From: a virus
Lineage: Duplodnaviria; Heunggongvirae; Uroviricota; Caudoviricetes
Strand: one strand, 5' to 3'
DNA: 64,000 nucleotides
Virus record (IMG/VR): IMGVR_UViG_2576861193_000004
Location: 42,259-106,258 of that record
In this document: piece by piece, positions 1-64,000 of the stretch
How positions within the stretch are numbered: position 1 is the first letter of the stretch
Layout of the letters: every line of letters begins with the position of its first letter
Position numbers and translations under genes: made by a program
Notes under the pieces: generated by a model
The model's database searches: none
Told to the model about the DNA's origin: nothing
The model's input: the letters and a program-made list of their open reading frames with translations, nothing else

Positions 1-306
1 CCACGGAACTTCCGTCGTTTCGCAGCCTGCACGATCGGCATAAGATGCTTCTGCTGATTCATCAGTATGTGAATGCCAGATTGCGATAACATCACCCGCA
101 TCCTCTGCCGCCATAATGTCGTCAACGTGCATTACAAAAGTGTTCTGCGGGTTCTCCGAAACATTCCGCGCTTCCATAAAGCGATATTTGTCGCCATTAG
201 TTCTAACCAGAAAGCCACACGCTTCATTAGGGTAGCGATTTATGGCGCAGAGATAGATTTGCTGCATAACGTCAGAGCCAAGCTCAGGGATTGCTTTATT
301 ACCCAT
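1..306 (-). CDS. tail assembly protein K-like (JAB/MPN N-terminal part); 3' end lies beyond window start
   Basis: Minus-strand translation from ATG at 304-306: MGNKAIPELGSDVMQQIYLCAINRYPNEACGFLV...IWHSHTDESAEASYAD, a JAMM-type HxH..S..D motif; start overlaps stop of the L-like gene as in lambda; absent from ORF track because truncated. Confidence 0.55.
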   Translation of the reverse strand, partial: MGNKAIPELGSDVMQQIYLCAINRYPNEACGFLVRTNGDKYRFMEARNVSENPQNTFVMHVDDIMAAEDAGDVIAIWHSHTDESAEASYADRAGCETTEVPW

Positions 307-1030
307 ACCGCGTAGCTCCAATAAATCCGCCAAAATGGATCACACCGTCGGCAAAATAATTCCGACGCGCATTACAGGCGTCATAACGTTTTGTGCAGTA
401 ATCCGCACCAGACATAGACGTCTGCTGGTTATTTTTGTCGAAATATGGACCGGTATAGCCGCATTCTGGCCCTCGGTATTTCCACGGGCAGGTGTTTTTA
501 ATGATCTGACGATACGGCAGTTGCACCCCCATCAAATCGAACACACTGGACAATTCAAACTCGACAACCTGATGAGTTTCGAGAGTTTTCTGTTCGATAA
601 ACCACATTTCATCCGGGAAATGTTGGTTTGGATCTGCTGTTGGGTTGCCGTCTTTAAAATTAACGGCATCGAGGAAGCGAGCCAGCGTCATCTTGCGAAT
701 AATGCGGCAGCCAACAAGATCGTCGTTCGCCTGAACTTCCGCAGAGACGGTTCCGGCAAAGTTCGATACCTGAATTTTTGGACGTGGCAACGTTCCCTGG
801 CCAGTTTTGTCAAAGCCTGATGCTTTGATTGGCCACGGCTCGTATGTCACTCCTTGCCAGACGACCGGTTGCATCAGTTCGTTTGTTCCGGCGTGGAAGA
901 ATAGCTTCCCCCCTGAAGTTGTGTTCGACATATCCAATACGAACAACTCAATGAGTGCAGAGGGAGATAAGCTCTGAATATCAGCTTTAATTCCCATTGT
1001 TTCATCCTTGAAATAAGTAGGCGCTAACAT
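299..1030 (-). CDS. minor tail protein L-like
   Basis: 243 aa; sits between M-like and K-like genes; Cys cluster CPWKYRGPECGY..C..C consistent with the Fe-S site of the gpL family. Confidence 0.65.
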   Translation of the reverse strand: MLAPTYFKDETMGIKADIQSLSPSALIELFVLDMSNTTSGGKLFFHAGTNELMQPVVWQGVTYEPWPIKASGFDKTGQGTLPRPKIQVSNFAGTVSAEVQANDDLVGCRIIRKMTLARFLDAVNFKDGNPTADPNQHFPDEMWFIEQKTLETHQVVEFELSSVFDLMGVQLPYRQIIKNTCPWKYRGPECGYTGPYFDKNNQQTSMSGADYCTKRYDACNARRNYFADGVIHFGGFIGATRYG

Positions 1031-1079
1031 CCTGTCAGCGCCACAATGATAGTAAATTAGTACTTACTTATCCAGATGC

Positions 1080-1415
1080 TTAAGCCTCAAATACTTGTCT
1101 GAATGTAGCAGTTAAGACACAGTACCCCTGATATCGCTTGACCGTATGACTGTCACATACAACTACAATCTGCTTGCCTCTTGGATTAACCCAATAGAAC
1201 GATTCAACACCTGATCGCTCAGTCAGGAAGTCATCGATTGCATTAATTTCGTTGTATGATCTGGTAAAGGTTAACGACCATTCTTCTTTAATACGATTAA
1301 GACCTTGAGCCTGTCGCTGCTCGTAGTCATCACCAAAATTAAGTACCGTTACATTCGGTTTTACGCTCTTTTCAGATTCGTAATCTGGATACCAATTAAA
1401 CGTTTGTCTTTCCAT
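1080..1415 (-). CDS. minor tail protein M-like
   Basis: 111 aa ORF directly downstream of tape measure gene and upstream of L-like gene; size and synteny of lambda gpM. Confidence 0.6.
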   Translation of the reverse strand: MERQTFNWYPDYESEKSVKPNVTVLNFGDDYEQRQAQGLNRIKEEWSLTFTRSYNEINAIDDFLTERSGVESFYWVNPRGKQIVVVCDSHTVKRYQGYCVLTATFRQVFEA

Positions 1416-1457
1416 CTCACATCCTTGTGAGACTGCCCCGGTCGGGGCAGTCGATAG

Positions 1458-4400
1458 TTAGTTACGTTGAGTGTTTGGGTTGAGTGATCCGCCAGGGCGT
1501 TTCTCTTGAGCGATAGTCTCAAGCGCGATTGCTTTCATCCGTTGAGCGGCATTGTTCCATATGCTTTCTGTATCGCCGGATTCTGTCGTGCTACCGTCAC
1601 TATGGACGTTGATCTCAATTGATACAGGAGAAAGAACATTTCCGCCTCCACTCATACCATCGGTACTGAGCGTTACAGGGATTGTTCGGCCATCAGGCAA
1701 TGGAACATACGCCTCATTCATAGAACCTTCCCCAAACAACGCTAATTGAGGCGAGTTAGCAATACCGCCTTTCTGGTATGCCCGGAGCGGGATCACGCCG
1801 TCTTTTCCGAATATTCCTCCATTTGCAAACTTCGGGATTGCAGGAATGCCTTTAGTTCCGTCAGCCACACTGCTGGTTGCGGTTTTAGCAGAGCTTGATG
1901 TCACGCTGTCGAAACCACCGCCAGCCCAAGCTGAAACAAGACCAGATGCAACCGTTGCTCCAAAACTCAACCACTTATTACCAGAGCCGGAAGCATTAGC
2001 TCCAAGCATTGCAAACGCGGCAGACAGCGCGCCGGTAACAGAGCTTAGGTTCTGCATCGAGAAGATGGAGTCCTTCACTGCTTTTGTCTCAGCATCTTTG
2101 GCTTCAGTGCTATCAAATAGCCCTGATACCCAGCTACCAATCGCATTTGTTGCTGTGCCAATTGCGCTGGTGGTCTGCTGTGTTGTTTGCCCCAATCCAG
2201 TTACCGAACTGGACGTCTCCTTCGTGGCTTCTCCTACTGACTTGTCGCCGTTAACAGTGTTACCCATTCGTACACCTTGATTGGCAACTGCGGAAGCAAC
2301 CCCGGTGAGCAAATTACCACTCTGTAAACTACCAGCTGCGGTGGTTCCCATCCCCAACATGTTCATTAGAGGCAGCGTGATCTGCGACTTCACGACCATA
2401 TTGGTGATATCTTTCAAAATGGACTGAGATAGGCTGGAGAAGCTCATCTTCCCGTTAATAACGAAATCAGTCAGGACATCAGTTAAGCCACTAAACAAAT
2501 CAGTCCAGGTGCTTTCGATCTGCTCTGCCAGGTTTTCGTATTCCAGTGCCAACTTCTGCGTCGCAGTCCCCGTCTCTTTAATAAGCGCGGTATTGCCAGC
2601 AGCAATCAGTTGATTGATTTTCTTTGTATAAAGCGCCACAACTTTAGGATCAGACGCCTTATCACGAAGTTCTATCAACGCTTTGAGATTGCGGTTGTAG
2701 GTGTCTTCGAAATCAGCAACTTTCTCTTCACGAGACGGCGTATAGCCAGCACTAATAATGGAATCCGACTCCGGTGCCCAGGTGGAGATCATTTGCTCAA
2801 CATTGCGGCGATTAAACATCTCGCGATATTCAGGTGTCGCATTTTTGAGGTCTTCAAGACGTTTTTTCGCCTTGTCGATCATCTCTTGAGTGATGAACTC
2901 GTTAGGAACCGCATTAGCCAAATCAGTCAGCGATTTCGTTGTATCGCGAAGAGACTGATCAAACGATACCGTAGCCTTAGAGCTTTCACCCATTTGCCCC
3001 ATAAGCTGATCGGCTTTGTCCAGAGCCTTCTGGTATCCGGCTGCCAGTTTCTGTTGCGCTGCCTGTTCCTTCTTGGCCGCACGCTGCGAGGCGTTAGCTG
3101 ATCGTTGGGCTGCTTTCTCGGCTGCTGCTGCATCCTGTTCACGAGCTTTAGTCAGTGCGGCAATGGCTGCGGCACGCTCTTCATCGCTCATTTTCTCCAG
3201 AGAGCTGGCACTGGATGCTTTCTGCAAATTAAGCTGCGTCTTGAGTTGTTTAGGCCCAATAATCGGCTTACCTTCGAAGTCCATCATCGGAGTGCCGTCA
3301 GGCAAAGTACGTTGATAAGTCGCAGAATCCATCTGGTTTCGCATATATTGCGCCAGCGCCTTCTGAGCTGCTTTATCAGTTGTACCTAACCCCAGAACAG
3401 TCCCCTGGTTTGACATTACGCCCTTACCAGTTTTGGCCGCGTTATCTCTCTCGAACTCTGCCTGAGTCAGTTCCTGAGCGACGACTTCCAAATTCTCCTG
3501 ATAACCACGAATACTGCCTTGCAGTTTCTTGATCTGCTCGGTGTTTCCTTCCTTTTTCGCTTTTTCAAGCTGATCATTAAGAGTGGCTATTTGCCCCTCG
3601 ACAGCATTCTTACGAGAAGAAAGTGAATCAACCAGTTTTTGCGCAGGCTCCAGATAGCTTTTGTTTACCGTTTCACGTAACGGTGCCAATAGTTTGTTCT
3701 TTTCGTCATCAGAAAGTGAATCGTCATCATTGATTTTTTGGATCTTCTCCAGAGCCTCTTGACGAGCTTTAGCGAATGTTGCCGCAAAGTCTCTATTCTC
3801 TTCCCGTATTTTCTCTATCTGTGATTCTGCCGCATCTTTTGCAAGACGTTTGGCTACAGCAATGTCTCCGCGTTCAATTGCCCCAGTAGTTTTATCGCGT
3901 TTCTTACGAAGGTCATTTAGCTCATTTTCTATACGCTTACGTTCATCCTGATTAATCTTTACTGTAGTTCCGGCCATACCCGGCCCATAAACCACCTTTT
4001 CGCCAGATTTTAACTCTTGTTCCTTTTGCGTGATTTGTTGCTCAAGACGCGCTTTATACTCCGCCATTTGTGCACGTTTGGCCGCTGTCATCGCTTCTGG
4101 TATTTTCCTAATCTCGTCAACGACCTTTGAAGTTTCGCTGCGGAGCATGGTCATGTACGTGATTAGGCCAGCAACAGCTACAGTGGCAACTGTAAATGCT
4201 GCCCCTATAGGGTTTGCTGCAATGAACGCCGTTAATCCAGCAAAAGCGCCTTTAAGCCCCGTAATCGCCCCACGGATGGCGAAAATAAGAGAGGGGATCG
4301 GAGCCAGCCCCATACGTGCCGCACGATTGAATCGAGTTACTGCTGTAGCGCCGAGGTTAAATGGAGTCTGTATGGCGGTCGCCATCGTGGCAAAGGTGCT

Positions 4401-6038
4401 AACCATCTGGCTGCCTGCGCCAACTACCCCCATGATCCCTGCTCGCATCAGTTTGAACGCAACCATCGCGGCCACGACCTTACCGAGATTAATTACCAGC
4501 TCTTGGTTCTTTGCTAACCATTGAGCAAGCTGACGCAACCCATCGATTGCCGTCGTTAACCCCGAACCTAAAGAATTGGCAAACGAAATCCCTTCGGCGC
4601 TATTCATGATTGAAGCCAGTTCTTTCATCCCCTTCGATAGAGAATCCAGATATCCGGCCTGACCAACCCGATCAGCAAATAACGTGAATGACGTCTGAAG
4701 TTGCGCCAGCGCACCTGTGTAGGTTTGCATCATGTCTTTCGCTGCGTTCTCATTCTCCGCACGCAGACCAACAAACATCAGAGACAACGCCTGTTTTGCC
4801 TCAACCGTACCGCTGGCAACGGCTTTAGTCAGTTCCCCCATAGTGATGCCTGCGGCGTCTGCCATTGCCTGCATCGCGTTAGGAACGGCTTCACCTAATT
4901 GCTGACGTAGCTCTTCCATTGACACAACGCCCTTACCGGACATCTGCTGAACGGCCACAGCCGCACGTTTCAACAGCTCACTATCACCACCAAAACGAGC
5001 AACGGAGTCCACCAGCGCCTTCAGAGAACCATCGGTTGGATCTAAGCCAGCAGAACGAAACTTCACGAAGGAGTCTGTTAACGCCTGCATCGCGAACGGC
5101 GCATTTTGAGCCATGTCTACGATGTACTTCATATCATCAGCGGCAGCCTGGCCCGGGTTGGACTTCTCCTTATTCAACCCTCGAAGCATCACCCGCATAC
5201 GTTCCATTTCGGCCGCAGCTTCAACAATAGGCTTCTGCCACCCAAACATGATGTCAGTAACCGTTCTGGCTGCATCTCCGATCTCGCCAAGCAGGAAAAT
5301 GTTGCCACGAAGGCCAGAGAACATACCTCCTTCGTTACTTTTACCGCTATGGCCAGAAGCGCCGCTACGCCGCCCGCTACCACCATCGCCACTTCCAGAT
5401 GTACGAACGCGTACCGGCTTGCTAATCAGTTGCTGACGTCCGATAACTTCGTCCATCTGCTCACGAACCTTTTTCAGTCCCTCGGCAGCCTGACTCGTTG
5501 TGACACCCCAATTACTGAGTCGCTTCGTCGTGGTATTAAGGCGCGTATTCATGCCACTCACGGACGCAGAGGCTTCTTTGACCTCCGTACCAAAGCGGCT
5601 TGCGCTTTTGCTTGCATAGGTCGCCCAATCAGAGAAATCATTTAGCTCTGATTGCACTTTACGTAATGACGCGGTGAGTTTATCTACTGAAGAAGTTGTC
5701 GTATCGACGCGCTCAATCAGGGCTTTAAGACCAGAATTGAGGCTGGTGATGTTGCCACGCATTTTACGCGTAGCATCTGAAGCAAGCTCAAAACCGGCAG
5801 CTACATCCTGTAGTTTATCTGCCGTAGAATCGAGCTTGCTTTCCAGAACGCCAATGATACGGGCGACCGAACCCAAAGAGCGTTCAAAGGTTTGGATTTT
5901 TTGAGCAGGCTTTGTTACCTGCTCACCAAATCGAGTAAGCAGTTTCCCCGCACGATCGATTGACGCTGTAAACTGTTTGTCTTCCAGCGACAGGATAAAC
6001 TCTACGTTTTGTGACATTCCCTTGTCATCCTCTGCCAA
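1458..6038 (-). CDS. tail tape measure protein
   Basis: 1526 aa, long alpha-helical/coiled-coil regions with Gly/Ala-rich hydrophobic segments, between chaperone and M/L/K genes. Confidence 0.85.
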   Translation of the reverse strand: MAEDDKGMSQNVEFILSLEDKQFTASIDRAGKLLTRFGEQVTKPAQKIQTFERSLGSVARIIGVLESKLDSTADKLQDVAAGFELASDATRKMRGNITSLNSGLKALIERVDTTTSSVDKLTASLRKVQSELNDFSDWATYASKSASRFGTEVKEASASVSGMNTRLNTTTKRLSNWGVTTSQAAEGLKKVREQMDEVIGRQQLISKPVRVRTSGSGDGGSGRRSGASGHSGKSNEGGMFSGLRGNIFLLGEIGDAARTVTDIMFGWQKPIVEAAAEMERMRVMLRGLNKEKSNPGQAAADDMKYIVDMAQNAPFAMQALTDSFVKFRSAGLDPTDGSLKALVDSVARFGGDSELLKRAAVAVQQMSGKGVVSMEELRQQLGEAVPNAMQAMADAAGITMGELTKAVASGTVEAKQALSLMFVGLRAENENAAKDMMQTYTGALAQLQTSFTLFADRVGQAGYLDSLSKGMKELASIMNSAEGISFANSLGSGLTTAIDGLRQLAQWLAKNQELVINLGKVVAAMVAFKLMRAGIMGVVGAGSQMVSTFATMATAIQTPFNLGATAVTRFNRAARMGLAPIPSLIFAIRGAITGLKGAFAGLTAFIAANPIGAAFTVATVAVAGLITYMTMLRSETSKVVDEIRKIPEAMTAAKRAQMAEYKARLEQQITQKEQELKSGEKVVYGPGMAGTTVKINQDERKRIENELNDLRKKRDKTTGAIERGDIAVAKRLAKDAAESQIEKIREENRDFAATFAKARQEALEKIQKINDDDSLSDDEKNKLLAPLRETVNKSYLEPAQKLVDSLSSRKNAVEGQIATLNDQLEKAKKEGNTEQIKKLQGSIRGYQENLEVVAQELTQAEFERDNAAKTGKGVMSNQGTVLGLGTTDKAAQKALAQYMRNQMDSATYQRTLPDGTPMMDFEGKPIIGPKQLKTQLNLQKASSASSLEKMSDEERAAAIAALTKAREQDAAAAEKAAQRSANASQRAAKKEQAAQQKLAAGYQKALDKADQLMGQMGESSKATVSFDQSLRDTTKSLTDLANAVPNEFITQEMIDKAKKRLEDLKNATPEYREMFNRRNVEQMISTWAPESDSIISAGYTPSREEKVADFEDTYNRNLKALIELRDKASDPKVVALYTKKINQLIAAGNTALIKETGTATQKLALEYENLAEQIESTWTDLFSGLTDVLTDFVINGKMSFSSLSQSILKDITNMVVKSQITLPLMNMLGMGTTAAGSLQSGNLLTGVASAVANQGVRMGNTVNGDKSVGEATKETSSSVTGLGQTTQQTTSAIGTATNAIGSWVSGLFDSTEAKDAETKAVKDSIFSMQNLSSVTGALSAAFAMLGANASGSGNKWLSFGATVASGLVSAWAGGGFDSVTSSSAKTATSSVADGTKGIPAIPKFANGGIFGKDGVIPLRAYQKGGIANSPQLALFGEGSMNEAYVPLPDGRTIPVTLSTDGMSGGGNVLSPVSIEINVHSDGSTTESGDTESIWNNAAQRMKAIALETIAQEKRPGGSLNPNTQRN

Positions 6039-6294
6039 ATATTTGCATCAGTTGCTCTTTGGCGTCAGGGTCTGCCTTATCCTGGCTTGGATCGTAGACT
6101 TTATCTGTTACGACTGGTCTTCCAATCCTGAGTTGCAAACCCTCCATGAACGCCTTCACAGCCTCGCCATCCGCCTGGGACGCACGAGCGACTTGTAAGT
6201 TGCGGACATCCTCTTCCGCACGCAGACGGTCTATATTGCGACTGAGCATCCAGAACATCGTGAGAGGAACGTTCAGTAGCTCTAATGGCGACAC
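6025..6294 (-). CDS. probable frameshift extension of tail assembly chaperone (gpT-like part of G/GT)
   Basis: Alternate-frame ORF between gpG-like gene and tape measure start, overlapping tape measure start by 14 nt; lambda-like G-T synteny. Confidence 0.35.
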   Translation of the reverse strand: MSPLELLNVPLTMFWMLSRNIDRLRAEEDVRNLQVARASQADGEAVKAFMEGLQLRIGRPVVTDKVYDPSQDKADPDAKEQLMQIFGRG

Positions 6295-6374
6295 GGCGTA
6301 GTGAGCAACTACACGACTGAAATAGAATCCGAGATCTATTGAGACGGTCCTTGTCCCGGATTCATCGCGGGAAA

Positions 6375-6692
6375 TTACTTTGCCCCTTCGCCAGCCGCTT
6401 TTTCGTTTTCTTCATCAATCACTTCCATAGCGAAGGTGAAGATCTGCTGGAGTTGCGGAACAGTCAGTTTTTCAAGAACTTCGTCAGGTACTGAAGGGAT
6501 AACCTTACGAACCAGATCTGCATAAGCTGTCACTTGCTCAACAGGAGACATGTTCTTGAGATCTTTGCCTTCCATCTGCTTGATGGAAACAAAGAGGCCG
6601 ACGGTCATTTCAACGATGGGATATTCTTTGCCACCAAATTTGATGCTTTTTTTCGGCGGCAGAATGGAGTCGAGATCGAGTAATTTGGTCAT
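6375..6692 (-). CDS. tail assembly chaperone (gpG-like)
   Basis: 105 aa with acidic C-terminus, located between major tail and tape measure genes. Confidence 0.55.
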   Translation of the reverse strand: MTKLLDLDSILPPKKSIKFGGKEYPIVEMTVGLFVSIKQMEGKDLKNMSPVEQVTAYADLVRKVIPSVPDEVLEKLTVPQLQQIFTFAMEVIDEENEKAAGEGAK

Positions 6693-6753
6693 GGTTTAAA
6701 TCCTTTTAAACTCATACAGAGGCCCATCCATGGGCCTCTTGGGTTATCACAAT

Positions 6754-7500
6754 TTAGCTTGCGGCAGTTACAGAGACGGCTTTGGTCGCCTTCTTGGCAC
6801 CGTCATTAGTTGTGAAGGTGATATTGGCTGAACCGACAGCTTTACCAGTTACCAGTCCGTTCTGATCTACGGTCGCTTTATCAGTCGCATCAGAGCTCCA
6901 CACGCCAGTCTTATTGGTTGCATCGGCCGGGGTGAAGGTTGCGCTCAATTGAACTTTAGTGCCCACTTTTACGGTCGGTGAAGACGGGGTCAGCGTGACG
7001 CTCTCAACCGGCTTTGGGAGGCTCATTTTCCCCAACACGCCAGCGTCGTCCGGGTAAGCGGAAAACTCAACTGAGAACACGCGAACGTCGTCAGACTGGT
7101 AGGTCATGGTGAAGTTACCCGCGGTTGCTGCTTTAGGGATGGTCAGAACATAATCCGTCGCATCCTGCGGGGTCAGCACCAACTCTTTCGCAACGTCGAT
7201 CAGGTTCACTCCCTGCGCAGACGTGATGGTTACGGTATCTTCGCCAGAACTCAGCGTGGAACCTGGCATCAGATCGACCATGTTTTTCAACACGGATTCA
7301 GCCAGCGGCGCAGTAATGGTGATGTTGCGGCCCTGGATCAGCTCGGAGATCGTGGTCTGGCCCAGCTGGTCTACGGTCACTTTCAGCGTTTCGGTTGCGA
7401 TTTCAACCTGAACACCACCTTTGGTGTAACCCAAATCCACACCACCAAACGACACCTTACAGGCACCAAGTTTGATGTTTTTTACATGGGTATTAGACAT
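6754..7500 (-). CDS. major tail protein with C-terminal Ig-like (Big_2-type) domain
   Basis: Start taken at MSNTHVKNIK (ATG 7498-7500); C-terminal VTLTPSSPTVKVGTKVQLSATF..TNKTGVWSS..ATVDQNGLVTG..GSANITF is an Ig-like repeat pattern; synteny. Confidence 0.7.
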   Translation of the reverse strand: MSNTHVKNIKLGACKVSFGGVDLGYTKGGVQVEIATETLKVTVDQLGQTTISELIQGRNITITAPLAESVLKNMVDLMPGSTLSSGEDTVTITSAQGVNLIDVAKELVLTPQDATDYVLTIPKAATAGNFTMTYQSDDVRVFSVEFSAYPDDAGVLGKMSLPKPVESVTLTPSSPTVKVGTKVQLSATFTPADATNKTGVWSSDATDKATVDQNGLVTGKAVGSANITFTTNDGAKKATKAVSVTAAS

Positions 7501-7546
7501 TGATGGAAAACTCCTTTTTCCGTTAATTCTACGCATTCATTGCGCT

Positions 7547-7570
7547 AATAGTAAGTATATACTTACCAAT
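7547..7570. promoter_or_regulatory. motif-2 palindrome (ATAGGTAA-n-TTACCTAT family)
   Basis: aatagtaagtatatacttaccaat upstream of major tail gene. Confidence 0.45.
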
Positions 7571-7574
7571 TGAG

Positions 7575-7931
7575 TTAATTCAATAAATAGCCAGCAAATT
7601 CAACAGGAATGCCTGCTTCTATTAATGCCCCATCATTTTTGGGATAAATGATTGGCATCGCCATCGGTCGTACAAGTCGAAAATACACACCACCAGATTC
7701 CGTTTCCTCTACTGGAAACATCTCAATGATTTTATTGGCTTTCTCAACCGTCGTAGTAATTGACGAACCACGCACAATGATTGTGAATGATTCGTGATAA
7801 AAGCCCTGTAGCTCATGATCGATGCTGATGCCGGTATTTGGATTAATAAGCAGGACGCCAGATTTCACATTGGCAGGCAAGTAGTGACAGAAAATGTCAG
7901 TCCCGACCGTGCCAATCTTTGCCTTCTGCAT
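7575..7931 (-). CDS. hypothetical tail/head-tail joining protein
   Basis: ORF in structural module; start set at internal ATG (MQKAKIG) just after stop of upstream gene at 7960. Confidence 0.35.
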   Translation of the reverse strand: MQKAKIGTVGTDIFCHYLPANVKSGVLLINPNTGISIDHELQGFYHESFTIIVRGSSITTTVEKANKIIEMFPVEETESGGVYFRLVRPMAMPIIYPKNDGALIEAGIPVEFAGYLLN

Positions 7932-7959
7932 CAAACTTGCAAACGCTTCAATAAACACA

Positions 7960-8433
7960 TTAACCTCTCGTAAATCCGGCTTTTCTGGCAGCCTCAAGAA
8001 TCGCTTCTGAGAACTGCTTCTCGCTAATTTCCACCGCTCTTTCCAGAAAGTGTGGCCCAACACGGGGTTTAACACCGGCAATTGGTGGGTTTGTCACGTT
8101 CTTCATTCGAGAAAGATAACCGAGTCGGTATTTACCCAGCTCCATGTACTTAGCATAGTCACCTACTTCTACACCCGGATGCCCCTGACGTGGTTTTGCT
8201 CCAGACACAGAAAGCTCAATGCGCAGCCCTGAATAACCTTCTTTAATCACCCTGGCAAAGATAGCTGTCTCCAGAGATCCGGTTTCCAGCGGGGCCATTG
8301 CACGGCTGAGGCGCTCAACCAAACGCGCCAGCTTTTCCATGTCCCGAATAAGATATCGCTTAAATGCTTTCTGGCTGTTATTGAGTCTATTCCCCGCACG
8401 TTTGAACTGATGCGCATCGTATTTCAGACCCAT
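7960..8433 (-). CDS. hypothetical head-tail connector / tail completion protein
   Basis: 157 aa ORF in head-tail module; position only. Confidence 0.4.
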   Translation of the reverse strand: MGLKYDAHQFKRAGNRLNNSQKAFKRYLIRDMEKLARLVERLSRAMAPLETGSLETAIFARVIKEGYSGLRIELSVSGAKPRQGHPGVEVGDYAKYMELGKYRLGYLSRMKNVTNPPIAGVKPRVGPHFLERAVEISEKQFSEAILEAARKAGFTRG

Positions 8434-8768
8434 ATATTCGCCCCTACTTCAAGATGCCCAGGTCTTCCTCGTAGCCCCCAGCGGCGATGAACACTGGACA
8501 CCTTTAATTTTTGACCTTCAAGGATCAGTACATCATCAAGTTGTACAGCCGCTTCTAAAGGGACAACTAACACAGCATCAAACAGCTCCAGACTCGCCTT
8601 ACCACGACTACCAGAGCTATCAGCACGAACTGACGATTTCTCATTACTCTGTTCGAACTTAACCACGCCGACATTCGTCTTCCTGACGAATTGTAATTGC
8701 GCCTCACCGTAAACGTTCTTTGCGCCAAAGCGGTAGATCGCAATTTCTGTTTGCCATGAAATATTCAT
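8424..8768 (-). CDS. hypothetical head-tail joining protein
   Basis: Start taken at MNISWQTEIAIY; roughly 115 aa, typical size and position for a head closure/adaptor protein. Confidence 0.35.
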   Translation of the reverse strand: MNISWQTEIAIYRFGAKNVYGEAQLQFVRKTNVGVVKFEQSNEKSSVRADSSGSRGKASLELFDAVLVVPLEAAVQLDDVLILEGQKLKVSSVHRRWGLRGRPGHLEVGANIWV

Positions 8769-8847
8769 GCTCTCTCCCTGTTGTTGTCGGTCGCTCTCAT
8801 TACTGGCCAAAAACCCTTTAGACCAAAAGTAAATAATGCGACTGGCG

Positions 8848-9681
8848 TTACGCACGGCGAACAATCATACGGTTGTTGATGTAACTGACCAGCAAGCGCC
8901 AGGTGCTACGAGCCACATGCACGTTTGCAGCTTTACCGGTACGGTACATGTTGGTTGTTTCACCGATGGACTCTGACAAAATGCCATCCTCTCGTGCTGC
9001 GGCTACATCATTGCCATTTGCGATCTCACACGCTTCGTTGACAACGGCAAGCATCAACGCTTCTTTGAAGTAGTCAGGGAACTCTTCAAACTTCTCCTGC
9101 GTCATCTTTTCCCAATCGACTAAATCATGCCGGTACGCTCCATCTGCTCCCCACGGAATATCATACACATTCAGCATATTTTGAGGGCGATCGTATCGGT
9201 CAAAGTCGATACGTAGAATTTTGCGGATTGAGAACGGTAAAGTTTTAATTCGTCTGGTAGCCTCAATGAGACGCTTGCGCATTAAGCCTTCACCATCCGA
9301 CAGCAAAGTGTCCCCATTCAGCATATCGATCGCCTGCATTTGAGCATCAGCGACAGTTGCAAACGACTGTTCTGGTATCGACAGTTCAAAACTATTCAGC
9401 AGAACATACATTTGCCGCTCTTCATGCGTCAGACCCGATGCAACAGCCTTCACAATGACGTACCGCAGATCTCGCTCTTTCTCAGAGAGCTGGTTATATT
9501 CAGCCGACACGACAACCGGAATCGACATTTGACCGTTGGTAATTTCTAGCGGCTCGCCATCAACGAGAATAGCCCCGGTGCTGTCCTTTACTGTGTAGGT
9601 GGCAGATTCGATATCCAGCACGTTGAAGGCAAATGAAAGAGAAACAGCTTCACCGCTACGATACGAGTCGATCTGCGCCAT
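8848..9681 (-). CDS. hypothetical structural protein
   Basis: 277 aa ORF between capsid-side and tail-side genes. Confidence 0.35.
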   Translation of the reverse strand: MAQIDSYRSGEAVSLSFAFNVLDIESATYTVKDSTGAILVDGEPLEITNGQMSIPVVVSAEYNQLSEKERDLRYVIVKAVASGLTHEERQMYVLLNSFELSIPEQSFATVADAQMQAIDMLNGDTLLSDGEGLMRKRLIEATRRIKTLPFSIRKILRIDFDRYDRPQNMLNVYDIPWGADGAYRHDLVDWEKMTQEKFEEFPDYFKEALMLAVVNEACEIANGNDVAAAREDGILSESIGETTNMYRTGKAANVHVARSTWRLLVSYINNRMIVRRA

Positions 9682-10115
9682 TACTCACCACCTTGTGCTT
9701 TCAGGATGCCGTCAATCATTTCGACAATTCCTTTCGCTTTGACACCAACCTGATTACCAATAACTCGTAGACCGGCAATACCTTCGTTGTCTGCAATTGA
9801 CTCCAGTTCTTCTCGTGTGAAAGTCTGGATCTGTTTGGCCGGTTCATCTGGTGTCCCACGTTTCATTGGCACAATGTCAGGCGCTGCTGGCTCGGTAATC
9901 AGGTCTGCTGTCAATTCACCACGATCACTGTATGCGGCAGACGGAGAAACATTTTTGCCCTCTACTGTTGACGCTCGCATTGAAGCACAAATCCTCTGCT
10001 GATCGATAAAAGGCAACTCCGCTACGGATACCCCGTTCTCGAACTGAACGCCACACAGCATTCCCGAATAACCGGAAAATTGCGGTTCTAATAAAACAAT
10101 TTTTGCTGGTTTCAT
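9681..10115 (-). CDS. hypothetical structural protein
   Basis: 144 aa ORF, end-to-start abutting neighbour at 9681. Confidence 0.3.
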   Translation of the reverse strand: MKPAKIVLLEPQFSGYSGMLCGVQFENGVSVAELPFIDQQRICASMRASTVEGKNVSPSAAYSDRGELTADLITEPAAPDIVPMKRGTPDEPAKQIQTFTREELESIADNEGIAGLRVIGNQVGVKAKGIVEMIDGILKAQGGE

Positions 10116-10159
10116 AACGCTTTCTCTCCACTTGGGCGGCGAAAGCCGCCCAATATCGG

Positions 10160-11080
10160 TTATTCCTGTGCGGCAGTAACTTCTACAGTTGCTGTCGCTT
10201 TGTGGCTACCATCTTGGGTAGTAACCTCGATTGTGGCAGTACCAGCCGCAACGCCAGTTACAACACCGGTTTCGCTATCCACCGTTGCAAACTCGGTATT
10301 TTTGGATTCCCAAGTAACGGTTTTATTTGTGGCTCCTGCCGGCTCGACATTTGCGGTCAGCTGAACAGTTTTGTTTGCCTCAACGGTTGTGCTATTTGGG
10401 TCGATTTCGACGGCGGTAACAGCCACAACAGGCGCAGTTACTTCCACCGTTGCAGTTGCCTTTTTGCTGCCATCTTGGGAAACGATCTCAATCGTCGCAG
10501 TGCCAACTTCTACACCAGTAACGTTCCCGCTCTGGTCTACCGTTGCCTTATCTTCATTTTTGGAAGACCAGGTAACAGCCTTATTCGTCGCATTTGACGG
10601 CTGAACATTCGCTTTCAGACTGACTGATTTCCCTTTCTCAACAGACGTTGATTCTGGCGTTACCGTTACGGATTGAACGGCTACCGGATTTACGGTGACT
10701 TCCACTGAAGCGGAAAGCTGGGTTTCCTGATCAGTTGCAGTAATTTTTACTTTGCCTGGTGCTACGCCAGTTACTAATCCAGTGCCGTTAACGGTTGCAA
10801 TTTGGTCATTTGCTGACTTCCAGGTGAATGAACTGGCACTCTTACCCATACTAATACCTGCACTAAGTTGAACAGTTTTCCCAACCAAAACTGACGGTGA
10901 AGCCGGGGTTATGTTTACGGATTGGGAGAGGGGAACCGCCTGCAAACAAGCAGATAGCTGACTTTGTTGCCGCTCGGTTAAAGGTTCATCGGAGATAGAA
11001 TTGGTAAATCCGGCACGGCACATATGCCCCGTAAAATCCGAAAATGCCTCTTCCGTAATCTTCATCTTTTGTTCTGGCAT
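10160..11080 (-). CDS. Ig-like (Big_2) triple-repeat protein, probable capsid decoration protein
   Basis: Three tandem copies of about 85 aa each (VTV.P..TVE..K.VQL.A.V.P..ATNK.VTW.S....ATVD..G.VTG...GTATI) immediately downstream of major capsid gene. Confidence 0.55.
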   Translation of the reverse strand: MPEQKMKITEEAFSDFTGHMCRAGFTNSISDEPLTERQQSQLSACLQAVPLSQSVNITPASPSVLVGKTVQLSAGISMGKSASSFTWKSANDQIATVNGTGLVTGVAPGKVKITATDQETQLSASVEVTVNPVAVQSVTVTPESTSVEKGKSVSLKANVQPSNATNKAVTWSSKNEDKATVDQSGNVTGVEVGTATIEIVSQDGSKKATATVEVTAPVVAVTAVEIDPNSTTVEANKTVQLTANVEPAGATNKTVTWESKNTEFATVDSETGVVTGVAAGTATIEVTTQDGSHKATATVEVTAAQE

Positions 11081-11153
11081 TTCTCGCTCCTACAAAAAGG
11101 GTGGGCGTATAGCCCACCCTTTAACATAGATAACTACTTATCTACTACACTGA

Positions 11154-12029
11154 TTAAATTTTTACATTGGTCAGTGCAGCGATAGCCTTATCGTGCTTAT
11201 TCGCCAGAGAGCAGTACCACTTCACACGGGTACGTACTGCGTCTTTGTTCTGTACAGTACCAATGTTTTCAACAACGATACCTGCGTTGTCGCCGCCATA
11301 CAGACCAGTAACGCCGTTCTCTTCTGACAGATGCAGGCAGTAGATGCTTGCTTTGCCAGAATCGGTCGGGATGAAGTCGTTGATGATGAACGGAACGCCG
11401 TTATGACACAGCATCGGACGACCGAAGTTCTCCATCATGATTTCAGACGGACCTACGTTTACTGTACGCAGCAGCGCACGGTAAGCACGCAGGTGCTCTG
11501 AACGCATCATGATGCAGTCAGCACCAAGATCTTTCACCGCATCGACCAGTTCGTCGAACATAGAGAAAGTCATAGATGCACCGGCGATATCGATCTTCTG
11601 ATCTGCGTGCATCAGGCGTGGAATGCCGTCAAACGCCTTGTTGTTGGAGCTGGAGTCACCCAAAATCAGGTTGCGACGGAACGCACGAGCCAGACCTTTA
11701 ACTTTCTGACGAACCTGAATAGCCAACTGGTTGTTGGTGTCGGCCATAGTGGTCGCCAGGAATTTATCAACGTCTACGTCACCAGCCAGAATACGCAGTT
11801 TCGCAACGCATTCTTCGAAGGTTGCTGCACCTTCAGGGATGGTGTCGTTAACGTCGATGAAGGTAGCTTCACTCAGCGTTTTTTCACGGTTGTACAGATA
11901 TGCCTTTGAATTAATTTTCATAAAAGGCAGGATGGCAAACAGGTCATCGCGATCGATGATAGTTTCGATCACACCCTGTTCAAGTTCGTTGTTAGACAGC
12001 TTTTCAGCTTCTTCACGCAGTAATGGCAT
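11154..12029 (-). CDS. major capsid protein (HK97 fold)
   Basis: 291 aa, position after scaffold and before decoration protein, composition typical of HK97-fold capsid proteins. Confidence 0.8.
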   Translation of the reverse strand: MPLLREEAEKLSNNELEQGVIETIIDRDDLFAILPFMKINSKAYLYNREKTLSEATFIDVNDTIPEGAATFEECVAKLRILAGDVDVDKFLATTMADTNNQLAIQVRQKVKGLARAFRRNLILGDSSSNNKAFDGIPRLMHADQKIDIAGASMTFSMFDELVDAVKDLGADCIMMRSEHLRAYRALLRTVNVGPSEIMMENFGRPMLCHNGVPFIINDFIPTDSGKASIYCLHLSEENGVTGLYGGDNAGIVVENIGTVQNKDAVRTRVKWYCSLANKHDKAIAALTNVKI

Positions 12030-12054
12030 CTATCAATTCCCTTTGATTTAGATG

Positions 12055-12942
12055 TTACTTAAGTCCAATTTTCCCCAGACCGGAGGCCAACTTATCCATA
12101 GTCGACTTGTTCTTCGGTTGGGATATTGTGTAGGTCGATTTGGAATGTGAGCCTACACCCTGCTTGGCTTCGCTACGCATCAATGCGTCAGCTTCCGGAT
12201 CTGCCCGCACAATGCGTTCAATCGCGGATTCAAACGGCAACGGCTTACCTTCACCGTCAACCAGAACAGCTCGTTCTTTGTGACCTGCCGGTTTGTCATA
12301 ACCCACTACGCTACCGTCTTCACCCACTTCAAAATGAGAACCGTAGATCACGCGGGCTTTTGCCGGGGTCATCAGAACTTTGTCACGTAGGAAGAGAGAG
12401 TTACTGAAGGAAGCGCCCACGGTCATCTCGACTAATTGAGATTTCAGTGATGCGTTTTCACTTTCCAGTGCTGCATAACGTTCGTCACGCTGTGCCAGCT
12501 CTGCCTGGTGTGCTTCGATCATCTGTTTTTTAACAGCATCGAACTCACCACGACGCTCCAGTTCAGCTTGCTCCGCCTCACGACGTGCGTTTTCTGCGGC
12601 CTGTTCAGCTTCTAAAAGCTGGCGAGCACGAGCCGGATCGATATCACCGTACTGAGCAAGCTGATCGGCCAATGTGCGCTCTTTCTCTTTGCGCTTCATG
12701 TTCTCCTTCAGCAGTTCAGCACCAGCTTTCTTGGTTTTACGAAGTTCGGCCAGTAACTCTTCCTGAGTCATGCCAGCGTATTCGTCATCGCCCTTCGGCT
12801 GCTCTTTTTGTTCACCCTGTTTGTCAGGATCTTGTGTACTCTGCTCATTATCAGCAGCTACACCGCCAGCGCCTCCACGCTCATGCGCTTCAGCAACATC
12901 CATCAGACCACGACGGGCCAAAAGCATTTGCCACAGATTCAT
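12055..12942 (-). CDS. head scaffolding protein
   Basis: 295 aa, highly charged helical repeats (AEQAAENARREAEQAELERR, ELAQRDERYAALESENASLKSQL) between portal and capsid genes. Confidence 0.55.
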   Translation of the reverse strand: MNLWQMLLARRGLMDVAEAHERGGAGGVAADNEQSTQDPDKQGEQKEQPKGDDEYAGMTQEELLAELRKTKKAGAELLKENMKRKEKERTLADQLAQYGDIDPARARQLLEAEQAAENARREAEQAELERRGEFDAVKKQMIEAHQAELAQRDERYAALESENASLKSQLVEMTVGASFSNSLFLRDKVLMTPAKARVIYGSHFEVGEDGSVVGYDKPAGHKERAVLVDGEGKPLPFESAIERIVRADPEADALMRSEAKQGVGSHSKSTYTISQPKNKSTMDKLASGLGKIGLK

Positions 12943-12963
12943 AAAAATTCCTTTTGTTACTTA

Positions 12964-14538
12964 TCACTCGTTCTCTTGAGTAGATGAGTCCCCATTCCCT
13001 CGGGGTTGATCTTGCCCGCTTTCTTGGGCCGCACCACGATCATAAGTAAGTACTGACTTATTTTCAAGGGTATTTAGATCATTTTTTGGAGGAAAATTCA
13101 AGAGATCTTTATCAAATTCCTTTTTCATCGCCTCAGTAATGTTCGGGAAAATCTTCTCAATAAGCATTTCCATCTGGTGACGACGTACAGAGTCCGGTGC
13201 CTGAAGTAATGACAGTTTCTCGGCAACAGAAAATTCATCAGTAAGGCCACGAATATCGAAACTTTCTGGATACGCAATTAAAGAGTGGTCTTCGTCCAGA
13301 TCTACCCCCATCCATTTCGCAACCAGTAGCATGATTTGGCGTTCAGCCCTTTCCAGACGCTCTGCTTTTGTGACAAGCAAGCTATTTACACGCTGGAAGT
13401 CATACATTTTTGCGGCACCAGATGAATTATCGATTCCCTGTGCGTTGTCCTGCTTCGTTCGCTCACCAGCTACACCAACTGAATGGTAGATTTCGTTAAT
13501 CACCGTCTTAATCGTAGTGATGATCATCTGAGCTTGTTTCGGGTCTGGTGACAGATAAAACGGCTGGTTTCCACCTTCAGAATCGTAGGTGAAGACTCGC
13601 TTTGTGCCCATTTCAAGCACTTTAGTGTGGTTTTCATCACCAGGTAAAAGCGACTGTACCGGTATAGCCAACTGGCTAAATGTCTGATCCTGAATAATGG
13701 CATCAAGGTTTGACAGATAGTTTGCAACCGCACGATCAAGATAAGCAATATCATCGATCAACGATGGGCTGAAATACGGTGATTCACTTTCTCCAATACA
13801 ATCAACAGGAAACACAGGAACTACGCCGAGATTATGCGCGCCGCTGTCCTCTAAAATAACTTTTGCCTGACGACGACCTGCTCCACCAGCCCCCTTCTTC
13901 ACTTCCTCACGGAACAGATACCACTCGTTTTGTGTCCACAGACGATAACGTTGGTATTCCTGACCTGTAGAAGTAAAAGGATCTGCGTCATCGCGAGCGA
14001 CTTCCACAATTAACGCCCATAACATATTCCCGTCGTCGTCCCATGCCACATCCAGCATTTGCTGAGGTGAAATCCAGTAGGCGTAGGCGCGAGCATCTTT
14101 CTTTTTCTCGTCAGCTACTGACTCAACATCACCACTCATCGTGCTATCGACAACAACCCATATGCGACCGTAAATAGACGACTGCAAATCAATAGCGGCC
14201 ATAAATGAGTCAATAGAGGCATTCTGGCGAGTCGCACGTTTCCAGAAATTGCGGATCTGCTCTGGTGCCTCTTCGATATTTCTATGAATGTCTTCTTTAA
14301 AGAGATATTTGTTGATGAGGTTTACCACCTCACGAGTGTGGTTGAAGCGATAAGCACGCTCAACTCGCTCCTTAAACTCCTGATCTCCCTCTTTAAAGTA
14401 ACGAAAGATATTGTCTGTAAACCAACCACGCCCGCCAGCGTAAGTGCTGGCGAGGAAGTCCCAATGTTCTTTTTTCTTTTCGTATTCCGGGTGGCGTCGC
14501 GCCACCAGATCCTTAATTTGTTTGTCGTTCAATTCCAT
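12964..14538 (-). CDS. portal protein
   Basis: 524 aa ORF directly downstream of large terminase; size and synteny. Confidence 0.8.
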   Translation of the reverse strand: MELNDKQIKDLVARRHPEYEKKKEHWDFLASTYAGGRGWFTDNIFRYFKEGDQEFKERVERAYRFNHTREVVNLINKYLFKEDIHRNIEEAPEQIRNFWKRATRQNASIDSFMAAIDLQSSIYGRIWVVVDSTMSGDVESVADEKKKDARAYAYWISPQQMLDVAWDDDGNMLWALIVEVARDDADPFTSTGQEYQRYRLWTQNEWYLFREEVKKGAGGAGRRQAKVILEDSGAHNLGVVPVFPVDCIGESESPYFSPSLIDDIAYLDRAVANYLSNLDAIIQDQTFSQLAIPVQSLLPGDENHTKVLEMGTKRVFTYDSEGGNQPFYLSPDPKQAQMIITTIKTVINEIYHSVGVAGERTKQDNAQGIDNSSGAAKMYDFQRVNSLLVTKAERLERAERQIMLLVAKWMGVDLDEDHSLIAYPESFDIRGLTDEFSVAEKLSLLQAPDSVRRHQMEMLIEKIFPNITEAMKKEFDKDLLNFPPKNDLNTLENKSVLTYDRGAAQESGQDQPRGNGDSSTQENE

Positions 14539-14550
14539 TTGAATAACCTT

Positions 14551-14570
14551 AGATAATTACTTACCTATCT
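14551..14570. promoter_or_regulatory. motif-2 palindrome
   Basis: agataattacttacctatct between TerL and portal. Confidence 0.45.
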
Positions 14571-15821
14571 AGAACCACCAAGAATAACACGGTTTTTGAC
14601 TGGATACCTACGATGTACTGGATAGCCCAATGCGTCTGCACTATGCTCAATGCCACCTGTCTTATCCATATCTCGTGTTCCAGGCTTGTAGATGACTTTT
14701 TCCAATGAATCAATCAAATGCTTGCACTTCGGATCGATATACAGCCGGATATCTCCAGATGCGGTCATCAGCATTCGGTTAACAGCATTAACACGATCCG
14801 CAATTGGCGGGTGCTTTTTCGAATAATCGACACGTAAGAATCCCTTCTCTTTGAATATGTCGACGTCAGACTCCCCGCGAGCATGTTGGCGATAAGCACC
14901 TGCCGGATCTGGAAATACCGTTATCTGTGATTTCCAGCGCCAGAAGCGTCTCTCAAGCTCATCACAAACCTCTGCCGTGTTAGAGGAAAAGAGCACCAAT
15001 TCATCAATTGCCCATAGCTCACCATTTGGCTGAGGTTGCAAAATTACTGAAGACATCGGGTCAATGTTGAAGTCCTGCCCTACCCATATAGGCAACCGAG
15101 GGTTGAACTGAAGCGGTTTTACATGCACGTTACGATCGAACGGGTAGTAAACGCGCCCGGACATGTTCTCAAAGCTCGCCAGGTACTCCTGAGCGAACGA
15201 TTTCGGGTCCATATCGTTCTTAGCAGCTTCAATTTCCGCCGTAGGCACAAACGGAGAATCGGCAGTTACAAACTGCCAGCTCTTCCACTGTCCCTTTCTT
15301 TGCAGCTCTACGTTCTGGCCTATAGTCCACAGTTTGTGAAATTCCGAGAAGCCTTTTGGCGTACCAATGATCAGTGCACCGCCGCGTGTCGATGAAAGAG
15401 TAGGTCGTAACACCTTGTACCAGGTGTCAGCCTTCATATCCTGAAATTCATCAAGCACTACAAAATGCAACGCTACGCCGCGCAGAGTGTCAGGCTTATC
15501 AGCACCTTTGAGGGCGATCTCCGAACCGTTCTTCAACACGATTGTCATCGTGGTGTCGTTCTTTTTCCTAACCCACTTACGAGGCAGAACTTCCTGTAGA
15601 TCGTCCCACAAAATCTGGCGAGCCATCTGGTAAGTAGGAGCGACATACCAGACCCTTTGCTTTTTTTCCTTTGCCGCCGCACGAATAATAGTGGAGATCG
15701 ACAACCGGGATTTTCCCCAGCGTCGACCAGCACAAACAACTTTAAATCGATGCGGAGACTGGAAGACTTTCATCTGTCCAGAATGCAGTTGCACAAGACT
15801 GAGCGAGGACGGGATTGCCAT
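14565..15821 (-). CDS. terminase large subunit
   Basis: 418 aa; Walker A VVCAGRRWGKS, Walker B-like VVLDEFQD, C-terminal nuclease-like region; start overlaps stop of TerS-like gene. Confidence 0.85.
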   Translation of the reverse strand: MAIPSSLSLVQLHSGQMKVFQSPHRFKVVCAGRRWGKSRLSISTIIRAAAKEKKQRVWYVAPTYQMARQILWDDLQEVLPRKWVRKKNDTTMTIVLKNGSEIALKGADKPDTLRGVALHFVVLDEFQDMKADTWYKVLRPTLSSTRGGALIIGTPKGFSEFHKLWTIGQNVELQRKGQWKSWQFVTADSPFVPTAEIEAAKNDMDPKSFAQEYLASFENMSGRVYYPFDRNVHVKPLQFNPRLPIWVGQDFNIDPMSSVILQPQPNGELWAIDELVLFSSNTAEVCDELERRFWRWKSQITVFPDPAGAYRQHARGESDVDIFKEKGFLRVDYSKKHPPIADRVNAVNRMLMTASGDIRLYIDPKCKHLIDSLEKVIYKPGTRDMDKTGGIEHSADALGYPVHRRYPVKNRVILGGSR

Positions 15822-16453
15822 TATTCGTCCTCCCCTTCACTTCCATCATCTGTCGCATCAAATTCGCTTAGAGCTTCTTCTTCCAACGTCTCAAGCAATT
15901 CGTCATCGATGATTTCAGGCTCGTCGTCTTCCTGACGTAATTTCGCCACCTGGGAAGGCGTAAGCTCACCAAATACCAGGTTCGGAATTTCTTCCTCGTC
16001 ATTTTCCGCATGATCCATGCCCAATGCTTTGGACGAAACTTCAAAGCATTTTGCAAGGGTATTACTGGCTCTCTGTAAGCTCTTGAGAGAATCCTCAATC
16101 GCCCCTAAAGGCCTACCCTCACGTTTGGCCGTAGTGACTTCGACCATCACCATCTGCCCCAACGCATACGCCCAGCCGTCATAACGTGTACGACGTTCTT
16201 CTATCTTTTCCGCACGGGCTTTAGCGCGAAGCTCTGCGTCAGATTTAAGAGACTCACGAACCATCTTCCCAACAGAGTCCGCGCCTTTCTCTAATCCTCG
16301 CTTTTTGAAATGTCTGGAGAGTGTTTCACGACGAATGCCGTACTCTTCCTCCAGCTTTGAGAGTGTATATTCGCCTGACGTCCATTTGGCTTCAGCTTCG
16401 GCCCACTCCGCTGGTGTCAGGCGAGTTTTTACCTCGTCTTTTTCGACCGTCAT
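15821..16453 (-). CDS. terminase small subunit (putative)
   Basis: 210 aa, N-terminal HTH-like segment (TLSKLEEEYGIRRETLSRHFKKRG), acidic C-terminus, translationally coupled to TerL. Confidence 0.5.
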   Translation of the reverse strand: MTVEKDEVKTRLTPAEWAEAEAKWTSGEYTLSKLEEEYGIRRETLSRHFKKRGLEKGADSVGKMVRESLKSDAELRAKARAEKIEERRTRYDGWAYALGQMVMVEVTTAKREGRPLGAIEDSLKSLQRASNTLAKCFEVSSKALGMDHAENDEEEIPNLVFGELTPSQVAKLRQEDDEPEIIDDELLETLEEEALSEFDATDDGSEGEDE

Positions 16454-16492
16454 AGATCCCTCTAAAACACACAGAGCGCGTCCATGCGCTCT

Positions 16493-16508
16493 AAAACAAC
16501 TTGTTTAC
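16493..16508. promoter_or_regulatory. motif-1 palindrome (AAACAAnTTGTTT)
   Basis: aaaacaacttgtttac upstream of TerS-like gene. Confidence 0.45.
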
Positions 16509-16518
16509 TGCATCTGCT

Positions 16519-16534
16519 AACCAACTTGTTTTCT
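16519..16534. promoter_or_regulatory. motif-1 palindrome
   Basis: aaccaacttgttttct. Confidence 0.45.
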
Positions 16535-16649
16535 GGGGTGTTTAATTAGGTCTGGGCATGTCTTATTAAGCCTGCTTCCGTATATATTTAATAAGTTACT
16601 TATTATTTATATATACAGAAGCAGGTCTTTAAATAAGCTCCCAGACCGA

Positions 16650-16916
16650 TTACATCACCAGTAACTTCGCTTTGGCTCGACCTAAAGTGGTTAACCCAAG
16701 AGTTCGGCGGTGATAGCGATTGTCACTGCGTTGGCGCGTATGCCCTTTCTCCACCAGCCCCTTTTTTATCAGAGCGCGAATTGAGAACTGGATACTTTGC
16801 TTGGTTGTCTTGTACGGCAAAACTTCAAGCAATTCGTCCAGATCAAGTAAATGACCTCGCTCATAACCGAGATTGAGCGTTTTGATGATGTCCTTTTGTT
16901 TATCGGTTAACGTCAT
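16650..16916 (-). CDS. small winged-helix DNA-binding protein (putative regulator)
   Basis: 88 aa; helix-turn-helix-like segment TTKQSIQFSIRALIKKGLVEK; last gene of 5-gene operon. Confidence 0.35.
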   Translation of the reverse strand: MTLTDKQKDIIKTLNLGYERGHLLDLDELLEVLPYKTTKQSIQFSIRALIKKGLVEKGHTRQRSDNRYHRRTLGLTTLGRAKAKLLVM

Positions 16917-16925
16917 GGCAAATCC

Positions 16926-17816
16926 TTATGCCGGTAAAGCAATTTCTAACGGTTTATCCAAAGGTTGTTTGTCGAATGCCAGCAGTGGCAGCGTGTCAGG
17001 CAGTCGACGACCAAAGTCAGGGTTTCGGTACACACCATACAACGGAGACGTAAAGCTCAGGTTGTGAATGTCCTTGAGCAGCTTCACAATGCTGGCCTCG
17101 TCCACCAGACTGTCGGCAATGTCCTGAATCGTCGTGCCACGATTCCGCCCAGCTTTTGCCAGGGAACTGTTCTTGTGGTAGTCCGCCACCAGATCACGCA
17201 GTGCACGGCGACGACGAGACTCGCTCATTGCGAACAACTCTTTGACGATCGCCTCGTTATCACCAGGGTCGGAACGGAAATGGCGCTGGAATACACGCAG
17301 TGCACTTTCATAGCTCTTCGGTCGCTCAGGGCGGATGAACTTAAACCCTGCTTTCATGGCGAAGGGATTGTATTTGCTCATCGAGGACTGGATCTCAATG
17401 ATTGGCCGGTCATGCATCCTGCTAACCAGGTTAATCATTCGATAAGAGACGCCTACGCCACGATACTGAGTATCCACAACTGAGCGACTGATCACCGCAA
17501 AGTTGTTATTCACGTACCGACCCCAGTACTGGTTAGCCACGGTGGTATTAGTGGTTGGTTTCAACTTAGGAAACATGCGGTGGCGAGGTGCCAGCAGTAG
17601 TTTCGGGTAAGCCATAACCACGACGCCCACCAGACGGTCATCAAGTTCGCAGCGATAGTAAGTTGGCGCGAAAGGTTTGCCGTCTGTTTTGTAGTGAAGC
17701 GACTTAAGAGCGTGCCAGTCCTCTACAGTTCCCTTTGTGACAGTCATTCGCTCCAGAAAGTCCAGATGACGCGGAAACTCTTCAGGGCGGTAGCGTTTAA
17801 TGATGATGTCCGTCAT
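16926..17816 (-). CDS. GNAT-fold acetyltransferase-like protein with long C-terminal extension
   Basis: 296 aa; acetyl-CoA motif-A-like QYRGVGVS and motif-B-like NPFAMKAGFKF; 4-nt overlap with upstream ATPase gene. Confidence 0.45.
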   Translation of the reverse strand: MTDIIIKRYRPEEFPRHLDFLERMTVTKGTVEDWHALKSLHYKTDGKPFAPTYYRCELDDRLVGVVVMAYPKLLLAPRHRMFPKLKPTTNTTVANQYWGRYVNNNFAVISRSVVDTQYRGVGVSYRMINLVSRMHDRPIIEIQSSMSKYNPFAMKAGFKFIRPERPKSYESALRVFQRHFRSDPGDNEAIVKELFAMSESRRRRALRDLVADYHKNSSLAKAGRNRGTTIQDIADSLVDEASIVKLLKDIHNLSFTSPLYGVYRNPDFGRRLPDTLPLLAFDKQPLDKPLEIALPA

Positions 17817-18478
17817 AAATGAACCTCATCATGACTACCATTGTGATATTCCACCTTCACGCGTTCTTTGTAGTGCTTGGTGATCTGCATATCCGGGCGC
17901 AGCGCGTTCTTCAGGTCTTCGTGAGTCGTCGCCACCATTACCGTCGCACCAACCTTTCGAGCGGCACGCTGGAGGTTAGATGCCACAACCTGAGCGGTTA
18001 CACGGTCTAGAACAGCACCGAACTCGTCAGCAGCCCACACTTTAGCGCCTGACTCAATCAGTTTGGCAATCTTGAGACGATATTTCTGACCGTCTGACAT
18101 TTCAGAAGGCTTGCGAACAAACAGATATGCATCGTTCAGACCAGCCATAGATAACAACCCAAGCGCATCGCTGGTCGTTTTGCCCAACTGATCGATGACG
18201 TTAACCTCATTATCGAAGGTAAAATCATCGATGGAGGCTACAGACAGCCCTTCATCCTTCATCTGTCGTTGCAACTCGCGCAGCACAACGGATTTGCCGG
18301 AACCGGATTGGCCGGTGATGTACACCACATCGCCCTGCTTCACTTCCAGCTCCAGATTGTCGTAAAGCGTCCACTCTTTTTCGTCCAGGCCAAGCCCGAA
18401 CGACTCAGCGATTTCCAACGTGCGCGTGGTTTTATTTACGCGTGTCTGAAACGATACGTTGATGATGTATTTGCTCAT
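17813..18478 (-). CDS. stand-alone ABC-type ATPase
   Basis: 221 aa; Walker A GQSGSGKS, signature-like LSDGQKYR, Walker B VWAADEF, H-loop TTHE; no transmembrane domain. Confidence 0.7.
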   Translation of the reverse strand: MSKYIINVSFQTRVNKTTRTLEIAESFGLGLDEKEWTLYDNLELEVKQGDVVYITGQSGSGKSVVLRELQRQMKDEGLSVASIDDFTFDNEVNVIDQLGKTTSDALGLLSMAGLNDAYLFVRKPSEMSDGQKYRLKIAKLIESGAKVWAADEFGAVLDRVTAQVVASNLQRAARKVGATVMVATTHEDLKNALRPDMQITKHYKERVKVEYHNGSHDEVHL

Positions 18479-19143
18479 GCAGCCATCTCCCCGGAAGAGA
18501 TCTTCTCCGCATATGCCACAAATGCGTCTACACCGCTTTCTCCCGTCATTTCTTCCATATGGGCAAGCAAATCACCAACAACAATGGCAGAGCCAGCAGG
18601 GAGCGTTTTAAAGCCCAATACGTCGACAACACGTACTTCTTCCGCTGCAACTTCATGACTGATCTCGGTGTGTTCATCCTTCTGTCGTTTAGTTTCTTCG
18701 CCAAGATCGATAACTAGCGAGTCGGTGTCCATTTCTTCTGTCATGCTGCCAACGAGAACATTCAACTCACGCTCTTCAAAGCCGAAAACCTCGATATCGT
18801 CCAGAACAAGCGACTCAAGCTCTTTCTGTAGCTTAATTGCATCGTAATCAATGCTGGCAAGTCGGTTATCTTCAAGACGCTTCGCACGAACCTCGTCATC
18901 ACTGAGATCATCGCGAACAATAACCGGTACGCGCTCAAGTCCAGCAAAAATTGCAGCCTCACGGCGGCCGTGGCCAGTAATAATTACGTCGTTCTTATCG
19001 ACCGTAATTGGCTGGTCAAATCCGCGCTTTTTAATGGCTGCGGCCAGATCTCGGATCTGCTGTTCATCATGCTTTTTGGCATTCATCTCATAGGGAATAA
19101 GATCTGCCGGGTCGCGATATACGATTTCAAACTTTTTGGTCAT
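18475..19143 (-). CDS. ParB/Srx-fold (ParB-like nuclease domain) protein
   Basis: Start set at ATG 19141-19143 (TAATG overlap with upstream stop); ParB-box-like IITGHGRREAA. Confidence 0.6.
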   Translation of the reverse strand: MTKKFEIVYRDPADLIPYEMNAKKHDEQQIRDLAAAIKKRGFDQPITVDKNDVIITGHGRREAAIFAGLERVPVIVRDDLSDDEVRAKRLEDNRLASIDYDAIKLQKELESLVLDDIEVFGFEERELNVLVGSMTEEMDTDSLVIDLGEETKRQKDEHTEISHEVAAEEVRVVDVLGFKTLPAGSAIVVGDLLAHMEEMTGESGVDAFVAYAEKISSGEMAA

Positions 19144-19841
19144 TACATACGCTCCTTGTAGTAGTCGACCAGCCACACCAGAGCCTCACCAGCGTTTTCC
19201 ATTTCATTGCCAGTATTAATTGCCTGGTCTTTGATGATGTTTTTTATGGTTTCTGCAACGCGATCTGACGCATCGAAAGTTACTTTGAAGCGCATGGTCT
19301 GATGTTCCGCACCGACACGTTCGGTTTTCTCTCGTTTGTCGGTATCGACAGGCTCATCACTACCACGAGACAACGCCTCCAGTGCTTCAAGGTCGATTGC
19401 CGCCTCTTTTGCTAAAACCATCGAGATTTCGTCGTCATACGGGGCGATTTCAGACAGTTGATAGTCAAGTTCTGACTGAATTTCTTCAATGAAGCGCTGC
19501 AATGCGATTTGGTCGTCTTCACCGTATCGCTCGTTGTCCACCAGTGACATCTGTTTAGCTACGACATCGCTAATTTTGCCCACAGAAAGCACCGGAACCG
19601 TTGAAATTCCTTGCTCAATAGCAGCACGCCAGCGATGTTCGCCGCCGAGGATTTCAAAAAATCCATCTTCAAGTTCACGAGCCAAAATTGGCTTAAAAAA
19701 GCCCAATTTTTCGATAGAACCTTTCAGTTTTTCAAAATTCTGCGCACCAACCGAATTGGTGTTCCAGGTATTCGGGCGAAGGTTGGCAACATCAACCTGC
19801 AAAATCGTGATTTTTACATCCATTTTATTGCTACAATCCAC
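19143..19841 (-). CDS. ParB/Srx-fold (ParB-like nuclease domain) protein
   Basis: 232 aa; ParB box II-like ILGGEHRWRAA; first gene of operon, motif-2 palindrome just upstream. Confidence 0.6.
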   Translation of the reverse strand: MDCSNKMDVKITILQVDVANLRPNTWNTNSVGAQNFEKLKGSIEKLGFFKPILARELEDGFFEILGGEHRWRAAIEQGISTVPVLSVGKISDVVAKQMSLVDNERYGEDDQIALQRFIEEIQSELDYQLSEIAPYDDEISMVLAKEAAIDLEALEALSRGSDEPVDTDKREKTERVGAEHQTMRFKVTFDASDRVAETIKNIIKDQAINTGNEMENAGEALVWLVDYYKERM

Positions 19842-19842
19842 T

Positions 19843-19866
19843 ATGTAATCACTTACTTATTATAAT
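19843..19866. promoter_or_regulatory. motif-2 palindrome
   Basis: atgtaatcacttacttattataat in divergent region between ParB-like operon and helicase. Confidence 0.45.
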
Positions 19867-19905
19867 AGCCAAATAACATACAAAAGGCACTAAGGAAAGA
19901 GGTTT

Positions 19906-21465
19906 ATGACTGTTCGGATTGTATCTAACGCAGTAAATGCACTTATTTCTGGCGCAGATGACAAGGTAAAGCAACTGGTGCAACAGATGTTGAGCTACGA
20001 AGTCGAGACTGGCGACTGGAAGGGCACAAGCACGATGTTCAACTGGAGTAAAAACTCGTTCCCTGCTGGCTTTGCCAAGCCTGTAGCGGCGAACTTGAAC
20101 AAGGCGGGCATCAAATGTGTTCATATCCGCAAAGACAAAGCCCCGGCGCTTGGAAAGCCAAATCCGGCGGTCAACCCATTCCCATACAATCCTGATTATG
20201 CATATCAGGATCAGACTGTGGAAACACTGGTTCGAGAGGGAATGATGATTGCGCAGATCGCTACTGGTGGCGGGAAATCTAATGTTGCCTGCAAAGCAGC
20301 TGCACGTATCGGTCGAATGACATTATTTTTAACAACCCGCTCTGTTCTGATGTTTCAGATGGCCGAAAACTTCCAGAGATCCATCGACTACCGCGCCGAA
20401 AATGGCGAACCGTGGTTAAAAGACCAAAAGGTTGGAGTCATTGGCTCGGGTGAGTTCCAGGTATCACGACATATCAACGTCGCTACAGTTCAAACTCTGG
20501 CAAGTTTCCTTGAAGAACCACCACGCGATGCAACTCCAGATAAGAAGAGCTACCACCTCAAACGTCGGGACTTGGTGAAACGCTTCCTTTCAAGTGTGTC
20601 TCTTCTTATTCTGGAAGAGGCGCATGAGTCTTCAGGCTCTAATTTCTATGACATCGCCAGATTATGTGCGAACGCAGACTATCGCCTGGCGCTTACGGCA
20701 ACGCCGTTCATGAAGGATTCTACGGAAGCCAACATGCGTCTGATGGCAGTGGCCGGGCGAATTGAAATAAAAGTCACGGAAAAGTATCTGATTGATAGAG
20801 GCATTCTGGCAAAGCCATACTTCCTTTATCATAAAGTTGCCTACAAGCCGGACGAGGCCAGAATCAAGGCAGAACTTGCCAACAAACACCTCAATTTTAG
20901 AGTAGGTATGAGCACTGCCTACCAAAAGGCTTATCAGTTGGGGATCGTGTATAATTTGGGACGTAATGAGGCCATTGTTCGCGAAGCATTGCTCTATAAG
21001 CAACATTCTCTCAATTGTATGACTCTGGTTCGTCTTAAACGCCACGGGCAAATCCTGATGGAAATGATGAAAGAGTCCGGCCTTAGAGTTGACTTCATTT
21101 ATGGGGAATCGAACCAGTCGACAAGGCAAGCAAAGCTGAACAGTTTAGCGTCTGGCGACATAGATGTTTTAATAGGCTCGACTATTCTGGATGTCGGTGT
21201 TGATGTGCCAAACGTTGGTGCGGTCATTCTTGCTGGTGGTGGGAAAGCAGAAGTTGAAATGAGACAACGTGTCGGTCGTGGCTTACGAGCCAAGAAGAAT
21301 CAGGCAAACGTGTGTTTTGTCACTGATTTCATTGACATTAGCAACAAATACCTGTTGTCTCACTCTTATGAGCGAAAACACATCATCGACACCACACCTG
21401 GCTTTGCAGAAGGTGTATTGCCTGTTGATGGCGCATTCGATTTTGGAGTTCTGAAACGAGATTAG
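19906..21465 (+). CDS. SF2 DEAD/DEAH-box DNA helicase
   Basis: 519 aa; Walker A ATGGGKS, DEAH-like LEEAHE, TATP motif, QRVGRGLR motif VI; RBS aggaaagagg upstream. Confidence 0.75.
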   Translation: MTVRIVSNAVNALISGADDKVKQLVQQMLSYEVETGDWKGTSTMFNWSKNSFPAGFAKPVAANLNKAGIKCVHIRKDKAPALGKPNPAVNPFPYNPDYAYQDQTVETLVREGMMIAQIATGGGKSNVACKAAARIGRMTLFLTTRSVLMFQMAENFQRSIDYRAENGEPWLKDQKVGVIGSGEFQVSRHINVATVQTLASFLEEPPRDATPDKKSYHLKRRDLVKRFLSSVSLLILEEAHESSGSNFYDIARLCANADYRLALTATPFMKDSTEANMRLMAVAGRIEIKVTEKYLIDRGILAKPYFLYHKVAYKPDEARIKAELANKHLNFRVGMSTAYQKAYQLGIVYNLGRNEAIVREALLYKQHSLNCMTLVRLKRHGQILMEMMKESGLRVDFIYGESNQSTRQAKLNSLASGDIDVLIGSTILDVGVDVPNVGAVILAGGGKAEVEMRQRVGRGLRAKKNQANVCFVTDFIDISNKYLLSHSYERKHIIDTTPGFAEGVLPVDGAFDFGVLKRD

Positions 21466-21467
21466 TT

Positions 21468-21746
21468 ATGAGCGAAAAGAAAACAACTTATTGCCAAGTG
21501 GCATTGTCTGATAAGGCCAATGAAAAACTTGGAAAATTTCAAATAAAACTCAAAGAGAAAAAAATCAAGATGTCTAAGGCTGAAGTTATCAATGCCATTC
21601 TGGAGACGATGACTATGGCTGAATTTGACAAAGTCACATCTGCCGTTGGGGTTTCCGCTAAGACGCGTGAGAAAATCATGCGCATCTATGAGAACTCCAA
21701 TATGACAAAAAAAGATCTAGAGGAAATACTGAGCAGGTTGCCGTAA
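21468..21746 (+). CDS. hypothetical small protein
   Basis: 92 aa ORF starting 3 nt after helicase stop. Confidence 0.3.
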   Translation: MSEKKTTYCQVALSDKANEKLGKFQIKLKEKKIKMSKAEVINAILETMTMAEFDKVTSAVGVSAKTREKIMRIYENSNMTKKDLEEILSRLP

Positions 21747-21811
21747 CATTTCATATTTACCCCCTATCTACTAATTCTATGATGTGCTCACTTGTTAGAA
21801 AGGAGCACATC

Positions 21812-22378
21812 ATGAGTTGGTTAAAAGAATTATCATTTGTTGACACCACTGGCGCTAAGAAAAATCATTCTTTCTGGAAAGTCAGCGATCCTTCTGATTT
21901 TCTTGTTGGTGCTAATGCTGCTTTTGAATTGCTTAACTTTTATCAACGTTATCCTGAAATGAAACACAGTCCACTCCTGTACAGAATAACAAACGATATG
22001 AATAGGTCTGGTTTATTATCAAGTGAGTCAGCGAAAGGCTTTTTTAGCAAAATTACGCCACACATATCATTCGATTCAGCAAACGAAATTGATTATCTAC
22101 CCACGAAACCTCAAGAACAATTATCTGTACCACCTGAGAAAAAAGAAAGACGAATTTCCAGCATTGAAAATATATCGAAAGAGCTTCGCACAACAACGTT
22201 GAGGCTGCTGAACTTTCTTACGCTACTTAATTGGATAGATGATCAAACATTGATTCCATCAACCGATGCGTTGGATAACAGAGTCCTTAGGCTGAACAAA
22301 AAATCGCAATTTGGTTTTGTGTTCACCAAAAAAGGTGAAGATTTAATCAAAAGAAAATATAGATTATTGAATGATTAA
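21812..22378 (+). CDS. hypothetical protein
   Basis: Start set at MSWLKELSF (ATG 21812) preceded by GGAG; ORF track start 21779 would lie inside an inverted repeat. Confidence 0.3.
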   Translation: MSWLKELSFVDTTGAKKNHSFWKVSDPSDFLVGANAAFELLNFYQRYPEMKHSPLLYRITNDMNRSGLLSSESAKGFFSKITPHISFDSANEIDYLPTKPQEQLSVPPEKKERRISSIENISKELRTTTLRLLNFLTLLNWIDDQTLIPSTDALDNRVLRLNKKSQFGFVFTKKGEDLIKRKYRLLND

Positions 22379-22523
22379 TAGTCTACATGCAGGTGTATGA
22401 GAGCACCTGCATGTGACACTCATCACATTTTTTGAAGCACACACCTCCGGCTGAAAAAATTTCTTGATTGGCTGAACGATATTTGTAGGCTTTTCAATTG
22501 ATAACTAAGGTCGGATACTGTAG

Positions 22524-23012
22524 ATGAGTATTTCTATAAACAAAATAATTAACTCTTTACGACATAAAATATCACATGGAAAAGATGTTCTTTTTAAAGA
22601 AAAATATTATCTATTCAACTTAGAGCCGTACAAATGTACAAAATTTTATATCACTCGGAACCGTAAATATTCAGTTTCAATCACAAAAGACATGAAGAAA
22701 ATCTCTTCAGAAGAGTACTTCATATCACATATTTATATCTACCCATTTAAATTAGAACCATTAAATATAATTCTTCCTACAATAAAAGGGGTTGAACTTG
22801 AAGGTTATACTTTAAGCTCTAACTTTAATGATATGGGTGTACAAAAACCAGGGACAAGGTCATACTACGCCTACAAAGTAAAATGCAATAACTACAACGC
22901 ACTTAACATGCTAATCAGCAAACTTGAAACGGAGATAGTCGAAGGAAATCTAAATGATGATCATGAAAAATTAGAACAAATAGAAAAACTTAGAAAGTGT
23001 GATGTTAAATAA
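22524..23012 (+). CDS. hypothetical protein (AT-rich, Lys/Tyr/Asn-rich)
   Basis: 162 aa; first gene of translationally coupled trio; lower GC than flanks. Confidence 0.3.
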   Translation: MSISINKIINSLRHKISHGKDVLFKEKYYLFNLEPYKCTKFYITRNRKYSVSITKDMKKISSEEYFISHIYIYPFKLEPLNIILPTIKGVELEGYTLSSNFNDMGVQKPGTRSYYAYKVKCNNYNALNMLISKLETEIVEGNLNDDHEKLEQIEKLRKCDVK

Positions 23013-23627
23013 TTGGATTATCATGATATGAAAATGAAACTTTCGTTACTCCTTGCTTGTATATACCTCCCGGCGTTTCCCGCCAACGCATTATCAGATT
23101 TCGTCTCTGACATGCAAAAAACGTACAGCATGTTTACCTCCGAAGACGTAGTAGAATACAAATCACGAGGTCTGAATCAGCCAGTTTGGTTCAGATTCTC
23201 AGACAACGCAGAAGAAACAATACTTAATGGAGGAAAAGAAAGATTACGGTTGCAAATTAACGGGACCGCTGTACCAGAAAACGTTAATGTAAGCTCTGAC
23301 GAAGCCATGAAGCCATCTGGAATTGTTTTAGAAGTTCAAGACGGCACACTTTACTGTGATGAAATGGCTACAACAGGTTGCCAAGTAAACATTAGGGTTG
23401 GCAATGAAGAGCCTATCGTTACTTACGCCAAGGCTGAAGGGAATACAAGTGGAAAGGTATTGTTTATCGATGAAAATATCTCAAAACGTATCGTTCGTGA
23501 CATACAGAAAACAGCTAACTCTAAATCCGTCGATAAAAAAATCTATGTTGAGGTTCCCTTCTTTGTCGTTGGTAACAAAGAATTTAAATTTGGGTTGCTG
23601 AAAACACCTCTAAGAGTATCAGAATGA
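23013..23627 (+). CDS. hypothetical secreted protein (Sec signal peptide)
   Basis: N-terminus MKMKLSLLLACIYLPAFPANA with AxA cleavage-like site; start abuts previous stop. Confidence 0.35.
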   Translation: MDYHDMKMKLSLLLACIYLPAFPANALSDFVSDMQKTYSMFTSEDVVEYKSRGLNQPVWFRFSDNAEETILNGGKERLRLQINGTAVPENVNVSSDEAMKPSGIVLEVQDGTLYCDEMATTGCQVNIRVGNEEPIVTYAKAEGNTSGKVLFIDENISKRIVRDIQKTANSKSVDKKIYVEVPFFVVGNKEFKFGLLKTPLRVSE

Positions 23628-24148
23628 GAACATTGGACATCACCTACGGCATACCGGCTGAAGTCTGGCCGCGAGACTACGAACATGCTGAGAACATACT
23701 TATGTTCTGGCGGAAGAACAACATTCCTGTAAGAGTCACGCTTGAAGACGGTCAGGTGTTTTGCATGTACGTTCAGGGGACAATGCCTTCACGCAATAAG
23801 CTAGATTTATGCCCGATTCCATATGATAAAGAAAATCGTATAAGACTCCCACTTGAGCGCATTAGCACAATTGAATCAGGTGTAATCGATGGCATTGCTC
23901 GCGAGTTCAAAGGTAGGCTAACAATACATCCAGACTATGTTGACAATCAGCCATCACGCCGTGACTTTTTTGCGATATGTCGCAAGGCTTATCAAAACGA
24001 CCAATCTATAAGGGTCTACATGACAGACGGTCGTGAAATAGAAGGGGTGTCAAGAGGCGTTGATGCTTGCCAGGTCACTCTTAAGTTAGAAGACGGCAGA
24101 AAAATACTTGTTTTCTTCGATTGGGTTGAACGAATCCTTCCATTTTAA
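23624..24148 (+). CDS. hypothetical protein
   Basis: 174 aa; 4-nt overlap with upstream gene; followed by hairpin terminator. Confidence 0.3.
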   Translation: MRTLDITYGIPAEVWPRDYEHAENILMFWRKNNIPVRVTLEDGQVFCMYVQGTMPSRNKLDLCPIPYDKENRIRLPLERISTIESGVIDGIAREFKGRLTIHPDYVDNQPSRRDFFAICRKAYQNDQSIRVYMTDGREIEGVSRGVDACQVTLKLEDGRKILVFFDWVERILPF

Positions 24149-24160
24149 ATCTATAAGGGT

Positions 24161-24190
24161 AATAACCGGCTAAGTCCGGTTATTATTTTA
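24161..24190 (+). terminator. rho-independent terminator after accessory operon
   Basis: aataaccgg-ctaagt-ccggttatt perfect 9-bp stem followed by atttta. Confidence 0.5.
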
Positions 24191-24341
24191 CATGCCATTC
24201 ATTTAAAACTCTTTCAATGCCACCCCGTATAAATATATAAGGTTAAAGGCCCGAATTGATTATTTATTTAGGGAACACCTTCGACGATCTCGCTTTTATT
24301 TCTAGGACTTTCATCCCTGCAGAAAATTTAAAAAAAAACAC

Positions 24342-24370
24342 TTGCAATCTTTTTTCACGTATTGATAATT
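24342..24370 (+). promoter_or_regulatory. sigma70-like promoter for gene 24444-25094
   Basis: TTGCAA (24342-24347), 17-nt spacer, ATAATT (24365-24370); about 70 nt 5' UTR then AAGGA-ATG. Confidence 0.4.
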
Positions 24371-24443
24371 GAACTCGTCGAAAGCGAGCTGGCTAACGAC
24401 AGTAAAAATAAATTCATTTTAATTTTTCGTAAGGATGTCCATC

Positions 24444-25094
24444 ATGGCTAACATTATCATTTCTAAAAAGTCCATCATTGAAGCTGCTGCCATTGTATCC
24501 GACGAGCTGCGCGAAAAAGCAGATCTGGCAACTCAAACATATAACGAACATTATAAAAATGGTACGCACACAAAAGCAGACAAAGCAAACATGCAAGCTG
24601 CGACCACTAAACTTGCTTACTTCATCAACAACGTTGTGAACGCAGTAGAAGACGAAAAATTATGCTCTGTTTTCTACTATGCGATTAAAGCAAGCAAACA
24701 AGCGCCAGAAGTATTTTTCCGTGATGCAATGACTAATAGTTATTCTCTGGAAAAACTGGTTTATCTGGTTAAATCAATTAAATCTGGTAAATGCGTTTAC
24801 TCCATCGCTGATATGTCTGGATCTCGTGTATTCGCTTTAATCGATATGATTAACGACGAGATCGACACGTTCACCAATGGCGCTGTTTTCGATTTAATGA
24901 ATGAAGCTAAAAAAGCGTGCGAAATTAAATTGGACGCTGGCTATACTCAAGCCAACCAGTTGATCAATCTTTGCGAACGTCTTGGACTTGTTGAGAAAGT
25001 CAAAGGAATGGGAAGCGCAAAAGCTGGTACGCAGCAATATCGCTTTATTAAAAATGATTTCTATAACTATCTGGCTGATGCTTTCAAAGCGTAA
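24444..25094 (+). CDS. hypothetical protein (stand-alone, own promoter and terminator)
   Basis: Start set at MANIIISKK with RBS AAGGA; 217 aa; no family recognised. Confidence 0.35.
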   Translation: MANIIISKKSIIEAAAIVSDELREKADLATQTYNEHYKNGTHTKADKANMQAATTKLAYFINNVVNAVEDEKLCSVFYYAIKASKQAPEVFFRDAMTNSYSLEKLVYLVKSIKSGKCVYSIADMSGSRVFALIDMINDEIDTFTNGAVFDLMNEAKKACEIKLDAGYTQANQLINLCERLGLVEKVKGMGSAKAGTQQYRFIKNDFYNYLADAFKA

Positions 25095-25107
25095 TTAATG
25101 GAATCTT

Positions 25108-25128
25108 GCGCCCACTATGGGCGCTTTT
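25108..25128 (+). terminator. rho-independent terminator (copy 1 of duplicated hairpin)
   Basis: gcgcccactatgggcgc + tttt. Confidence 0.6.
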
Positions 25129-25141
25129 AAGGAGCTTAATC

Positions 25142-25372
25142 ATGTTTATTCTTATCGCTGGCGTTAACGTGCGCAATGAATATTTTGTTAATCGCATCGC
25201 TGGGATCGCTGGTTACGCTGGGCGCGCAGTCGAGTTCATAAATGAAACAACGCGAAGAATTGACTTATTGAACGACCAGGAGCGAAAAAAAGCAGACGTG
25301 AATGACGCTGATATATTTTTAATGTTGAAAGCGTTTGTAGAAATGGGATTCAAAATTAGTTTACACAAATAA
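25142..25372 (+). CDS. hypothetical small protein
   Basis: 76 aa from ATG 25142 with RBS aaggag; flanked by identical hairpins. Confidence 0.25.
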   Translation: MFILIAGVNVRNEYFVNRIAGIAGYAGRAVEFINETTRRIDLLNDQERKKADVNDADIFLMLKAFVEMGFKISLHK

Positions 25373-25378
25373 AATCGA

Positions 25379-25401
25379 GCGCCCACTATGGGCGCTTTTT
25401 T
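25379..25401 (+). terminator. rho-independent terminator (copy 2 of duplicated hairpin)
   Basis: gcgcccactatgggcgc + tttttt; identical 21-bp unit to copy 1. Confidence 0.6.
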
Positions 25402-25860
25402 CGTTTCCAATACTCCCACCATAACGCGCCATCATTGGCGCGTTTTTTATTGTCTTTAACTCGCTCCAACAACATAAAAATAAGCACCAAAATAACGCCA
25501 TAGACGCGCTTTTATATCCTTGTCAGTACATACCCATTACTTAACACATTAACGCGCTTAAAACGCGTTATATTGCGCTATAGAGTATGGTTAATCATTG
25601 GCTTTTAGTCTTGCTATGTGATCCGCGTTTATTTGTCGGCGCGGATCGGCTCTTTGTGTTGTTTTGTATCCGCTCGCGTATTATGTGCGCGTGATTTTTC
25701 ACATAATCACACCACTTAATCACATATGTGATTACGCTACGAAAGAAATCTGGATGTCTCAGGCGACGAAAGTCATCATAATTTTCCCCGCTCACCTGTC
25801 CGACAACCGCTGGTTGGATTCCACCAGCTTCCCGATGTTTTTTCTACATAAAGGCGAATG

Positions 25861-25981
25861 CAGCCGTTTCCCGAAAAAATCCTGGCCGTTTCCCGTCGGC
25901 TCATGAATGCGTTCCTCGCCGTTTCTGAAAATTTCCCTGCGGCAGCTGGTGGCTATAGAGAAAGGGCCGTTTCTGGCCCTC
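25861..25981 (+). repeat. iteron-like direct repeat array (4 copies, GCCGTTTC core)
   Basis: cagccgtttcccgaaaaaa / tggccgtttcccgtcgg / tcgccgtttctgaaaat / gggccgtttctggccc at roughly 21-27 bp spacing. Confidence 0.5.
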
Positions 25982-25988
25982 TTCTCAG

Positions 25989-26471
25989 TTACACGCCATC
26001 AAGGATGTGGATGCGGTTGCTTGCGTATACATTCAGCATAAAGTTAGCGCAAAACAGTTTCCATGTATCAACGCCAGCGGTATACGTAATGTTTTTGCAT
26101 TTAATTGCATTGTTGGCGATCCGCATCCCCTGCGATACTGCTTCATCGTCGGAAAATTTGAACGACGATTGAGTTTTAATCCAGACAGAAATCTGCGTAG
26201 CGAACTCAATCAGCTTGGACTGGCAGAATCGCCCGGAGCGCACCGGAAAGACGAACGTTCCGAATCCAGAATTTACCACATACGCTTTCTCAAATACCCG
26301 CGAGTAACGACGATTGCCAATGATGTCGCGTGCAATAATGCATTTTTCTTGTGCTGACAGTTCTACCGTCTCATTGTCGCGCCATGCACCAAGTACTCGT
26401 TTTTCAATGTCAGAGAACGTTACAGCGATATTGCCATGTGCGGGTGCGTTTACAGTAGCGATAAAATTCAT
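25989..26471 (-). CDS. hypothetical protein
   Basis: 160 aa; motif-1 palindrome 20 bp upstream of start. Confidence 0.3.
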   Translation of the reverse strand: MNFIATVNAPAHGNIAVTFSDIEKRVLGAWRDNETVELSAQEKCIIARDIIGNRRYSRVFEKAYVVNSGFGTFVFPVRSGRFCQSKLIEFATQISVWIKTQSSFKFSDDEAVSQGMRIANNAIKCKNITYTAGVDTWKLFCANFMLNVYASNRIHILDGV

Positions 26472-26490
26472 GATTAATTCCTTATCGTAA

Positions 26491-26508
26491 ATAACAAATT
26501 GTTTTCTT
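26491..26508. promoter_or_regulatory. motif-1 palindrome
   Basis: ataacaaattgttttctt, 20 bp upstream of start at 26471. Confidence 0.5.
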
Positions 26509-26821
26509 GTTGGTGTTAATTATCGTTGTACGAATAAGGCGTCAAAGTGGAAAGTTGCGGTAGCCGGACGGGAACAGGTGGGTTTGTCGGTTGCCTGGAG
26601 GTAAGAGGTTGGTGTTTTTAGCCTGCGGGAAACAGGATGGTCATTTAAGGCCACCAATGCTGATGGCCTTAATAATTATCGCCCTATTACGCTAAGGATC
26701 TTTTCCTCAACTGATTTGTTGTTGCGACTAAACTGCCTTGCGTATCTGATGACAGAAGAGGCGTTTTGCTTTCTGACCAATTCGACTCTTTCCTTCAGGG
26801 TTTTCTTGAAATCGCCCATAT

Positions 26822-27196
26822 TTACCACCAGGCGCAGAAGGTCAGTCTGTTATTGTGAAAGTCGTGGTTCCTGATCAGGTCTTCCACAAGTTTTTTCAGC
26901 TTATCCACGTCATGCCAGTAACCTTCGTCGTACTCCTGACTGCCGAAGAAAAAACCTTCCCGAGTAGGCAAGTACTCTTCGCAATTGCTTTCGTTTATGT
27001 GCATCAAATGAGCTTTCAGAAGACAAATGTCATTCATCGTTAATTCTAAAAGCTCACAATTTTCGACTTCACCTACGTTGCGCTCCATCCACCCAACGAG
27101 CGCATTGAACTTACGGAAGTAAGCAACCTGCTTTCTGGATGCCTCGTTATTCAGATCGTTTTTAGGCTGTGTCTCGATATAGATATCAAGTCCCAT
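26822..27196 (-). CDS. hypothetical acidic protein
   Basis: Start set at MGLDIYIE with RBS AAGGAAACC; motif-1 palindrome upstream; possible 46-aa coupled ORF downstream (about 26684-26821). Confidence 0.3.
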   Translation of the reverse strand: MGLDIYIETQPKNDLNNEASRKQVAYFRKFNALVGWMERNVGEVENCELLELTMNDICLLKAHLMHINESNCEEYLPTREGFFFGSQEYDEGYWHDVDKLKKLVEDLIRNHDFHNNRLTFCAWW

Positions 27197-27252
27197 GATG
27201 GTTTCCTTATTAAGTTGCTTCAGTGAAATCATTTTCACAAATCAGATAAGGC

Positions 27253-27268
27253 AGAAAACAAATTGTTA
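27253..27268. promoter_or_regulatory. motif-1 palindrome
   Basis: agaaaacaaattgtta. Confidence 0.5.
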
Positions 27269-27313
27269 TCGGGCATAATAAAATGGCGCGGTTTACGCGC
27301 CATTTAAAGAGGA

Positions 27314-27709
27314 TTAAGCGAATACGCTTTCAGGGATTAAGGTGTCGGCAGGAATGCCAGAGGTAATGCGCAGACCGTACTGGCCAATCCAGGTGGTGCT
27401 GGTGTTCAGGCTGGAGGCGAATACGGTGTTAACCATATTCATCATGGTTTCAAACACCTCTTCATCAACCTGGCGGAAGTAGTTCTCGATTTTCAGCAGC
27501 AGCGGGTCAGTTGCATCGAGAATGGACTGGTATTGAGTCGCGTACTCGCCGCCGGAGGCATCACCTTTACGCACGATCGTACTGGCCTGGACTTCGGCAC
27601 CAGTTTCGGTGTTGTACGTAACAACGGTAATTTTTGCCACATTCTTACCTTCGGCGGTTTCAGAGGCATAGTAAACATCAACTGTCAGTTTTTCGCGTTT
27701 AACGGTCAT
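27314..27709 (-). CDS. hypothetical protein
   Basis: Start set at MTVKREKL with RBS GGAGAG; motif-2 palindrome upstream. Confidence 0.3.
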   Translation of the reverse strand: MTVKREKLTVDVYYASETAEGKNVAKITVVTYNTETGAEVQASTIVRKGDASGGEYATQYQSILDATDPLLLKIENYFRQVDEEVFETMMNMVNTVFASSLNTSTTWIGQYGLRITSGIPADTLIPESVFA

Positions 27710-27775
27710 TTCACTCTCCGTAGTGTCTTGGTTATTTTTATATTCTATGATCGTAAGTATGTACTTACAATACAA

Positions 27776-27805
27776 AAAAGCCCCGTAAGGATGGCGGGGC
27801 TGTCG
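27776..27805 (-). terminator. rho-independent terminator
   Basis: Minus strand agccccgccatccttacggggct followed by tttttg. Confidence 0.5.
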
Positions 27806-27835
27806 TACGGTCGACTAATTACCACTTGCACATTA

Positions 27836-28147
27836 TCAGGCTATTGCCATCACTGATGCTCTCTGAATCTCTTGCTGGGCCACGCGGTTAACTTCCATCA
27901 AAGCCAGTTCGAGCTGATGTTCCGGCCACATTCTTTGAAATGCCACCCAGCCTTTTCCACGCTGGCGACGAACATTCATTACATAACGAGTAAAGGTGTT
28001 TTTATCGAAAGACACCGCTGTTTCACGGAACAGACGAATAGAGGTTCCATTGGCAACGATGTCCAGCAAAGTTAATTGAGCAACCAGCGCAGGCTTCTCT
28101 TTTCTCTTCTGGTCTTTGTCCAGACCAAGAACCAATGATTTTTTCAT
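27836..28147 (-). CDS. hypothetical basic protein
   Basis: Start set at MKKSLVLGL; motif-1 palindrome immediately upstream. Confidence 0.3.
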   Translation of the reverse strand: MKKSLVLGLDKDQKRKEKPALVAQLTLLDIVANGTSIRLFRETAVSFDKNTFTRYVMNVRRQRGKGWVAFQRMWPEHQLELALMEVNRVAQQEIQRASVMAIA

Positions 28148-28157
28148 CACAACTCCG

Positions 28158-28174
28158 TAAACAACTTGTTTTCT
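28158..28174. promoter_or_regulatory. motif-1 palindrome
   Basis: taaacaacttgttttct preceded by caactccg. Confidence 0.5.
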
Positions 28175-28300
28175 CAATGGCGTAAATAATACCAGTAAGA
28201 AAACGGCTACAAAGCATATTGATCAGGTGCATGAGCGATATGCAGGTTCTTCCCTGCGGCTATAGAGAAATTAAGCCAGCAATGCTGGCTTTGGTTGGGG

Positions 28301-28630
28301 TTACTCGAATACTTCAAGAAACTCCTGAACGTCCCAATGCTGGACGAGGTGAAGATAGACCTTAGAAATCACGTCATTTTCGCTATCGCATGTGAAGTAG
28401 TACTTCTGGCTGCGGTTGTATGTGTCCACACAAAATTCGCTCATATCCATAAAGTCAGCATCTTCACCCATGTCGCAAATCATCAAAGCAGGTGCGTCAT
28501 CACGAGTCATCAGCTCCAGCACCCATCTTGAATTAATCAGAGTGGAAGACCAACCTTCCAGCTCATAGAACTGGTCAAACTCTTTTTGAGTCAATTTCTT
28601 GATTTGGTTGATGTCGATATTTGCAAACAT
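28301..28630 (-). CDS. hypothetical small acidic protein
   Basis: Start set at MFANIDINQ with RBS AAGGA; Asp/Glu-rich; motif-1 palindrome in 5' UTR. Confidence 0.3.
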   Translation of the reverse strand: MFANIDINQIKKLTQKEFDQFYELEGWSSTLINSRWVLELMTRDDAPALMICDMGEDADFMDMSEFCVDTYNRSQKYYFTCDSENDVISKVYLHLVQHWDVQEFLEVFE

Positions 28631-28642
28631 AAAGCAATCCTT

Positions 28643-28658
28643 AAACAACATGTTTTCT
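28643..28658. promoter_or_regulatory. motif-1 palindrome
   Basis: aaacaacatgttttct in 5' UTR of 28301-28630. Confidence 0.5.
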
Positions 28659-28991
28659 TGATGGTGTTATTATCGCAATAACGCACAGGCGAAAAAGGAT
28701 TTTATTCCGGTGAATGTGGTTTTGGCAGTGAGTTTTCAGGTTCAGTACCGAGTACACTTTTTACATTATTCTGATTTAGTGGCCGAAGGTGGCTGGTGGG
28801 CAGAATAATCATCTCCCCGAAAACCTACTGAAATCGATTGTGACCCGCTGACTGTCTGGCACAATTACGCTGTAGTTGGGCATTCAGAGGGAATCCAGCG
28901 GTAAGTAAGTTCGCCTGCACGTGAGCGCCTCTCTTCTTCCCGCACATTACAGGTGGGTAGCCGCAACTCTCCCTATCGCTATACCGGTACG

Positions 28992-29129
28992 CCGCCGTTC
29001 CTGAACCGGCATCGAGCCTTTTCCCGAAATCCACACAGGCAACTCGACCGTTTCCCTGAAAACCTCCAGCCGTTCCCCGAAGGCAACCCAGCCGTTTCTG
29101 TAGCGGGATGCAGCCTTTTCCCTGTATGG
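28992..29129 (+). repeat. iteron-like direct repeat array (6 copies, GCC(G/T)TT(T)CC core)
   Basis: cgccgttcctgaa / gagccttttcccgaaat / cgaccgtttccctgaaaac / cagccgttccccgaagg / cagccgtttctgtagc / cagccttttccctgtat at about 22 bp spacing; same family as array at 25861-25981. Confidence 0.5.
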
Positions 29130-29229
29130 ACCTAAGGCTGACCGTAGGGGTGTTACGGGGGATAAAATCAGGAGTTGATTAAATACGAAAAAGGAGGCGA
29201 CACCCCTCCTTCCCTCCCCACTTATACAT

Positions 29230-29995
29230 ACCTGTCTTGTTCGCTATACATGTTGTGTTTTCTTCGTGTTTTATCTGTCTCAACCTCTCTATAGGCGTTA
29301 ATGCTCACTCCTTCCAGAATGTTCTATACGGCGACTATTTCTGTTGGTGAATTGGGTGTGTTGTTTTCTCTGTCGGTGTATGTGGTTTCGTTCGTTTTGC
29401 GGTGGTTCTTCTATGGGGTGTTCTCGTCGTTTTGGTGATTGTTCTTCTCCGTGTATGGAGTAATGGCAGGTGGGCGATTCCTTTCGTTATTGTGTTTGAG
29501 TTGTTTGTCTGGAGTGTGAAAGGCTTTTGTAGTTATTCGTGTATTGGGTAATGGCGTTTCCCGTGATTGTTATGTTTCGTGTCTTTTGGGATTGAGAGAA
29601 ACCTTGCGGTTACAGGCTTCGTTGGGGTTTCAGTGATTCTGGTGTTTCTTCGCTGTTTGGGTAATGGCGTGTCGTGGGTATCGCGCGTATGAATGTTTTC
29701 GGATTGCCTGTGAAAGTTAGGTTGGTTGTCCGGTAGCCTGGGGAGAAGAGGTGGGTCTTTTCGGTAGCCTGCCATAAAGAGGTTGGTTGTTTTGGGGAAT
29801 GGCATGTGTGTTATTTAGTTGTTTTGTTATGCCTGAAAATAAGTTGTTTATATGGTTGTGTAACGCAACGGGAACGATTTTGAGCGTGTGTTTTTGTTGG
29901 TGGTGTGTTGGGTCGTCTGTGGTGAAAATTGGACGCTGTGGCGCTGTCTGCTGCGTAGAATTACGGGTATAAGAAGTGATGTGTGAATACGTCAA
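29230..29995 (+). other. ORF-free tract with extreme G+T strand bias (C+A-rich on minus strand)
   Basis: Plus strand almost devoid of A and C over about 0.75 kb; only low-complexity ORFs on minus strand; contains CGGTAGCCTG..AGAGGTKGGT motif also present at 26555-26620. Confidence 0.5.
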
Positions 29996-30192
29996 TTTTT
30001 TAGACCAAATCGGGTGAAAGCGTTGACGTTTCGTTGATCTGTTATTCAGTTGTTTTCTTATTGGTATAAACAACGTTAACCTATTGATATTTAAAGGTGT
30101 GATTGCAGGTATGGAAGGAGAGTAGTGGCGATCAACAGATTCTTATAGAAAAGAATCAAATTGTGACCGCCATTATCAATAAGTTGCAACCG

Positions 30193-30762
30193 TTAGTTGT
30201 TCAGATAAACATTTGGAACACGGACGTAGAAGTTCCTGTCGCCGGTAAGTTCCAGAGTAATGTTAATGTCATTACCATTGTCTAGTGTAGCCGTTGCTCT
30301 ATAGAACTTATCCGTCACCTTGTCCTCTATTGTCACCTTCATACATTTTGGTGCAGTCGAACCGTTATTCTCTTTCAGAATAGTTGTCACGAGAGGGCAG
30401 GCTGCTTCTTCAAGAGCAACCTCGTCCTTGTGTGGGATGCCGATGAAGATAATCCAAGCCAGCGACGCAACGATTATGATAAATGGCACTCTGCTGCCTT
30501 TTGTAATAGTCGCGCGCTTCCAGAGATAGACAGGCAGGAGGAATACCCCCCATAGAATTGAAGGTGGTTCACAGCCAGACTCCGATAGAGCCATTCTGTC
30601 AGCTACTAACAAACCGATGGTAGTTACACCCCCAATTATAATAGCGTAATTGGTATACTCTTCCGGCGATACTCCAAAGAAGAAAGGCATGAACGCTAGA
30701 ATCCACGCATAAATGTTATTCAGAGGTTTTGTTTGTTGGTTCTGGGTTTCCATCACATCCAT
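30193..30762 (-). CDS. hypothetical membrane protein (N-terminal TM helices + C-terminal soluble domain)
   Basis: Hydrophobic segments IYAWILAFMPFFFGV, AIIIGGVTTIGLLVA, ILWGVFLLPVYLW, FIIIVASLAWIIFIGI. Confidence 0.35.
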   Translation of the reverse strand: MDVMETQNQQTKPLNNIYAWILAFMPFFFGVSPEEYTNYAIIIGGVTTIGLLVADRMALSESGCEPPSILWGVFLLPVYLWKRATITKGSRVPFIIIVASLAWIIFIGIPHKDEVALEEAACPLVTTILKENNGSTAPKCMKVTIEDKVTDKFYRATATLDNGNDINITLELTGDRNFYVRVPNVYLNN

Positions 30763-30914
30763 TCCATCACATAAAAATCGCGTTTATATATTATCAATTT
30801 TCTCACTTGTATAACCTAAATACGCATCCGTTTATCAATCCACCTTCCACAAACATCAGCTTTAGCTATGAAAAATAACAATCTCAAAGTGAAAACCATT
30901 ATCATAGGAAACGA

Positions 30915-31100
30915 TTAGATGAGATGGTCTAATTCATCATCTATCATTGCTTTAACACTTGAGTCATTAACCCCGTATTGATTTATGAGCCGTTTCAGCT
31001 CCGGTGAAAACTGAAGGTAGATATCGTGAGCGTTTTTCACTGTAGGTTCAACGCCACGCATTTCAAGCGCCTTTAGTAGATATGAGTCTTCTTTAAGCAT
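30915..31100 (-). CDS. hypothetical small protein
   Basis: 61 aa ORF downstream of 31137-31436. Confidence 0.25.
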   Translation of the reverse strand: MLKEDSYLLKALEMRGVEPTVKNAHDIYLQFSPELKRLINQYGVNDSSVKAMIDDELDHLI

Positions 31101-31136
31101 AAATTCTCCGTTATCTAGTATGAAGCGATTGCCGGA

Positions 31137-31436
31137 TTACCATTGCCAGCACTCTAGCCCTTCAACGACCGGTGCACCACAATCAAAATGTACAGAGTCA
31201 AAGCCTACATCAAGTACTTTCTGAATGTTAGCAATCGCGCCTTCGGATATACCATATCGACGCAAGTCATCTTTCCAGACATCATCCTGTAACCCGGCGT
31301 GGACAATACAACCGCCATCAATTTGTGAAACCCAATCCAGCTCATTGCTTGCGATCATGAATCGGCGAGCATCTTCCTCTGATGTATGAGATGAACTGAT
31401 CAATGCCACCTGGTAGGCTTGGGTAATGTTCAACAT
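31137..31436 (-). CDS. hypothetical protein
   Basis: 99 aa; two motif-1 palindromes upstream (31448-31465, 31497-31514). Confidence 0.3.
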   Translation of the reverse strand: MLNITQAYQVALISSSHTSEEDARRFMIASNELDWVSQIDGGCIVHAGLQDDVWKDDLRRYGISEGAIANIQKVLDVGFDSVHFDCGAPVVEGLECWQW

Positions 31437-31447
31437 TTCAACAACTC

Positions 31448-31465
31448 CGAAACAATTTGTTTTCT
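31448..31465. promoter_or_regulatory. motif-1 palindrome
   Basis: gaaacaatttgttttctt preceded by caactccg. Confidence 0.5.
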
Positions 31466-31496
31466 TATGTGGCTTATTATCTCAATCAACAAAAGG

Positions 31497-31514
31497 TAGA
31501 AAACAAATTGTTTT
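31497..31514. promoter_or_regulatory. motif-1 palindrome
   Basis: agaaaacaaattgtttta; last phage-type signal before metG terminator. Confidence 0.5.
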
Positions 31515-31549
31515 AGGGTTTGTTAAAGTCAGAAGGGGTTGTGTCTATA

Positions 31550-31580
31550 TGAAAATGCCCAGCGTGTTGCCGGGCATTGC
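31550..31580 (-). terminator. putative terminator downstream of metG
   Basis: aatgccc-N11-gggcatt 7-bp stem just after metG stop, followed on minus strand by ttcatat. Confidence 0.35.
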
Positions 31581-31597
31581 GAACAGAGGTTGTTTAA

Positions 31598-33631
31598 TTA
31601 CTTAACCTGGTGGCCTGGTTTAGCACCAGCATCCGGGCTTAACAGGAAGATATCTTTCCCGCCGGGGCCAGCAGCCATCACCATGCCTTCGGAGATACCG
31701 AAGCGCATTTTACGCGGAGCCAGGTTAGCCACCATAATGGTGTGACGACCAATCAGTGCCTGTGGGTCTGGATAAGCAGAACGGATGCCTGAGAAGACAT
31801 TACGCTTTTCACCACCGAGATCCAGTGTCAGACGCAGCAGTTTGTCAGAACCTTCGACAAACTCCGCGTTTTCAATCAGCGCCACACGCAGGTCAACTTT
31901 GGCGAAGTCGTCAAAGGTGATGGTTTCCTGAATCGGGTCGTCAGCCAGTGGGCCAGTTACCGGTGCAGCTGTGGCTTTCACTTCTTCTTTGGATGCTTCC
32001 ACCAGTGCTTCCACCTGTTTCATATCGATACGGTTATACAGTGCCTTGAACGGATTCACTTTATGGCCCAGCAGCGGTTGCTGGATACCATCCCAGGTCA
32101 GTTCTGTATTCAGGAATGCTTCTGCACGTTCAGTCAGTTTCGGCAGTACCGGTTTCAGGTACGTCATCAGCACGCGGAACAGGTTAATGCCCATAGAGCA
32201 AATCGCCTGCAGGTCGGCATCGCGGCCTTCCTGCTTCGCCACCACCCACGGAGCCTGTTCATCAACATAGCGGTTAGCCAGGTCAGCCAGTGACATGATT
32301 TCACGGATAGCTTTGCCAAATTCGCGGCTTTCCCACGCTTCACCAATCACTTCAGCGGCATCAGTGAAGGTTTTGTACAGTTGCGGGTCAGCCAGTTCGC
32401 TTGCCAGCACGCCGTCAAAACGTTTGTTGATAAAACCTGCATTACGGGAGGCCAGGTTAACCACTTTGTTCACGATATCGGCATTCACGCGCTGAACAAA
32501 ATCTTCCAGGTTGAGATCGATATCATCAATGCGCGAAGAGAGTTTCGCAGTGTAGTAGTAACGCAGGCTGTCGGCGTCAAAATGATTCAGCCAGGTGCTG
32601 GCTTTAATAAAGGTGCCGCGAGACTTGGACATCTTCGCGCCGTTCACCGTCACATAGCCGTGAACAAACAGGTTGGTCGGCTTGCGGAAGTTGCTGCCTT
32701 CCAGCATGGCAGGCCAGAACAGGCTGTGGAAGTAAACGATATCTTTACCGATGAAGTGGTACAGCTCGGCGGTGGAGTCTTTCTTCCAGTATTCGTCGAA
32801 GCTGGTAGTGTCGCCGCGTTTGTCGCACAGATTCTTGAAGGAACCCATGTAGCCAATCGGCGCGTCCAGCCAGACGTAGAAATATTTGCCCGGTGCGTTC
32901 GGAATTTCAAAACCGAAGTACGGCGCATCGCGGGAGATATCCCACTGTTGCAGGCCAGATTCAAACCACTCCTGCATTTTGTTTGCCACCTGCTCCTGCA
33001 ACGCACCGCTGCGGGTCCATGCCTGCAACATTTCGCTGAAAGAGGGCAGATCAAAGAAGAAGTGTTCAGAATCACGCATTACCGGCGTAGCGCCAGAAAC
33101 CACCGATTTCGGCTCGATCAATTCAGTCGGGCTATATGTTGCGCCGCAGACTTCACAGTTATCGCCGTATTGATCTGGCGCTTTACATTTAGGACAGGTG
33201 CCTTTTACAAAACGGTCCGGCAGGAACATGCCTTTTTCCGGGTCGTACAACTGAGAGATAGTGCGGTTTTTAATAAAACCGTTCTCTTTCAGGCGAGTAT
33301 AGATAAGCTCAGACAACTGACGGTTCTCTTCGCTGTGCGTCGAGTGATAGTTGTCATAGCTGATGTTAAAGCCTGCGAAATCAGTCTGGTGTTCCTGACT
33401 CATTTCGCCAATCATCTGCTCCGGTGTGATACCAAGCTGCTGTGCTTTCAGCATGATCGGCGTACCGTGGGCATCGTCGGCACAGATGAAATTAACCTCG
33501 TGGCCGCGCATTCGCTGGTAACGAACCCAGACATCAGCCTGGATGTGCTCCAGCATATGGCCGAGGTGGATTGAGCCGTTAGCGTACGGCAGCGCGCACG
33601 TCACCAGAATTTTCTTCGCGACTTGGGTCAT
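31598..33631 (-). CDS. metG: methionine--tRNA ligase
   Basis: Translation from [26 protein letters not shown] (HIGH motif) through KMSKS to C-terminal tRNA-binding domain ending [10 protein letters not shown]; 677 aa from ATG 33631; ORF track N-terminal extension rejected. Confidence 0.95.
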
Positions 33632-33788
33632 AGTAGGCATTACTTCTTTGTAGTGAAAAGGGGCTTGATAGTAACAAAATGGCCTTATGTCTGCCATGTG
33701 ATAACAGCATTTCTCATAAATGATTAAATGTCGTAGCTGGAGTACACTACAAGGCGACAATTGCGCAAATTAAAATAAAGGAGACGGG

Positions 33789-34889
33789 ATGAGCGAGTCC
33801 AAATCGCCGGATGCCCTGAGAGCAATGGTAGCCGGTACGCTGGCTAATTTTCAGCACCCAACCCTGAAACACAACCTGACTACGCTTAAAGCGTTACACC
33901 ATGTTGCGTTGATGGATGACACACTGCATGTCGAACTAATCATGCCTTTCGTGTGGAATAAGCCTTTTGAAGACCTGAAAGAGCAATGTAGTGGTGATCT
34001 GCTCCGTATCACTGGCGCAAAGGCTATTGACTGGAAGCTGTCGTACAACATTGCCACGCTTAAGCGCGTCAAAAACCAACCAGGCATTAATGGCGTTAAG
34101 AACATTATCGCCGTCAGCTCAGGCAAGGGCGGCGTGGGTAAATCCTCCACGGCGGTAAACCTGGCACTGGCGTTGGCTGCTGAAGGTGCGAAAGTTGGTA
34201 TTTTGGATGCCGATATCTATGGTCCATCAATTCCAACCATGCTGGGCGCGGAAAACCAACGTCCAACCTCACCTGACGGTACTCACATGGCACCTATCAT
34301 GTCTCATGGCCTGGCAACCAACTCTATTGGTTATCTGGTCACCGACGACAATGCAATGGTGTGGCGTGGACCGATGGCCAGCAAGGCGCTGATGCAGATG
34401 TTGCAGGAAACTCTATGGCCTGATCTGGACTATCTCGTTCTCGATATGCCGCCGGGCACTGGTGATATTCAGTTGACGCTGGCGCAGAACATTCCTGTAA
34501 CTGGTGCGGTTGTGGTAACTACGCCGCAAGACATCGCGCTGATCGATGCGAAGAAAGGCATTGTGATGTTCGAAAAAGTCGAAGTGCCGGTACTGGGTAT
34601 CGTCGAAAACATGAGTGTGCATATTTGCAGTAACTGCGGTCATCACGAGCCAATTTTTGGCACCGGTGGCGCACAGAAACTGGCCGAGAAATACAACACG
34701 CAGTTGTTAGGCCAAATGCCACTTCATATCTCTCTTCGTGAAGATCTGGATAACGGAACACCAACCGTTATTAGTCGTCCAGATAGCGAATTTACGGCTA
34801 TTTATCGTGACCTCGCAGATCGCGTTGCTGCCCAAATGTATTGGCAAGGTGAAGTAATACCTGGCGAAATCGCATTCCGCGCAGTGTGA
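33789..34889 (+). CDS. apbC: Fe-S cluster carrier ATPase ApbC/Mrp
   Basis: 366 aa; Walker A SGKGGVGKS, CxxC-type motif CSNCGH; divergent from metG with a 157-bp intergenic region as in E. coli. Confidence 0.9.
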   Translation: MSESKSPDALRAMVAGTLANFQHPTLKHNLTTLKALHHVALMDDTLHVELIMPFVWNKPFEDLKEQCSGDLLRITGAKAIDWKLSYNIATLKRVKNQPGINGVKNIIAVSSGKGGVGKSSTAVNLALALAAEGAKVGILDADIYGPSIPTMLGAENQRPTSPDGTHMAPIMSHGLATNSIGYLVTDDNAMVWRGPMASKALMQMLQETLWPDLDYLVLDMPPGTGDIQLTLAQNIPVTGAVVVTTPQDIALIDAKKGIVMFEKVEVPVLGIVENMSVHICSNCGHHEPIFGTGGAQKLAEKYNTQLLGQMPLHISLREDLDNGTPTVISRPDSEFTAIYRDLADRVAAQMYWQGEVIPGEIAFRAV

Positions 34890-34890
34890 T

Positions 34891-34920
34891 AAAAAGGCGG
34901 TGCATTGCACCGCCTAATCA
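34891..34920. terminator. bidirectional hairpin terminator between apbC and the umuD'-like gene
   Basis: aaaaa-ggcggtgca-t-tgcaccgcc; A-run on one side gives a U-run for the minus-strand transcript. Confidence 0.5.
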
Positions 34921-34926
34921 GTTCTC

Positions 34927-35316
34927 CTACATCACGGGACAATCATCAAACTCGCCACTTCTTGCGTCGTTGATAATGTGAGTGATCACACCAAACACGG
35001 CATTGCTGCCCGTGCATCCATCGTCATCCTTTGGCAATGCTTCCTTCTTACCGGTTCTTAAATCCTCCAGATGCTGACGTGGGTACTTCCGGTATCTTTT
35101 TACGCGATATTCCCCATCCAGAGCGCATACAAGCAGAGAACCATCAACCGGGGTAAGTGAGGAATCGACCACCAGCAATGCACCCTGTAATATTCCCTCA
35201 CGATGATGACTATCAGCTGCCCTCATGAAGTAGGTCGCTGAAGGATGTCTAATTATCTGCTGATCAAGAGAAATACGGCTCTCAGCATAATCCGCCGCAG
35301 GAGAAGGGAAGCCCAT
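34927..35316 (-). CDS. umuD: UmuD'-like peptidase S24 protein (P1 HumD-like; encoded without the UmuD N-terminal arm)
   Basis: 129 aa starting MGFPSPAADY, which matches UmuD just after its autocleavage region; LexA box 20 bp upstream. Confidence 0.75.
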   Translation of the reverse strand: MGFPSPAADYAESRISLDQQIIRHPSATYFMRAADSHHREGILQGALLVVDSSLTPVDGSLLVCALDGEYRVKRYRKYPRQHLEDLRTGKKEALPKDDDGCTGSNAVFGVITHIINDARSGEFDDCPVM

Positions 35317-35334
35317 AGCGTTTTCACCTCAGAG

Positions 35335-35354
35335 TACTGTTTATCCATACAGTA
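35335..35354 (-). promoter_or_regulatory. LexA (SOS) box
   Basis: Gene-strand TACTGTATGGATAAACAGTA = CTGT-N8-ACAG consensus, followed by GAGG RBS and ATG of the umuD'-like gene. Confidence 0.7.
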
Positions 35355-35414
35355 TACATTAAAGATGCTTGAAGTGTGCAATAGCGCGATGCTTTGCGCT
35401 CGCCTGGTGGCGCG

Positions 35415-35678
35415 TTATTTTTTGGCTATATCTTCTTTCTGATATACCGGATCGTTTCCTTTTGGCAGCAGGAGGCTTAACTGCCGGTAGTGCCGTAGCC
35501 GTTCCATGAAATAGGTGCGCAGGTTCTCAGGTTGCTCACGGGCTACCTGTTCCGCTATGACGGGTATGTTCAATCGCTCTTTGTAGGCAACCCCCCTGGC
35601 AGCCAGGTCAACGTTAACTTTATTCCTTTCTTCCTGGCTTTTAGCTGCTATGTTCCATTCGTTCATATTAAATCCCAT
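35415..35678 (-). CDS. holE: DNA polymerase III theta subunit homolog (P1 Hot-like)
   Basis: [42 protein letters not shown] closely parallels E. coli theta [42 protein letters not shown]; true start may be the internal MNEWNIAAK. Confidence 0.65.
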
Positions 35679-36134
35679 CCAGAATAATTGAATAACGGCT
35701 ATTATTTAGTCGCCGCAATATCTTCAAAGTTTTTTTTCTCACCCCATTGCTTTTTGCGCACAGCTTATCTGGCTTGCGGTGCGCGAAATGTAAATTCGCC
35801 TTCAGAGTTATCCACAAAGTTATGCACTTGCAACGGGGCCATTTTCCTCATACCGTGTTTGCACACACAGGAAATGGATATTTTATTAATTGAATTTTAT
35901 TAAATAATAATGATAAGGAGAAAATTTGAGATGTAATCATGACATTAATAGATAGGGCCTGCATTACAGGCCCCAACTACATCAAGGAATTCACAGTTCC
36001 CTGATTTTTATACCGAAAACATGTGCCGTAAGTTCACGTTAACGACTTTCTTTCACCGAATCCAACTATATAGAGGTTGGGTTTCTACGTCAACGTGAGA
36101 GCACGCAGCTTTACATTAGACGAGGATTACCCTG

Positions 36135-36272
36135 ATGATTGTATTTTTTCAGTTTCTAAGTGCATTTTTAAATGCGCCTGTTCTTAGCCAAGTGCTGGCG
36201 ATTGTCTTCATCGTGGTTCTGATATGGTTTTTCAAGTCAGTGATAAACAGAGGCGTGCGCTGGCTTATTTAA
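36135..36272 (+). CDS. small hydrophobic peptide (45 aa), possible membrane toxin-like protein
   Basis: MIVFFQFLSAFLNAPVLSQVLAIVFIVVLIWFFKSVINRGVRWLI; RBS gagga 8 nt upstream; below ORF-track size cutoff. Confidence 0.3.
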   Translation: MIVFFQFLSAFLNAPVLSQVLAIVFIVVLIWFFKSVINRGVRWLI

Positions 36273-36804
36273 TGTCGCGATGAGATATTAATTCCCTTGC
36301 TGTTTAACCATTTTTTGTGTGTGCTGGTGAGCGTGTGAAGGCTCAATTTGTTGCCCACCAGTATTTACTATTTCTAAGCTCCACAGTGTCACTTCCGCAC
36401 AAACAACTTAGCGCGGAATCAGTATTCGGCCCAAGATGTAAAAAGCCAACCTGCGTTATGGTTCGCATTTCCAAATAGTGTTCTGAACGCCCTTGCCGGG
36501 CGCGAGATGTAGATTAGCGTTCACGCTATGCTGATATACGGCTTTAGACTTTCCATATTGCTGACAGGCTTTATCTGCGGTTTTTTGCAGGCTATCCAGC
36601 CCATACCAGCCATCAGACTGGATGCTTACCTTTTCACCGTCATTGTATTGCACCATCGCGCACCCAAACATGGCTATCATCGCACCGACAATACCACTTT
36701 TCCAAAAAGCTCTAATTAGGTCATTCGTTACCTAATGTCCGAACTGCTAAAGCATCCAAGTTGCTGTAGAATCACCGCCAATTACATAAGCCTGAAATAA
36801 GTGG

Positions 36805-38367
36805 ATGAAAATGACAAGTATTCAACAACGTGCAGAGCTTCATCGTCAAATCTGGCAAATTGCTAACGATGTCAGGGGTTCGGTCGATGGATGGGATTTT
36901 AAGCAATACGTTCTGGGCGCACTTTTCTACCGTTTTATCAGCGAAAATTTTTCCAGTTATATTGAAGCCGGTGATGACAGTATCTGTTATGCGAAACTGG
37001 ATGACAGCGTAATTACTGATGACATTAAAGACGATGCCATCAAAACTAAAGGCTACTTCATCTACCCCAGTCAGCTTTTCTGCAACGTAGCTGCGAAAGC
37101 AAATACTAATGACAGACTGAATGCAGATTTAAACAGCATCTTCGTTGCTATCGAAAGTTCTGCTTACGGTTATCCTTCAGAAGCAGACATCAAAGGTTTG
37201 TTTGCTGATTTCGATACCACCAGTAACCGCCTGGGTAACACCGTTAAAGATAAAAATGCCCGCCTGGCTGCGGTTCTGAAAGGGGTTGAAGGGTTAAAAC
37301 TTGGTGACTTCAACGAACATCAGATTGACCTGTTCGGTGATGCCTATGAGTTCCTGATTTCTAACTATGCGGCAAATGCCGGTAAGTCAGGCGGTGAGTT
37401 CTTTACACCGCAGCACGTCTCCAGGCTGATTGCACAACTGGCAATGCATGGCCAGACCCACGTTAACAAAATCTACGACCCGGCAGCGGGTTCCGGCTCA
37501 CTGTTGTTGCAGGCGAAAAAACAGTTTGATAACCACATCATCGAAGAAGGCTTTTTCGGTCAGGAAATCAACCATACGACCTATAACCTGGCGCGTATGA
37601 ACATGTTTTTGCACAATATCAACTACGACAAGTTTGATATCAAGCTGGGTAATACACTGACTGAGCCGCACTTCAGAGATGAAAAACCGTTTGACGCCAT
37701 CGTATCTAACCCACCGTATTCGGTGAAATGGATTGGCAGCGATGACCCGACGCTGATTAACGATGAGCGTTTTGCCCCGGCTGGCGTTCTGGCCCCCAAA
37801 TCCAAAGCTGACTTTGCGTTTGTATTACATGCACTGAACTATCTTTCTGCCAAAGGTCGTGCTGCGATTGTCTGCTTCCCGGGTATTTTTTACCGTGGCG
37901 GCGCGGAGCAGAAAATCCGTCAGTATCTGGTCGATAATAACTATGTCGAAACCGTGATTTCACTGGCACCGAACCTGTTCTTTGGCACCACCATTGCAGT
38001 AAACATTCTGGTGCTGTCTAAACATAAAACGGATACCAACGTTCAGTTTATTGACGCCAGCGAACTGTTCAAAAAAGAGACTAACAACAATATCCTGACC
38101 GATGCCCATATCGAACAGATTATGCAGGTATTTGCCAGCAAGGAAGATGTTGCTCATCTGGCGAAATCTGTCACGTTTGAGACCGTTGTCGCGAATGACT
38201 ATAACCTGTCGGTAAGCAGCTATGTGGAAGCGAAAGATACTCGCGAAATTATCGATATCGCTGAGTTGAATGCAGAACTGAAAACCACGGTCAGCAAAAT
38301 CGACCAGTTGCGTAAAGATATTGATGCGATTGTGGCTGAAATTGAAGGCTGCGAGGTGCAGAAATGA
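36805..38367 (+). CDS. hsdM: Type I restriction-modification methyltransferase subunit
   Basis: 520 aa; AdoMet motif [10 protein letters not shown], catalytic NPPY (VSNPPYS); start of next gene overlaps stop by 4 nt. Confidence 0.95.
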
Positions 38368-39599
38368 GCGAGTTGAGTTATCTGGAAAAATTGCTGGATG
38401 GGGTTGAGGTTGAGTGGTTGCCATTGGGGAAACTAGGTGAATTAGTTCGTGGAAATGGATTGCCTAAGTCTGATTTTACCGAATCTGGGGTTCCTGCCAT
38501 ACACTATGGTCAGATATATACTTTTTACGGATTATCTACTGAAACAACAAAGTCATTTGTTTCCCATGAAACGGCGAAGAAGCTTAAAAAGGTTAACTCT
38601 GGTGATGTTGTTATTACTAACACAAGCGAAAATTTTACTGATGTTGGTAAGGCGCTTGTTTATCTAGGTAAAGAGCAAGCTGTTACTGGTGGCCATGCAA
38701 CTATTTTCAAGCCAAATAGCACTATTATTGGGAAATACTTTGCCTATTTCACGCAAACGGATTCTTTTGCAAATGAGAAAAGGAAATACTCCAAGGGAAC
38801 TAAAGTAATTGATGTGTCTGCATCGGATATGGCGAAAATTATTATCCCTATCCCCTGTCCGGAAAATCCCAAAAAATCCCTTGCTATCCAGTCTGAAATC
38901 GTTCGGATTCTGGACAAATTTACTGCACTTACCGCTGAGCTTACCGCTGAGCTTACCATGCGTAAAAAACAGTACAACTACTATCGCGACCAATTGCTGA
39001 GTTTTAAAGAAGGTGAGGTTGAGTGGAAAACTTTGGGAGAAGTGGCTCAATACTCGAAAACAAGAATTAGTTTCGAACTACTTGATGAAAGGAATTATGT
39101 TGGCGTAGATAATCTGCTGCAAAACAGAGCAGGAAAATCATTATCTAATCATGTACCCACATCAGGTAAATTAACGGAGTTTATACCTAACGATATACTG
39201 ATTGGGAATATCCGCCCATATTTGAAAAAAATTTGGCAAGCAGATTGTATCGGTGGAACAAATGGCGATGTATTGGTTATTCGTTGCATAGATAGCTCAA
39301 TAAATACCAGATATCTATATCAGATTTTGGCAGATGACAAATTCTTTGAATACAACATGCAGCATGCTAAAGGAGCAAAAATGCCGCGTGGCAGTAAAGA
39401 GGATATAATGAAATACCCAATCCCTGTACCGCCACTCACCTTGCAAGCTCGCATTGTCGAAATACTCAACAAATTCGATACCCTGACAAACTCCATCACT
39501 GAAGGTCTTCCGCGTGAAATCGAATTACGCCAGAAACAATACGAATACTACCGTGATTTACTGTTCAGTTTCCCAAAACCTGAAACTGTCAGTAATTAA
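38364..39599 (+). CDS. hsdS: Type I restriction-modification specificity subunit
   Basis: 411 aa; conserved N-terminal, central ([42 protein letters not shown]) and C-terminal ([35 protein letters not shown]) regions separating two variable target-recognition domains. Confidence 0.9.
38931..38954 (+). repeat. tandem 12-bp repeat (ACCGCTGAGCTT x2) encoding TAEL-TAEL in the HsdS central spacer
   Basis: accgctgagctt accgctgagctt read directly in sequence. Confidence 0.8.
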
Positions 39600-39720
39600 T
39601 TGACCATTGCTACCGACCGGGCCACCTTAACACCCGGTCTGTATATAGACTATTTTTTACGCGCCGGAAGTCACTCTTAACGCCCTTCCGGCCCTTGCCA
39701 GGCGGCACAAAGGATGCGCT

Positions 39721-42700
39721 ATGACTCATCAAACACACACCATTGCTGAATCCAATAACTTTATCGTCCTTGATAAGTACATCAAAGCTGAGCAAACAAG
39801 CGACAGCTACCAGAGCGAATCGGACCTGGAACGTGAACTGATTCAGGACCTGCGGAATCAGGGTTATGAATTTATTTCCGTAAAATCACAGTCGGCAATG
39901 CTGTCCAATGTTCGGGAACAGCTTCAGAGCCTCAATGGTGTGATGTTTAATGACAGCGAGTGGCGGCGCTTCACGGAGCAGTATCTGGACAATCCCAGCG
40001 ATGGTATTCTGGATAAGACCCGTAAAATCCATATCGACTATATCTGCGACTTTATTTTTGACGACGGGCGTCTTGAGAACATCTATCTGATCGATAAAAA
40101 GAATCTCATGCGCAACAAAGTGCAGATTATCCAGCAGTTTGAACAGGCAGGTTCTCATGCTAACCGTTATGACGTCACGATCCTGGTTAATGGCTTGCCT
40201 CTGGTGCAAATCGAACTGAAAAAGCGCGGCGTGGCGATTCGTGAGGCTTTCAACCAGATACATCGTTACAGCAAAGAGAGTTTTAACAGCGAAAATTCCC
40301 TGTTTAAGTATCTGCAACTGTTTGTCATTTCTAACGGCACCGATACCCGTTATTTTGCCAACACCACAAAGCGCGATAAAAACAGTTTTGACTTCACCAT
40401 GAACTGGGCGAAATCAGACAACACGCTGATTAAAGACCTCAAAGACTTTACCGCTACCTTTTTCCAGAAACATACCCTGCTTAATGTTCTGGTGAACTAC
40501 AGCGTGTTTGACAGTAGTCAGACGCTACTGGTGATGCGACCGTACCAGATTGCAGCTACCGAACGGATCTTATGGAAAATCAACAGCTCCTATAAAGCGA
40601 AAAACTGGTCTAACCCCGAAAGCGGTGGCTTTATCTGGCACACCACTGGTTCCGGTAAAACACTGACCAGCTTTAAAGCCGCGCGTCTGGCAACTGAACT
40701 GGACTTTATTGATAAAGTCTTCTTCGTGGTCGACAGGAAAGACCTCGATTACCAGACCATGAAGGAATATCAGCGTTTTTCGCCAGACAGCGTCAACGGC
40801 TCGGAAAATACCGCAGGTCTTAAACGAAATCTGGATAAGGACGATAACAAAATTATCGTCACCACTATTCAGAAACTTAATAACCTGATGAAAGCAGAAA
40901 GCGACCTGCCTGTATACAATCAGCAAGTGGTGTTTATATTTGATGAATGCCACCGCAGCCAGTTTGGAGAAGCGCAGAAAAACCTGAAGAAGAAATTCAA
41001 ACGCTATTATCAGTTTGGTTTTACCGGCACCCCTATTTTCCCGGAAAATGCCTTAGGCTCAGAAACGACCGCCAGCGTATTTGGTCGTGAATTGCATTCG
41101 TATGTAATTACCGATGCGATTCGTGACGAAAAAGTGCTCAAATTCAAGGTGGACTACAACGATGTGCGGCCACAGTTTAAGTCTTTAGAGACAGAAACTG
41201 ACGAGAAAAAACTGAGTGCGGCTGAAAATCAGCAGGCGTTTCTTCATCCCATGCGTATTCAGGAAATCACGCAATATATCCTGAACAACTTCCGCCAGAA
41301 GACTCACCGTACTTACCCCGGCTCCAAAGGTTTTAATGCCATGCTGGCAGTAAGCAGCGTGGATGCCGCGAAAGCCTATTACGCGACGTTTAAACGGTTA
41401 CAAGAGGAAGCCGCTAATAAATCTGCTACCTATAAACCACTGCGTGTTGCGACAATCTTCTCCTTTGCCGCCAATGAAGAACAAAATGCCATTGGTGAAA
41501 TTTCCGATGAAACTTTTGATACCAGCGCAATGGACAGCAGTGCTAAAGAGTTTCTTGACGCTGCAATTCGTGAGTATAACAGCTATTTTAAAACTAACTT
41601 CAGCACCGACAGTAACGGTTTTCAGAACTACTATCGTGATTTAGCCCAACGGGTTAAAAATCAGGATATCGATCTGTTAATTGTCGTTGGGATGTTTTTA
41701 ACCGGCTTCGACGCTCCAACATTGAACACGCTATTCGTCGATAAAAACTTGCGTTTTCACGGCCTGATGCAGGCATTCTCCCGTACCAACCGCATTTATG
41801 ACGCTACTAAAACCTTCGGTAACATCGTCACTTTTCGGGATCTGGAACGCTCAACCATTGATGCCATAACGCTGTTTGGTGATAAAAATACTAAAAATGT
41901 GGTGTTAGAAAAGAGTTATGCAGAGTATATGGAAGGCTTTACTGATGCTGCTACAGGTGAAGCTAAACGCGGCTTTATGGCAGTAGTTTCAGAACTGGAA
42001 CAACGGTTCCCTGACCCTGCCAGTATTGAAAGTGAAAAAGAGAAGAAAGACTTCGTTAAACTGTTTGGCGAATACCTGCGTGCCGAGAACATCCTGCAAA
42101 ACTATGATGAATTTGCCACGCTGAAAGCCCTGCAACAAATCGATCTTAGCGATCCTGTTGCGGTAGAAAAATTCAAAGAAGAACATTATGTGGATGATGA
42201 AAAGTTCGCTGAATTGCAAACGATTCGTCTCCCTGCTGAACGCAAGATTCAGGATTATCGTTCTGCCTATAACGATATTCGTGACTGGCAGCGCCGCGAG
42301 AAAGAAGCTGATAAAAAAGAAAAATCAACCACTGACTGGGATGACGTGGTTTTTGAGGTCGATTTGCTGAAGTCTCAGGAAATAAACCTGGATTATATCC
42401 TTGGACTGATTTTCGAACACAACAGACAAAATAAAGGCAAGGGCGAAATGATCGAAGAGGTCAAACGCTTAATTCGTTCAAGCCTGGGGAACCGGGCGAA
42501 AGAGGGCCTGGTGGTCGATTTTATTCAGCAAACGAACCTGGATGATTTACCAGACAAAGCCAGCATCATTGACGCGTTCTTTACCTTTGCTCAACACGAA
42601 CAGCTACGTGAAGCAGAAGCGTTGATTAAAGAAGAAAATCTCAATGAAGAGGCGGCGAAACGCTATATTCGCACGTCTTTAAAACGCGAATACGCCACCG

Positions 42701-42837
42701 AAAATGGCACAGAATTAAACGAGACATTACCAAAACTTAGTCCGTTAAACCCGCAATATAAAACGAAAAAACAGACGGTTTTCCAGAAAATCGTCACGTT
42801 TATTGAAAAGTTCAAAGGAGTAGGTGGGCAGATATAG
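39721..42837 (+). CDS. hsdR: Type I restriction enzyme R subunit
   Basis: 1038 aa; helicase motifs [12 protein letters not shown] ([11 protein letters not shown]), endonuclease-type N-terminal region; 120-bp gap after hsdS with no intervening gene. Confidence 0.95.
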
Positions 42838-42895
42838 TGTATTAATCTGAACCAGATCTGGCAGATATCTGTGCAAATTGCAGATAGCTGTCAGA

Positions 42896-43306
42896 TCAAG
42901 CCATCGTAGGGATGTCTGTATCCACTTTGAACTCCGGTACACCAACGAACTCTTTAACCTTCATCTGATAGCCGGTTCTGTCAGTTTTGATGACTTCCTG
43001 CTTGCCCTCGATAAATTGCTCACGCCACTCGTCGCGACGGGAAGCTGGCATGATCAGCAAAACGTTAGTCATATCCGTGACCTTCCTCCAGTACTCGGCC
43101 CAAATATTCTGTTTCACCCATTCCAGATCGACTTTATCCAGCCAAGCTCGATTCAAACGTGAGCGATCTTCATCTGGTCGATGGTTTAGTCTCAGCAGGC
43201 GATTAATCATGTTGTGGCGTTCGTCGCCATAAACGAAGTCGTGTACCTGATACATGAAGGCGATCTCTTTCTCGCACTCGGCCACGATTTCGTGGATGAC
43301 ATTCAT
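42896..43306 (-). CDS. hypothetical protein
   Basis: 136 aa ORF; no family recognised. Confidence 0.3.
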   Translation of the reverse strand: MNVIHEIVAECEKEIAFMYQVHDFVYGDERHNMINRLLRLNHRPDEDRSRLNRAWLDKVDLEWVKQNIWAEYWRKVTDMTNVLLIMPASRRDEWREQFIEGKQEVIKTDRTGYQMKVKEFVGVPEFKVDTDIPTMA

Positions 43307-43378
43307 TTCCTGCCGATAGTCGATAGTCGATAGCAGCGTTTGAGTTGGGATCGTCGATGATGGAAAGGGCTGTATTCA

Positions 43379-43420
43379 TAATAGCACCATTAAGAAGTGA
43401 TTTGTTTAATGGTGCTATTA
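43379..43420. other. perfect 15-bp inverted repeat with 12-nt loop
   Basis: taatagcaccattaa-gaagtgatttgt-ttaatggtgctatta; also a 3x gatagtc direct repeat at about 43312-43335. Confidence 0.6.
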
Positions 43421-43482
43421 TTTCAAAAATGAAAAGGTACTAAATAGAAATAAACCGGCAATCCTTCAAATAAAGGCATTGT

Positions 43483-44097
43483 CTAATCATACTTGGAGGT
43501 ATTTATCACCAGAATTTTGTTTGTATAAATCTTCTTAATATCCCATGTGACATTACCGGAATACCATTGGCCGTTATACACTTGGTTTCCAGTTGCACCT
43601 GTCATAGTTACATAGACAGGTCTGTCGTAATCGGTTCGTCTATAGTTATATACCCCAACCATAGCAGGCATTACTGCGCACGGATACCCCATATCTATTG
43701 TAAATTGTGGGTCAGAAATAGTGATAAGTTTCGCATCAAGGGGCATCATCTCACCGTGATACACCATTGCGCCTGCGCTGTTATACATGGCAATGCCATA
43801 GCCAGAATGTGGTAACACCATATCAGAAAAAGCATAAACTGTTATTGTTCCGGGGCTACCATTTACCTGATGCAATCTGAGAGCATTGTATCCGTTACTA
43901 TTTTCATGAATAAACATCATGTTCGCCTTATTACTGCTTTTTATGAAGAAAAAGCATGATTTGTTTGATGGGATTGATGTTTTAAAAACAGAACCTTTAG
44001 ATGCAGACATTGTCCCTTTATTAATCAGATTTTGCGGAGTAAATTCTGGACTCATCCACAAACCTCCATCTGATTGAGTAATTGACATCCCGAACAT
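43483..44097 (-). CDS. hypothetical protein (Gly/Ser/Thr/Asn/Tyr-rich, beta-rich)
   Basis: Start set at MFGMSITQSDGG (ATG 44095-44097) right after stop of upstream gene; low-GC region. Confidence 0.3.
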   Translation of the reverse strand: MFGMSITQSDGGLWMSPEFTPQNLINKGTMSASKGSVFKTSIPSNKSCFFFIKSSNKANMMFIHENSNGYNALRLHQVNGSPGTITVYAFSDMVLPHSGYGIAMYNSAGAMVYHGEMMPLDAKLITISDPQFTIDMGYPCAVMPAMVGVYNYRRTDYDRPVYVTMTGATGNQVYNGQWYSGNVTWDIKKIYTNKILVINTSKYD

Positions 44098-44099
44098 AA

Positions 44100-44381
44100 T
44101 TATCCCCAGTATGTGTATATGTAAGAACCAAGCCCCGTATATAAATTTGACCAACTAACCGTATTTCCATTAATAGTAACTTTCGGAACAGGTAAATTGA
44201 TGTAGTTGTCGTTGTTAAGAGGCATCAATGACCACACGGCATGAAGTGATTTACCCGGTGGCGGATTAGAGTACGTCTTAGAGCCTGATGACGCCGTAAA
44301 TCGATCAAGAAAAAAAATAGGTGTAAGGAAGCCAGTAACGTTAATTCCTTTATTGTTGTAAATCCCTGTACCGTATGCCAT
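44100..44381 (-). CDS. hypothetical protein
   Basis: 93 aa; coupled to downstream gene; low-GC. Confidence 0.3.
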   Translation of the reverse strand: MAYGTGIYNNKGINVTGFLTPIFFLDRFTASSGSKTYSNPPPGKSLHAVWSLMPLNNDNYINLPVPKVTINGNTVSWSNLYTGLGSYIYTYWG

Positions 44382-44435
44382 TTTTCACCCTTGTTTTTAT
44401 CAACACAATATGGCCGATCATGCGGCCATATCAGA

Positions 44436-45005
44436 TCAATTAGAGCTTTGAAAGACTTTGTGTGGTTGTGTTGCGAGGTTATGTCGATGGCTTAACTCAC
44501 GCATCATGTCTTCAAGGCGACTCTTTGTGTCGTCGAGTTGGTCGGCCATTGCTCCCAAAAGCTGACGAACGGCCATCGGATCATCGCTGTTTAGTGATGG
44601 CATTTTATAACCCGCCTGAGAAGACATAAGATTGAACGCAGACATCAACATCGTTAGAGAGGATTTAAGCCCAGCAATTTCACGATCTTTGCTGGCAATA
44701 ATCGCCTCACTCTTGTTAGTGTCATCAGTACGTTGAGTCTCGCTCACCATATCCAAAGTCGCCTGCAACTTATCAGCGAGCTCTTTTTCAGCAAGATAAT
44801 GAACGCCGAAATGATGTGCTAAAGCTACAACCTGAGTTGGTTCTTCAAAGGTGGAATTAAAATTAAGTACTGTAAACAGTCTCTCAAATATGGAAACGTC
44901 TTCTGTTCCCCGAACAATACCTAACATTTTGACAAGTTCATTAGCATCCATTTCTTCGAATAGGGCGTTTTGTTCATCAGCTATTGCTTTGCATTTCTCG
45001 CACAT
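44436..45005 (-). CDS. hypothetical protein
   Basis: 189 aa; 5' UTR AAGGAAAACAC-ATG with motif-1 palindrome upstream, same architecture as the TerB-like gene. Confidence 0.3.
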   Translation of the reverse strand: MCEKCKAIADEQNALFEEMDANELVKMLGIVRGTEDVSIFERLFTVLNFNSTFEEPTQVVALAHHFGVHYLAEKELADKLQATLDMVSETQRTDDTNKSEAIIASKDREIAGLKSSLTMLMSAFNLMSSQAGYKMPSLNSDDPMAVRQLLGAMADQLDDTKSRLEDMMRELSHRHNLATQPHKVFQSSN

Positions 45006-45022
45006 GTGTTTTCCTTAATTCT

Positions 45023-45040
45023 TAAACAAGTTGTTTTCTT
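45023..45040. promoter_or_regulatory. motif-1 palindrome
   Basis: taaacaagttgttttctt upstream of 44436-45005. Confidence 0.5.
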
Positions 45041-45302
45041 ATTGGGTTTATTGTGATGTGGCATATAAGGGGAGCAAGCTAAACGTAAAGGTGCAAACTC
45101 TCTATTTTGGTCAACGAAACACAAGGGCCATTTGGCCCTTGCCATTAACACGTTGCTTTACGGACTAGCGGATAGGCGAAGTAGATCGCCAAACCAATGA
45201 GGACGCCATCAGAAATGACAGACATCATCTTTCCCGTAAAATCCACCAACACCGCCATCACCAGAAGAGCAATGACGGTCACAAGCCGGAATCTCTCAAG
45301 CA

Positions 45303-45728
45303 TTAGAGATAAGCATCCAGTGACAACTGAAGCGCCTGGGCGATCTTTTTCAGTGCCTGCTCTTCTTGTTCACCAATGCCGTCCTGGTCGGCAATATCAA
45401 GGCACAGACACAGAACATCGACCGCCTCTGGAGTGCCCGCAATATCAGCCAGCTCACGCATAGCCTGCGCATTCGCAGAACGAGGGGACGCTTCGTAACG
45501 AGCACGGATATTGGCGCTCATTTGGGCAATTTCACCAGCAAACGGAGAAAACGCAGGCAGAGCTGCAATTGTCTTCTCAAGAATGGCAATTTCTTTTGCG
45601 TCACATGTGCCGTCGGCATAGGAGATCATGTACGCGCCCCACACGGTGGCCTCAACCGCATCACGGTTCTCCATTTTTTTGACTTCGATAACAGCTTTAC
45701 GAGTTTTCTTTTTGAAGAAACCTAACAT
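45303..45728 (-). CDS. TerB-domain protein
   Basis: 141 aa; two TerB-like acidic helical repeats (ISYADGTCDAKEIAILEKTIAAL and LCLCLDIADQDGIGEQEEQALKKIAQAL). Confidence 0.45.
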   Translation of the reverse strand: MLGFFKKKTRKAVIEVKKMENRDAVEATVWGAYMISYADGTCDAKEIAILEKTIAALPAFSPFAGEIAQMSANIRARYEASPRSANAQAMRELADIAGTPEAVDVLCLCLDIADQDGIGEQEEQALKKIAQALQLSLDAYL

Positions 45729-45750
45729 GTGTTTTCCTTTTGTTATTTGT

Positions 45751-45767
45751 CAAAACAAGTTGTTTTA
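45751..45767. promoter_or_regulatory. motif-1 palindrome
   Basis: caaaacaagttgtttta upstream of TerB-like gene. Confidence 0.5.
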
Positions 45768-45821
45768 TAGTTTCATAAATTGCTTACGCAAAGATGGTCA
45801 ATGCATATGCACTAACAACCG

Positions 45822-46010
45822 TCAGAAATAACCAAGTACCGAACCGACTGGAAAAACAAAAATCCCAACTACACGAGCCAAGGTCATGCCAGCCTGAAAC
45901 TTGAGATCACCTGAGCAAACGAGTTTTATAATGTTGGATACCCAACCGGCGGCCATGAGAGCCAGAATTGCCAGCCAAATTTTCCCAAAGTGATTTGAAA
46001 GCCAGTTCAT
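45822..46010 (-). CDS. small membrane protein
   Basis: 62 aa, two hydrophobic segments (IWLAILALMAAGWV, VVGIFVFPVGSVLGYF). Confidence 0.3.
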   Translation of the reverse strand: MNWLSNHFGKIWLAILALMAAGWVSNIIKLVCSGDLKFQAGMTLARVVGIFVFPVGSVLGYF

Positions 46011-46019
46011 ACAACCACC

Positions 46020-46514
46020 TTAGTCACAACATGATCCTGAGTAACTGGATGAACTTGAGGTATCGCATCCACCGTCATCCCATCCAGAGTGACAGGACGC
46101 TCTACTGTAGTGGTGGTAATTGTCGTCGACGGAGGTGTGGTGATGGATGAATCCGGCATCAAAAGGCTCTGACCGGCTGGTACGGTAATCGCTGCCAGAG
46201 TTGCCAAAATCACTCCGTAGGCCATTGGCTTCAGTCGATTTCGTTGAAAATTTTCCATGAGAACTGTCCTTGTGTGTCCGGGTTTCACGCAACACACGAG
46301 AAGCGACGCTATTACGCACCTTCTCCATGCCTACTGTCGTGCCCAGATTAGCTATGGCGGTAGCTTGCGCATTAATGCGCTTCTCCAGTTCAAACACTCG
46401 TTCTTCCAGTTCCGTAAGGCGTGCGGAAACACGACCACTAAACAGCTCGGTCAGCACCAGGCGAATTGAACGGGGACGTTTATTGAAAGAAGTGAAAGAC
46501 GTTTGACGGGCCAT
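46020..46514 (-). CDS. hypothetical protein; C-terminal half overlaps an alternative-frame ORF (46007-46258) so the true end is uncertain
   Basis: N-terminal 80 aa look protein-like (coiled-coil LTELEERVFELEKRINAQATAIANL); C-terminal half is low-complexity; the other frame encodes a hydrophobic N-terminus then a Pro/Thr-rich segment. Confidence 0.25.
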   Translation of the reverse strand: MARQTSFTSFNKRPRSIRLVLTELFSGRVSARLTELEERVFELEKRINAQATAIANLGTTVGMEKVRNSVASRVLRETRTHKDSSHGKFSTKSTEANGLRSDFGNSGSDYRTSRSEPFDAGFIHHHTSVDDNYHHYSRASCHSGWDDGGCDTSSSSSYSGSCCD

Positions 46515-46656
46515 GTGGATTCCATTCAGTGTCAGAAAGAGTTGCGGCTGGCCAAGCCAGCCGCCTTTTGGCGTTCCATCCTGGAACCGTACCTAACCGG
46601 TACTTCGTCATCCTGACGATTTATAAGATACCTGATTTATTATAGTGGGTAAATAC

Positions 46657-47265
46657 TTACTTATCTTTTTGTGACAAAAACCCAATGTCATGCTTGTGAG
46701 GCATATCAGCTGCGGAATAGGCGGCGATCTTCGCCAGACGGTCACACATTTCGTTCTCGCGATGACCTGCATGGCCTTTAACCCACTTCCAGCGGACATT
46801 ATGACGACTGGCGGCCGCGTCGAGACGTTTCCAGAGATCCACGTTTTTGACTGGCTTCTTCTCAGACGTGATCCATCCGTTACGCTTCCAGCCTTTCATC
46901 CAGAGCGTCATGCCGTTTTTAAGATACTGGCTGTCGGAATGCAGGATCACGTTGCAGGGGTACTTCAGACGCTCCAGCGCAATCAGGGCGCCCATCATCT
47001 CCATCCGATTGTTGGTCGTGCTGTGAAAGCCCTCAGAAAGCTCGCGCTCTTCGCCTCGATACTGGAGAACGATGCCGTAACCGCCCGGCCCGCCCGGATT
47101 TTTGAGGCAAGAGCCATCACTGAATACTTTTACGGTTTTGAGCTGGGGATTGAACTCGACTACGGGGGTTTTGAAGTTGGTACGGGATTGCTGGTGGGTT
47201 TGGTATCTGGCTTTGGACTTCGTGCGGCAGCCAGTATGTTGCCGGGCTGGGGTCTTGGTCGTCAT
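46657..47265 (-). CDS. rnhA: ribonuclease HI
   Basis: Core [58 protein letters not shown] parallels E. coli RnhA; start set at MTTKT. Confidence 0.8.
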
Positions 47266-47843
47266 TTTGGCTCCAGAATCGCGCGCCGCGACGATTTTTT
47301 TTTCCCTCGCGCGTGTGCGCACGCGTGCGTGTAAATATTAAAAATTTTTTAGAAAAGAAAAATTACTTCCCAGAACAGGTTTTAATAAAACCTGAACTGA
47401 ACGAACGAAGTGAGTGAAGTTCACCTCGAACGAAGTGAGAGGTTGTCTTTTCAGGTAATACTCTCCCAGGGAGGTGAGTACAAAATTACCTCACCAACCT
47501 GGTCGTTTCATAACCTGAAAAGTTATGACCTAAGTCTACTGCCAGCTTAGGCTTGGGAAGTTATGGATGACAGCACCCCAGAACCGAGATCTTCCCACAC
47601 TTTATGAAGGGGAGTACTGGATTCAACCTCTCGAAACACTCCAGACTCGACAATCATAAAGTGACCCTTCTCTCTGCCCACTTTGGTTCCCCCTTCCCCA
47701 ACCCCTAAACGGTGCCGGTTCTACGCTGGTAGTGAGCTTTTTTAAACCTGACGCCAGTGACGCTATCCCCCACCCATCAGGTCGAGCTGCCAAAAGTATC
47801 CGGAAGCGGATAGATTGTATCACTGGTTAGTGGTGTTTTGAAT

Positions 47844-47858
47844 GGTAAGTACTTACAT
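47844..47858. promoter_or_regulatory. motif-2 palindrome
   Basis: ggtaagtacttacat (perfect GTAAGTACTTAC palindrome). Confidence 0.45.
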
Positions 47859-47859
47859 A

Positions 47860-48090
47860 TTATATTGATTGATTAATTTCTCGCCCATGAAGCTGGACGT
47901 TCAGGGCAAACACCTCATTGATGAGTTCCCCTAACAGCTGCTCCACCAGCTCTTTGTGCTCGCCTGAATGAAGACATTTGAGCGACCATTCGTAGAGACT
48001 GAAAGCCTTATCGCGATCTTTCATCATGTCGCGCACTGTGGCCAGAAAATCGCTCTCAACGAGCGCTACGACGTTCGTCGGGTATACCAT
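47860..48090 (-). CDS. hypothetical small protein
   Basis: 76 aa ORF; motif-2 palindrome near 47844-47858. Confidence 0.25.
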   Translation of the reverse strand: MVYPTNVVALVESDFLATVRDMMKDRDKAFSLYEWSLKCLHSGEHKELVEQLLGELINEVFALNVQLHGREINQSI

Positions 48091-48292
48091 GATAGTTTTC
48101 CTTACTGTGGTTCATAAAATCGATTCTAGAGCGTCTGGAGAGGGGCTCCAGTAGGTTCTGAAGGTGTAAAACGGTCTGGGAGTTGTTTGGAAATCACGTC
48201 TTAAAAAGCCTGCGTCTGTATATATTAATAATTAGTACTTAGTTATTTATATATACGGAAGCAGGTTCTCAAACTAACTCCCAGACTGGTGT

Positions 48293-48886
48293 TTACGCTG
48301 CCTTTTTACGTGGTCTCTTCTTCCTGACAACATTGGCAGGGTCATAACCAACCAGCTTTTTCATCACCGCCAGCGGTATTTTACTGATGGTGTGCCCAGC
48401 TTCCTGACAGTAGCCACGGAAGATAAGCAACATGCTGCCACCAGGGTTGATGTCTACTTCCACCAGCCCAAGTTCAACATCCGGCTCAACAAATGCCACG
48501 CGGCCACCTGACAAGATGACTGTTTCGTTTGCGCACTCAGCCGCACGCTCATACCACCGCGTATCGAGGGATTGTGGTATCAGCATGATCGTCGTCACTC
48601 CACGCGTCTGCTCGCGAATGGCCGCTTCTATCCAGGGGGTGATTTTGGAGTAAGGCGGGTTAAGGAACGCCACAGTGCCAGGTTCTCCCCAACTGCACTT
48701 GAGCGCATCACGCTCAACACCGATAAAGTTCGGCAGGAGAGCATTATCTTTGTTGCAGGCGACGTCCACATCGAACTTTACGCCTATGTAACGTTGGATG
48801 GCGACAAACAACCACTGCGGTGTGCGCCAAAGGTCGCGAAGAGAGGCATCACGCTCTCGCTTTTTGATTTTTTCGGCTGCGATCAT
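48293..48886 (-). CDS. phage-type DNA N6-adenine methyltransferase (Dam-like, orphan)
   Basis: 197 aa; WRTPQWLF N-terminus and catalytic NPPYS motif; no adjacent restriction gene. Confidence 0.7.
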   Translation of the reverse strand: MIAAEKIKKRERDASLRDLWRTPQWLFVAIQRYIGVKFDVDVACNKDNALLPNFIGVERDALKCSWGEPGTVAFLNPPYSKITPWIEAAIREQTRGVTTIMLIPQSLDTRWYERAAECANETVILSGGRVAFVEPDVELGLVEVDINPGGSMLLIFRGYCQEAGHTISKIPLAVMKKLVGYDPANVVRKKRPRKKAA

Positions 48887-48896
48887 TACTTTACTC

Positions 48897-48921
48897 TGAT
48901 AGGTAAATACTTACCTATTTT
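48897..48921. promoter_or_regulatory. motif-2 palindrome
   Basis: tgataggtaaatacttacctatttt: perfect ATAGGTAA-ATAC-TTACCTAT, 10 bp upstream of Dam-like gene. Confidence 0.5.
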
Positions 48922-49041
48922 TTCATTTAATCCAACGGATAGCAAACAAAGAAGAACGCGCCAGATTCGCAAACGGGAAGCTCTCTGGCGCGTTTTATCG
49001 ATGCTGGGTATGCAATGAGCTTACCCAGCGTCCTAAAGCTC

Positions 49042-49914
49042 TCAGGGTGCTTTAGATCGCGCAGAGGAACATTGTTCAATGGAATACTCCGCTATGAATT
49101 TTTTGACGATCGGCGACTCTTTATTAAGCGTTAGATTTCCACCTTCTCTGGTGGCAATGCCTGTGGCCGGAAACACAGCCATCATCTGGCCAGCCTGAGT
49201 CGAAGCCGTGTTAAGTGGATATGGTTTCTCCGGGTAGCTCATTAGCGCCAGTTTAATGCTATTGCTGGTCGCCGTGTTCGTATCAAGAATATGGCGCATT
49301 GCGATTACCGTGTAGACGCTGATTTCCGGGCCACCACTAAACCAGTTCAGGAGGTTTAAGATTTTGTCTTTCGCTTTGACCGGCGCGCCTTCAAATGCGG
49401 CAGTAAAGCGCTCACTATCCAGACCGGCTGTCACATAGAACGATTCATCCTTACCCTCCAGCGTGAAGCGAGGTTTGGTCGGCGCACGCTTTGATTGTGC
49501 CTTCTGGTGTTTTGGCTGCTCTTCTTCAGGTTTAGGCCCAGACTCCACTGAAGGTAAAAGCGTTGGAGCTATATCGGTGGTCTCAGCGCTTCGAGCATCA
49601 AGTTCAGGTGTTGGCTCGTCCACTATCTCCGCAATAGGGCCACGCTCTGGCACCTCGACCTTCACCGATTCGTGTGCAATCTCAAGCTCTTCCAGAACGC
49701 CACTCAGATCGCCGGTAGAGCTGACATTCATGACTTCATCTGCCACCGCCTCGACTGGTTTTGCGATTGCATCATCCAGACCAGAAAGAAGATCGTCGAT
49801 CTCGTCGACACCGCTCATTTTCGCAGCTTTCTGAACCGGTTCTTCGAGAGATTGCAGCATTGCAGTCAATTCATCCAGGTCATCGTTTTTAACAATGTTT
49901 GAAACTGCGCTCAT
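49042..49914 (-). CDS. hypothetical protein
   Basis: Start set at MSAVSNIVKN; acidic/Pro-rich middle region. Confidence 0.3.
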   Translation of the reverse strand: MSAVSNIVKNDDLDELTAMLQSLEEPVQKAAKMSGVDEIDDLLSGLDDAIAKPVEAVADEVMNVSSTGDLSGVLEELEIAHESVKVEVPERGPIAEIVDEPTPELDARSAETTDIAPTLLPSVESGPKPEEEQPKHQKAQSKRAPTKPRFTLEGKDESFYVTAGLDSERFTAAFEGAPVKAKDKILNLLNWFSGGPEISVYTVIAMRHILDTNTATSNSIKLALMSYPEKPYPLNTASTQAGQMMAVFPATGIATREGGNLTLNKESPIVKKFIAEYSIEQCSSARSKAP

Positions 49915-50042
49915 TTTTAACTCCTTATGTTTTCGTTGGTGCATTTCCGCGTTTTGGTTGAGCTTATTCTGGCAAAACCTATCAGGCAGAAAAGTCATAA
50001 CTACAGGCAGTTAAAGGAACTGGAGGCAAAGAAAAAGCGCCA

Positions 50043-50597
50043 TCAGGCGCTTTCGAATGGGAGTTTGAAGAAGCCGTATTTCTCTCGGGCTTTGAAGAAA
50101 CACTGCATCATCAGATCAGTATCGTAGAGAGCACTGTGGGCTTTCTCACGGTCGTAAGTGAACCCAAGTGAGAATGCCAGCTCTTCCAGGCGTGGGCGCT
50201 TCCCATCCTCGGTAGCCCACAGGGAAAATAGAGTGTCAACCAGAGGGATTTCTGGCAATTTCACTCCATAGCTTCCGAACTCGTGGCGAATGAACGGAAG
50301 GTCAAAAGCCTCCCCGTTATGGGCGACTAACGCGCTACATGCCCCCATATATGCAGCAATCTTACCTGCGTGATCAGCCAACAGCGGTTCAGCAGCCAGT
50401 TCTTCCAGAGAGATACCATGTACAGCCTGCGCCTTCGGATCGATGCTACGACGCGGGTTGAAGCGCATCTCAAGGCTGTCAATGCGCTTCTGGGTTTCCA
50501 GTTCATAACGAGATATCGCGATTTCGATAATTTTGTGGCCGGATGTGAAGTCCAGCCCCGTGGACTCAATATCGACGCCACCGACAATCGTGGTCAT
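50043..50597 (-). CDS. DnaQ-like 3'-5' exonuclease (DEDDh)
   Basis: Exo I GVDIESTGLD, Exo II AHNGEAFDLPF, Exo III HSALYDTD. Confidence 0.7.
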   Translation of the reverse strand: MTTIVGGVDIESTGLDFTSGHKIIEIAISRYELETQKRIDSLEMRFNPRRSIDPKAQAVHGISLEELAAEPLLADHAGKIAAYMGACSALVAHNGEAFDLPFIRHEFGSYGVKLPEIPLVDTLFSLWATEDGKRPRLEELAFSLGFTYDREKAHSALYDTDLMMQCFFKAREKYGFFKLPFESA

Positions 50598-50606
50598 TGG
50601 TACTCC

Positions 50607-51041
50607 TTACAGCTTCTTCGCGCCTTTCAGCAGTGCGCCACGCACAAACTGAGCAGCCTTTTTTAGTGCGTCCTCGCCGCTTTCGCAGACGACCGGCTCA
50701 CGCCATTCGCCCGTTGACGTGTTGAGGAGCTGGATTTGGTTAGTCTCCAGGCAAACGGACACATACAAAACCGTACCGCCCGAGAGTTTGAGATGCATAG
50801 GAAACAGAGAGCGCTTGGTGCCGCCATTGAATTGCGACATCGCCGCATTAATGGCTTCACCAACCTCTTCCCCAACAAGACCTTGAACGGACTCAAACAC
50901 TGCTCGGATAGCCAGACGTGCTTCACGTTCACTCATTAAGGAACGGGATTGTTCGTCAGCAATACGGATCAGTGCTTCAATCGCTTTGCGATCTAATTCA
51001 TCCGACAGGGGAAGTTCATCTATCATTCTGTTTTTCCTCAA
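50607..51041 (-). CDS. hypothetical protein
   Basis: 144 aa ORF. Confidence 0.3.
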   Translation of the reverse strand: MRKNRMIDELPLSDELDRKAIEALIRIADEQSRSLMSEREARLAIRAVFESVQGLVGEEVGEAINAAMSQFNGGTKRSLFPMHLKLSGGTVLYVSVCLETNQIQLLNTSTGEWREPVVCESGEDALKKAAQFVRGALLKGAKKL

Positions 51042-51089
51042 TTCATTTCGCGTGTCTTATTGTCACACTGCCCAACAGGGGAACAACAT

Positions 51090-51734
51090 TCAGTGGAAGG
51101 TCACTCGTCCTGTTATACGGCTCTCGATGTTTTCAGTGGCTCTTTCCAGCACACGCAATACCGATCTGGCTCGCGCCTCAACCGTGCGGCACTTTTCAGA
51201 GATAATGAAAACCTGCAAATCGCCGGTATGGGGAAGGGCACTAATTTTCGTCAGCTCGCCACACATAAGTGCATCGATGCGAGCAACATAGAGACGGTCA
51301 AGCGATCCTCGCTGGGGACGCGCGAGATCTTTGCCGGAAAGATCAACGCCCGGGCGAAGACCCGCTATAGCATTAAAGTTGGAAATGGCCGCTTTGTGGC
51401 AAAACTGCTCAATGTCGAGAGCCAGCTCGATGCAGCGGTCTTCGTTGGTCTGGCCGACCAGGTCAAGCGTATAAGCCATGACATCGGCTGGCGTGCGGTC
51501 GATGACAAAACCTTCAACGCCGCGGGTGATCATCTCGATGTGTCTGGCAATCTCCATCTGAACCTGAAGACGCTCGTAAAGGGGCAAACGCTCGCCAACC
51601 TTCACCCCCAGACTGCTCATCAGCTTGCCAACACCGGCATCCACATACGGAATGCCATAGTGCGCATCGATGTACCTTGCCAGGGTTGTTTTCCCACTGC
51701 CCTGTGCGCCAGTGATTCCAATCCGGTAATCCAT
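51090..51734 (-). CDS. P-loop nucleotide kinase-like protein (dNMP kinase-like)
   Basis: Walker A IGITGAQGSGKTTL; 214 aa; sits in nucleotide-metabolism cluster. Confidence 0.45.
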   Translation of the reverse strand: MDYRIGITGAQGSGKTTLARYIDAHYGIPYVDAGVGKLMSSLGVKVGERLPLYERLQVQMEIARHIEMITRGVEGFVIDRTPADVMAYTLDLVGQTNEDRCIELALDIEQFCHKAAISNFNAIAGLRPGVDLSGKDLARPQRGSLDRLYVARIDALMCGELTKISALPHTGDLQVFIISEKCRTVEARARSVLRVLERATENIESRITGRVTFH

Positions 51735-52210
51735 TACGACCTTCTGTATACGATCTGCAAAAAGCCAGGCTCATCCTCATTTGCACGTTGGGTATAAGCC
51801 GTTTCGACTGGTACGAACCCTAAAGAACGCATCATTGGCGCCGGGAAGAACGCATCCGCGCACGGCACATCCACGCCAATATGCGATAGCCAGATCTCTT
51901 CTACGTATGGCAGAAATAGCGAATAAATCTGCCCGCCACCAATCACCCAGACCGGAGCTGGTAGTTTCAAAACGTCATCGATGCCAGCGGGGTAGAAACC
52001 ATTGGGGATATAGCCACGAGAGCGCGTCAAAATGAGGTTATGGCGCTCTGGCAGCGGGCGTTTGAGACTTTCCATCGTCTTACGTCCCATCACGACAGTG
52101 GCGTTTTTGGTGAGTTGTTTGAACAGTTTCAGATCGGTCGGGCAACGCCAGGGAAGTTCGTTGCCAATGCCGATTTCATAGTTGCGGCCGACAGCTGCAA
52201 TCATCTTCAT
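51734..52210 (-). CDS. folA: dihydrofolate reductase
   Basis: MKMIAAVGRNYEIGIGNELPWRCPTDLKLFKQLTKNATVVMGRKTMESL then VWVIGGGQIY; 158 aa. Confidence 0.85.
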   Translation of the reverse strand: MKMIAAVGRNYEIGIGNELPWRCPTDLKLFKQLTKNATVVMGRKTMESLKRPLPERHNLILTRSRGYIPNGFYPAGIDDVLKLPAPVWVIGGGQIYSLFLPYVEEIWLSHIGVDVPCADAFFPAPMMRSLGFVPVETAYTQRANEDEPGFLQIVYRRS

Positions 52211-52620
52211 TGGCTTACCTCATAGATGGTTGGTCGCTGGTGAGAATCTGCCAGCGCAGAACGCAGACGCGGATCATGAACCAGTGCGGCGATAAGTAAG
52301 TCGCCTTTGTGCTCTGCCAGCGTGCGCTTGATATGGGTTTCAAAACTGACACCGCGCGGAACCAGGTGGAGCCAGTCATAATCAATGCCGAAGTCCTTCA
52401 GCCAGCGCTTGGTTGGGCCTTCGAGCGCTTCCGGACGACTACTGATAAGCACCACTTCAGCACCGGAGCGAGCAAAACCACGCAACATGCGGCTGGTGGG
52501 AAAGATGAGTTCATCACCGGCAATGAGAGCGCCTGCATCCGCATCAGGCACTGCTTTGCGATGGCTGGCTCTCGCCAGCACACCTTCAATTTCACACAAC
52601 ACATACATCCCTCTGGCCAT
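52207..52620 (-). CDS. hypothetical protein
   Basis: Start set at internal ATG adjacent to thyA-like stop; coupled to DHFR gene (4-nt overlap). Confidence 0.3.
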   Translation of the reverse strand: MARGMYVLCEIEGVLARASHRKAVPDADAGALIAGDELIFPTSRMLRGFARSGAEVVLISSRPEALEGPTKRWLKDFGIDYDWLHLVPRGVSFETHIKRTLAEHKGDLLIAALVHDPRLRSALADSHQRPTIYEVSQ

Positions 52621-52621
52621 A

Positions 52622-53737
52622 TCACACCGCCACTGGAACCTTGATCCACGGAAGAGGGCTGTAGCCGCACACCTGCACACCTTCCCATTTGAAGTCGTCC
52701 AGTTCGGCCCATTCATGCGGGAAGATGACTACCGGGTCGGACTCTTTGGGCGGCTCGCGCTTCATCAGTTCCTCAACGCCTTCCATGTGGTTGTCGTAGA
52801 GATGAACGTCAAAGCCAAAATGCACGAATGCGCCAGCCATGTGGCCGGTGATCTTCGCGAGGAAGTGGGTGAGAATGCCGTAACCGGCGATGTTGAACGG
52901 CATACCAACAAAGGTATCGACACTGCGTTGAACCAGGCATGAGTTCAGAATGCGTTTCGGGATGCCCAGCTCGTCCAGCATGTTCTCAGTAATGCCGCCA
53001 TCTCTTTCCAGAAGACACAGCATCTGGGTGTAAATGGACTCGTGGCCGTGGCGGTTGTGCTGTATGCCAATGTCGGTGGCCATAGTCAGTCGGGTCTCAA
53101 AGTCCAGCTCGCGACTCCACAGTGAAAACACGAAATGGCATGGCGGCAGCTTCATATCTTCCAGTTCGCCAACATTCCAGGCATTCAGCAGGATGCGACG
53201 ATCTGTAGGGTTGGTGCGAAGCGTGTCAACGATACGCTGTAGCTGGTCAATTTCACGGGACAACACAACGCGATCTTCACTTACGCCCAGATACCCCTCG
53301 ACCTTGTACCCGCGCTCACGGAACGTGTCGATTTTGCGCAGATACTCGCTATGGCTCACGATGCGAGTGTCTTCCCACCGACGCCATTGCTTGCCATAGA
53401 CCGGGCCTAAATCGCCATTTTCATCGGCCCAGGCATCCCAGATTTTGACGCCATTGTCTTTCAGGAACTGGATGTTGCCTGTTCCTTTGAGATACCACTC
53501 CAGCTCAACCAGTAACGGCTTCAGATTGACGGCTTTTCCGGAGATAAGTGGAACAGATCCGCCCGTCAGCATGTAGCAGGAAGGGACATATGAAACACTT
53601 TTTGTGCCGGTTCCGGTGCGATCACCCGCGTGAACGCCAGTGTTGAGCACCGTTTCAACCACTTTGGCATACGAACCACTGGCAAACTGACCGTTCGTAA
53701 AGTCTCGATTCAGTAGGATAGACAAAATCAACCTCAC
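52622..53737 (-). CDS. thyA: thymidylate synthase family protein with two internal insertions
   Basis: DRTGTGT, WADENGDLGPVYGKQWRRW, RRILLNAWNVGELEDMKLPPCH (catalytic Cys), QRSVDTFVGMPFNIAGY, HLYDNH; about 371 aa versus about 264 aa for E. coli ThyA; start is GTG/TTG. Confidence 0.75.
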   Translation of the reverse strand: MRLILSILLNRDFTNGQFASGSYAKVVETVLNTGVHAGDRTGTGTKSVSYVPSCYMLTGGSVPLISGKAVNLKPLLVELEWYLKGTGNIQFLKDNGVKIWDAWADENGDLGPVYGKQWRRWEDTRIVSHSEYLRKIDTFRERGYKVEGYLGVSEDRVVLSREIDQLQRIVDTLRTNPTDRRILLNAWNVGELEDMKLPPCHFVFSLWSRELDFETRLTMATDIGIQHNRHGHESIYTQMLCLLERDGGITENMLDELGIPKRILNSCLVQRSVDTFVGMPFNIAGYGILTHFLAKITGHMAGAFVHFGFDVHLYDNHMEGVEELMKREPPKESDPVVIFPHEWAELDDFKWEGVQVCGYSPLPWIKVPVAV

Positions 53738-53741
53738 ACAA

Positions 53742-53768
53742 GATAAGTAAGCACATACCTATTATTTT
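53742..53768. promoter_or_regulatory. motif-2 palindrome
   Basis: agataagtaagcacatacctattattt immediately upstream of thyA-like start. Confidence 0.45.
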
Positions 53769-53904
53769 ATACAAGTTTATCTGTCAGAAGTGTGTAAGGC
53801 TAGGAGGGGAGTAAAAAAAATGGTGGCTCTTCGGCCACCATTGCAATGAGCAATTAAGAACTTGGACAATAAAACACGCCAAGGCAATATATAATGATAA
53901 GTAC

Positions 53905-54783
53905 TCACTTACAATTATTTTTTACCATCTCGTAAAGAGATGAGGACTTCGCCTTCTCAACAAAGCAAGTCAGATCCACATCGCTGTAGGTGGGAGATTT
54001 GAGGATCTTGCCATCAGAAACCCTGAAACCGATCATCATGTCAGTCCCTTCAGCATGGCAGAAGCCCAGGTCTTCCTTGTCATATTTGCAATTCTCTACC
54101 GCCACACGACGCTCTTCGGCGTCAGCCGGCCACAGCTTGGTCATGTTGGAACGGTGGATTTCTGCCACCAGCTCAACAATATCGATTCCGAGAAAATCAG
54201 CCAGACGGTAGGTCATCATGCAGGCAACGTAGATTTTGTTCATCACGCGGCGCAGCTCCTGCACCAATTCGGAATCGCTTATCGGCTTCGCTTCAAGTTT
54301 GTCAGCCAACGCATTCAGCATTAATGCAGCTTCTTTTGCTTCTTCAAACGGGATAGCCATATCGTCAAAGACCGTGTTGCCCGGAACCATGATGGTGTGG
54401 ATGAAGCGATCAACACTCTGCTCTTGGGTGTAGTAACTCATGCCCGTCGAGATGCCGCCTTTGATGGCCACCATTGTGCCGACGCCCACGTAAAGGAAGT
54501 CAGCCATCGCGTCCAGCAGTGCCGTCATATCCCCATTTTTGGCTGCCGGGATGCCCTCGGTAACTGCTTCTTCGTGGATCAGCTTGGCACGCAGACGCAG
54601 TAATGCCGGATCTGGAATGGCACGGCGTGGGTGCTGAAACAGTGTGTGGAACTGGTCAACCATCAGGTAGATGCTTTCCGTTGTCTTGCCGAAACCGGGA
54701 TTCAACTCGTAAGGCTCTGGTTTAAACCCCACGAGTTTGTCTGCGGCAAGTTTCAGATGATCGGTCAGTTTCGTAAATTTCAT
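53905..54783 (-). CDS. hypothetical protein
   Basis: 292 aa ORF. Confidence 0.3.
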   Translation of the reverse strand: MKFTKLTDHLKLAADKLVGFKPEPYELNPGFGKTTESIYLMVDQFHTLFQHPRRAIPDPALLRLRAKLIHEEAVTEGIPAAKNGDMTALLDAMADFLYVGVGTMVAIKGGISTGMSYYTQEQSVDRFIHTIMVPGNTVFDDMAIPFEEAKEAALMLNALADKLEAKPISDSELVQELRRVMNKIYVACMMTYRLADFLGIDIVELVAEIHRSNMTKLWPADAEERRVAVENCKYDKEDLGFCHAEGTDMMIGFRVSDGKILKSPTYSDVDLTCFVEKAKSSSLYEMVKNNCK

Positions 54784-55048
54784 GTTTTCTTTCCTTTAGA
54801 CTTCTTTTGATACGCCAATTTTGACCCAGCAGCGCCAGGCCACAAAGTGGTTAAACTCGGCTTAGAGGTATTCGAACTGGCTCGGGCCAGTGCAATCGAC
54901 AGCGAACTTTGTCAGCGCTTCATGCAGCTGGCAGCGGCTCGGTGGGCGTTACGTTTTACGATACTTATTATGTGTAGCCCAATTAAAAAGACCACTATAT
55001 ATAGTGGCCTCATGGTAATAGATAAGCACTTACCTATCAATTATCAAC

Positions 55049-55618
55049 TTATAAAATTCCAGCAAGAACATCGCGAACCTGACGGAATTGATCAGTTTGC
55101 ATACCGGTGTAAATCGATGCGACAGCGTCCGCAAGGTGCTCGTTTTTATTCACCAGCACTTCCTTGCCCGATTGCTTCCGGCGCAACCACGGGGCGTTTG
55201 GCTGCTTCTGCGTAGCCCACTGAATGATCTCTTCTTTCGACGTAGTCAGCTTATTCCCGACATAGTACTTAATCTCGTTTGGCGTGACCTGTATCAGTGG
55301 CTTATCCACACACGCCAGTACGCCAAGACAACCACCATAAGAAACCATCGCTCTAGCAGATTGACTGCCTACTGGCAGTTCACAGAACACTAAATGAACT
55401 TGGTCAATCAGTGGCTTAATACCACGCCAAATCTCGTTCAACCGCCGCATATCGTCACTGTTAACGCGAACTTGCTTTTTCGTATCACCAGCTTTCGTCT
55501 CAATGAGATGCAACTTATTGACCTGCAATGCACCTGAATCCAGTTCTATTTCTCCGATGGCAACGCCAAAATTTGACAGAGATGGATCGAGACCTGCAAC
55601 TTTGATTACTTTTTTCAC
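55049..55618 (-). CDS. hypothetical protein, possibly RuvC-fold resolvase-like
   Basis: N-terminus VAGLDPSLSNFGVAIGE resembles RuvC/RNase H-fold start; weak. Confidence 0.3.
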   Translation of the reverse strand: MKKVIKVAGLDPSLSNFGVAIGEIELDSGALQVNKLHLIETKAGDTKKQVRVNSDDMRRLNEIWRGIKPLIDQVHLVFCELPVGSQSARAMVSYGGCLGVLACVDKPLIQVTPNEIKYYVGNKLTTSKEEIIQWATQKQPNAPWLRRKQSGKEVLVNKNEHLADAVASIYTGMQTDQFRQVRDVLAGIL

Positions 55619-56391
55619 TCTGTGACCTCCATTTCAACAAAATGCGGTAGATTGTGCTCTTCGATAAATCGCTTACGCGCTAAGTAAGCCTCCAATTCAT
55701 CGTGACATTGATACAAGAAGACACACTCTCCTTTCCACACAACTCTAGCAACCCAAACCTTGTTCGTTTTGCAGTAATGAACGCCAGTAAACTTCGACGT
55801 ACTACCATCCACTTTCCCTTGTTTATTTGCACTCTGGACGTGCTTGTCAGCCCACCTCAGATTCCCTGGTTCATATCCCTTGCTGGAGTCGATGCGATCA
55901 AGCGTAACCCCCTCTACAACTCTCTCCGTATCGGAAAACGGATAGCCCTCAAGTACGGAAACATACCTGTAAAAATTATCAAAATCCTCGAACCCGGTGG
56001 CGTAAGATATTCCCCGTCCTCCATACTTTTCGTATCTTGCCCGATTTGGATTGTTACAACGCGCCTTCATACTTGCCCAAGTCCAGTACAGAGGGTTTTC
56101 CATGACTTTATATTCTGCGTTCTGGCGATATATTCCGGCACATTTGTTTGAGCAGGTCTTCTGTCTGACTCGCTTCGCGTTCTCAAGGTTTGCAGAGAAT
56201 CGATGACCGCAGATAAAGCATTCAAGCTCAACAATTCGGCGCTTACGCCCCCTTGAATCAAATATTGGCTCCAACTCTCTAATGAAATTTCCGTCGAAAT
56301 CGTCGGGATTGATAGGTTTCGCATCTTTTCTTAATTTTGTCGCTCTTCCTCTCACTTTTGGTCTCCTTACCACGTAGCCCAGGTTGGGCAT
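55615..56391 (-). CDS. HNH-type endonuclease with AP2-like DNA-binding domain (homing-endonuclease-like)
   Basis: Zinc-ribbon CFICGH..CSNKC, HNH-like LDRIDSSKGYEPGNLRWADKHVQ, AP2-like FTGVHYCKTNKVWVARVVWKGECVFLYQCHDELEAYLARKRF. Confidence 0.55.
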   Translation of the reverse strand: MPNLGYVVRRPKVRGRATKLRKDAKPINPDDFDGNFIRELEPIFDSRGRKRRIVELECFICGHRFSANLENAKRVRQKTCSNKCAGIYRQNAEYKVMENPLYWTWASMKARCNNPNRARYEKYGGRGISYATGFEDFDNFYRYVSVLEGYPFSDTERVVEGVTLDRIDSSKGYEPGNLRWADKHVQSANKQGKVDGSTSKFTGVHYCKTNKVWVARVVWKGECVFLYQCHDELEAYLARKRFIEEHNLPHFVEMEVTE

Positions 56392-57113
56392 TCCATTAGT
56401 TTCTGTTCAAGTGTCTTCTCCGGCTCGCGAGTTGGCGGCTTCGGAATGTCGTTAACTACGTGAATGCCATCGTTGATCAGAACGCCTGCAGCAATATCTG
56501 CATCAATAATGCTCTGGCCGATGAAATGCCGCATGATGTCAATAAGTTGGCACGCAGCCTTTTCATTCGCGTTGAATACGTGGGGGAGGAGAACTTCAAT
56601 AATCGCTACTTCACATCCCTTCTCGTAAAAGCAGAGTTTCGCCCGCTTTGAAATTGGCGCGTGCCGGTCATAGTCAACAGAGAAGCTGGCGAAGGCAGCA
56701 CCCGGCATTGCAACGTGATCCGCGCGTGCGTTAGCGTGTCGAATCAGATTAGTGAATGCGGTGCTGATGTGCGTCTCCATTGCATTGAAGAGTGCATTTT
56801 CTTGGATGTTCAGCGTTCCGGTTTCAGGAATCACAACGAACCCCGGCCCAGAATGTGGGAGATATCCACCTTCCGTAAATGGATTAATAAGGATCGGCGC
56901 AGTGCTTCCTGACGGCAGATTAGCCAAGCTCGGCATCAAAGGAGTCGATGACAATAGATTGGTTAATACCGAGAACTGGTTGTCGCTGATGTTTACGTTT
57001 TTCCACAAAAGTGCAGGCGGAGTTACTTTTGCTGTATGGTTGTTTATCAGCTTTATAGACTGCATCACGGCAAACATCTGCAAAAACTGCGTGCGGCTCA
57101 AGTTAAACGACAT
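56367..57113 (-). CDS. hypothetical protein
   Basis: 248 aa ORF. Confidence 0.3.
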   Translation of the reverse strand: MSFNLSRTQFLQMFAVMQSIKLINNHTAKVTPPALLWKNVNISDNQFSVLTNLLSSTPLMPSLANLPSGSTAPILINPFTEGGYLPHSGPGFVVIPETGTLNIQENALFNAMETHISTAFTNLIRHANARADHVAMPGAAFASFSVDYDRHAPISKRAKLCFYEKGCEVAIIEVLLPHVFNANEKAACQLIDIMRHFIGQSIIDADIAAGVLINDGIHVVNDIPKPPTREPEKTLEQKLMECPTWATW

Positions 57114-59019
57114 AGCTGCGCCCCTCTTTAACTTCGACAGTGATAATTTCCCGGAACCACGATTTCATCTCTTTGTGGGAGATGATCATCACTGTGCCAC
57201 GTTCACGCGCTTTGGCTTCCAGAATCCCCATGAGACGCTCCAGACCGGCTGTGTCGAGCGCGTCGTCAATTTCATCACCGATAAATAGCTCGATATTCTT
57301 ACTGGCGCGACTGGCAACCAGATCCTGCAAAGCCAGAGAGCACGCAATACGTACCTTACGCTTCTCACCACCAGACAAAGTCTGGAAGGATTTGCTGGAG
57401 CCTGTTTTGATTACGCTGATATTGAATTTGTCGCGATACTCACCTTTCTTCGTTGTCTCCATTGTCGACCATTCGGCAACGATATTGCCGTCCGACAGCG
57501 TGTTGAGATACTCCGCAGTCCTGATGTTCAGGAAAGGCGTAACGGAGGTCAGGATGTGTGAACGCACGCCTGCTGGGGAGTAAACCTGGCGGGCCTTCTC
57601 CAGCAACAGAGCCTGTTCCTGAATGCTCTTTAACTCATTTTTAAGTACTGCATGATTAGATTTATTGGCAGCCAGGTTGTCTTCATGGCGCTTAATAACG
57701 GCCAGAAATGGGTTTGCTTCCGCCATGATGCGATTCACTTCAGTACGCGCCCGCGCAACCATCGCTTCGACGGCCACAACTTCACGTTCGCGATGACGCA
57801 GCGCACTTAGCTCATTGGTCAGGCGTTCTATTGTGGAGATGATTTCTGAGACGTCGGGTGTGGCTGCGACCAGTGCAGACTCGATACCGAGTGCTTTCTC
57901 AAGACGAGTCTTGTGTTGAGCCACTGCCGCTGCTGATGTCTGCGCAAGGCCGATCTCATTGCGCGCTTGTTCAATGAAGCTCTCCTTCACCGTGGATAAA
58001 TCTTCTTCGCAGTAGGGCTTTCCGCACGTAATGCAGGGTGCCCCGATCTTTGTGCTGACCTCTTCAGCTTTGGTTTTAAACGAGCGAGCACGGTTTATCG
58101 ACTCGTTCTGTGCCGCTTCTGAAGTACGGATGCTTGAGCGGATCTCAGTAATAGCACTGCGCACCTTCAGCAGTTTGGCGTCATGCTCTTCTTTGGAGGC
58201 CAGCTTGCTGCGTTCGCCAGCAATCGCATTTTCCGTATCACGGATCTGTTCTGGCAGCGAGCGAATTTCCATCTCGACTTCAGACAGTGTTACCTCCGCG
58301 CCAGCCAAATCGGCTCGGGCCTTGTCCAGACGCTCGCCGCGATCGCGCTCCCAGCTTTCAGAGGACGCTTTGGCCGCCTCAATCTCTGACTGTGCAGTCT
58401 CGATAAGCGTGAGACAGGCGTCCATTTTGGATTTGGTAACGTCCATACGTGCGGCAGCTGCATTAGCACGCTCGCGGGCAATGGCATAGGCTCGCGTCAA
58501 TCGGTCGACGCCAGCAGCTTCTTCAACGATGGTTTTGAGGCTCTTGTCGGACATACCGGGCAGATCTGGCATCGCTTCCTGACTGGCGTAGATGGACGCC
58601 ATGAACACCTCTTTCGATGCCCCAATCAGACGTTCTACGAACGTCTGTGTCAGCGTGTCCTTGCCTTTGGTCATATCACCGTCTTCACCACGGACGATTA
58701 GTCGGTTCTTGAACTCTTTGTGTTTACGATGGCGAATGATCGCGTATTTCTTACCTTCGTCTTCAACTGTAACCATCACACGGCAGTTCTTCTCATGGCC
58801 CGTCGACAGCACGTCATCGCCTTTGACGCCATGTGCAGTCTCACCATACAGACACCACATTAAGCTATTCATCAGAGTGGATTTCCCGGCGCCATTGCTG
58901 GCAGCAGACGTATCGCCACTGTTCACACCCTGGATCAGCACCAGTCCACGCTGGTCTAACTCGACTTCTGCGCTGGCGATTGCCATAAAATTTTCAACCT
59001 GGAGCTTTAAAAACTTCAT
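57103..59019 (-). CDS. sbcC: SbcC/Rad50-like recombination ATPase
   Basis: Start set at MKFLKLQVENFMAI; Walker A NGAGKST, long coiled coil, signature LSGGEKRKV, Walker B FIGDEIDDALD. Confidence 0.75.
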   Translation of the reverse strand: MKFLKLQVENFMAIASAEVELDQRGLVLIQGVNSGDTSAASNGAGKSTLMNSLMWCLYGETAHGVKGDDVLSTGHEKNCRVMVTVEDEGKKYAIIRHRKHKEFKNRLIVRGEDGDMTKGKDTLTQTFVERLIGASKEVFMASIYASQEAMPDLPGMSDKSLKTIVEEAAGVDRLTRAYAIARERANAAAARMDVTKSKMDACLTLIETAQSEIEAAKASSESWERDRGERLDKARADLAGAEVTLSEVEMEIRSLPEQIRDTENAIAGERSKLASKEEHDAKLLKVRSAITEIRSSIRTSEAAQNESINRARSFKTKAEEVSTKIGAPCITCGKPYCEEDLSTVKESFIEQARNEIGLAQTSAAAVAQHKTRLEKALGIESALVAATPDVSEIISTIERLTNELSALRHREREVVAVEAMVARARTEVNRIMAEANPFLAVIKRHEDNLAANKSNHAVLKNELKSIQEQALLLEKARQVYSPAGVRSHILTSVTPFLNIRTAEYLNTLSDGNIVAEWSTMETTKKGEYRDKFNISVIKTGSSKSFQTLSGGEKRKVRIACSLALQDLVASRASKNIELFIGDEIDDALDTAGLERLMGILEAKARERGTVMIISHKEMKSWFREIITVEVKEGRSYVV

Positions 59020-59248
59020 ATAACACCTCTGATATCGTGTGTTAACTTTTGACCATCTTTCAATCTGAACTCCGTATGCGCGGGGAAGGATCTGCGATTC
59101 AATAAGCCTTTTCTGGTTAGCCTTCCAAGATAAAACGCTACGGGATTTCCTCCTGAAGGGTATGGCTTGTGAAACATAACCGTCTGGCCTTTTTGAAGTT
59201 TTTTCATCACGATGGCAAACTCTCGAAAGCTCCCATAATAACGTTGCC

Positions 59249-60334
59249 TCACACAGCCTCCGCACTCTCTGCTTCGGTCAAGATCTCCTGACACAGTATG
59301 TCCAGCTTGCTCAGGTCGAAGCCACCGTCAGTGTCGTGAACGATCTTGCAGTACGCCGCAACGGACTCGCCCAGGCTGTCAATTTTGCTGGTTTCCGCAG
59401 TACTGGCAGCGCCTTCCATCATCGATGCCTTGCGAATGAAGTTGCAGACGACACCCTTCGCGCCCATTGTTTTCAGGACGTTCTGAAGTTTGATGCCTTC
59501 TTCATCGCTCTCAACAACGGCACGGAAGCGCACGTAGTTGCCGCGAATCTGATCGTCATCTACATCGTCCTCAAGGTTCACGAATTTAGGTGCCGAGGTT
59601 TCGTGGTGAGTGAATGAGCCGTCCGGTTTGACGATCATGAAGCCGGCCAGTGAACCAACATCCCCCCAATTCTGGTGTGTCAGCGCCCCGATACTTACCA
59701 CTCCAGGCAGCACTTCTTTGTGGTTGTGGTAGTGCCCGGACAACAATAAACGGAAGCCGATATCTTTCAGTTCCTGTGCGTCGATGCCGACATCGGGCAT
59801 GGTGGGGATCGCTTTGTTGATTGAGGTATGTACAACAACATCATGGTTGTCACCATCCAGCCCGGAACGCAGCGTTTTGAGATCGCTGATAAGTTCTGCG
59901 TGGTTATTACGCCAGCTAATCAGATGGACGGTTACGTCGCCCATTTTGATGGAATGAGGACGTTTGCCGCAGACGATTTCCACACCGATTGAGCGCAGAG
60001 AGGCTGCTGCATTGGCGCTGTATACGGAATTGTTGGTTTCGAGGTCGTGGTTGCCAGCCAGCATTACCACCTTGAGACCCAACTCTTTGATGATCCACTC
60101 GTAAGTTTCGGTCACGAAATGCAGAACGGAAGGTGATATAGCACCGCGAACATGGAAGGTATCACCAGCTACCAGCATGTGCTTACAGCCAGCAGCTTTC
60201 ATCGCTTTGGCCGCCTCCTTCGTAGCGTCCAGTTGGATCTCCAGCCGAGAGTTAAGCCCGTCAGCGTTTGTTGTCGCAAAAGCATCCCAACGATGATAAT
60301 GGGGATCTGATATTACCCCGTATGGCAATGTCAT
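59249..60334 (-). CDS. sbcD: SbcD/Mre11-like nuclease (calcineurin-like phosphoesterase)
   Basis: Motifs ISDPHYH, VAGDTFH, GNHD, GHYH. Confidence 0.75.
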   Translation of the reverse strand: MTLPYGVISDPHYHRWDAFATTNADGLNSRLEIQLDATKEAAKAMKAAGCKHMLVAGDTFHVRGAISPSVLHFVTETYEWIIKELGLKVVMLAGNHDLETNNSVYSANAAASLRSIGVEIVCGKRPHSIKMGDVTVHLISWRNNHAELISDLKTLRSGLDGDNHDVVVHTSINKAIPTMPDVGIDAQELKDIGFRLLLSGHYHNHKEVLPGVVSIGALTHQNWGDVGSLAGFMIVKPDGSFTHHETSAPKFVNLEDDVDDDQIRGNYVRFRAVVESDEEGIKLQNVLKTMGAKGVVCNFIRKASMMEGAASTAETSKIDSLGESVAAYCKIVHDTDGGFDLSKLDILCQEILTEAESAEAV

Positions 60335-60448
60335 GTGTCTTTTCCTTTGTGGTTATTTTGATACAAATTCTAAGCGTGCATAAGAGGCATACAACCCAGA
60401 CAACACGGCACACAAAAGAATATAAAGGCACATGATAATGACAAAAAA

Positions 60449-60477
60449 ATAAGTAAGTAAATACCTATCAGATAGGG
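60449..60477. promoter_or_regulatory. motif-2 palindrome
   Basis: aataagtaagtaaatacctatcagatagg upstream of SbcD-like gene. Confidence 0.45.
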
Positions 60478-60730
60478 CAGCAACGATTTCTAAACGTCAC
60501 AAGCAATTTTATGAGAGCAGTCATTTACTGATGACAAGAAATGAAAAAGGAGAACGGACGGTGAAGTTGTGAGATGACATCTACGGCGTTTGCGTGTGTC
60601 GTCTTCAAACGCATCCGTCGGCCACAGTTTCTGCTCTTGAATAAAATTCACTCATGCATTAATCCCTAAAGCTCTCAGTGTCTTTCTAAGACACCATATT
60701 TTATGCCCGGTAAAAAGCATGAGTTTGCCT

Positions 60731-61375
60731 TTAAAACGTCTCTGAGGGCTTCTGACGCGCTCTGCTGATGTCTATTACCCCAGCTTTTGGACGAGGGTCT
60801 ACAAGATTCAACTCTTCAGCACTGTGATACTCCGTGTCGAACTCCCGATCGACATGGCGAATGTAAATGGCTGTCAGAAGGCTGTTATCATTCAGAAAGT
60901 GTCCGTAAGATTTGCGAATTACTTCGCCAACCTTCTCAATCTTCTCTCCGCCCATGCAGAGATGGTTAAATCGGCTGTGTTTCCGCAGCATTTCATCCAC
61001 CGGGCCTGAGTAGACCTTATCAACTCTCCCGAACCGGATGATATTTCCGGTATCAGCTTCAACCAGACAAACGAGTTTGCCAGGTTCGACACGATCTCGC
61101 CAAGTGACACCAGAGCGCAGTGTGTTGAAGTAGGGAGCATCCAATCCGATGATCGGTTTACGAAATGCTAGTAGTGGCACGTAACGTATGCAGCTGTTTA
61201 GGTGGAAATGCGCACCGGCGTCGTGGAGTTTAAGCCGGGTTTCGTTAATCGGGCATTTCGAAGCAATGCCGCAAAGGTCGCAGAGCAACTTCTGTTTGTT
61301 CAGACTAGTGTTTGATTCAATGGTGTAGGAGCCATCTTCAAGACGGCGAACCCAGCGCGTGCGTTTAAGATCCAT
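60731..61375 (-). CDS. hypothetical protein
   Basis: 214 aa; Cys pair CDLCGIASKC. Confidence 0.3.
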   Translation of the reverse strand: MDLKRTRWVRRLEDGSYTIESNTSLNKQKLLCDLCGIASKCPINETRLKLHDAGAHFHLNSCIRYVPLLAFRKPIIGLDAPYFNTLRSGVTWRDRVEPGKLVCLVEADTGNIIRFGRVDKVYSGPVDEMLRKHSRFNHLCMGGEKIEKVGEVIRKSYGHFLNDNSLLTAIYIRHVDREFDTEYHSAEELNLVDPRPKAGVIDISRARQKPSETF

Positions 61376-61460
61376 AATTCTTGTTCAAATAATTTTGTCC
61401 GGGGCAACGATAACGGATAAGGCGCACCGGAGTTTGCAAATGCCTGTTTACTTATTCACT

Positions 61461-61677
61461 TTATTCACAGGCCCGATCCAATATTTAGATCCCCAGAGAG
61501 ATCCTACAGAAGATCAAAAGAGATCCCAGATCGTCTCCAGCGCTTGCGGTTACTGGCTTGAGAAGGGGTTACTATCCACTATAGGGAGCAAAATAACCAC
61601 TGTAGAGAGCATAATAACCGCTATGAAGAGCAAAACAACCTCTCTGGAGAGTAGTCGGTATCCACTGTAGTGAGTAG
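61461..61677 (+). promoter_or_regulatory. origin-like region copy 1: DnaA box, GATC cluster, iterons
   Basis: TTATTCACA (61461-61469); six GATC within about 70 bp (61475-61542); then 4-5 iterons with core CCACTRTAGRGAG (61571-61677). Confidence 0.6.
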
Positions 61678-61844
61678 GAGACAATGTTTTAACTGGATAA
61701 CTCCGAGCCTGTTTTTCTGCGGCAGATGGCTGATATTCTTGGAAATATTGTAAATTTTGCGCTGCGGCGTGTTTATTTCGATCACACATTATCCCCAGAA
61801 GGGGAGTGATGCCTGATTTTGTAATTATCTGATTTTTATACACA

Positions 61845-62075
61845 GGCCCGATCCAGTAATTCAGATCCCTGTTAGAACCAAAGAGAACCACAAAGACCCA
61901 AAGAGATCCCCGGCCCCTGCAAACCGTTGTGCCACATGGCTTTAGAGGTTATCGATATCCACTATAGTGAGAATAACAACCACTATAGAGAGTAAATCAA
62001 CCACTATGGAGAGTAGAAAAACCGCTGTAGGCGGTAGGATAACCACTGTGATGGGTGCTACTATCCACTGTAATC
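61845..62075 (+). promoter_or_regulatory. origin-like region copy 2: DnaA box, GATC sites, iterons upstream of repA
   Basis: TTATACACA (61845-61853) followed by cacaggcccgatccagtaattcagatccc (near-copy of 61466-61492), then 5 iterons (61955-62075). Confidence 0.6.
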
Positions 62076-62117
62076 AGTAAAGGCACCCAAGCCGTCGAAT
62101 AAAAAGAGACATTTGGA

Positions 62118-63173
62118 ATGAGCGTAAACGACAATAAAAACATTGCGATAAGCGAAGCATTTTCCGAAACAGACAAAAAGACCGGCGAAGTTGTTACGTT
62201 AGTTCCTAACACCAACAACACAGTTCAGCCTGTTGCTCTGATGCGTCTTGGTCTCTTCGTTCCGACGCTGAAATCGACATCCAGGGGTAGAAAGGGGCAA
62301 ATGGTCTCTATGGACGCCTCCGCTGAACTCAAACAGCTGTCTCTGGCCAAAGCCGAAGGGTACGAGGATATAAGGATTGCTGGTCTTCGTCTTGATATGG
62401 ATAACGATTTCAAAACATGGGTGGGCATCATCCACGCGTTCGCCAAGCACAAGGTTGTTGGTGACACCGTCACGTTGCCGTTCGTCGAGTTCGTCAGACT
62501 TTGTGGCATACCAACAGCCAGATCGTCCGCGAAGTTACGTAAGCGCCTGGACAGCTCTCTAAGTCGTATCGCCACAAACACCATCTCATTCCGCAGCAAA
62601 GGCTCTGAAGAGTATTACGTTACGCACCTTGTGCAGACGGCAAAGTACAGTACCAAGAATGACACGGTCGAACTGAAGGCCGATCCTAAGATTTTCGAAC
62701 TTTACCAGTTCGACAAAAAGGTGCTTTTGCAACTTCGGGCCATCAACGAACTCTCCAGAAAGGAATCCGCGCAGGCGCTCTACACCTTCATTGAAAGTTT
62801 GCCACCAGACCCGGCGCCAATCTCATTGGCTCGCTTACGCGCCAGACTTAACTTAACCAGCCGTACCATTACCCAGAATGCGACAGTCAGGAAGGCGATG
62901 GAGCAACTGCGAGAGATCGGCTATCTCGATTACACTGAAGTGAAACGCGGCAGCTCGGTCTACTTCGTCATCCACTATAGACGGCCGAAGTTACGTTCGG
63001 CACTGCCGCCATCTATGGCCACGCCTGAAGATCCAGAAGATATCTTGTCAGGTGATGATCCGGAGGACATTATCGATGTTGCTCCTGAAGAAAAAGACGG
63101 GGAAATGGTCATGTTGAGCAAGGAAGAACTGGCGATTCTCGAAGAGCTGCGCAAGGCAAAGGCTCGCAAATAG
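62118..63173 (+). CDS. repA: iteron-binding plasmid replication initiator RepA (P1/RepFIB type)
   Basis: 351 aa; [62 protein letters not shown]; flanked by iteron arrays. Confidence 0.75.
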
Positions 63174-63180
63174 CCCAACC

Positions 63181-63790
63181 ACTGTAGAGAGTAAAAAGGC
63201 TCACTATCCACTGTAGTGAGCCTTTTTGTTTATCGGAAATGCAATATCCACTGTAGTGAGTAAAAGAAACCGAAGAATAACCACTGTAGGCAGTGCGCAC
63301 AAATCGCGAAGTAAATGTTAGTGGTTGCAAACATAGATAAAACAAGGGCTGAGAGGTTAGCGGTCACTGGGTATCTCTGTTAAGTCTACTCTCTACAGCG
63401 GTTATCGTCGCTCTCCTCATTGTTGACTATCCACTGTGAAGAGCAGAATTGGCTGACTTGACCTCTATCCACTGTAGTGAGTGGATATCCGTTTAAAACA
63501 GCGAAGATTTACTCTCCATAGTGGATATCCGCTGGAGGGGGCATTCCATCACTCTCTATAGTGGTTGTTTGTAGTCAGTGAACGCCTGTTTACTCACTAC
63601 AGTGTATAGCGACCCCGATAATCACCAATTTACTCACTACAGTGGATAGTTGATATCGTGGCAGAGGGTTTGCTCACTACAGTGGTTGGGGTGCATACCT
63701 GAAGGGTGTTCTACTCGCTACAGTGGTTATGAGCCGGATTCACACGCGGTGAGCTGGCTACTCACCGCAGTGGATAGTGTTATCAGTGGA
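63181..63790. repeat. downstream iteron array (incA-like), at least 9 copies in both orientations
   Basis: Repeated CCACTGTAGTGAG / CTCACTACAGTGG cores about every 40-60 bp. Confidence 0.6.
63193..63227 (+). terminator. rho-independent terminator after repA (hairpin built from an iteron)
   Basis: aaaaa-ggctcacta-tccactg-tagtgagcc-ttttt. Confidence 0.55.
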
Positions 63791-64000
63791 TTTTCTTCAG
63801 CAGACCCCAGAGTGTCCCGGCCTTCGTTGCGAGCTTACCTGTTTCCGGATCGTACATGCGCCATTCACGTCGCTGGTGGACAATATACCCATCTTCACGT
63901 TCCAGTCGTTCCAGTACGCCGGACTGCTTGAACCCTTTGGCACGCCAGGTGATGCTGCCAACTTACTGATTTAGTGTATGATGGTGTTTTTGAGGTGCTC
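63783..64000 (-). CDS. hypothetical protein, C-terminal part only (gene starts beyond window end)
   Basis: Minus-strand frame ending ...WRAKGFKQSGVLERLEREDGYIVHQRREWRMYDPETGKLATKAGTLWGLLKKIH with stop at 63783-63785. Confidence 0.3.

What the first reader, a model, noticed from the sequence alone, without database searches (positions are those of the whole stretch)
44436..46514. Co-regulated pair (189-aa unknown and TerB-domain protein) followed by small membrane and overlapping ORFs
Genes 44436-45005 and 45303-45728 share an almost identical 5' architecture (motif-1 palindrome, then AAGGAAAACAC-ATG). TerB domains are recurrent in stress and phage-defence-associated clusters. Downstream lie a 62-aa two-helix membrane protein and a region (46007-46514) where two frames overlap for about 280 nt, one with a hydrophobic N-terminus plus Pro/Thr-rich tail. 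That overlap is reminiscent of embedded lysis-type genes, but diagnostic lipobox and TMD features are missing.
Basis: partly seen in the sequence, partly recalled or inferred. Interest (0 to 1): 0.45.

Follow-up and report, generated by a model that had tools for sequence, protein, structure and literature searches.

The report
Phage-plasmid accessory genes sharing one operator
This is an accessory gene block, silent in a related lysogen, of an SSU5-like phage-plasmid: a P1-type tciA/tciB (TerB) cassette and an orphan gene sit behind the same palindromic operator, next to a probably real, usually unannotated overlapping gene. It is interesting in detail but not a new kind of system.

Summary

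- **Source.** The window is an SSU5-like E. coli phage-plasmid: 99.8% identical to a pig E. coli plasmid and 89% to phage Cyrano.
- **TerB gene.** The 141-aa protein passes Pfam TerB and is 79% identical to phage P1 TciA.
- **Shared 5' module.** tciA and the 189-aa orphan both start with AAACAACTTGTTT followed by AAGGAAAACAC-ATG.
- **The palindrome.** It occurs about 17 times on the element, always upstream of genes. In most modules it sits 11-13 nt after a -10-like hexamer. It is conserved in E. coli, Salmonella, Klebsiella and Cronobacter relatives, so it is most likely the operator of an unidentified regulator.
- **Cassette slot.** The slot between the two palindromes is swappable: tciAB here, an antirepressor in SSU5.
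- **Overlapping frames.** The embedded +1 frame (B, 83 aa, signal-peptide-like N-terminus) is the best-constrained frame in the overlap. It is intact in 61 of 61 loci and ATGA/GTGA-coupled to the 62-aa membrane gene. The annotated 164-aa frame (A) is constrained only in its N-terminal half and is broken in six loci.
- **What it is not.** Spanin membership fails, and no defence-system model matches. Protein functions remain unknown.

The parts
46625..46653 (-). Promoter-like TTTACC-N17-TATCTT immediately after the rnhA stop codon, overlapped by a GGTAAG..TTTACC inverted repeat. Inferred promoter of the A/B/C unit.
   Evidence: Conserved in all lineages in the intergenic alignment. In the Cyrano RNA-seq, CYRAN_83 (A) is higher than rnhA in condition B1. 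The consensus scan did not report it, so it is an inference.
46515..46623 (-). Structured leader of about 100 nt, predicted as three hairpins enclosed by a long-range stem. Two CAGGAUG motifs are conserved: one lies in the loop of the GUUCCA hairpin, the other in the 5' arm of the long-range stem (in a loop only in an alternative local hairpin). The last hairpin is terminator-like.
   Evidence: RNAalifold on 12 diverse sequences gives 30 pairs, 5 of them with compensatory changes. MFE is -45.4 kcal/mol, z=-3.16. There is no Rfam family at gathering score, only a sub-threshold CsrB match of 12.6 bits, E=0.11. The element is single-copy on the phage-plasmid.
46020..46514 (-). Gene A, 164 aa: N-terminal basic, coiled-coil-like half and a Ser/Gly/Asp/His-rich tail ending in CCD. 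The tail is overlapped by B.
   Evidence: Annotated by PGAP and in Cyrano; matches phrog_10411. pN/pS is 0.53 in codons 2-85 but 1.04 in the overlap. No hydrophobic segment. Disrupted in 6 related loci.
46007..46258 (-). Gene B, 83 aa, in the +1 frame inside and just beyond A: signal-peptide-like N-terminus (MENFQRNRLKP-MAYGVILATLAAITV-PAG) followed by a Thr/Pro-rich region and a conserved LDGM..D.IP motif.
   Evidence: Intact in 61 of 61 assessable loci. A Shine-Dalgarno sequence (AAGGAC) is conserved, and the stop overlaps the C start as ATGA or GTGA in 61 of 61. It is the best-constrained frame in the overlap, pN/pS 0.64, CI 0.47-0.87. Third-position variability of frame A drops from 1.18 to 0.53 changes per column, p=1e-5. 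Gene callers call it in some assemblies. Matches phrog_15659.
45822..46010 (-). Gene C, 62 aa, small membrane protein with two hydrophobic helices, translationally coupled to B.
   Evidence: Hydrophobic segments at residues 8-28 and 40-62; phrog_6006; pN/pS 0.42.
45753..45765 (.). Operator-like palindrome AAACAACTTGTTT upstream of tciA, overlapping a -10-like TATAAA.
   Evidence: Present at the same place in 50 of 51 related loci, whatever cassette follows.
45729..45739 (-). Shine-Dalgarno plus spacer AAGGAAAACAC of tciA, identical to that of the 189-aa gene.
45303..45728 (-). tciA, a TerB-domain protein of 141 aa.
   Evidence: Pfam TerB 31.6 bits against cutoff 24.4; phrog_632, E=1.5e-63; 79.4% identity to P1 TciA over the full length.
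45145..45303 (-). tciB, 52-aa DUF3927 membrane protein with two hydrophobic segments. Its start overlaps the tciA stop (TAATG).
   Evidence: Pfam DUF3927 47.4 bits against cutoff 25; phrog_1470; 39% identity to P1 TciB, E=8e-11; hydropathy.
45121..45142 (-). Terminator-like hairpin that closes the tciAB unit.
   Evidence: Nine-pair stem found by the scan.
45050..45077 (-). Inferred weak promoter TTGCTC-N16-CACAAT of the 189-aa gene.
   Evidence: Aligns with the -10 (GATAAT or TATTAT) of sibling modules, 11-13 nt upstream of the palindrome. Conserved as CACAAT or CAGAAT in SSU5 and pJN2-26. Not reported by the consensus scan.
45024..45036 (.). Operator-like palindrome AAACAACTTGTTT, placed at about +6 to +18 of the inferred promoter of the 189-aa gene.
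45006..45016 (-). Shine-Dalgarno plus spacer AAGGAAAACAC of the 189-aa gene.
44436..45005 (-). Orphan gene of 189 aa: acidic, predicted all-helical, no known domain.
   Evidence: phrog_5508 covers the full length. The family is restricted to SSU5-like elements of Enterobacteriaceae and has only 19 representative clusters among 1.84 billion proteins. AlphaFold2 pLDDT is 59. No fold match and no PDB sequence match.

Best explanation
The region is an accessory block of an SSU5-like phage-plasmid. Its homologues sit at the detection floor in overnight LB culture of a Cyrano lysogen. It is organised as three leftward transcription units.

**Unit 1.** An inferred promoter directly after rnhA, plus a structured leader of about 100 nt, drives three genes:
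- A, a cytoplasmic protein with a coiled-coil-like N-terminal half.
- B, encoded in the +1 frame over A's poorly constrained tail. It is a small exported or membrane-anchored Thr/Pro-rich protein.
- C, a two-helix membrane protein whose start is coupled to B's stop (ATGA).

**Unit 2.** This is the tciA-tciB cassette also found in phage P1: a TerB-domain protein plus a DUF3927 membrane peptide. It ends at a hairpin terminator.

**Unit 3.** This is a family-restricted 189-aa orphan gene.

**Regulation.** Units 2 and 3 each begin with the same module: a weak -10 element, then the 13-bp palindrome AAACAAnTTGTTT around the transcription start, then the same ribosome-binding site. The palindrome is most likely the operator of a dimeric regulator encoded by the element. 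That regulator would hold about 17 dispersed promoters shut together. These include promoters for a DnaB-like helicase, a CobT-like protein, a ParA/MipZ-like ATPase, the head of the packaging operon and, in SSU5, an antirepressor. This resembles the way P1's C1 repressor controls many scattered operators.

**Cassette slot.** The slot between the two palindromes accepts alternative cassettes, tciAB or ant.

**Shown versus inferred.**
- Shown: the gene identities, the motif enrichment and conservation, the cassette variation, and the constraint pattern in the overlap.
- Inferred: that the palindrome is a repressor operator, that the proposed promoters are used, that B is exported, and that the proteins act on the cell envelope, for example in superinfection exclusion or colicin and stress protection.
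For: **Identity of the element.**

**TerB/TciA/TciB.**

**Palindrome**
- Enrichment: 24 strand-matches against 3.2 expected.
- Position: 11-13 nt after a -10-like hexamer in most modules, but 11-63 nt from the start codon.
- Five to six more sites lie upstream of genes on the rest of the plasmid.
- Conserved in SSU5 and in Klebsiella pJN2-26.
- Both boundary palindromes are present in 50 of 51 loci, whatever cassette lies between them.
- P1's own tciA upstream region lacks the palindrome. The module therefore belongs to the SSU5-like backbone, not to the cassette.

**Expression.** CYRAN_83-87 are at the detection floor in overnight LB culture of the lysogen and rise together in one condition (PMC9928086 S1 table).

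**Gene B**
- Three-frame pN/pS profile.
- Loss of third-position variability in frame A.
- 61 of 61 loci intact, with conserved Shine-Dalgarno sequence and ATGA junction.
- Conserved hydrophobic N-terminus across genera.
- A is broken in six loci while B stays intact.
Against: - No binding protein has been identified. The intergenic region between the putative main repressor and its divergent neighbour in Cyrano lacks the palindrome.
- The consensus promoter scan did not report the proposed promoters.
- One palindrome-bearing gene, the ParA/MipZ-like ATPase (if it is the gene annotated 'septum site-determining protein' in Cyrano, CYRAN_99), is expressed in the lysogen.
- B's open frame alone is weak evidence. 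Given A's amino-acid sequence it stays open by chance with probability 0.12-0.79.
- My overlapping-gene dN/dS estimator is biased. It returned 0.63 for a non-coding control frame.
- Several A lesions lie in homopolymer runs and could be sequencing errors.
- There is no translation or protein evidence for A, B or C.
- No function could be derived for A, B, C or the 189-aa protein.
Confidence: 0.6

Rival explanations
1. Only the annotated 164-aa frame (A) is translated. The embedded frame B is an accidental open frame that persists because A's Ser/Gly/Asp/His-rich tail rarely creates stop codons in the +1 frame.
For: Given A's protein sequence, B stays open by chance with probability 0.12-0.79. 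PGAP and the Cyrano and SSU5 annotators call A only. A is open with a conserved ...SGWD...CCD end in all 30 distinct sequences. Given B's protein, A would stay open with probability of only 0.04-0.12.
Against: In the overlap, frame A has pN/pS 1.04 (CI 0.76-1.48) against 0.53 in its N-terminal half. B has the lowest value, 0.64. Frame A's third positions become the least variable class. B's hydrophobic core changes conservatively across genera while A's residues change radically. The ATGA junction and the Shine-Dalgarno sequence are conserved in 61 of 61 loci. A is broken in six loci.
Confidence: 0.15
2. A and B form a spanin-type or other lysis pair, with an Rz/Rz1-like embedded architecture, and C acts as a holin-like membrane protein.
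For: A +1-frame gene starting inside a coiled-coil-like gene and running past its end is the architecture of the P2 lysB/lysC class (own knowledge). B has an N-terminal hydrophobic signal and a Pro/Thr-rich body. C has two transmembrane helices.
Against: A has no transmembrane segment, and B has no Cys and therefore no lipobox. The neighbours are RNase H, tciA and DNA-metabolism genes rather than an endolysin. A is dispensable in several lineages. No PHROG lysis annotation applies.
Confidence: 0.04
3. The palindrome is not a repressor operator. It could instead be an RNA-level element in the 5' UTR, such as a translational-repressor site like those of T4 RegA. It could be a host-factor site. 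Or it could be a recombination boundary that merely marks module junctions.
For: It lies inside the predicted 5' UTR, close to a shared Shine-Dalgarno sequence (AGGAAAnCAC-ATG) at several genes. It flanks a swappable cassette. No cognate regulator was found.
Against: Perfect two-fold symmetry with a free central base fits a protein dimer on double-stranded DNA. As RNA it would leave a 1-nt loop. In most modules the distance to the -10-like element is fixed at 11-13 nt, while the distance to the ATG varies from 11 to 63 nt. Paired sites 25 and 51 bp apart bracket promoters. Multi-site clusters in public viral contigs are mostly on contigs of about 50-112 kb, as expected for this type of element, while most other matches are single (weak evidence).
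Confidence: 0.2
4. tciA-tciB is an anti-phage or abortive-infection defence module carried as cargo, as the TerB association suggested to the first reader.
For: TerB domains occur in stress and defence neighbourhoods (own knowledge; Anantharaman et al. 2012, not checked here). The cassette sits in a variable slot next to a type I restriction-modification system.
Against: There are no PADLOC matches. The homologous genes are at the expression floor in overnight LB culture of the lysogen, where a defence gene would be expected to be on. In P1 the same genes lie in the C1-repressed ban operon. The alternative occupant of the slot is an antirepressor, which is a lytic-switch gene.
Confidence: 0.1

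Closest known systems
Phage P1 tciA-tciB-tciC (in the C1-controlled ban operon)
   Same: TciA is 79% identical over the full length. TciB is a homologous DUF3927 peptide (39% identity). The two genes are adjacent and translationally coupled. They are not expressed in overnight LB culture of the lysogen.
   Different: There is no tciC homologue. The upstream region is entirely different: P1 has no palindrome and a different ribosome-binding site. Here the pair forms its own short unit with its own operator and terminator. The function has not been tested experimentally in either phage as far as I could find.
Dispersed operator networks of plasmid-prophages and plasmids (P1 C1 operators; IncP KorB OB sites TTTAGCSGCTAAA)
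   Same: About 17 copies of one short operator are scattered over a roughly 114-kb extrachromosomal element, sitting at promoters of replication, accessory and packaging genes. The 13-bp 6-1-6 geometry equals that of the KorB site (own knowledge). The element encodes two ParB_N proteins.
   Different: The sequence is unrelated to the C1 operator, and none is present here. The regulator is unknown, and binding and repression were not tested.
Overlapped or embedded spanin genes (lambda Rz/Rz1; P2 lysB/lysC)
   Same: A small gene with an export signal and a Pro/Thr-rich body is encoded in the +1 frame of a coiled-coil-like gene and extends past its end.
   Different: The outer gene has no TMD and the inner gene has no lipobox Cys. 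There is no lysis context, and the outer gene's overlapped part is essentially unconstrained.
T4 Imm and Sp (early superinfection-exclusion proteins)
   Same: Analogy only: a small periplasmic protein with a signal peptide, plus a small two-helix inner-membrane protein, carried by a phage (own knowledge).
   Different: No sequence similarity was found. The function here is untested.
CsrA-binding RNAs (CsrB repeats CAGGAUG in hairpin loops)
   Same: The leader of gene A carries two conserved CAGGAUG motifs, at least one of them in a hairpin loop, plus a GGA at the Shine-Dalgarno sequence.
   Different: The Rfam CsrB match is far below threshold (12.6 bits against 71). This is a cis leader, not a small RNA, and binding is untested.

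Membership tests
TerB family (Pfam PF05099) | Profile score at or above the curated gathering threshold | tested here: met
   31.6 bits against 24.4, E=2.2e-7, residues 33-136.
P1-type tciABC cassette | Full-length similarity to P1 TciA | tested here: met
   79.4% identity over 141 of 141 residues.
P1-type tciABC cassette | Adjacent TciB (DUF3927) membrane peptide | tested here: met
   Pfam DUF3927 47.4 bits against 25. 39% identity to P1 TciB, E=8e-11. The start overlaps the tciA stop.
P1-type tciABC cassette | TciC peptide after tciB | tested here: not met
   No tblastn match better than E=0.5 anywhere in the window. A terminator follows tciB directly.
Tellurite-resistance ter operon (terZABCDEF) | Other ter genes (TerC, TerD, TerZ and so on) in the neighbourhood | tested here: not met
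   Neighbours are DUF3927, orphan proteins and RNase H.
Two-component spanins (Rz/Rz1 type) | i-spanin with an N-terminal transmembrane domain | tested here: not met
   Gene A's maximum 15-residue hydropathy is 0.91, with no hydrophobic segment.
Two-component spanins (Rz/Rz1 type) | o-spanin with a lipoprotein signal and lipobox Cys | tested here: not met
   B has no Cys in or just after the hydrophobic region in 33 of 34 distinct sequences; the one exception (Klebsiella) has a Cys within the core and another well downstream. The conserved motif is AVPAGQS.
Two-component spanins (Rz/Rz1 type) | +1-frame embedded or overlapped gene architecture | tested here: met
   B starts inside A in the +1 frame and ends 13 nt past A's stop.
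Two-component spanins (Rz/Rz1 type) | Location in a lysis cassette with holin and endolysin | tested here: not met
   Flanked by rnhA and tciA. No lysis annotation within 8 kb on either side.
Known anti-phage defence systems (PADLOC-DB v2) | Match to any defence-system protein model | tested here: not met
   No matches for TerB, TciB, A, B or C. There is only a weak Csn2 match (E=9e-4) for the 189-aa protein, and it is not supported by PDB sequence search (E=0.14).
Functional overlapping (dual-coding) gene pair | Purifying selection detectable in the alternative frame | tested here: met
   pN/pS for B is 0.64 (CI 0.47-0.87) while frame A is 1.04 in the same columns. Frame A's third-position variability halves, p=1e-5. 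Caveat: the estimator shows bias in a control.
Functional overlapping (dual-coding) gene pair | Translation of both frames | not testable with these tools
   Needs ribosome profiling or proteomics. None was found for this element.
Repressor operator at a promoter | Dyad symmetry, statistical enrichment, fixed position relative to the core promoter, conservation in relatives | tested here: met
   The fixed position holds for most but not all modules.
Repressor operator at a promoter | Cognate DNA-binding protein and repression | not testable with these tools
   Candidates only: a 128-aa HTH_19 protein next to the integrase and two ParB_N proteins. The intergenic region beside the HTH gene lacks the motif.
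CsrB/CsrA-binding RNA (Rfam RF00018) | Covariance-model score at or above gathering | tested here: not met
   12.6 bits against 71.

The most novel reading that the evidence does not exclude
Two novel readings are not excluded by the evidence.

1. A/B/C may be a previously unrecognised envelope-directed module of SSU5-like phage-plasmids. In this reading a real secreted protein (B) was overprinted on the disordered tail of a cytoplasmic protein. B is coupled to a two-helix membrane partner, and the unit is gated by a new structured leader that senses CsrA.
2. The AAACAAnTTGTTT sites may form the genome-wide operator network of the element's lytic-switch regulator, possibly a KorB-like ParB protein. 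That network would also define hot-swappable cassette slots holding tciAB or ant.
Probability: 0.2. Interest if true: 0.6.

Novelty: new member of a known kind. Interest (0 to 1): 0.35.

Why it matters
SSU5-like phage-plasmids are common in E. coli, Salmonella and Klebsiella, and their regulation is essentially uncharted.

- **The operator.** A single conserved 13-bp operator marking about 17 promoters gives a direct handle on the switch between plasmid carriage and lytic growth. It also gives a way to identify the regulator.
- **The cassette slot.** The operator-flanked slot shows how accessory genes such as tciAB or an antirepressor are plugged into that circuit.
- **Gene B.** The evidence for B means that standard annotation misses a conserved, probably exported protein in most of these elements. 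The frame that is annotated (A) is only partly under selection.

None of this changes the general picture of how temperate phages are organised.

Tried and rejected
**Searches for function that found nothing**
- Function of the 189-aa protein:
  - Pfam, PADLOC and PDB sequence searches gave only sub-threshold noise.
  - The AlphaFold2 model was poor, pLDDT 59.
  - Foldseek against the PDB gave nothing below E=6.
  - An exhaustive profile search found only 19 family-internal clusters.
- Gene A against the PDB: nothing.
- Distant homologues of B outside the family: none.
- Distant homologues of A: only the same family, in three further representative genomes.
- Literature on TciA/TciB function: nothing relevant.

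**RNA and motif searches that were negative**
- Rfam over the whole window and a tRNA scan: nothing.
- Covariance model of the leader: no second copy on the element.
- P1 C1 operator: absent from the window.
- P1's tciA upstream region: no palindrome.
- The intergenic region beside the putative main repressor in Cyrano: no palindrome.

**Methods found weak or flawed**
- "B is always open" turned out to be weak evidence once A's composition is taken into account.
- My OLGenie-style estimator failed a control. I therefore rely on the three-frame profile instead.

**Ideas rejected**
- Programmed frameshift fusing A to B. There is no slippery heptamer for a shift into B's frame, and no in-frame stop. 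The A-B fusions in databases (P0074, P0081, P0099) are best explained by indels at short homopolymers.


Full report
**Where the window comes from**

The 3.4 kb around the finding is 99.8% identical to a 114.8-kb plasmid of a pig E. coli isolate (NZ_JBWDPP010000001). It matches 233 of 5,426 complete E. coli genomes, almost always on plasmids. It is 89% identical to phage-plasmid Cyrano of E. coli LF82 and 84% identical, over part of its length, to Salmonella phage SSU5. Annotation of the near-identical record shows tail, head and terminase genes, ParB-like genes, a type I restriction-modification system, RNase H, a Dam-like methylase, thymidylate synthase and more. The window is therefore part of an SSU5-like phage-plasmid. 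Every gene in the finding is on the minus strand.

**Checking the observation**

The two genes share the 5' architecture as described:
- The 189-aa gene (44436-45005) is preceded by AAACAACTTGTTT-aagaatt-AAGGAAAACAC-ATG.
- The TerB gene (45303-45728) is preceded by AAACAACTTGTTT-tgacaaataacaa-AAGGAAAACAC-ATG.

The 14-mer AAGGAAAACACATG occurs exactly only at these two places. The palindrome AAACAAnTTGTTT with up to 2 mismatches gives 24 strand-matches, about 12 sites, in the window. Only 3.2 are expected, and no shuffle out of 100 reaches 24.

The remaining features also check out:
- The TerB call passes Pfam's curated threshold, 31.6 against 24.4 bits.
- The 62-aa ORF has two hydrophobic segments.
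- The two overlapping ORFs exist as stated.

It is a DUF3927 protein (47.4 bits against 25) whose ATG overlaps the TerB stop codon.

**The TerB gene is P1 tciA**

The 141-aa protein is 79.4% identical over its whole length to TciA of phage P1. The 52-aa protein is 39% identical to P1 TciB. There is no TciC homologue in the window.

In P1 these genes lie inside the ban operon, which the C1 repressor controls. Their annotated function, [quoted passage not shown], is by homology only. A literature search found no functional study. Homologues occur in many temperate phages of enterobacteria and pseudomonads. No PADLOC defence model matches the TerB protein, TciB, A, B or C.

P1's own tciA upstream region has neither the palindrome nor the shared ribosome-binding site. 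The 5' module therefore belongs to the SSU5-like backbone, not to the cassette.

**The palindrome behaves like a promoter-linked operator**

I oriented every site toward its downstream gene and found a recurring module: a -10-like hexamer (GATAAT, TATTAT or CACAAT), 11-13 nt resembling aCCaNcAAGA, then the palindrome, then 11-63 nt to the start codon.

- In most modules the distance to the -10 element is fixed, while the distance to the ATG is not.
- The symmetry is perfect, with a free central base. As RNA the motif would leave a 1-nt loop. Both points fit a protein dimer binding double-stranded DNA around the transcription start.
- Two pairs of sites lie 25 and 51 bp apart. The pair 51 bp apart brackets a promoter-like region.
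- The tciA site follows a different arrangement, overlapping a -10-like TATAAA rather than lying 11-13 nt after the hexamer.

On the rest of the plasmid, further sites sit upstream of a CobT-like gene, a DnaB-like helicase (with a similar AAAGGAAAGCACATG), a ParA/MipZ-like ATPase and two other genes. In the window, one pair of sites sits upstream of the small terminase gene and is followed by a terminator-like hairpin. In total there are about 17 sites per 114 kb.

The two sites of the finding are conserved in SSU5 and in Klebsiella phage pJN2-26, with the same Shine-Dalgarno sequence and spacer. In 50 of 51 related loci both palindromes are present.

I could not identify the binding protein:
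- The intergenic region between Cyrano's putative repressor (an HTH_19 protein beside the integrase) and its divergent neighbour lacks the motif. It carries GGTAAG..CTTACC repeats instead.
- Other candidates are two ParB_N proteins in the window.
- The consensus promoter scan did not report the proposed weak promoters, so they remain inferences.

**Expression data from a relative**

In the LF82/Cyrano RNA-seq table, the homologues of A, C, tciA, tciB and the 189-aa gene (CYRAN_83-87) sit at the detection floor in overnight LB culture, with log2(5+fpkm) between 2.3 and 3.3. The putative repressor is about tenfold above background. All five genes rise together, to about 4.5-6.0, in condition B1 and fall again in B6. 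The RNase H gene upstream rises less (PMC9928086). This fits co-regulated genes that are shut off in the resting lysogen, but it is indirect evidence.

**A swappable slot**

The sequence between gene C and the 189-aa gene differs among relatives:
- tciA-tciB in the E. coli, Klebsiella and Cronobacter types.
- One of two antirepressor-like genes (271 or 280 aa) in the Salmonella and Kluyvera types, including SSU5.
- Something else in one contig.

In all but that last contig the slot is flanked by the two palindromes. An antirepressor held behind this operator again suggests a regulator that keeps lytic functions off.

**The overlapping frames**

Frame A (164 aa) is open with the same length and a conserved ...SGWD...CCD end in all 30 distinct sequences first collected. 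Frame B is also open in all of them. It has a conserved start context, a conserved MENFQR(N/K)RLKPMAY...AVPAGQSLLMP N-terminus, a Thr/Pro-rich middle and an LDGM..D.IP motif.

Openness of B alone is weak evidence. Given A's amino-acid sequence, B would stay open with probability 0.12-0.79. Given B's sequence, A would stay open with probability of only 0.04-0.12.

The substitution pattern is more informative. Counts are distinct alleles minus one, summed over alignment columns:

| Region | A position 1 (= B position 3) | A position 2 (= B position 1) | A position 3 (= B position 2) |
|---|---|---|---|
| A alone (85 codons) | 77 | 46 | 100 |
| Overlap (77 codons) | 64 | 52 | 41 |

- The pattern in the overlap is the one expected for frame B.
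- The two regions differ with p=5e-4.
- Variability at A's third position falls from 1.18 to 0.53 changes per column, p=1e-5.

Single-frame pN/pS values:

| Region | Frame A | Frame +1 (B) | Frame +2 |
|---|---|---|---|
| A alone | 0.53 | 0.84 | 1.74 |
| Overlap | 1.04 (CI 0.76-1.48) | 0.64 (CI 0.47-0.87) | 0.95 |

- Coding in frame A only is rejected for the overlap, and B is the best-constrained frame there.
- A's value of 1.04 is below the 1.74 seen for a purely non-coding frame in that position. This suggests some residual constraint on A, at least to stay open.

An OLGenie-style estimate gave B 0.51-0.66 and A 1.0-1.15. The same estimator returned 0.63 for a non-coding control frame, so I do not lean on it.

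Further support for B:
- It is intact in 61 of 61 assessable loci.
- A Shine-Dalgarno-like AAGGAC (GGAGAG in Klebsiella, AGGGAA in Cronobacter) precedes its ATG.
- Its stop overlaps the start of C as ATGA (59 loci) or GTGA (2 loci).

A, in contrast, is damaged upstream of B in six loci. These are an ATG-to-ACG change, a 1-nt deletion, a replaced 5' end, and three different 1-nt insertions, including complete plasmids of K. quasipneumoniae and Shigella sonnei. Some of these may be homopolymer sequencing errors. Gene callers in several assemblies call B, with or without A.

I conclude that B is very probably a real gene. A is real in its N-terminal half and has a largely unconstrained tail.

**What A, B and C might do**

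- A has no hydrophobic segment.
- B has one, at residues 11-30, preceded by a positively charged stretch and followed by a conserved V/I-P-A/S motif. That motif fits the -3/-1 rule for signal peptidase I, which is my inference. B has no lipobox.
- C has two hydrophobic helices.

Spanin membership therefore fails on both defining features, and the genomic context is not a lysis cassette. Homologues of A, B and C exist only in SSU5-like elements of Enterobacteriaceae.

The most I can say is that unit 1 makes a cytoplasmic protein, a small exported or anchored protein and a small inner-membrane protein. Together with TciB, another two-helix peptide, the region is rich in envelope-directed small proteins. 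A role in superinfection exclusion or envelope protection during lytic growth is a guess by analogy with T4 Imm and Sp and with the phenotypes ascribed to ter genes.

**The 189-aa gene**

It belongs to an orphan family (phrog_5508) confined to these elements.
- An exhaustive profile search of 1.84 billion representative proteins found only 19 clusters, all within the family.
- AlphaFold2 predicts helices at low confidence, pLDDT 59.
- Fold search and PDB sequence search gave nothing.

**A structured leader found in passing**

Between the rnhA stop and the A start lie a conserved promoter-like TTTACC-N17-TATCTT and a leader of about 100 nt.
- The consensus fold has three hairpins enclosed by a long-range stem. 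It has 30 pairs, 5 of them with compensatory changes.
- Four of those five pairs are in the second hairpin, which reads GUACC/GGUAC, GUGUC/GACAC or GCG.C/G.CGC in different lineages.
- The fold is more stable than shuffled sequences, z=-3.2.
- Two CAGGAUG motifs are conserved. One lies in the loop of the GUUCCA hairpin. The other lies in the 5' arm of the long-range stem, or in a loop if a local hairpin forms instead. A GGA also sits at the Shine-Dalgarno sequence. These resemble CsrA sites.
- Rfam gives only a far sub-threshold CsrB match.
- The element is single-copy on the phage-plasmid.

**Verdict**

The co-regulation idea is the best-supported part. The TerB gene is a known P1-type cassette of untested function. 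The lysis and defence ideas are not supported. The overlap hides a probably real and usually unannotated gene. This is a new member of known kinds (a dispersed operator regulon and an overprinted phage gene), and of moderate interest.

Noticed in passing
window 46515-46656 (minus strand): The rnhA-A intergenic region holds a conserved promoter-like element and a structured leader of about 100 nt with compensatory base changes. It carries two conserved CAGGAUG motifs (CsrA-site-like), at least one of them in a hairpin loop. No Rfam family matches, and it is single-copy on the element.
   Followed up: partly
window 45037-45752; loci L003, L006-L061: The slot between gene C and the 189-aa gene carries tciA-tciB in some lineages and one of two antirepressor-like genes (271 or 280 aa) in others. 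In 50 of 51 loci it is bounded by the same two palindromes.
   Followed up: yes
window 16494-16531: Two palindrome copies 25 bp apart, followed by a terminator-like hairpin (AGAGCGC-ATGGA-CGCGCTCT, then a T-rich tract), lie just upstream of the small terminase gene (15821-16453). The same operator therefore also sits at the head of the packaging and structural operon.
   Followed up: partly
L064 (K. quasipneumoniae CP170139), L065 (Shigella sonnei CP022461), L066, L060, L061, L045: Gene A is broken upstream of B by six different lesions while B stays intact. Other database entries (P0074, P0081, P0099) are A-B fusion proteins caused by indels inside or just before the overlap.
   Followed up: partly
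L055 4575-4826 (Cyrano 42574-42826); window 46648-46665: Inverted repeats of the GGTAAG..CTTACC type occur between Cyrano's putative repressor gene and its divergent neighbour. A related GGTAAG..TTTACC repeat overlaps the -35-like element upstream of gene A. This may be a second operator type, but the spacing differs.
   Followed up: no
window about 31598-33760 and the adjacent gene on the + strand: The phage-plasmid carries a full-length methionine-tRNA ligase (metG) and an apbC-like iron-sulfur carrier gene, next to P1-like humD and hot (DNA polymerase III theta) homologues.
   Followed up: no
L001 15734-16210 (near-identical plasmid; should fall in the window near 51.7 kb, not checked): The dihydrofolate reductase in the nucleotide-metabolism cluster is annotated by PGAP as the trimethoprim-resistant DfrA51.
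   Followed up: no
window 36.9-42.8 kb compared with L002 and L003: A type I restriction-modification system (hsdM, hsdS, hsdR) lies where Cyrano and SSU5 carry a DUF4942 methylase and other genes. This is another variable cargo region next to the finding.
   Followed up: no
L063 14111-15139: A gene annotated only as 'regulator' in the near-identical plasmid is a T4 gp32-like single-stranded-DNA-binding protein (Pfam gp32, E=2e-66).
   Followed up: partly
window 43483-44381 (minus strand): Just after the 189-aa gene lie a 93-aa protein (phrog_557, 'outer membrane protein') and a protein of about 204 aa (phrog_425; PGAP calls it a C39-peptidase-domain protein). A hairpin (ATGGCCG...CGGCCAT) separates them from the 189-aa gene. 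Whether they belong to the same transcript is unknown.
   Followed up: no

Follow-up and report, generated by a model that had tools for sequence, protein, structure and literature searches.

Temperate phages and phage-plasmids carry several families of regulatory RNA with which the locus described here can be compared. The closest in life style are the c4 RNAs of P1 and P7, the CI RNA of P4, and the CA RNA of N15, whose constitutive promoter is active in the lysogenic state and which recognize their targets via short sequences exposed in two loops. The RNA that we report resembles them in its carriage by such elements, in its apparently constitutive promoter and lysogenic expression, and, if our reading of its conserved loops is right, in its mode of recognition. 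As in c4-type loci, it lies on the same strand as, and upstream of, a gene block that includes an anti-repressor (Ant or Rha in SSU5 and its relatives). However, the c4, CI, and CA RNAs are some 77 to 80 nt long, are processed from a leader, and have complementary targets in their own operon, whereas the present RNA measures about 450 nt and is folded into some 17 helices plus a probable pseudoknot, and a complementary target was found nowhere in the plasmid. The Rfam C4 model (RF01695) likewise gave no hit on the RNA, and we do not group it with P1 c4 and P4 CI.

In size and architecture, the RNA is closer to the large bacterial RNAs GOLLD, ROOL, OLE, raiA, and HEARO, which also extend over several hundred nucleotides with many covarying helices and invariant junctions. 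GOLLD and ROOL are often located on prophages, and the class was found, as in this study, by comparing long conserved intergenic regions. In contrast to these families, the present RNA has no match in Rfam 15, is found only in phage-plasmids of Enterobacteriaceae, and has no neighboring tRNAs. ColE1 RNA II offers a third comparison, being a structured, G-rich plasmid RNA of about 550 nt that is transcribed from a constitutive promoter and functionally tied to RNase H. Here, however, the linkage to RNase H is not conserved, no antisense promoter was found at the 5' end of the RNA, and the plasmid replicates from an iteron-type Rep3 origin at a distance of 14 kb. The sequence likeness to RNA II (A6 followed by CUACCAGCG) was not significant, 136 of 300 shuffles scoring at least as high, and we do not class the RNA as a primer or origin of the RNA II type. 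Finally, the ToxI RNAs of type III and the hok/sok loci of type I toxin-antitoxin systems share with this locus a promoter, a repeat-bearing RNA, and a strong drop in transcript before the next gene, as well as expression from a plasmid prophage with several addiction modules. Yet ToxI consists of tandem 34- to 36-nt units, whereas the present locus has only two 13-nt repeats within a large unique fold, and the gene downstream is variable here and does not encode an endoribonuclease toxin, which sets the locus apart from type III systems; a conserved hydrophobic small ORF of the hok/sok type is absent as well.

The window, by which we mean the whole stretch of 64,000 nucleotides that was analyzed, is, judging from its sequence matches, part of an SSU5/pHCM2/pLF82-type phage-plasmid. 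Among clinical Klebsiella, E. coli, Enterobacter, and Salmonella, such phage-plasmids are a common finding, and they can carry resistance genes. Matches to the region come from Salmonella phage SSU5 (95.6% identity), Escherichia phage Cyrano (pLF82), and Klebsiella phage-plasmids, and E. coli plasmid pYLPD4a is 99.8 to 100% identical to it. In PLSDB, 687 plasmids from Klebsiella, Escherichia, Enterobacter, Salmonella, Citrobacter, Cronobacter, and other genera match; nearly all of those with the element are non-mobilizable and about 105 to 120 kb in size. The features to which we refer are the following.

46657 to 47265, minus strand: RNase HI gene (202 aa; PF00075, E 7e-46), the downstream neighbor in this lineage only
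47266 to 47859 (594 bp): true spacer between the RNase HI gene (ATG at 47265) and the 76-aa gene
47279 to 47303, plus strand: terminator-like hairpin TCGCGCGCCGCGA followed by T9, oriented against the RNA
47304 to 47331, no strand assigned: GC-rich alternating tract between the 3' end of the RNA and the RNase H gene
47332 to 47359, no strand assigned: A+T-rich, poorly conserved spacer after the RNA core, U-rich on the RNA strand (UUUUUCUUUUCU...)
47360 to 47807, minus strand: predicted structured non-coding RNA of about 448 nt, based on conservation, covariation, G·U excess, alifold energy, and the CYRAN_81 transcript
47402 to 47414, minus strand: second 13-nt repeat copy, apical part of hairpin H16, presenting UCACUCACUUCGUUCG
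47427 to 47439, minus strand: first 13-nt repeat copy (RNA: CUCACUUCGUUCG), in hairpin H15
47447 to 47456, minus strand: linker side of a probable pseudoknot (RNA: ACCUGAAAAG), pairing with the H13 loop
47513 to 47522, minus strand: H13 loop side of the probable pseudoknot (RNA: CUUUUCAGGU), pairing with 47447 to 47456
47547 to 47681, minus strand: 44-aa ORF with a GTG start, equivalent to CYRAN_81 of phage Cyrano; not regarded as a protein gene
47786 to 47807, minus strand: 5'-terminal hairpin H1, starting at an invariant G 7 nt after the -10 element
47814 to 47822, minus strand: predicted extended -10 element TGaTACAAT, with TAnnAT invariant in 21 of 21 aligned sequences
47837 to 47842, minus strand: predicted -35 element TTCAAA from a consensus scan (TTTACA, TTTACC, and similar in relatives)
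47845 to 47856, no strand assigned: perfect 12-bp palindrome GTAAGTACTTAC, ending 2 nt upstream of the -35 element
47860 to 48090, minus strand: 76-aa gene of unknown function, the upstream neighbor in every lineage examined
62118 to 63173: Rep3-type initiator gene, with 21-bp iteron arrays at 61576 to 61651 and 61959 to 62030

The spacer had drawn attention in a preliminary description, made from the letters of this stretch, as an ORF-free region with internal repeats that might hold a structured non-coding RNA. Its left boundary had been placed at 47323, which is the GTG of the longest ORF. Since the rnhA gene of relatives is annotated as 202 aa, which fits the ATG at 47265 preceded by GGAG, the spacer must be extended to 47266. 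A plausible ORF is indeed lacking, the longest frames being 66, 46, and 44 aa, the last of them poorly kept. All the features that it listed were recovered upon direct reading of the sequence. In place of the supposed tandem repeat there are two exact 13-nt copies of CGAACGAAGTGAG in direct orientation, which do not follow head to tail and start 25 nt apart; we estimate the chance of such a repeat within 594 bp at about 0.003. The partial inverted repeats gaggtgag (47471 to 47478) and ctcacc (47490 to 47495) together form a hairpin stem of the RNA. Likewise, the T9 run (47295 to 47303) and the alternating purine-pyrimidine tract (cgcgcgtgtgcgcacgcgtgcgtg, 47308 to 47331) are there to be read, but both lie outside the RNA, toward the RNase H gene, and the reasoning of the preliminary description holds only in part. 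The palindrome said to end the region is present too, just upstream of the -35 element of the RNA and not inside it. The spacer as a whole folds better than shuffled sequences on both strands (z about -3.3 to -3.6).

Conservation of the region exceeds that of the adjoining genes. When the window was aligned with seven relatives, the core (47400 to 47750) was 92 to 100% identical in the Salmonella, Escherichia, Klebsiella, Enterobacter, and Buttiauxella sequences, as opposed to 72 to 86% for the flanking RNase H and 76-aa genes in the relatives from E. coli LF82, Klebsiella, and Buttiauxella, making it the most conserved stretch of its neighborhood. BLAST matches from Klebsiella phages and E. 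coli plasmids end abruptly at about 47360 and 47786. Such selection, stronger at the nucleotide level than on the proteins, argues for a functional element, either RNA or DNA. Via the contigs that encode the most distant homologues of the 76-aa protein, we reached a second clade, in which a sequence 69% identical over window positions 47402 to 47778 occupies the same place; intermediates between the clades are 79% and 85% identical.

The element is present in 232 of 5,426 complete E. coli genomes (about 4%), in 12 phage records, and in 78 IMG/VR contigs. A second degenerate pattern retrieved 56 metagenome contigs, all true members; the long metagenome contigs with the element measure about 105 to 120 kb, and many derive from human-gut assemblies. 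A degenerate pattern of invariant motifs run against 185,579 species-representative genomes gave only two true hits, both in Kluyvera; the other hits were attributed to chance and fell mostly in GC-rich genomes and in mltG. The RNA family thus appears to be confined to this group of phage-plasmids in Enterobacteriaceae. Within the group, nhmmer separates members from non-members, and homology of the corresponding spacer in lineage L063 was undetected by this program.

What lies next to the RNA differs among lineages. The element sits inside a DNA-metabolism module, in the same (minus) orientation as its flanking genes. The 76-aa gene upstream is constant, and the homologues of its product are confined to this group of elements; its predicted three-helix model (pLDDT 80) gave no match among PDB folds and the sequence none among Pfam families. 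Downstream, the main lineage has the RNase HI gene, L057 and L062 have a gene for a 200-aa protein of unknown family, and L060 and L061 one for a Tad2-like (anti-Thoeris) protein, while in Buttiauxella convergent AAA-ATPase and UvrD genes have replaced the downstream gene with retention of the RNA. Given this variation, the RNA is not tied to RNase H.

The covariation pattern argues strongly that this conservation reflects an RNA. RNAalifold predicted 107 pairs from a 21-sequence alignment, 37 of them with compensatory double changes; in the nested structure, pairing holds in 98.5% of cells, and changes on both sides occur in 37 of 105 pairs, although the sequences form only two deep clades, such that many compensatory changes trace to a single split and the independent events are fewer than the cells. 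When the 3' partners were slid by 1 to 3 columns, only 2 to 7 pairs retained changes on both sides, and the covariation score fell from 0.306 to at most 0.087; none of 500 shuffles reached the observed covariation values. About 17 helices make up the fold, which is kept between clades that are 59 to 69% identical. H1 illustrates the point: its sequence differs in almost every lineage, yet 97.6% of cells are paired and five of its six pairs have changed on both sides. One apical loop reads GUUUA, UUUU, UUCG, or GAAA, depending on the lineage, and exchange between the UUCG and GAAA tetraloops is typical of RNA hairpins. The paired cells include 301 G·U and 6 A·C combinations, and the alifold energy is -94 kcal/mol on the minus strand versus -61 kcal/mol on the opposite strand, from which we assign the RNA to the minus strand.

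Read from its 5' end, the predicted fold begins with H1 and a long hairpin with the invariant sequence GGGUGGnGG...UGGC, followed by a multi-branch domain with an invariant ACCAGCG and a 35-nt purine-rich tract, and then by five hairpins; the 3' part consists of the pseudoknot linker and two adjacent twin hairpins. Invariant internal loops and junctions include GGGUGGnGG, ACCAGCG, GAUCUnGnUUCUGGG, and CUGGCA. The RNA probably contains at least one pseudoknot, between the H13 loop and the downstream linker, as judged from two changes in the alignment: L064 loses a C and its partner G together, and an A-U pair is swapped for U-A in the distant clade, where the pairing would be UUCUGG/CCAGAA. A covariation search for further pseudoknots is confounded by the data, which amount essentially to two clades. 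Several other conformations were considered and discarded. A G-quadruplex was ruled out, as the G-runs are not kept in the distant clade; a switch between the CUCACU of H3 and the loop repeats would be lost there as well, H3 having become CCUGUU/AGCAGG with the loops unchanged; and pairings of the promoter CCAGTG with H2 and of the 3' tail with H10 are each available only in some lineages.

The covariance-model search that the preliminary description had recommended assigned the RNA to no family. Searching the whole window with the 4,227 models of Rfam 15 at gathering thresholds gave no hit; with E values up to 10, positions 47100 to 48350 yielded within the RNA only a chance miRNA hit. Two divergent homologous or analogous loci likewise matched no family, the distant-clade homologue from L060 among them. 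A tRNA/tmRNA scan of the window found none. A likeness of the 5' part to 16S rRNA (CCUGAUGG..GGGGGAUA..ACUGG) proved not significant, 24 of 300 shuffles scoring as high.

Alignment of the lineages shows a predicted sigma-70 promoter directly upstream of the RNA, at a position conserved in all of them. No lineage examined departs from this position or from the 17-nt spacing, even though the spacer sequences are unrelated, and a TGn precedes the -10 element throughout except in Klebsiella, where the TG is one base closer. The predicted 5' end is the invariant G47807, seven bases after the -10 element and the first base of H1. At the other end, the conserved core stops at about 47360 (...UUCUGGGAAGUAAU) and gives way to a U-rich variable stretch, after which no canonical intrinsic terminator was found and none is conserved across the lineages. 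Neither a promoter-like site on the plus strand inside the RNA nor an antisense promoter facing its 5' end was detected.

Transcription of the locus can be gauged from published work on the LF82 prophage Cyrano, in which the 44-aa ORF is annotated as CYRAN_81, the 76-aa gene as CYRAN_80, and the RNase H gene as CYRAN_82. According to Misson et al. (PMC9928086), CYRAN_81 is one of the prophage genes active in LF82 lysogens, its expression exceeding the prophage background 12-fold. In S1 Table of that study, CYRAN_81 stands at 113 and 121 fpkm, and CYRAN_80 and CYRAN_82 at 8 to 10, in counts that are possibly not strand-specific; the plots of the study show plus and minus strands separately, which implies that the libraries were stranded. 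In log2 terms, CYRAN_81 is at 6.9 in LB and reaches 10.3 at the 6-h time point in macrophages. On the values reported there, the region is transcribed 12- to 40-fold above both neighboring genes in the E. coli LF82 lysogen, and the transcript stands at the level of the master repressor with both neighbors silent. CYRAN_81 is the handle under which the RNA was counted by RNA-seq.

With covariation, G·U strand asymmetry, a predicted promoter, and a transcript in the published data, the locus has the generic properties of a structured RNA gene, and we are confident that the spacer holds an independently transcribed one. The option of a structured non-coding RNA, raised in the preliminary description as one of three, is thereby strongly supported by conservation, covariation, and transcript evidence alike, and the two findings that would have told against it, a missing transcript (the locus is expressed as CYRAN_81 in PMC9928086) and a lack of conservation in relatives, are contradicted. 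It is a previously unannotated large structured RNA family, widespread in clinically common phage-plasmids; in RefSeq, the locus carries no annotation. Since lysogeny control in SSU5/pHCM2/pLF82-type phage-plasmids is poorly understood, an RNA that is conserved more than the proteins of its element and expressed in lysogens becomes a candidate for a central function in maintenance or host interaction. It also adds to E. coli a large, experimentally tractable structured RNA for which an alignment, a strand, a promoter, and a twin-loop hypothesis are at hand.

What such an RNA might do is suggested by its two adjacent 3' hairpins. H15 presents an 11-nt loop (UCACUUCGUUC) on a CCUC/GAGG stem, and H16 carries the second repeat copy on an outer stem that covaries (GAACU/AGUUC versus GAAACC/GGUUUC). 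The repeat itself, for which a comparison among relatives had been called for, is nearly invariant in both clades, the distant clade having UCACUCCGUUC and UCACAUUCGUUC. The sequence shared by the hairpins, UCACUUCGUUCG, holds two UUCG motifs of the YUNR type. Antisense RNAs of plasmids and phages carry turns of this type in the loops by which they recognize their targets. The sigma-70 promoter would drive a stable minus-strand RNA of about 450 nt that begins at G47807 with H1 and possibly works as a free-standing, trans-acting molecule of the plasmid (lysogenic) state, recognizing its partner mainly through the two hairpins that show the same UCACUUCGUUCG. Other invariant loops would probably also bind the partner, which might be a nucleic acid that makes kissing contacts with the loops or a dimeric protein, while the remainder of the fold could serve as a rigid scaffold. 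We consider the chances of a stand-alone trans-acting RNA that works through its twin loops to be about evenly balanced. Sites complementary to the twin loops were found nowhere else in the whole 112-kb plasmid, and a duplex-energy scan of the plasmid with the twin loops and five other conserved unpaired segments returned, with one exception, only the antisense of the segments themselves. The exception, a 13-bp match of the H12 loop in an AAA-ATPase gene (about 58885 to 58900), is regarded as chance after multiple testing. As the element itself offers no partner, this would have to be a host molecule, a competing element, or a protein.

A pseudoknotted fold of 450 nt is far more elaborate than known base-pairing regulators require, which speaks against the twin-loop reading and leaves room for a role as a protein scaffold or catalyst. 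Conceivably, the RNA serves as a large scaffold for proteins, as a sponge, or as a catalyst; it would then be grouped with the large complex-folded bacterial RNAs, and not among regulators of the antisense type, and the twin loops would be just one of several functional surfaces. Its length, helices, pseudoknot, and many invariant internal loops and junctions would fit such a role, as would a conservation stricter than that of the neighboring proteins and the lack of a base-pairing target in its own genome. However, no ribozyme or large-RNA family of Rfam matched, and the only constant gene nearby is the 76-aa gene, which is not co-expressed in lysogeny and whose product is modeled without a known fold. 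We regard this alternative as possible and put it forward tentatively. With similar reserve, we suggest that the RNA may be the first representative of a new RNA class, large, pseudoknotted, and specific to phage-plasmids. It might operate as a ribonucleoprotein or catalyst, instead of regulating by simple antisense pairing, and be needed to keep the plasmid-prophage state or to counter host defense.

A role in cis seems rather improbable to us. The RNA could be a leader, attenuator, or riboswitch-like element whose transcripts usually end ahead of the next gene and from which read-through under some signal turns on the RNase H gene and the genes beyond, including the anti-repressor. Its orientation is that of the downstream genes, alternative pairings are possible near its 3' end, and its abundance in lysogens with a silent downstream gene is what riboswitches show in their OFF state. 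Yet the RNA is kept in front of four downstream contexts (RNase HI, the unknown 200-aa protein, the Tad2-like protein, and the convergent genes in Buttiauxella), L060 has a consensus-like promoter (TTGACT, 17 nt, TAAATT) between the RNA and the next gene, and we did not find a terminator/antiterminator pair conserved in both clades. With these four contexts and no conserved intrinsic terminator, the locus does not behave as a cis-regulatory leader or riboswitch.

It is still less likely that the transcript primes DNA replication, that is, that the locus is a transcription-dependent (R-loop) origin for lytic replication, with processing by the RNase HI encoded next to it, as happens at ColE1 or mitochondrial origins. 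The G-rich RNA strand, the A+T-rich stretch just downstream, the adjoining RNase HI gene in the main lineage, and the location within the DNA-metabolism module would suit a primer. Against this, other lineages have a different neighbor, the distant clade lacks conserved G-runs, selection acts on the RNA fold over its full length, and the similarity to RNA II is not significant. Nor does the locus show a turn in GC skew, the minimum of the cumulative skew coinciding with the plasmid-mode origin 14 kb away. Moreover, the RNA is made in lysogens, in which lytic replication is off.

We hold it to be very unlikely that the conserved stretch acts as DNA, whether as a packaging, recombination, or single-strand initiation site or as a cluster of protein-binding sites. 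The very high nucleotide conservation, the repeats and palindromes, and the several database records that begin near the region are what such a site might show, but double compensatory changes in about 17 helices, together with the ratio of 301 G·U to 6 A·C, indicate selection on one folded strand and not on a duplex, the tetraloops swapped between lineages are of the RNA type, and a conserved promoter and a transcript are present. Terminase genes lie about 30 kb away and the plasmid origin is located elsewhere, and we found nothing to support the recombination or packaging site that had been proposed. Least credible of all is a small protein encoded by the 44-aa ORF, which does exist with its GTG start and is annotated in one record, Cyrano, but whose frame is intact in only 40 of 65 distinct homologues, whose variable columns are spread evenly over the three codon positions (27/25/25), which suffers 1-nt indels in Klebsiella, Buttiauxella, and the distant clade, and for which PGAP made no call in E. 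coli records among the matches listed (232 genomes matched); CYRAN_81 does not qualify as a small protein-coding gene on these grounds, and a misannotated 'moron' protein gene in the literature is corrected accordingly.

Two features at the borders of the RNA deserve brief mention. On its downstream side, every lineage examined (the window, SSU5, Cyrano, Klebsiella, Buttiauxella, L057, L060, L062, L064, and L065) has, on the RNA strand, a slightly varying box CGCGCGAG(G) and then an A-run, present whatever gene comes next and the sole recurring part of the alternating tract. On its upstream side, the motif of the palindrome GTAAGTACTTAC occurs at 17 sites in the window, compared with 1.3 expected.

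Beyond the 3' end of the RNA core, at a distance of 60-100 nt, all lineages examined carry a short box, CGCGCGAG(G), with an A-run directly after it (read on the RNA strand). The box occurs at 47304-47313 in the window and at equivalent positions in the relatives' sequences L001-L008, L057, L060, L062, L064, and L065; it varies slightly among lineages and is present regardless of the gene that comes next. Outside this box, the Z-DNA-prone tract is not conserved. The box could be part of the 3' end of the RNA or a protein site. The site directly 3' of the RNA is a hotspot of gene exchange, the content of which varies by lineage: a Tad2-like anti-Thoeris gene, a pair encoding an AAA-ATPase and a UvrD-helicase, an unknown 200-aa protein, or RNase HI (exchange loci in relatives, L060:4931-5242, L002:1-2380, and L057:4829-5431).

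At the other end of the RNA, the -35 element of its promoter is adjoined by one copy of a recurrent palindrome, GTAAGTACTTAC, which has 17 sites in the whole window when up to two mismatches are allowed (1.3 expected). Most of them lie at gene boundaries along the long minus-strand operons, with examples at the following positions:
7551-7566
14553-14564
46649-46660
47845-47856
48903-48914
53897-53908
The palindrome probably serves either to bind a phage regulator or to signal processing or termination.

In a more distant relative, the position of the RNA is taken by a 714-nt ORF-free spacer of unrelated sequence (L063:3226-3938, a Logan ERR3061939 contig), flanked by a 74-aa homologue on one side and two RNase H genes on the other. 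Compared with shuffled versions, the spacer is much more strongly folded (z = -7.0), and a promoter-like site in it precedes a 5' hairpin. Neither nhmmer nor Rfam returned a match to it. This spacer may hold an analogous RNA or a very diverged one.

Several further features belong to the phage-plasmid at large, with gene names for the first three entries following those annotated in the near-identical plasmid pYLPD4a:
31598-33760, metG (methionine-tRNA ligase), host-like
33789-34889, apbC, host-like
36805-42837, hsdM, hsdS, and hsdR, a complete type I restriction-modification system
48176-48288, near-perfect hairpin or palindrome (ctgcgtctgtatatattaataattagtacttagttatttatatatacggaagcagg), long and rich in A+T, in the spacer next to that of the RNA, which separates the 76-aa gene from that for the Dam methylase
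61576-61651 and 61959-62030, two iteron arrays of 21-bp units (CCACTATAGAGAGCAAAATAA) upstream of the Rep3 gene
62118-63173, Rep3-family initiator gene
The A+T-rich hairpin gives rise to spurious miRNA-family matches. The iterons and the Rep3 gene, which coincide with the minimum of the cumulative GC skew, are the plasmid-mode replicon.

Beyond the limits of the window, the Escherichia phage-plasmid Cyrano carries CYRAN_43, annotated as a "hypothetical protein" (OV696614, 40268-40822), for which the published LF82 RNA-seq data give a lysogen expression 723-fold over background (PMC9928086). CYRAN_43 may be a second unrecognised RNA of the phage-plasmid.

What the first reader, a model, noticed from the sequence alone, without database searches (positions are those of the whole stretch)
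52622..53737. Thymidylate-synthase family enzyme with two large insertions and a non-ATG start
All core TS motifs are present (DRTGTGT, catalytic PPCH Cys, QRS.D.F.G.PFNIA.Y, HLYDNH). There is an insertion of about 40 aa after the WADENGDLGPVYGKQWRRW segment and about 60 aa after the catalytic Cys segment, giving roughly 371 aa. The adjacent DHFR argues for genuine dTMP synthesis (TS produces dihydrofolate), but the insertions could alter substrate specificity, for example a hydroxymethylase making modified pyrimidines. A P-loop kinase, a DnaQ-like exonuclease and an orphan Dam-like methyltransferase lie in the same cluster.
Basis: partly seen in the sequence, partly recalled or inferred. Interest (0 to 1): 0.4.

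Follow-up and report, generated by a model that had tools for sequence, protein, structure and literature searches.

The report
Phage thymidylate synthase with two inserts
This is an ordinary dTMP-making thymidylate synthase of an SSU5-like phage-plasmid; its two extra, well-folded surface segments are shared by many phage versions of the enzyme, are unstudied, and show no sign of changing the chemistry.

Summary
A 371-codon ORF lies on the minus strand at 52622-53737. It is a ThyA-type thymidylate synthase (TS) with every catalytic motif and two in-frame insertions of 37 and 57 aa. The real start is most likely TTG at 53725 (367 aa), behind a conserved GAGG.

The window is an E. coli SSU5-like phage-plasmid (100% to pCP53-113k). 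The gene is already annotated there and in phage SSU5 as thymidylate synthase.

The hydroxymethylase idea is not supported:
- The residues that set dUMP specificity (Asn177, His147) and the C-terminal PVAV tail are kept.
- The experimentally known SPO1 dUMP hydroxymethylase is 17-21% identical, has no insertions at these sites, and lacks those motifs.
- The gene heads a tightly packed run of four genes that includes a functional DHFR (DfrA51).

The insertions are not peculiar to this element. At least 281 protein clusters (50% identity) match the insert-spanning query segment at E ≤ 1e-10. The contexts I examined were phage contigs, and predicted jumbo-phage TS structures match over the inserts.

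The insertions are confidently folded (pLDDT 94-98) and under purifying selection. They carry a ≥90% conserved Arg and Pro. They match no Pfam family and no solved fold.

Verdict: a canonical TS from an uncharacterised, widespread phage subfamily. The role of the inserts is unknown; a docking or stabilising surface is my inference. Low interest.

The parts
52622..53725 (-). Thymidylate synthase (ThyA type) coding sequence, 367 aa, TTG start, stop included. The mechanical ORF extends to the GTG at 53737.
   Evidence: The start matches the SSU5 and RefSeq annotation and is conserved as TTG or GTG in relatives.
53732..53735 (-). Shine-Dalgarno GAGG, 6 nt upstream of the TTG start.
   Evidence: Sequence read. 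It is conserved in SSU5, Cyrano and two Klebsiella plasmids.
53258..53368 (-). Insertion 1: residues 120-156 in 367-numbering, TRIVSHSEYLRKIDTFRERGYKVEGYLGVSEDRVVLS. Predicted as strand, two short helices, then two strands. It sits at the same site as the 8-residue mammalian insert at human position 146.
   Evidence: Boundaries. Secondary structure and pLDDT of about 95-98. Conserved W.DTR.V...GY pattern. The site equivalence is by arithmetic from PMC5929524.
52946..53116 (-). Insertion 2: residues 204-260, SRELDFETRL...DELGIPKRIL. Predicted as three helices at the tip of the beta hairpin that follows the catalytic Cys strand. It contains the ≥90% conserved Arg212 and Pro256.
   Evidence: Boundaries. 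Helices 209-225, 231-242 and 247-253 with pLDDT 94-98. The same segment still models at pLDDT 94-98 in a fragment without most of the core. Conservation.
53138..53140 (-). Codon of the catalytic Cys196 (E. coli Cys146) in PPCH.
   Evidence: Invariant column. Mapped to Ec C146.
53819..53842 (-). Terminator-like hairpin plus T-run between the MazG-like gene and the TS gene. It suggests the TS gene begins a new transcription unit.
   Evidence: a consensus scan only.
52207..52620 (-). HAD/PNKP-phosphatase-like protein, 137 aa, immediately downstream of TS.
   Evidence: Weak Pfam HAD_PNKP hit (0.0046), phrog_5387 at 4.8e-87 and phrog_415 polynucleotide kinase at 2.4e-08. Start follows the SSU5 annotation.
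51734..52210 (-). Dihydrofolate reductase (DfrA51). Its start overlaps the stop of the HAD-like gene.
   Evidence: PF00186 at 1.3e-34. NCBIfam DfrA51 at 351.6 bits against a cut-off of 322. The SSU5 allele was shown to be functional in E. coli (PMC12217456).
51090..51734 (-). P-loop nucleotide-kinase-like protein. Its start overlaps the DHFR stop.
   Evidence: AAA_28 at 1.5e-09; weak (d)CMP kinase and thymidylate-kinase PHROG matches.
53905..54783 (-). MazG-like nucleotide pyrophosphohydrolase upstream of TS.
   Evidence: PRA-PH at 3.6e-09 and phrog_671 at 8.3e-46.

Best explanation
The gene encodes a canonical ThyA-type thymidylate synthase of an SSU5-like phage-plasmid. It should methylate dUMP to dTMP with 5,10-methylene-tetrahydrofolate and release dihydrofolate. 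The DHFR two genes downstream (DfrA51) would then re-reduce the dihydrofolate.

The gene is the first of a tightly packed run of four: TS, a HAD-like protein, DHFR and a P-loop kinase. This run lets the element make thymidylate independently of the host.

The two insertions are real, translated, folded parts of the protein. Insertion 1 is a small beta/alpha unit at the loop after the Y94 helix. Insertion 2 is a three-helix unit at the tip of the hairpin formed by the catalytic Cys strand and the Arg166 strand. They belong to a large, mostly phage-borne TS subfamily and leave every catalytic and specificity residue untouched.

The remaining steps are inferred, not shown:
- The inserts sit at the end of the central sheet far from the active site.
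- They probably pack together as an add-on surface module.
- That module probably serves as a docking or stabilising surface, for example for partner enzymes of phage nucleotide metabolism or an extended dimer contact, rather than altering chemistry.
For: Family membership:
- Pfam and NCBIfam TS models are passed.
- The AF2 model has pLDDT 93.8 and pTM 0.92, and superposes on E. coli TS with TM 0.94 normalised to the target.

Catalytic residues:
- The equivalents of Ec R21, E58, W80, W83, Y94, R126, R127, C146, H147, R166, D169, N177, H207 and Y209 fall in invariant columns (mapped).
- The C-terminal PVAV is kept.

Specificity and coupling:
- N177 and H147 are the discriminating positions (PMC8670742).
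- TS, but not a hydroxymethylase, needs DHFR (PMC4528723).
- The DHFR is co-directional with overlapping stop and start codons. It is DfrA51, shown active in E. coli (PMC12217456).

The inserts are constrained protein:
- pN/pS is 0.06-0.26 in the inserts against 0.09-0.18 in the core, while synonymous sites are near saturation.
- pLDDT is 94-98 in the full model and for insertion 2 in the fragment model; insertion 1 scores about 81-97 in the fragment.
- The sequences carry conserved W.DTR.V/GY and SREL..ER / LD..IP.R.L patterns, with Arg and Pro ≥90% conserved over 83 sequences.

Distribution:
- 281 clusters at 50% identity match the insert-spanning segment at E ≤ 1e-10.
- Of 205 full-length relatives, 123 have both inserts, 19 have insertion 1 only and 2 have insertion 2 only.
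- All contexts examined are phage-like.
- Predicted jumbo-phage TS structures match with TMq 0.83-0.84, against 0.68 for insert-free E. coli TS.
Against: - No enzymatic or genetic test of this protein, or of any insert-bearing TS, was found in the searchable literature.
- I could not read model coordinates. The position of the inserts relative to the active site and to each other rests on strand topology recalled from E. coli TS, the high pTM, and the near-absence of insertion 2 without insertion 1.
- A ≥90% conserved Arg inside insertion 2 could mean a ligand or partner contact that I cannot place.
- The neighbouring MazG-like pyrophosphohydrolase, HAD-like protein and P-loop kinase superficially resemble the helper set of hmU or hmC phages.
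Confidence: 0.85

Rival explanations
1. The enzyme is a dUMP hydroxymethylase, or another pyrimidine C5-modifying TS homologue. The insertions open the active site to water, and the MazG-like, HAD-like and kinase neighbours feed a modified-base pathway.
For: - The gene neighbourhood contains an NTP pyrophosphohydrolase, a phosphatase-like protein and a P-loop kinase. This loosely recalls the SPO1 and T4 pathways described in PMC8989533.
- Known dUMP hydroxymethylases are also longer than TS, at 382-407 aa (PMC4528723).
Against: - SPO1 gp29 is 17-21% identical. Its extra length is C-terminal, not at these sites. It has PCN, and it lacks DRTGTGT, PFNIA and the PVAV tail.
- The protein keeps N177 and H147 (PMC8670742).
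- T4-type dCMP hydroxymethylases are remote in structure, with TMq 0.46.
- A functional DHFR lies in the same gene run, which only a true TS needs (PMC4528723, PMC12217456).
- The core is 44-49% identical to bona fide bacterial ThyA.
Confidence: 0.04
2. The enzyme is a canonical TS, and the insertions are functionally neutral loop expansions. They sit at two surface sites that tolerate extra sequence and have no role beyond being accommodated.
For: - Site 1 coincides with a known mammalian insertion site (PMC5929524).
- Insert sequences diverge faster than the core: 10-25% identity between distant members against 43-48% for the core.
- Lengths vary: net +11 to +35 at site 1 and +28 to +64 at site 2 among the homologous-protein hits.
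- Insert-free TS works perfectly well.
Against: - The inserts are retained across hundreds of diverged phage TS clusters.
- pN/pS is as low as in the core within the SSU5 family.
- They model as a confident, defined fold.
- An Arg and a Pro are ≥90% conserved.
- They are retained even in a jumbo-phage TS whose core is 78% identical to E. coli ThyA.
Confidence: 0.3
3. The insertions are remnants of a mobile element inside the gene, such as a degenerate intein, a translated group I intron or a homing-endonuclease fragment.
For: TS genes are classic targets. Metagenomic relatives carry LAGLIDADG inteins at the catalytic Cys, and the phage T4 td gene has a group I intron (my own knowledge; compare PMC3984707).
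Against: - There is no Rfam match in the gene at E ≤ 1.
- The inserts match no Pfam Hint, intein or endonuclease model.
- Insertion 2 begins 8 residues after the Cys, not at it.
- The segments are 37 and 57 aa, are helical or beta elements under purifying selection, and are shared in-frame by diverged homologues.
Confidence: 0.01

Closest known systems
E. coli ThyA and other bacterial ThyA-type thymidylate synthases (EC 2.1.1.45, PF00303, TIGR03284)
   Same: The fold matches (TM 0.94 on the E. coli chain). All catalytic and substrate-binding residues, the C-terminal tail and pairing with DHFR are shared. The core is 44-49% identical.
   Different: There are 37- and 57-aa structured insertions at Ec 103-106 and Ec 154-159, an N-terminal extension of about 17 residues, and a TTG start. 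No solved TS covers the inserts (best TMq 0.71).
Jumbo-phage thymidylate synthases (Pseudomonas phage 201phi2-1 B3FJL1, Erwinia phage Yoloswag, Cronobacter phage CR5 and Erwinia EarlPhillipIV/phiEaH2-type)
   Same: They carry insertions at the same two sites, with the same conserved patterns and superposable predicted structure (TMq 0.78-0.84).
   Different: Many also carry a third insertion of 70-200 aa at the small-domain site (class 'A12', 43 of 205 sequences). Sequence identity to the window protein is only 25-31% in the structural alignments.
Mammalian and Lactobacillus casei TS with small-domain insertions
   Same: Insertion 1 lies at the site of the 8-residue mammalian insert at human position 146 (PMC5929524; the offset arithmetic is mine).
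   Different: The mammalian insert at position 117 and the L. casei 50-residue insert (my own knowledge) lie at Ec 82-89, where this protein has no insertion (g0 = 0). Nothing comparable to insertion 2 is found in the solved structures retrieved.
SPO1 gp29 dUMP hydroxymethylase and T4 gp42 dCMP hydroxymethylase
   Same: They belong to the same superfamily, with a catalytic Cys and methylene-tetrahydrofolate chemistry.
   Different: Sequence identity to SPO1 gp29 is 17-21%, and about 12% in the structural alignment to a T4-type gp42 (Acinetobacter phage Acj9). They lack N177/H147, or the PFNIA, DRTGTGT and PVAV motifs, and have no inserts at these sites.

Membership tests
ThyA-type thymidylate synthase | Matches the curated family models above their thresholds | tested here: met
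   PF00303 at 266 bits against a cut-off of 24.3. TIGR03284 equivalog at 220.8 bits against 108.35. The narrower PRK01827 sub-models are not reached, because the inserts split the match.
ThyA-type thymidylate synthase | Catalytic Cys in P-C-H, with the phosphate-binding arginines (Ec R21, R126, R127, R166) | tested here: met
   C196, H197, R36, R176, R177 and R267 (367-numbering) are invariant columns. Mapping to E. coli is.
ThyA-type thymidylate synthase | dUMP specificity residues Asn177 and His147, plus Y94, E58, W80 and D169 | tested here: met
   All are present. Their discriminating role is described in PMC8670742.
ThyA-type thymidylate synthase | C-terminal tail ending ...P-V-A-V/I, which closes the active site over the folate | tested here: met
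   The protein ends ...WIKVPVAV. The role of the tail is from my own knowledge of TS structures.
ThyA-type thymidylate synthase | TS fold | tested here: met
   AF2 model with pLDDT 93.8. Foldseek E = 2.7e-30 and TMt 0.94 to 1nce_A.
ThyA-type thymidylate synthase | Produces dTMP and dihydrofolate; complements a thyA mutant | not testable with these tools
   No experimental report was found.
dUMP hydroxymethylase (SPO1 gp29 type) | Sequence relationship to the characterised enzyme and its motif set (PCN, C-terminal extension, no PVAV tail) | tested here: not met
   BLASTP E = 0.001 with 17% identity over 198 columns. The alignment shows the different motifs and no insertion at either site.
dUMP hydroxymethylase (SPO1 gp29 type) | Independence from DHFR (the reaction yields tetrahydrofolate) | tested here: not met
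   A DHFR lies in the same gene run. The reasoning follows PMC4528723. This is contextual evidence, not biochemical.
dCMP hydroxymethylase or dCMP methylase (T4 gp42 type) | Asp at the Ec177 position | tested here: not met
   The residue is Asn. A gp42 homologue ranks 42nd in the structure search, with TMq 0.46 and 12% identity.
Intein- or intron-interrupted TS gene | Hint/LAGLIDADG domain at the catalytic Cys, or a group I intron RNA | tested here: not met
   The inserts give no Pfam hit and the gene gives no Rfam hit. Relatives that do carry inteins show them clearly.
Bifunctional DHFR-TS | DHFR domain fused to TS in one polypeptide | tested here: not met
   DHFR is a separate ORF, 51734-52210, with a HAD-like ORF between it and TS.

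The most novel reading that the evidence does not exclude
The two inserts together form a phage-specific add-on module. It is kept even when the catalytic core is nearly host-like (78% identity to E. coli ThyA in the jumbo-phage-type protein P0044). The module would give phage TS a function that host ThyA lacks. Examples are docking to DHFR, ribonucleotide reductase or kinase partners in a phage dNTP-synthesising complex, or blocking mixing with or control by host factors. It may also move between TS genes by recombination through the highly conserved flanking motifs.
Probability: 0.2. Interest if true: 0.5.

Novelty: new variant of a known kind. Interest (0 to 1): 0.22.

Why it matters
The enzyme's function is ordinary, and the gene is already annotated as thymidylate synthase in SSU5 and in RefSeq plasmids. 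What is new is modest. About a quarter of the protein is a structured addition that is conserved and under selection. This addition defines a large, mostly phage-borne TS subfamily found in phage-plasmids of Enterobacterales and in jumbo phages. No structure or biochemical study of this subfamily turned up.

If the inserts mediate partner binding, they would give a handle on how phages organise nucleotide synthesis. There is also a practical point. The gene sits with the trimethoprim-resistance DHFR DfrA51 on very common clinical phage-plasmids, so the element carries a complete folate-thymidylate bypass.

Tried and rejected
- Group I intron or other RNA in the gene: the Rfam E-value scan found nothing relevant.
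- Pfam on the isolated insert sequences at E ≤ 10: only a chance Sedlin_N hit at 0.011 for insertion 1 and nothing for insertion 2.
- The afdb50 structure library was not available.
- Model coordinates are not exposed, so I could not measure distances from the inserts to the active site or to each other.
- Literature searches for SSU5 or pHCM2 TS, jumbo-phage TS insertions and phage TS inserts found no description of these insertions.
- A core-only neighbour-joining tree did not recover insert-bearing TS as one clade. The method is crude, so I draw no firm conclusion about single or multiple origin.
- dN/dS proper could not be computed for most comparisons, because synonymous sites are saturated. 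I report pN/pS instead.

Full report
**Observation**

The minus strand carries an open reading frame at 52622-53737 of 371 codons, starting with GTG. It matches Pfam Thymidylat_synt at 3.7e-79 in two stretches. It also passes the NCBIfam TS equivalog TIGR03284, at 220.8 bits against a cut-off of 108.

phmmer against PDB sequences aligns it to E. coli TS in three blocks: query 22-122 = Ec 3-102, 161-207 = Ec 107-153, and 265-371 = Ec 160-264. Two segments therefore have no counterpart.
- Insertion 1 is 37 aa and replaces the Ec 103-106 loop.
- Insertion 2 is 57 aa and replaces the tip of the hairpin that follows the catalytic Cys strand.

The start needs a small correction. SSU5 and RefSeq annotate a 367-aa product starting at the TTG at 53725. 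A GAGG lies 6-7 nt upstream of that codon in the window, SSU5, phage Cyrano and two Klebsiella plasmids. The codon is TTG in four of these and GTG in Cyrano. The upstream GTG at 53737 is not conserved in Klebsiella. The start is non-ATG either way.

**What the element is**

The region is 100% identical to E. coli plasmid pCP53-113k (IncFIB, non-mobilizable). The TS gene is 99.2% identical to the TS gene of Salmonella phage SSU5. The window is therefore an SSU5-like phage-plasmid. In total 759 plasmid records match the 6-kb segment around TS, at least in part. They come from Klebsiella, Escherichia, Enterobacter, Yersinia, Salmonella and Citrobacter.

On the minus strand, a terminator-like hairpin (53842-53819) follows the MazG-like gene. 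After it come four genes with adjacent or overlapping stop and start codons:
- TS
- a 137-aa HAD/PNKP-phosphatase-like protein
- DHFR
- a P-loop kinase-like protein

The DHFR passes NCBIfam's DfrA51 cut-off. The SSU5 allele has been cloned and shown to raise the trimethoprim MIC in E. coli, so it is an active DHFR (PMC12217456).

**Is it a synthase or a hydroxymethylase?**

Every residue I could map to the E. coli enzyme is kept: R21, E58, W80, W83, Y94, R126, R127, C146, H147, R166, D169, N177, H207 and Y209. The C-terminal ...IKVPVAV is kept as well.

Positions 177 and 147 are the two that best separate canonical TS from cytosine-modifying homologues in a metagenomic association study (PMC8670742). 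Here they are Asn and His.

I fetched the experimentally established dUMP hydroxymethylase of phage SPO1 (gp29, 383 aa) and compared it directly.
- It is 17-21% identical to the window protein.
- It has no insertion at either site.
- Its extra length is a C-terminal extension of about 120 aa.
- It reads PCN instead of PCH.
- It lacks DRTGTGT, PFNIA and the PVAV tail.

T4-type dCMP hydroxymethylases are remote in the structure search, at rank 42 with TMq 0.46.

TS oxidises its folate to dihydrofolate and so needs DHFR. Hydroxymethylases do not (PMC4528723). Here an active DHFR lies in the same gene run.

I put the hydroxymethylase reading at about 4%.

**What the insertions are**

An AlphaFold2 model built on 42 sequences has mean pLDDT 93.8 and pTM 0.92.
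- Insertion 1 is predicted as an extended strand, two short helices and two more strands.
- Insertion 2 is predicted as three helices.
- Both score pLDDT 94-98, higher than some core loops.

E. coli TS superposes with TM 0.94 normalised to its own length, but only 0.68 normalised to the query. No solved TS exceeds 0.71. No solved TS retrieved in the search therefore covers the inserts.

The inserts give no Pfam match, and the gene holds no Rfam family. Insertion 2 begins eight residues after the catalytic Cys. Relatives that do carry inteins have them exactly at that Cys, with clear Hint and LAGLIDADG domains. The inserts are therefore not intein or intron remnants.

**Are the inserts constrained?**

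Within the SSU5 family, synonymous sites are near saturation (pS 0.57-0.95). Non-synonymous differences in the inserts are low (pN 0.03-0.25) and comparable with the core (0.07-0.12).

Over 83 insert-bearing sequences, several patterns persist.
- Insertion 1 keeps W.DTR.V and GY.
- Insertion 2 keeps SREL...ER and LD...IP.R.L.
- Within insertion 2, the Arg (R212 in 367-numbering) and the Pro (P256) are ≥90% conserved.

Between distant members the rest of the insert sequence is only 10-25% identical, against 43-48% for the core. The inserts evolve faster than the core but are clearly selected.

**How widespread the inserts are**

A full HMMER scan of 1.84 billion cluster representatives used the segment spanning both inserts as the query. 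It found 281 clusters at E ≤ 1e-10 and 3305 at E ≤ 0.001.

Of 205 full-length relatives collected in two searches:
- 80 have both inserts
- 43 have both plus a third insertion of 70-200 aa at the small-domain site
- 19 have insertion 1 without insertion 2
- 2 have insertion 2 without insertion 1
- 61 have none

This sample is biased by the query. Even so, the asymmetry fits insertion 2 depending on insertion 1.

Every context I looked at is phage-like: contigs of 58-356 kb with small unannotated ORFs, thymidylate kinase, ribonucleotide reductase, queuosine-pathway genes and RecA.

Predicted structures of jumbo-phage TS match the model with TMq 0.78-0.84, so they cover the inserts. Examples are Pseudomonas phage 201phi2-1 and Erwinia phage Yoloswag.

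One relative, P0044, is 78% identical to E. coli ThyA in the core yet has both inserts. Its nearest isolates are Cronobacter phage CR5 and Erwinia jumbo phages. In a crude core-only neighbour-joining tree, insert-bearing and insert-free TS are interspersed. I do not over-read this. It leaves open either strong rate variation or exchange of segments between phage and host-like TS genes.

**Relation to known insertions**

Mammalian TS has inserts of 12 and 8 residues at human positions 117 and 146, plus a 29-residue N-terminal extension (PMC5929524). By offset arithmetic these correspond to Ec ~88 and Ec ~105. Insertion 1 thus occupies the second mammalian site but is four to five times longer. 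The first mammalian site is also where L. casei TS has its 50-residue insert (my own knowledge). This protein has no insertion there. I found no precedent for insertion 2 among the solved structures retrieved.

**Mechanism**

Shown here: family membership, the fold, an intact catalytic and specificity apparatus, coupling to an active DHFR, and translated, constrained inserts shared by many phage TS.

Inferred:
- The enzyme makes dTMP and dihydrofolate.
- The inserts lie at the end of the central sheet far from the active site. The Cys146 strand runs away from the site and the Arg166 strand runs back, so the hairpin tip is about ten residues away. This topology is from my knowledge of E. coli TS.
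- The two inserts pack together. This rests on pTM 0.92 and the co-occurrence pattern.
- They act as a docking or stabilising surface. Insertion 2 contains more acidic than basic residues on inspection, which argues against nucleic-acid binding.

I could not read coordinates, so the geometric steps remain untested.

**Verdict**

This is a canonical, already annotated thymidylate synthase. Its two inserts are real and mildly interesting as the hallmark of an unstudied, widespread phage TS subfamily. Nothing points to altered chemistry.

Noticed in passing
window 51734-52210 (-): The DHFR next to TS passes NCBIfam's cut-off for the trimethoprim-resistance enzyme DfrA51 (351.6 bits against 322). 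The SSU5 allele was recently shown to raise trimethoprim MIC in E. coli (PMC12217456).
   Followed up: partly
window 52207-52620 (-): The HAD/PNKP-phosphatase-like protein between TS and DHFR reads VLCEIEGVL where HAD phosphatases have the D-x-D nucleophile motif, so Glu replaces both Asp. It may be inactive or unusual. Phage Cyrano annotates its homologue as a polynucleotide kinase-phosphatase homologue.
   Followed up: no
window 54784-55048 and 55615-56391 (-): Compared with phage SSU5, this plasmid lacks nrdA and nrdB between the MazG-like gene and the RuvC-like gene. An HNH-endonuclease-like ORF (phrog_374, 5.2e-35) lies just beyond the RuvC-like gene.
   Followed up: partly
proteins P0137, P0154, P0179, P0194, P0217 (metagenomic relatives): Several insert-bearing TS relatives of 615-720 aa also carry a LAGLIDADG intein inserted exactly at the catalytic Cys (TS profile position ~148).
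   Followed up: partly
locus L009 145-1191 (protein P0044): This TS is 78% identical to E. coli ThyA in the core but carries both inserts. The nearest isolates are Cronobacter phage CR5 and Erwinia jumbo phages. Insert-bearing TS are not monophyletic in a crude core-only tree. That could reflect rate variation or exchange of segments between phage and host-like TS genes.
   Followed up: partly
locus L011 301-1404 (Escherichia phage Cyrano): The public record labels this ThyA-type gene 'ThyX Thymidylate synthase'. That is a misannotation, because ThyX is the unrelated flavin-dependent enzyme.
   Followed up: no
window 53905-54783 (-): In the 292-aa MazG-like pyrophosphohydrolase, only residues 42-106 match the Pfam PRA-PH domain. 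The rest has no Pfam or NCBIfam match.
   Followed up: no
window 50607-51041 (-) and 49042-49998 (-): Two conserved phage-plasmid ORFs (phrog_5373 and phrog_5235) in the same co-directional cluster have no known function.
   Followed up: no
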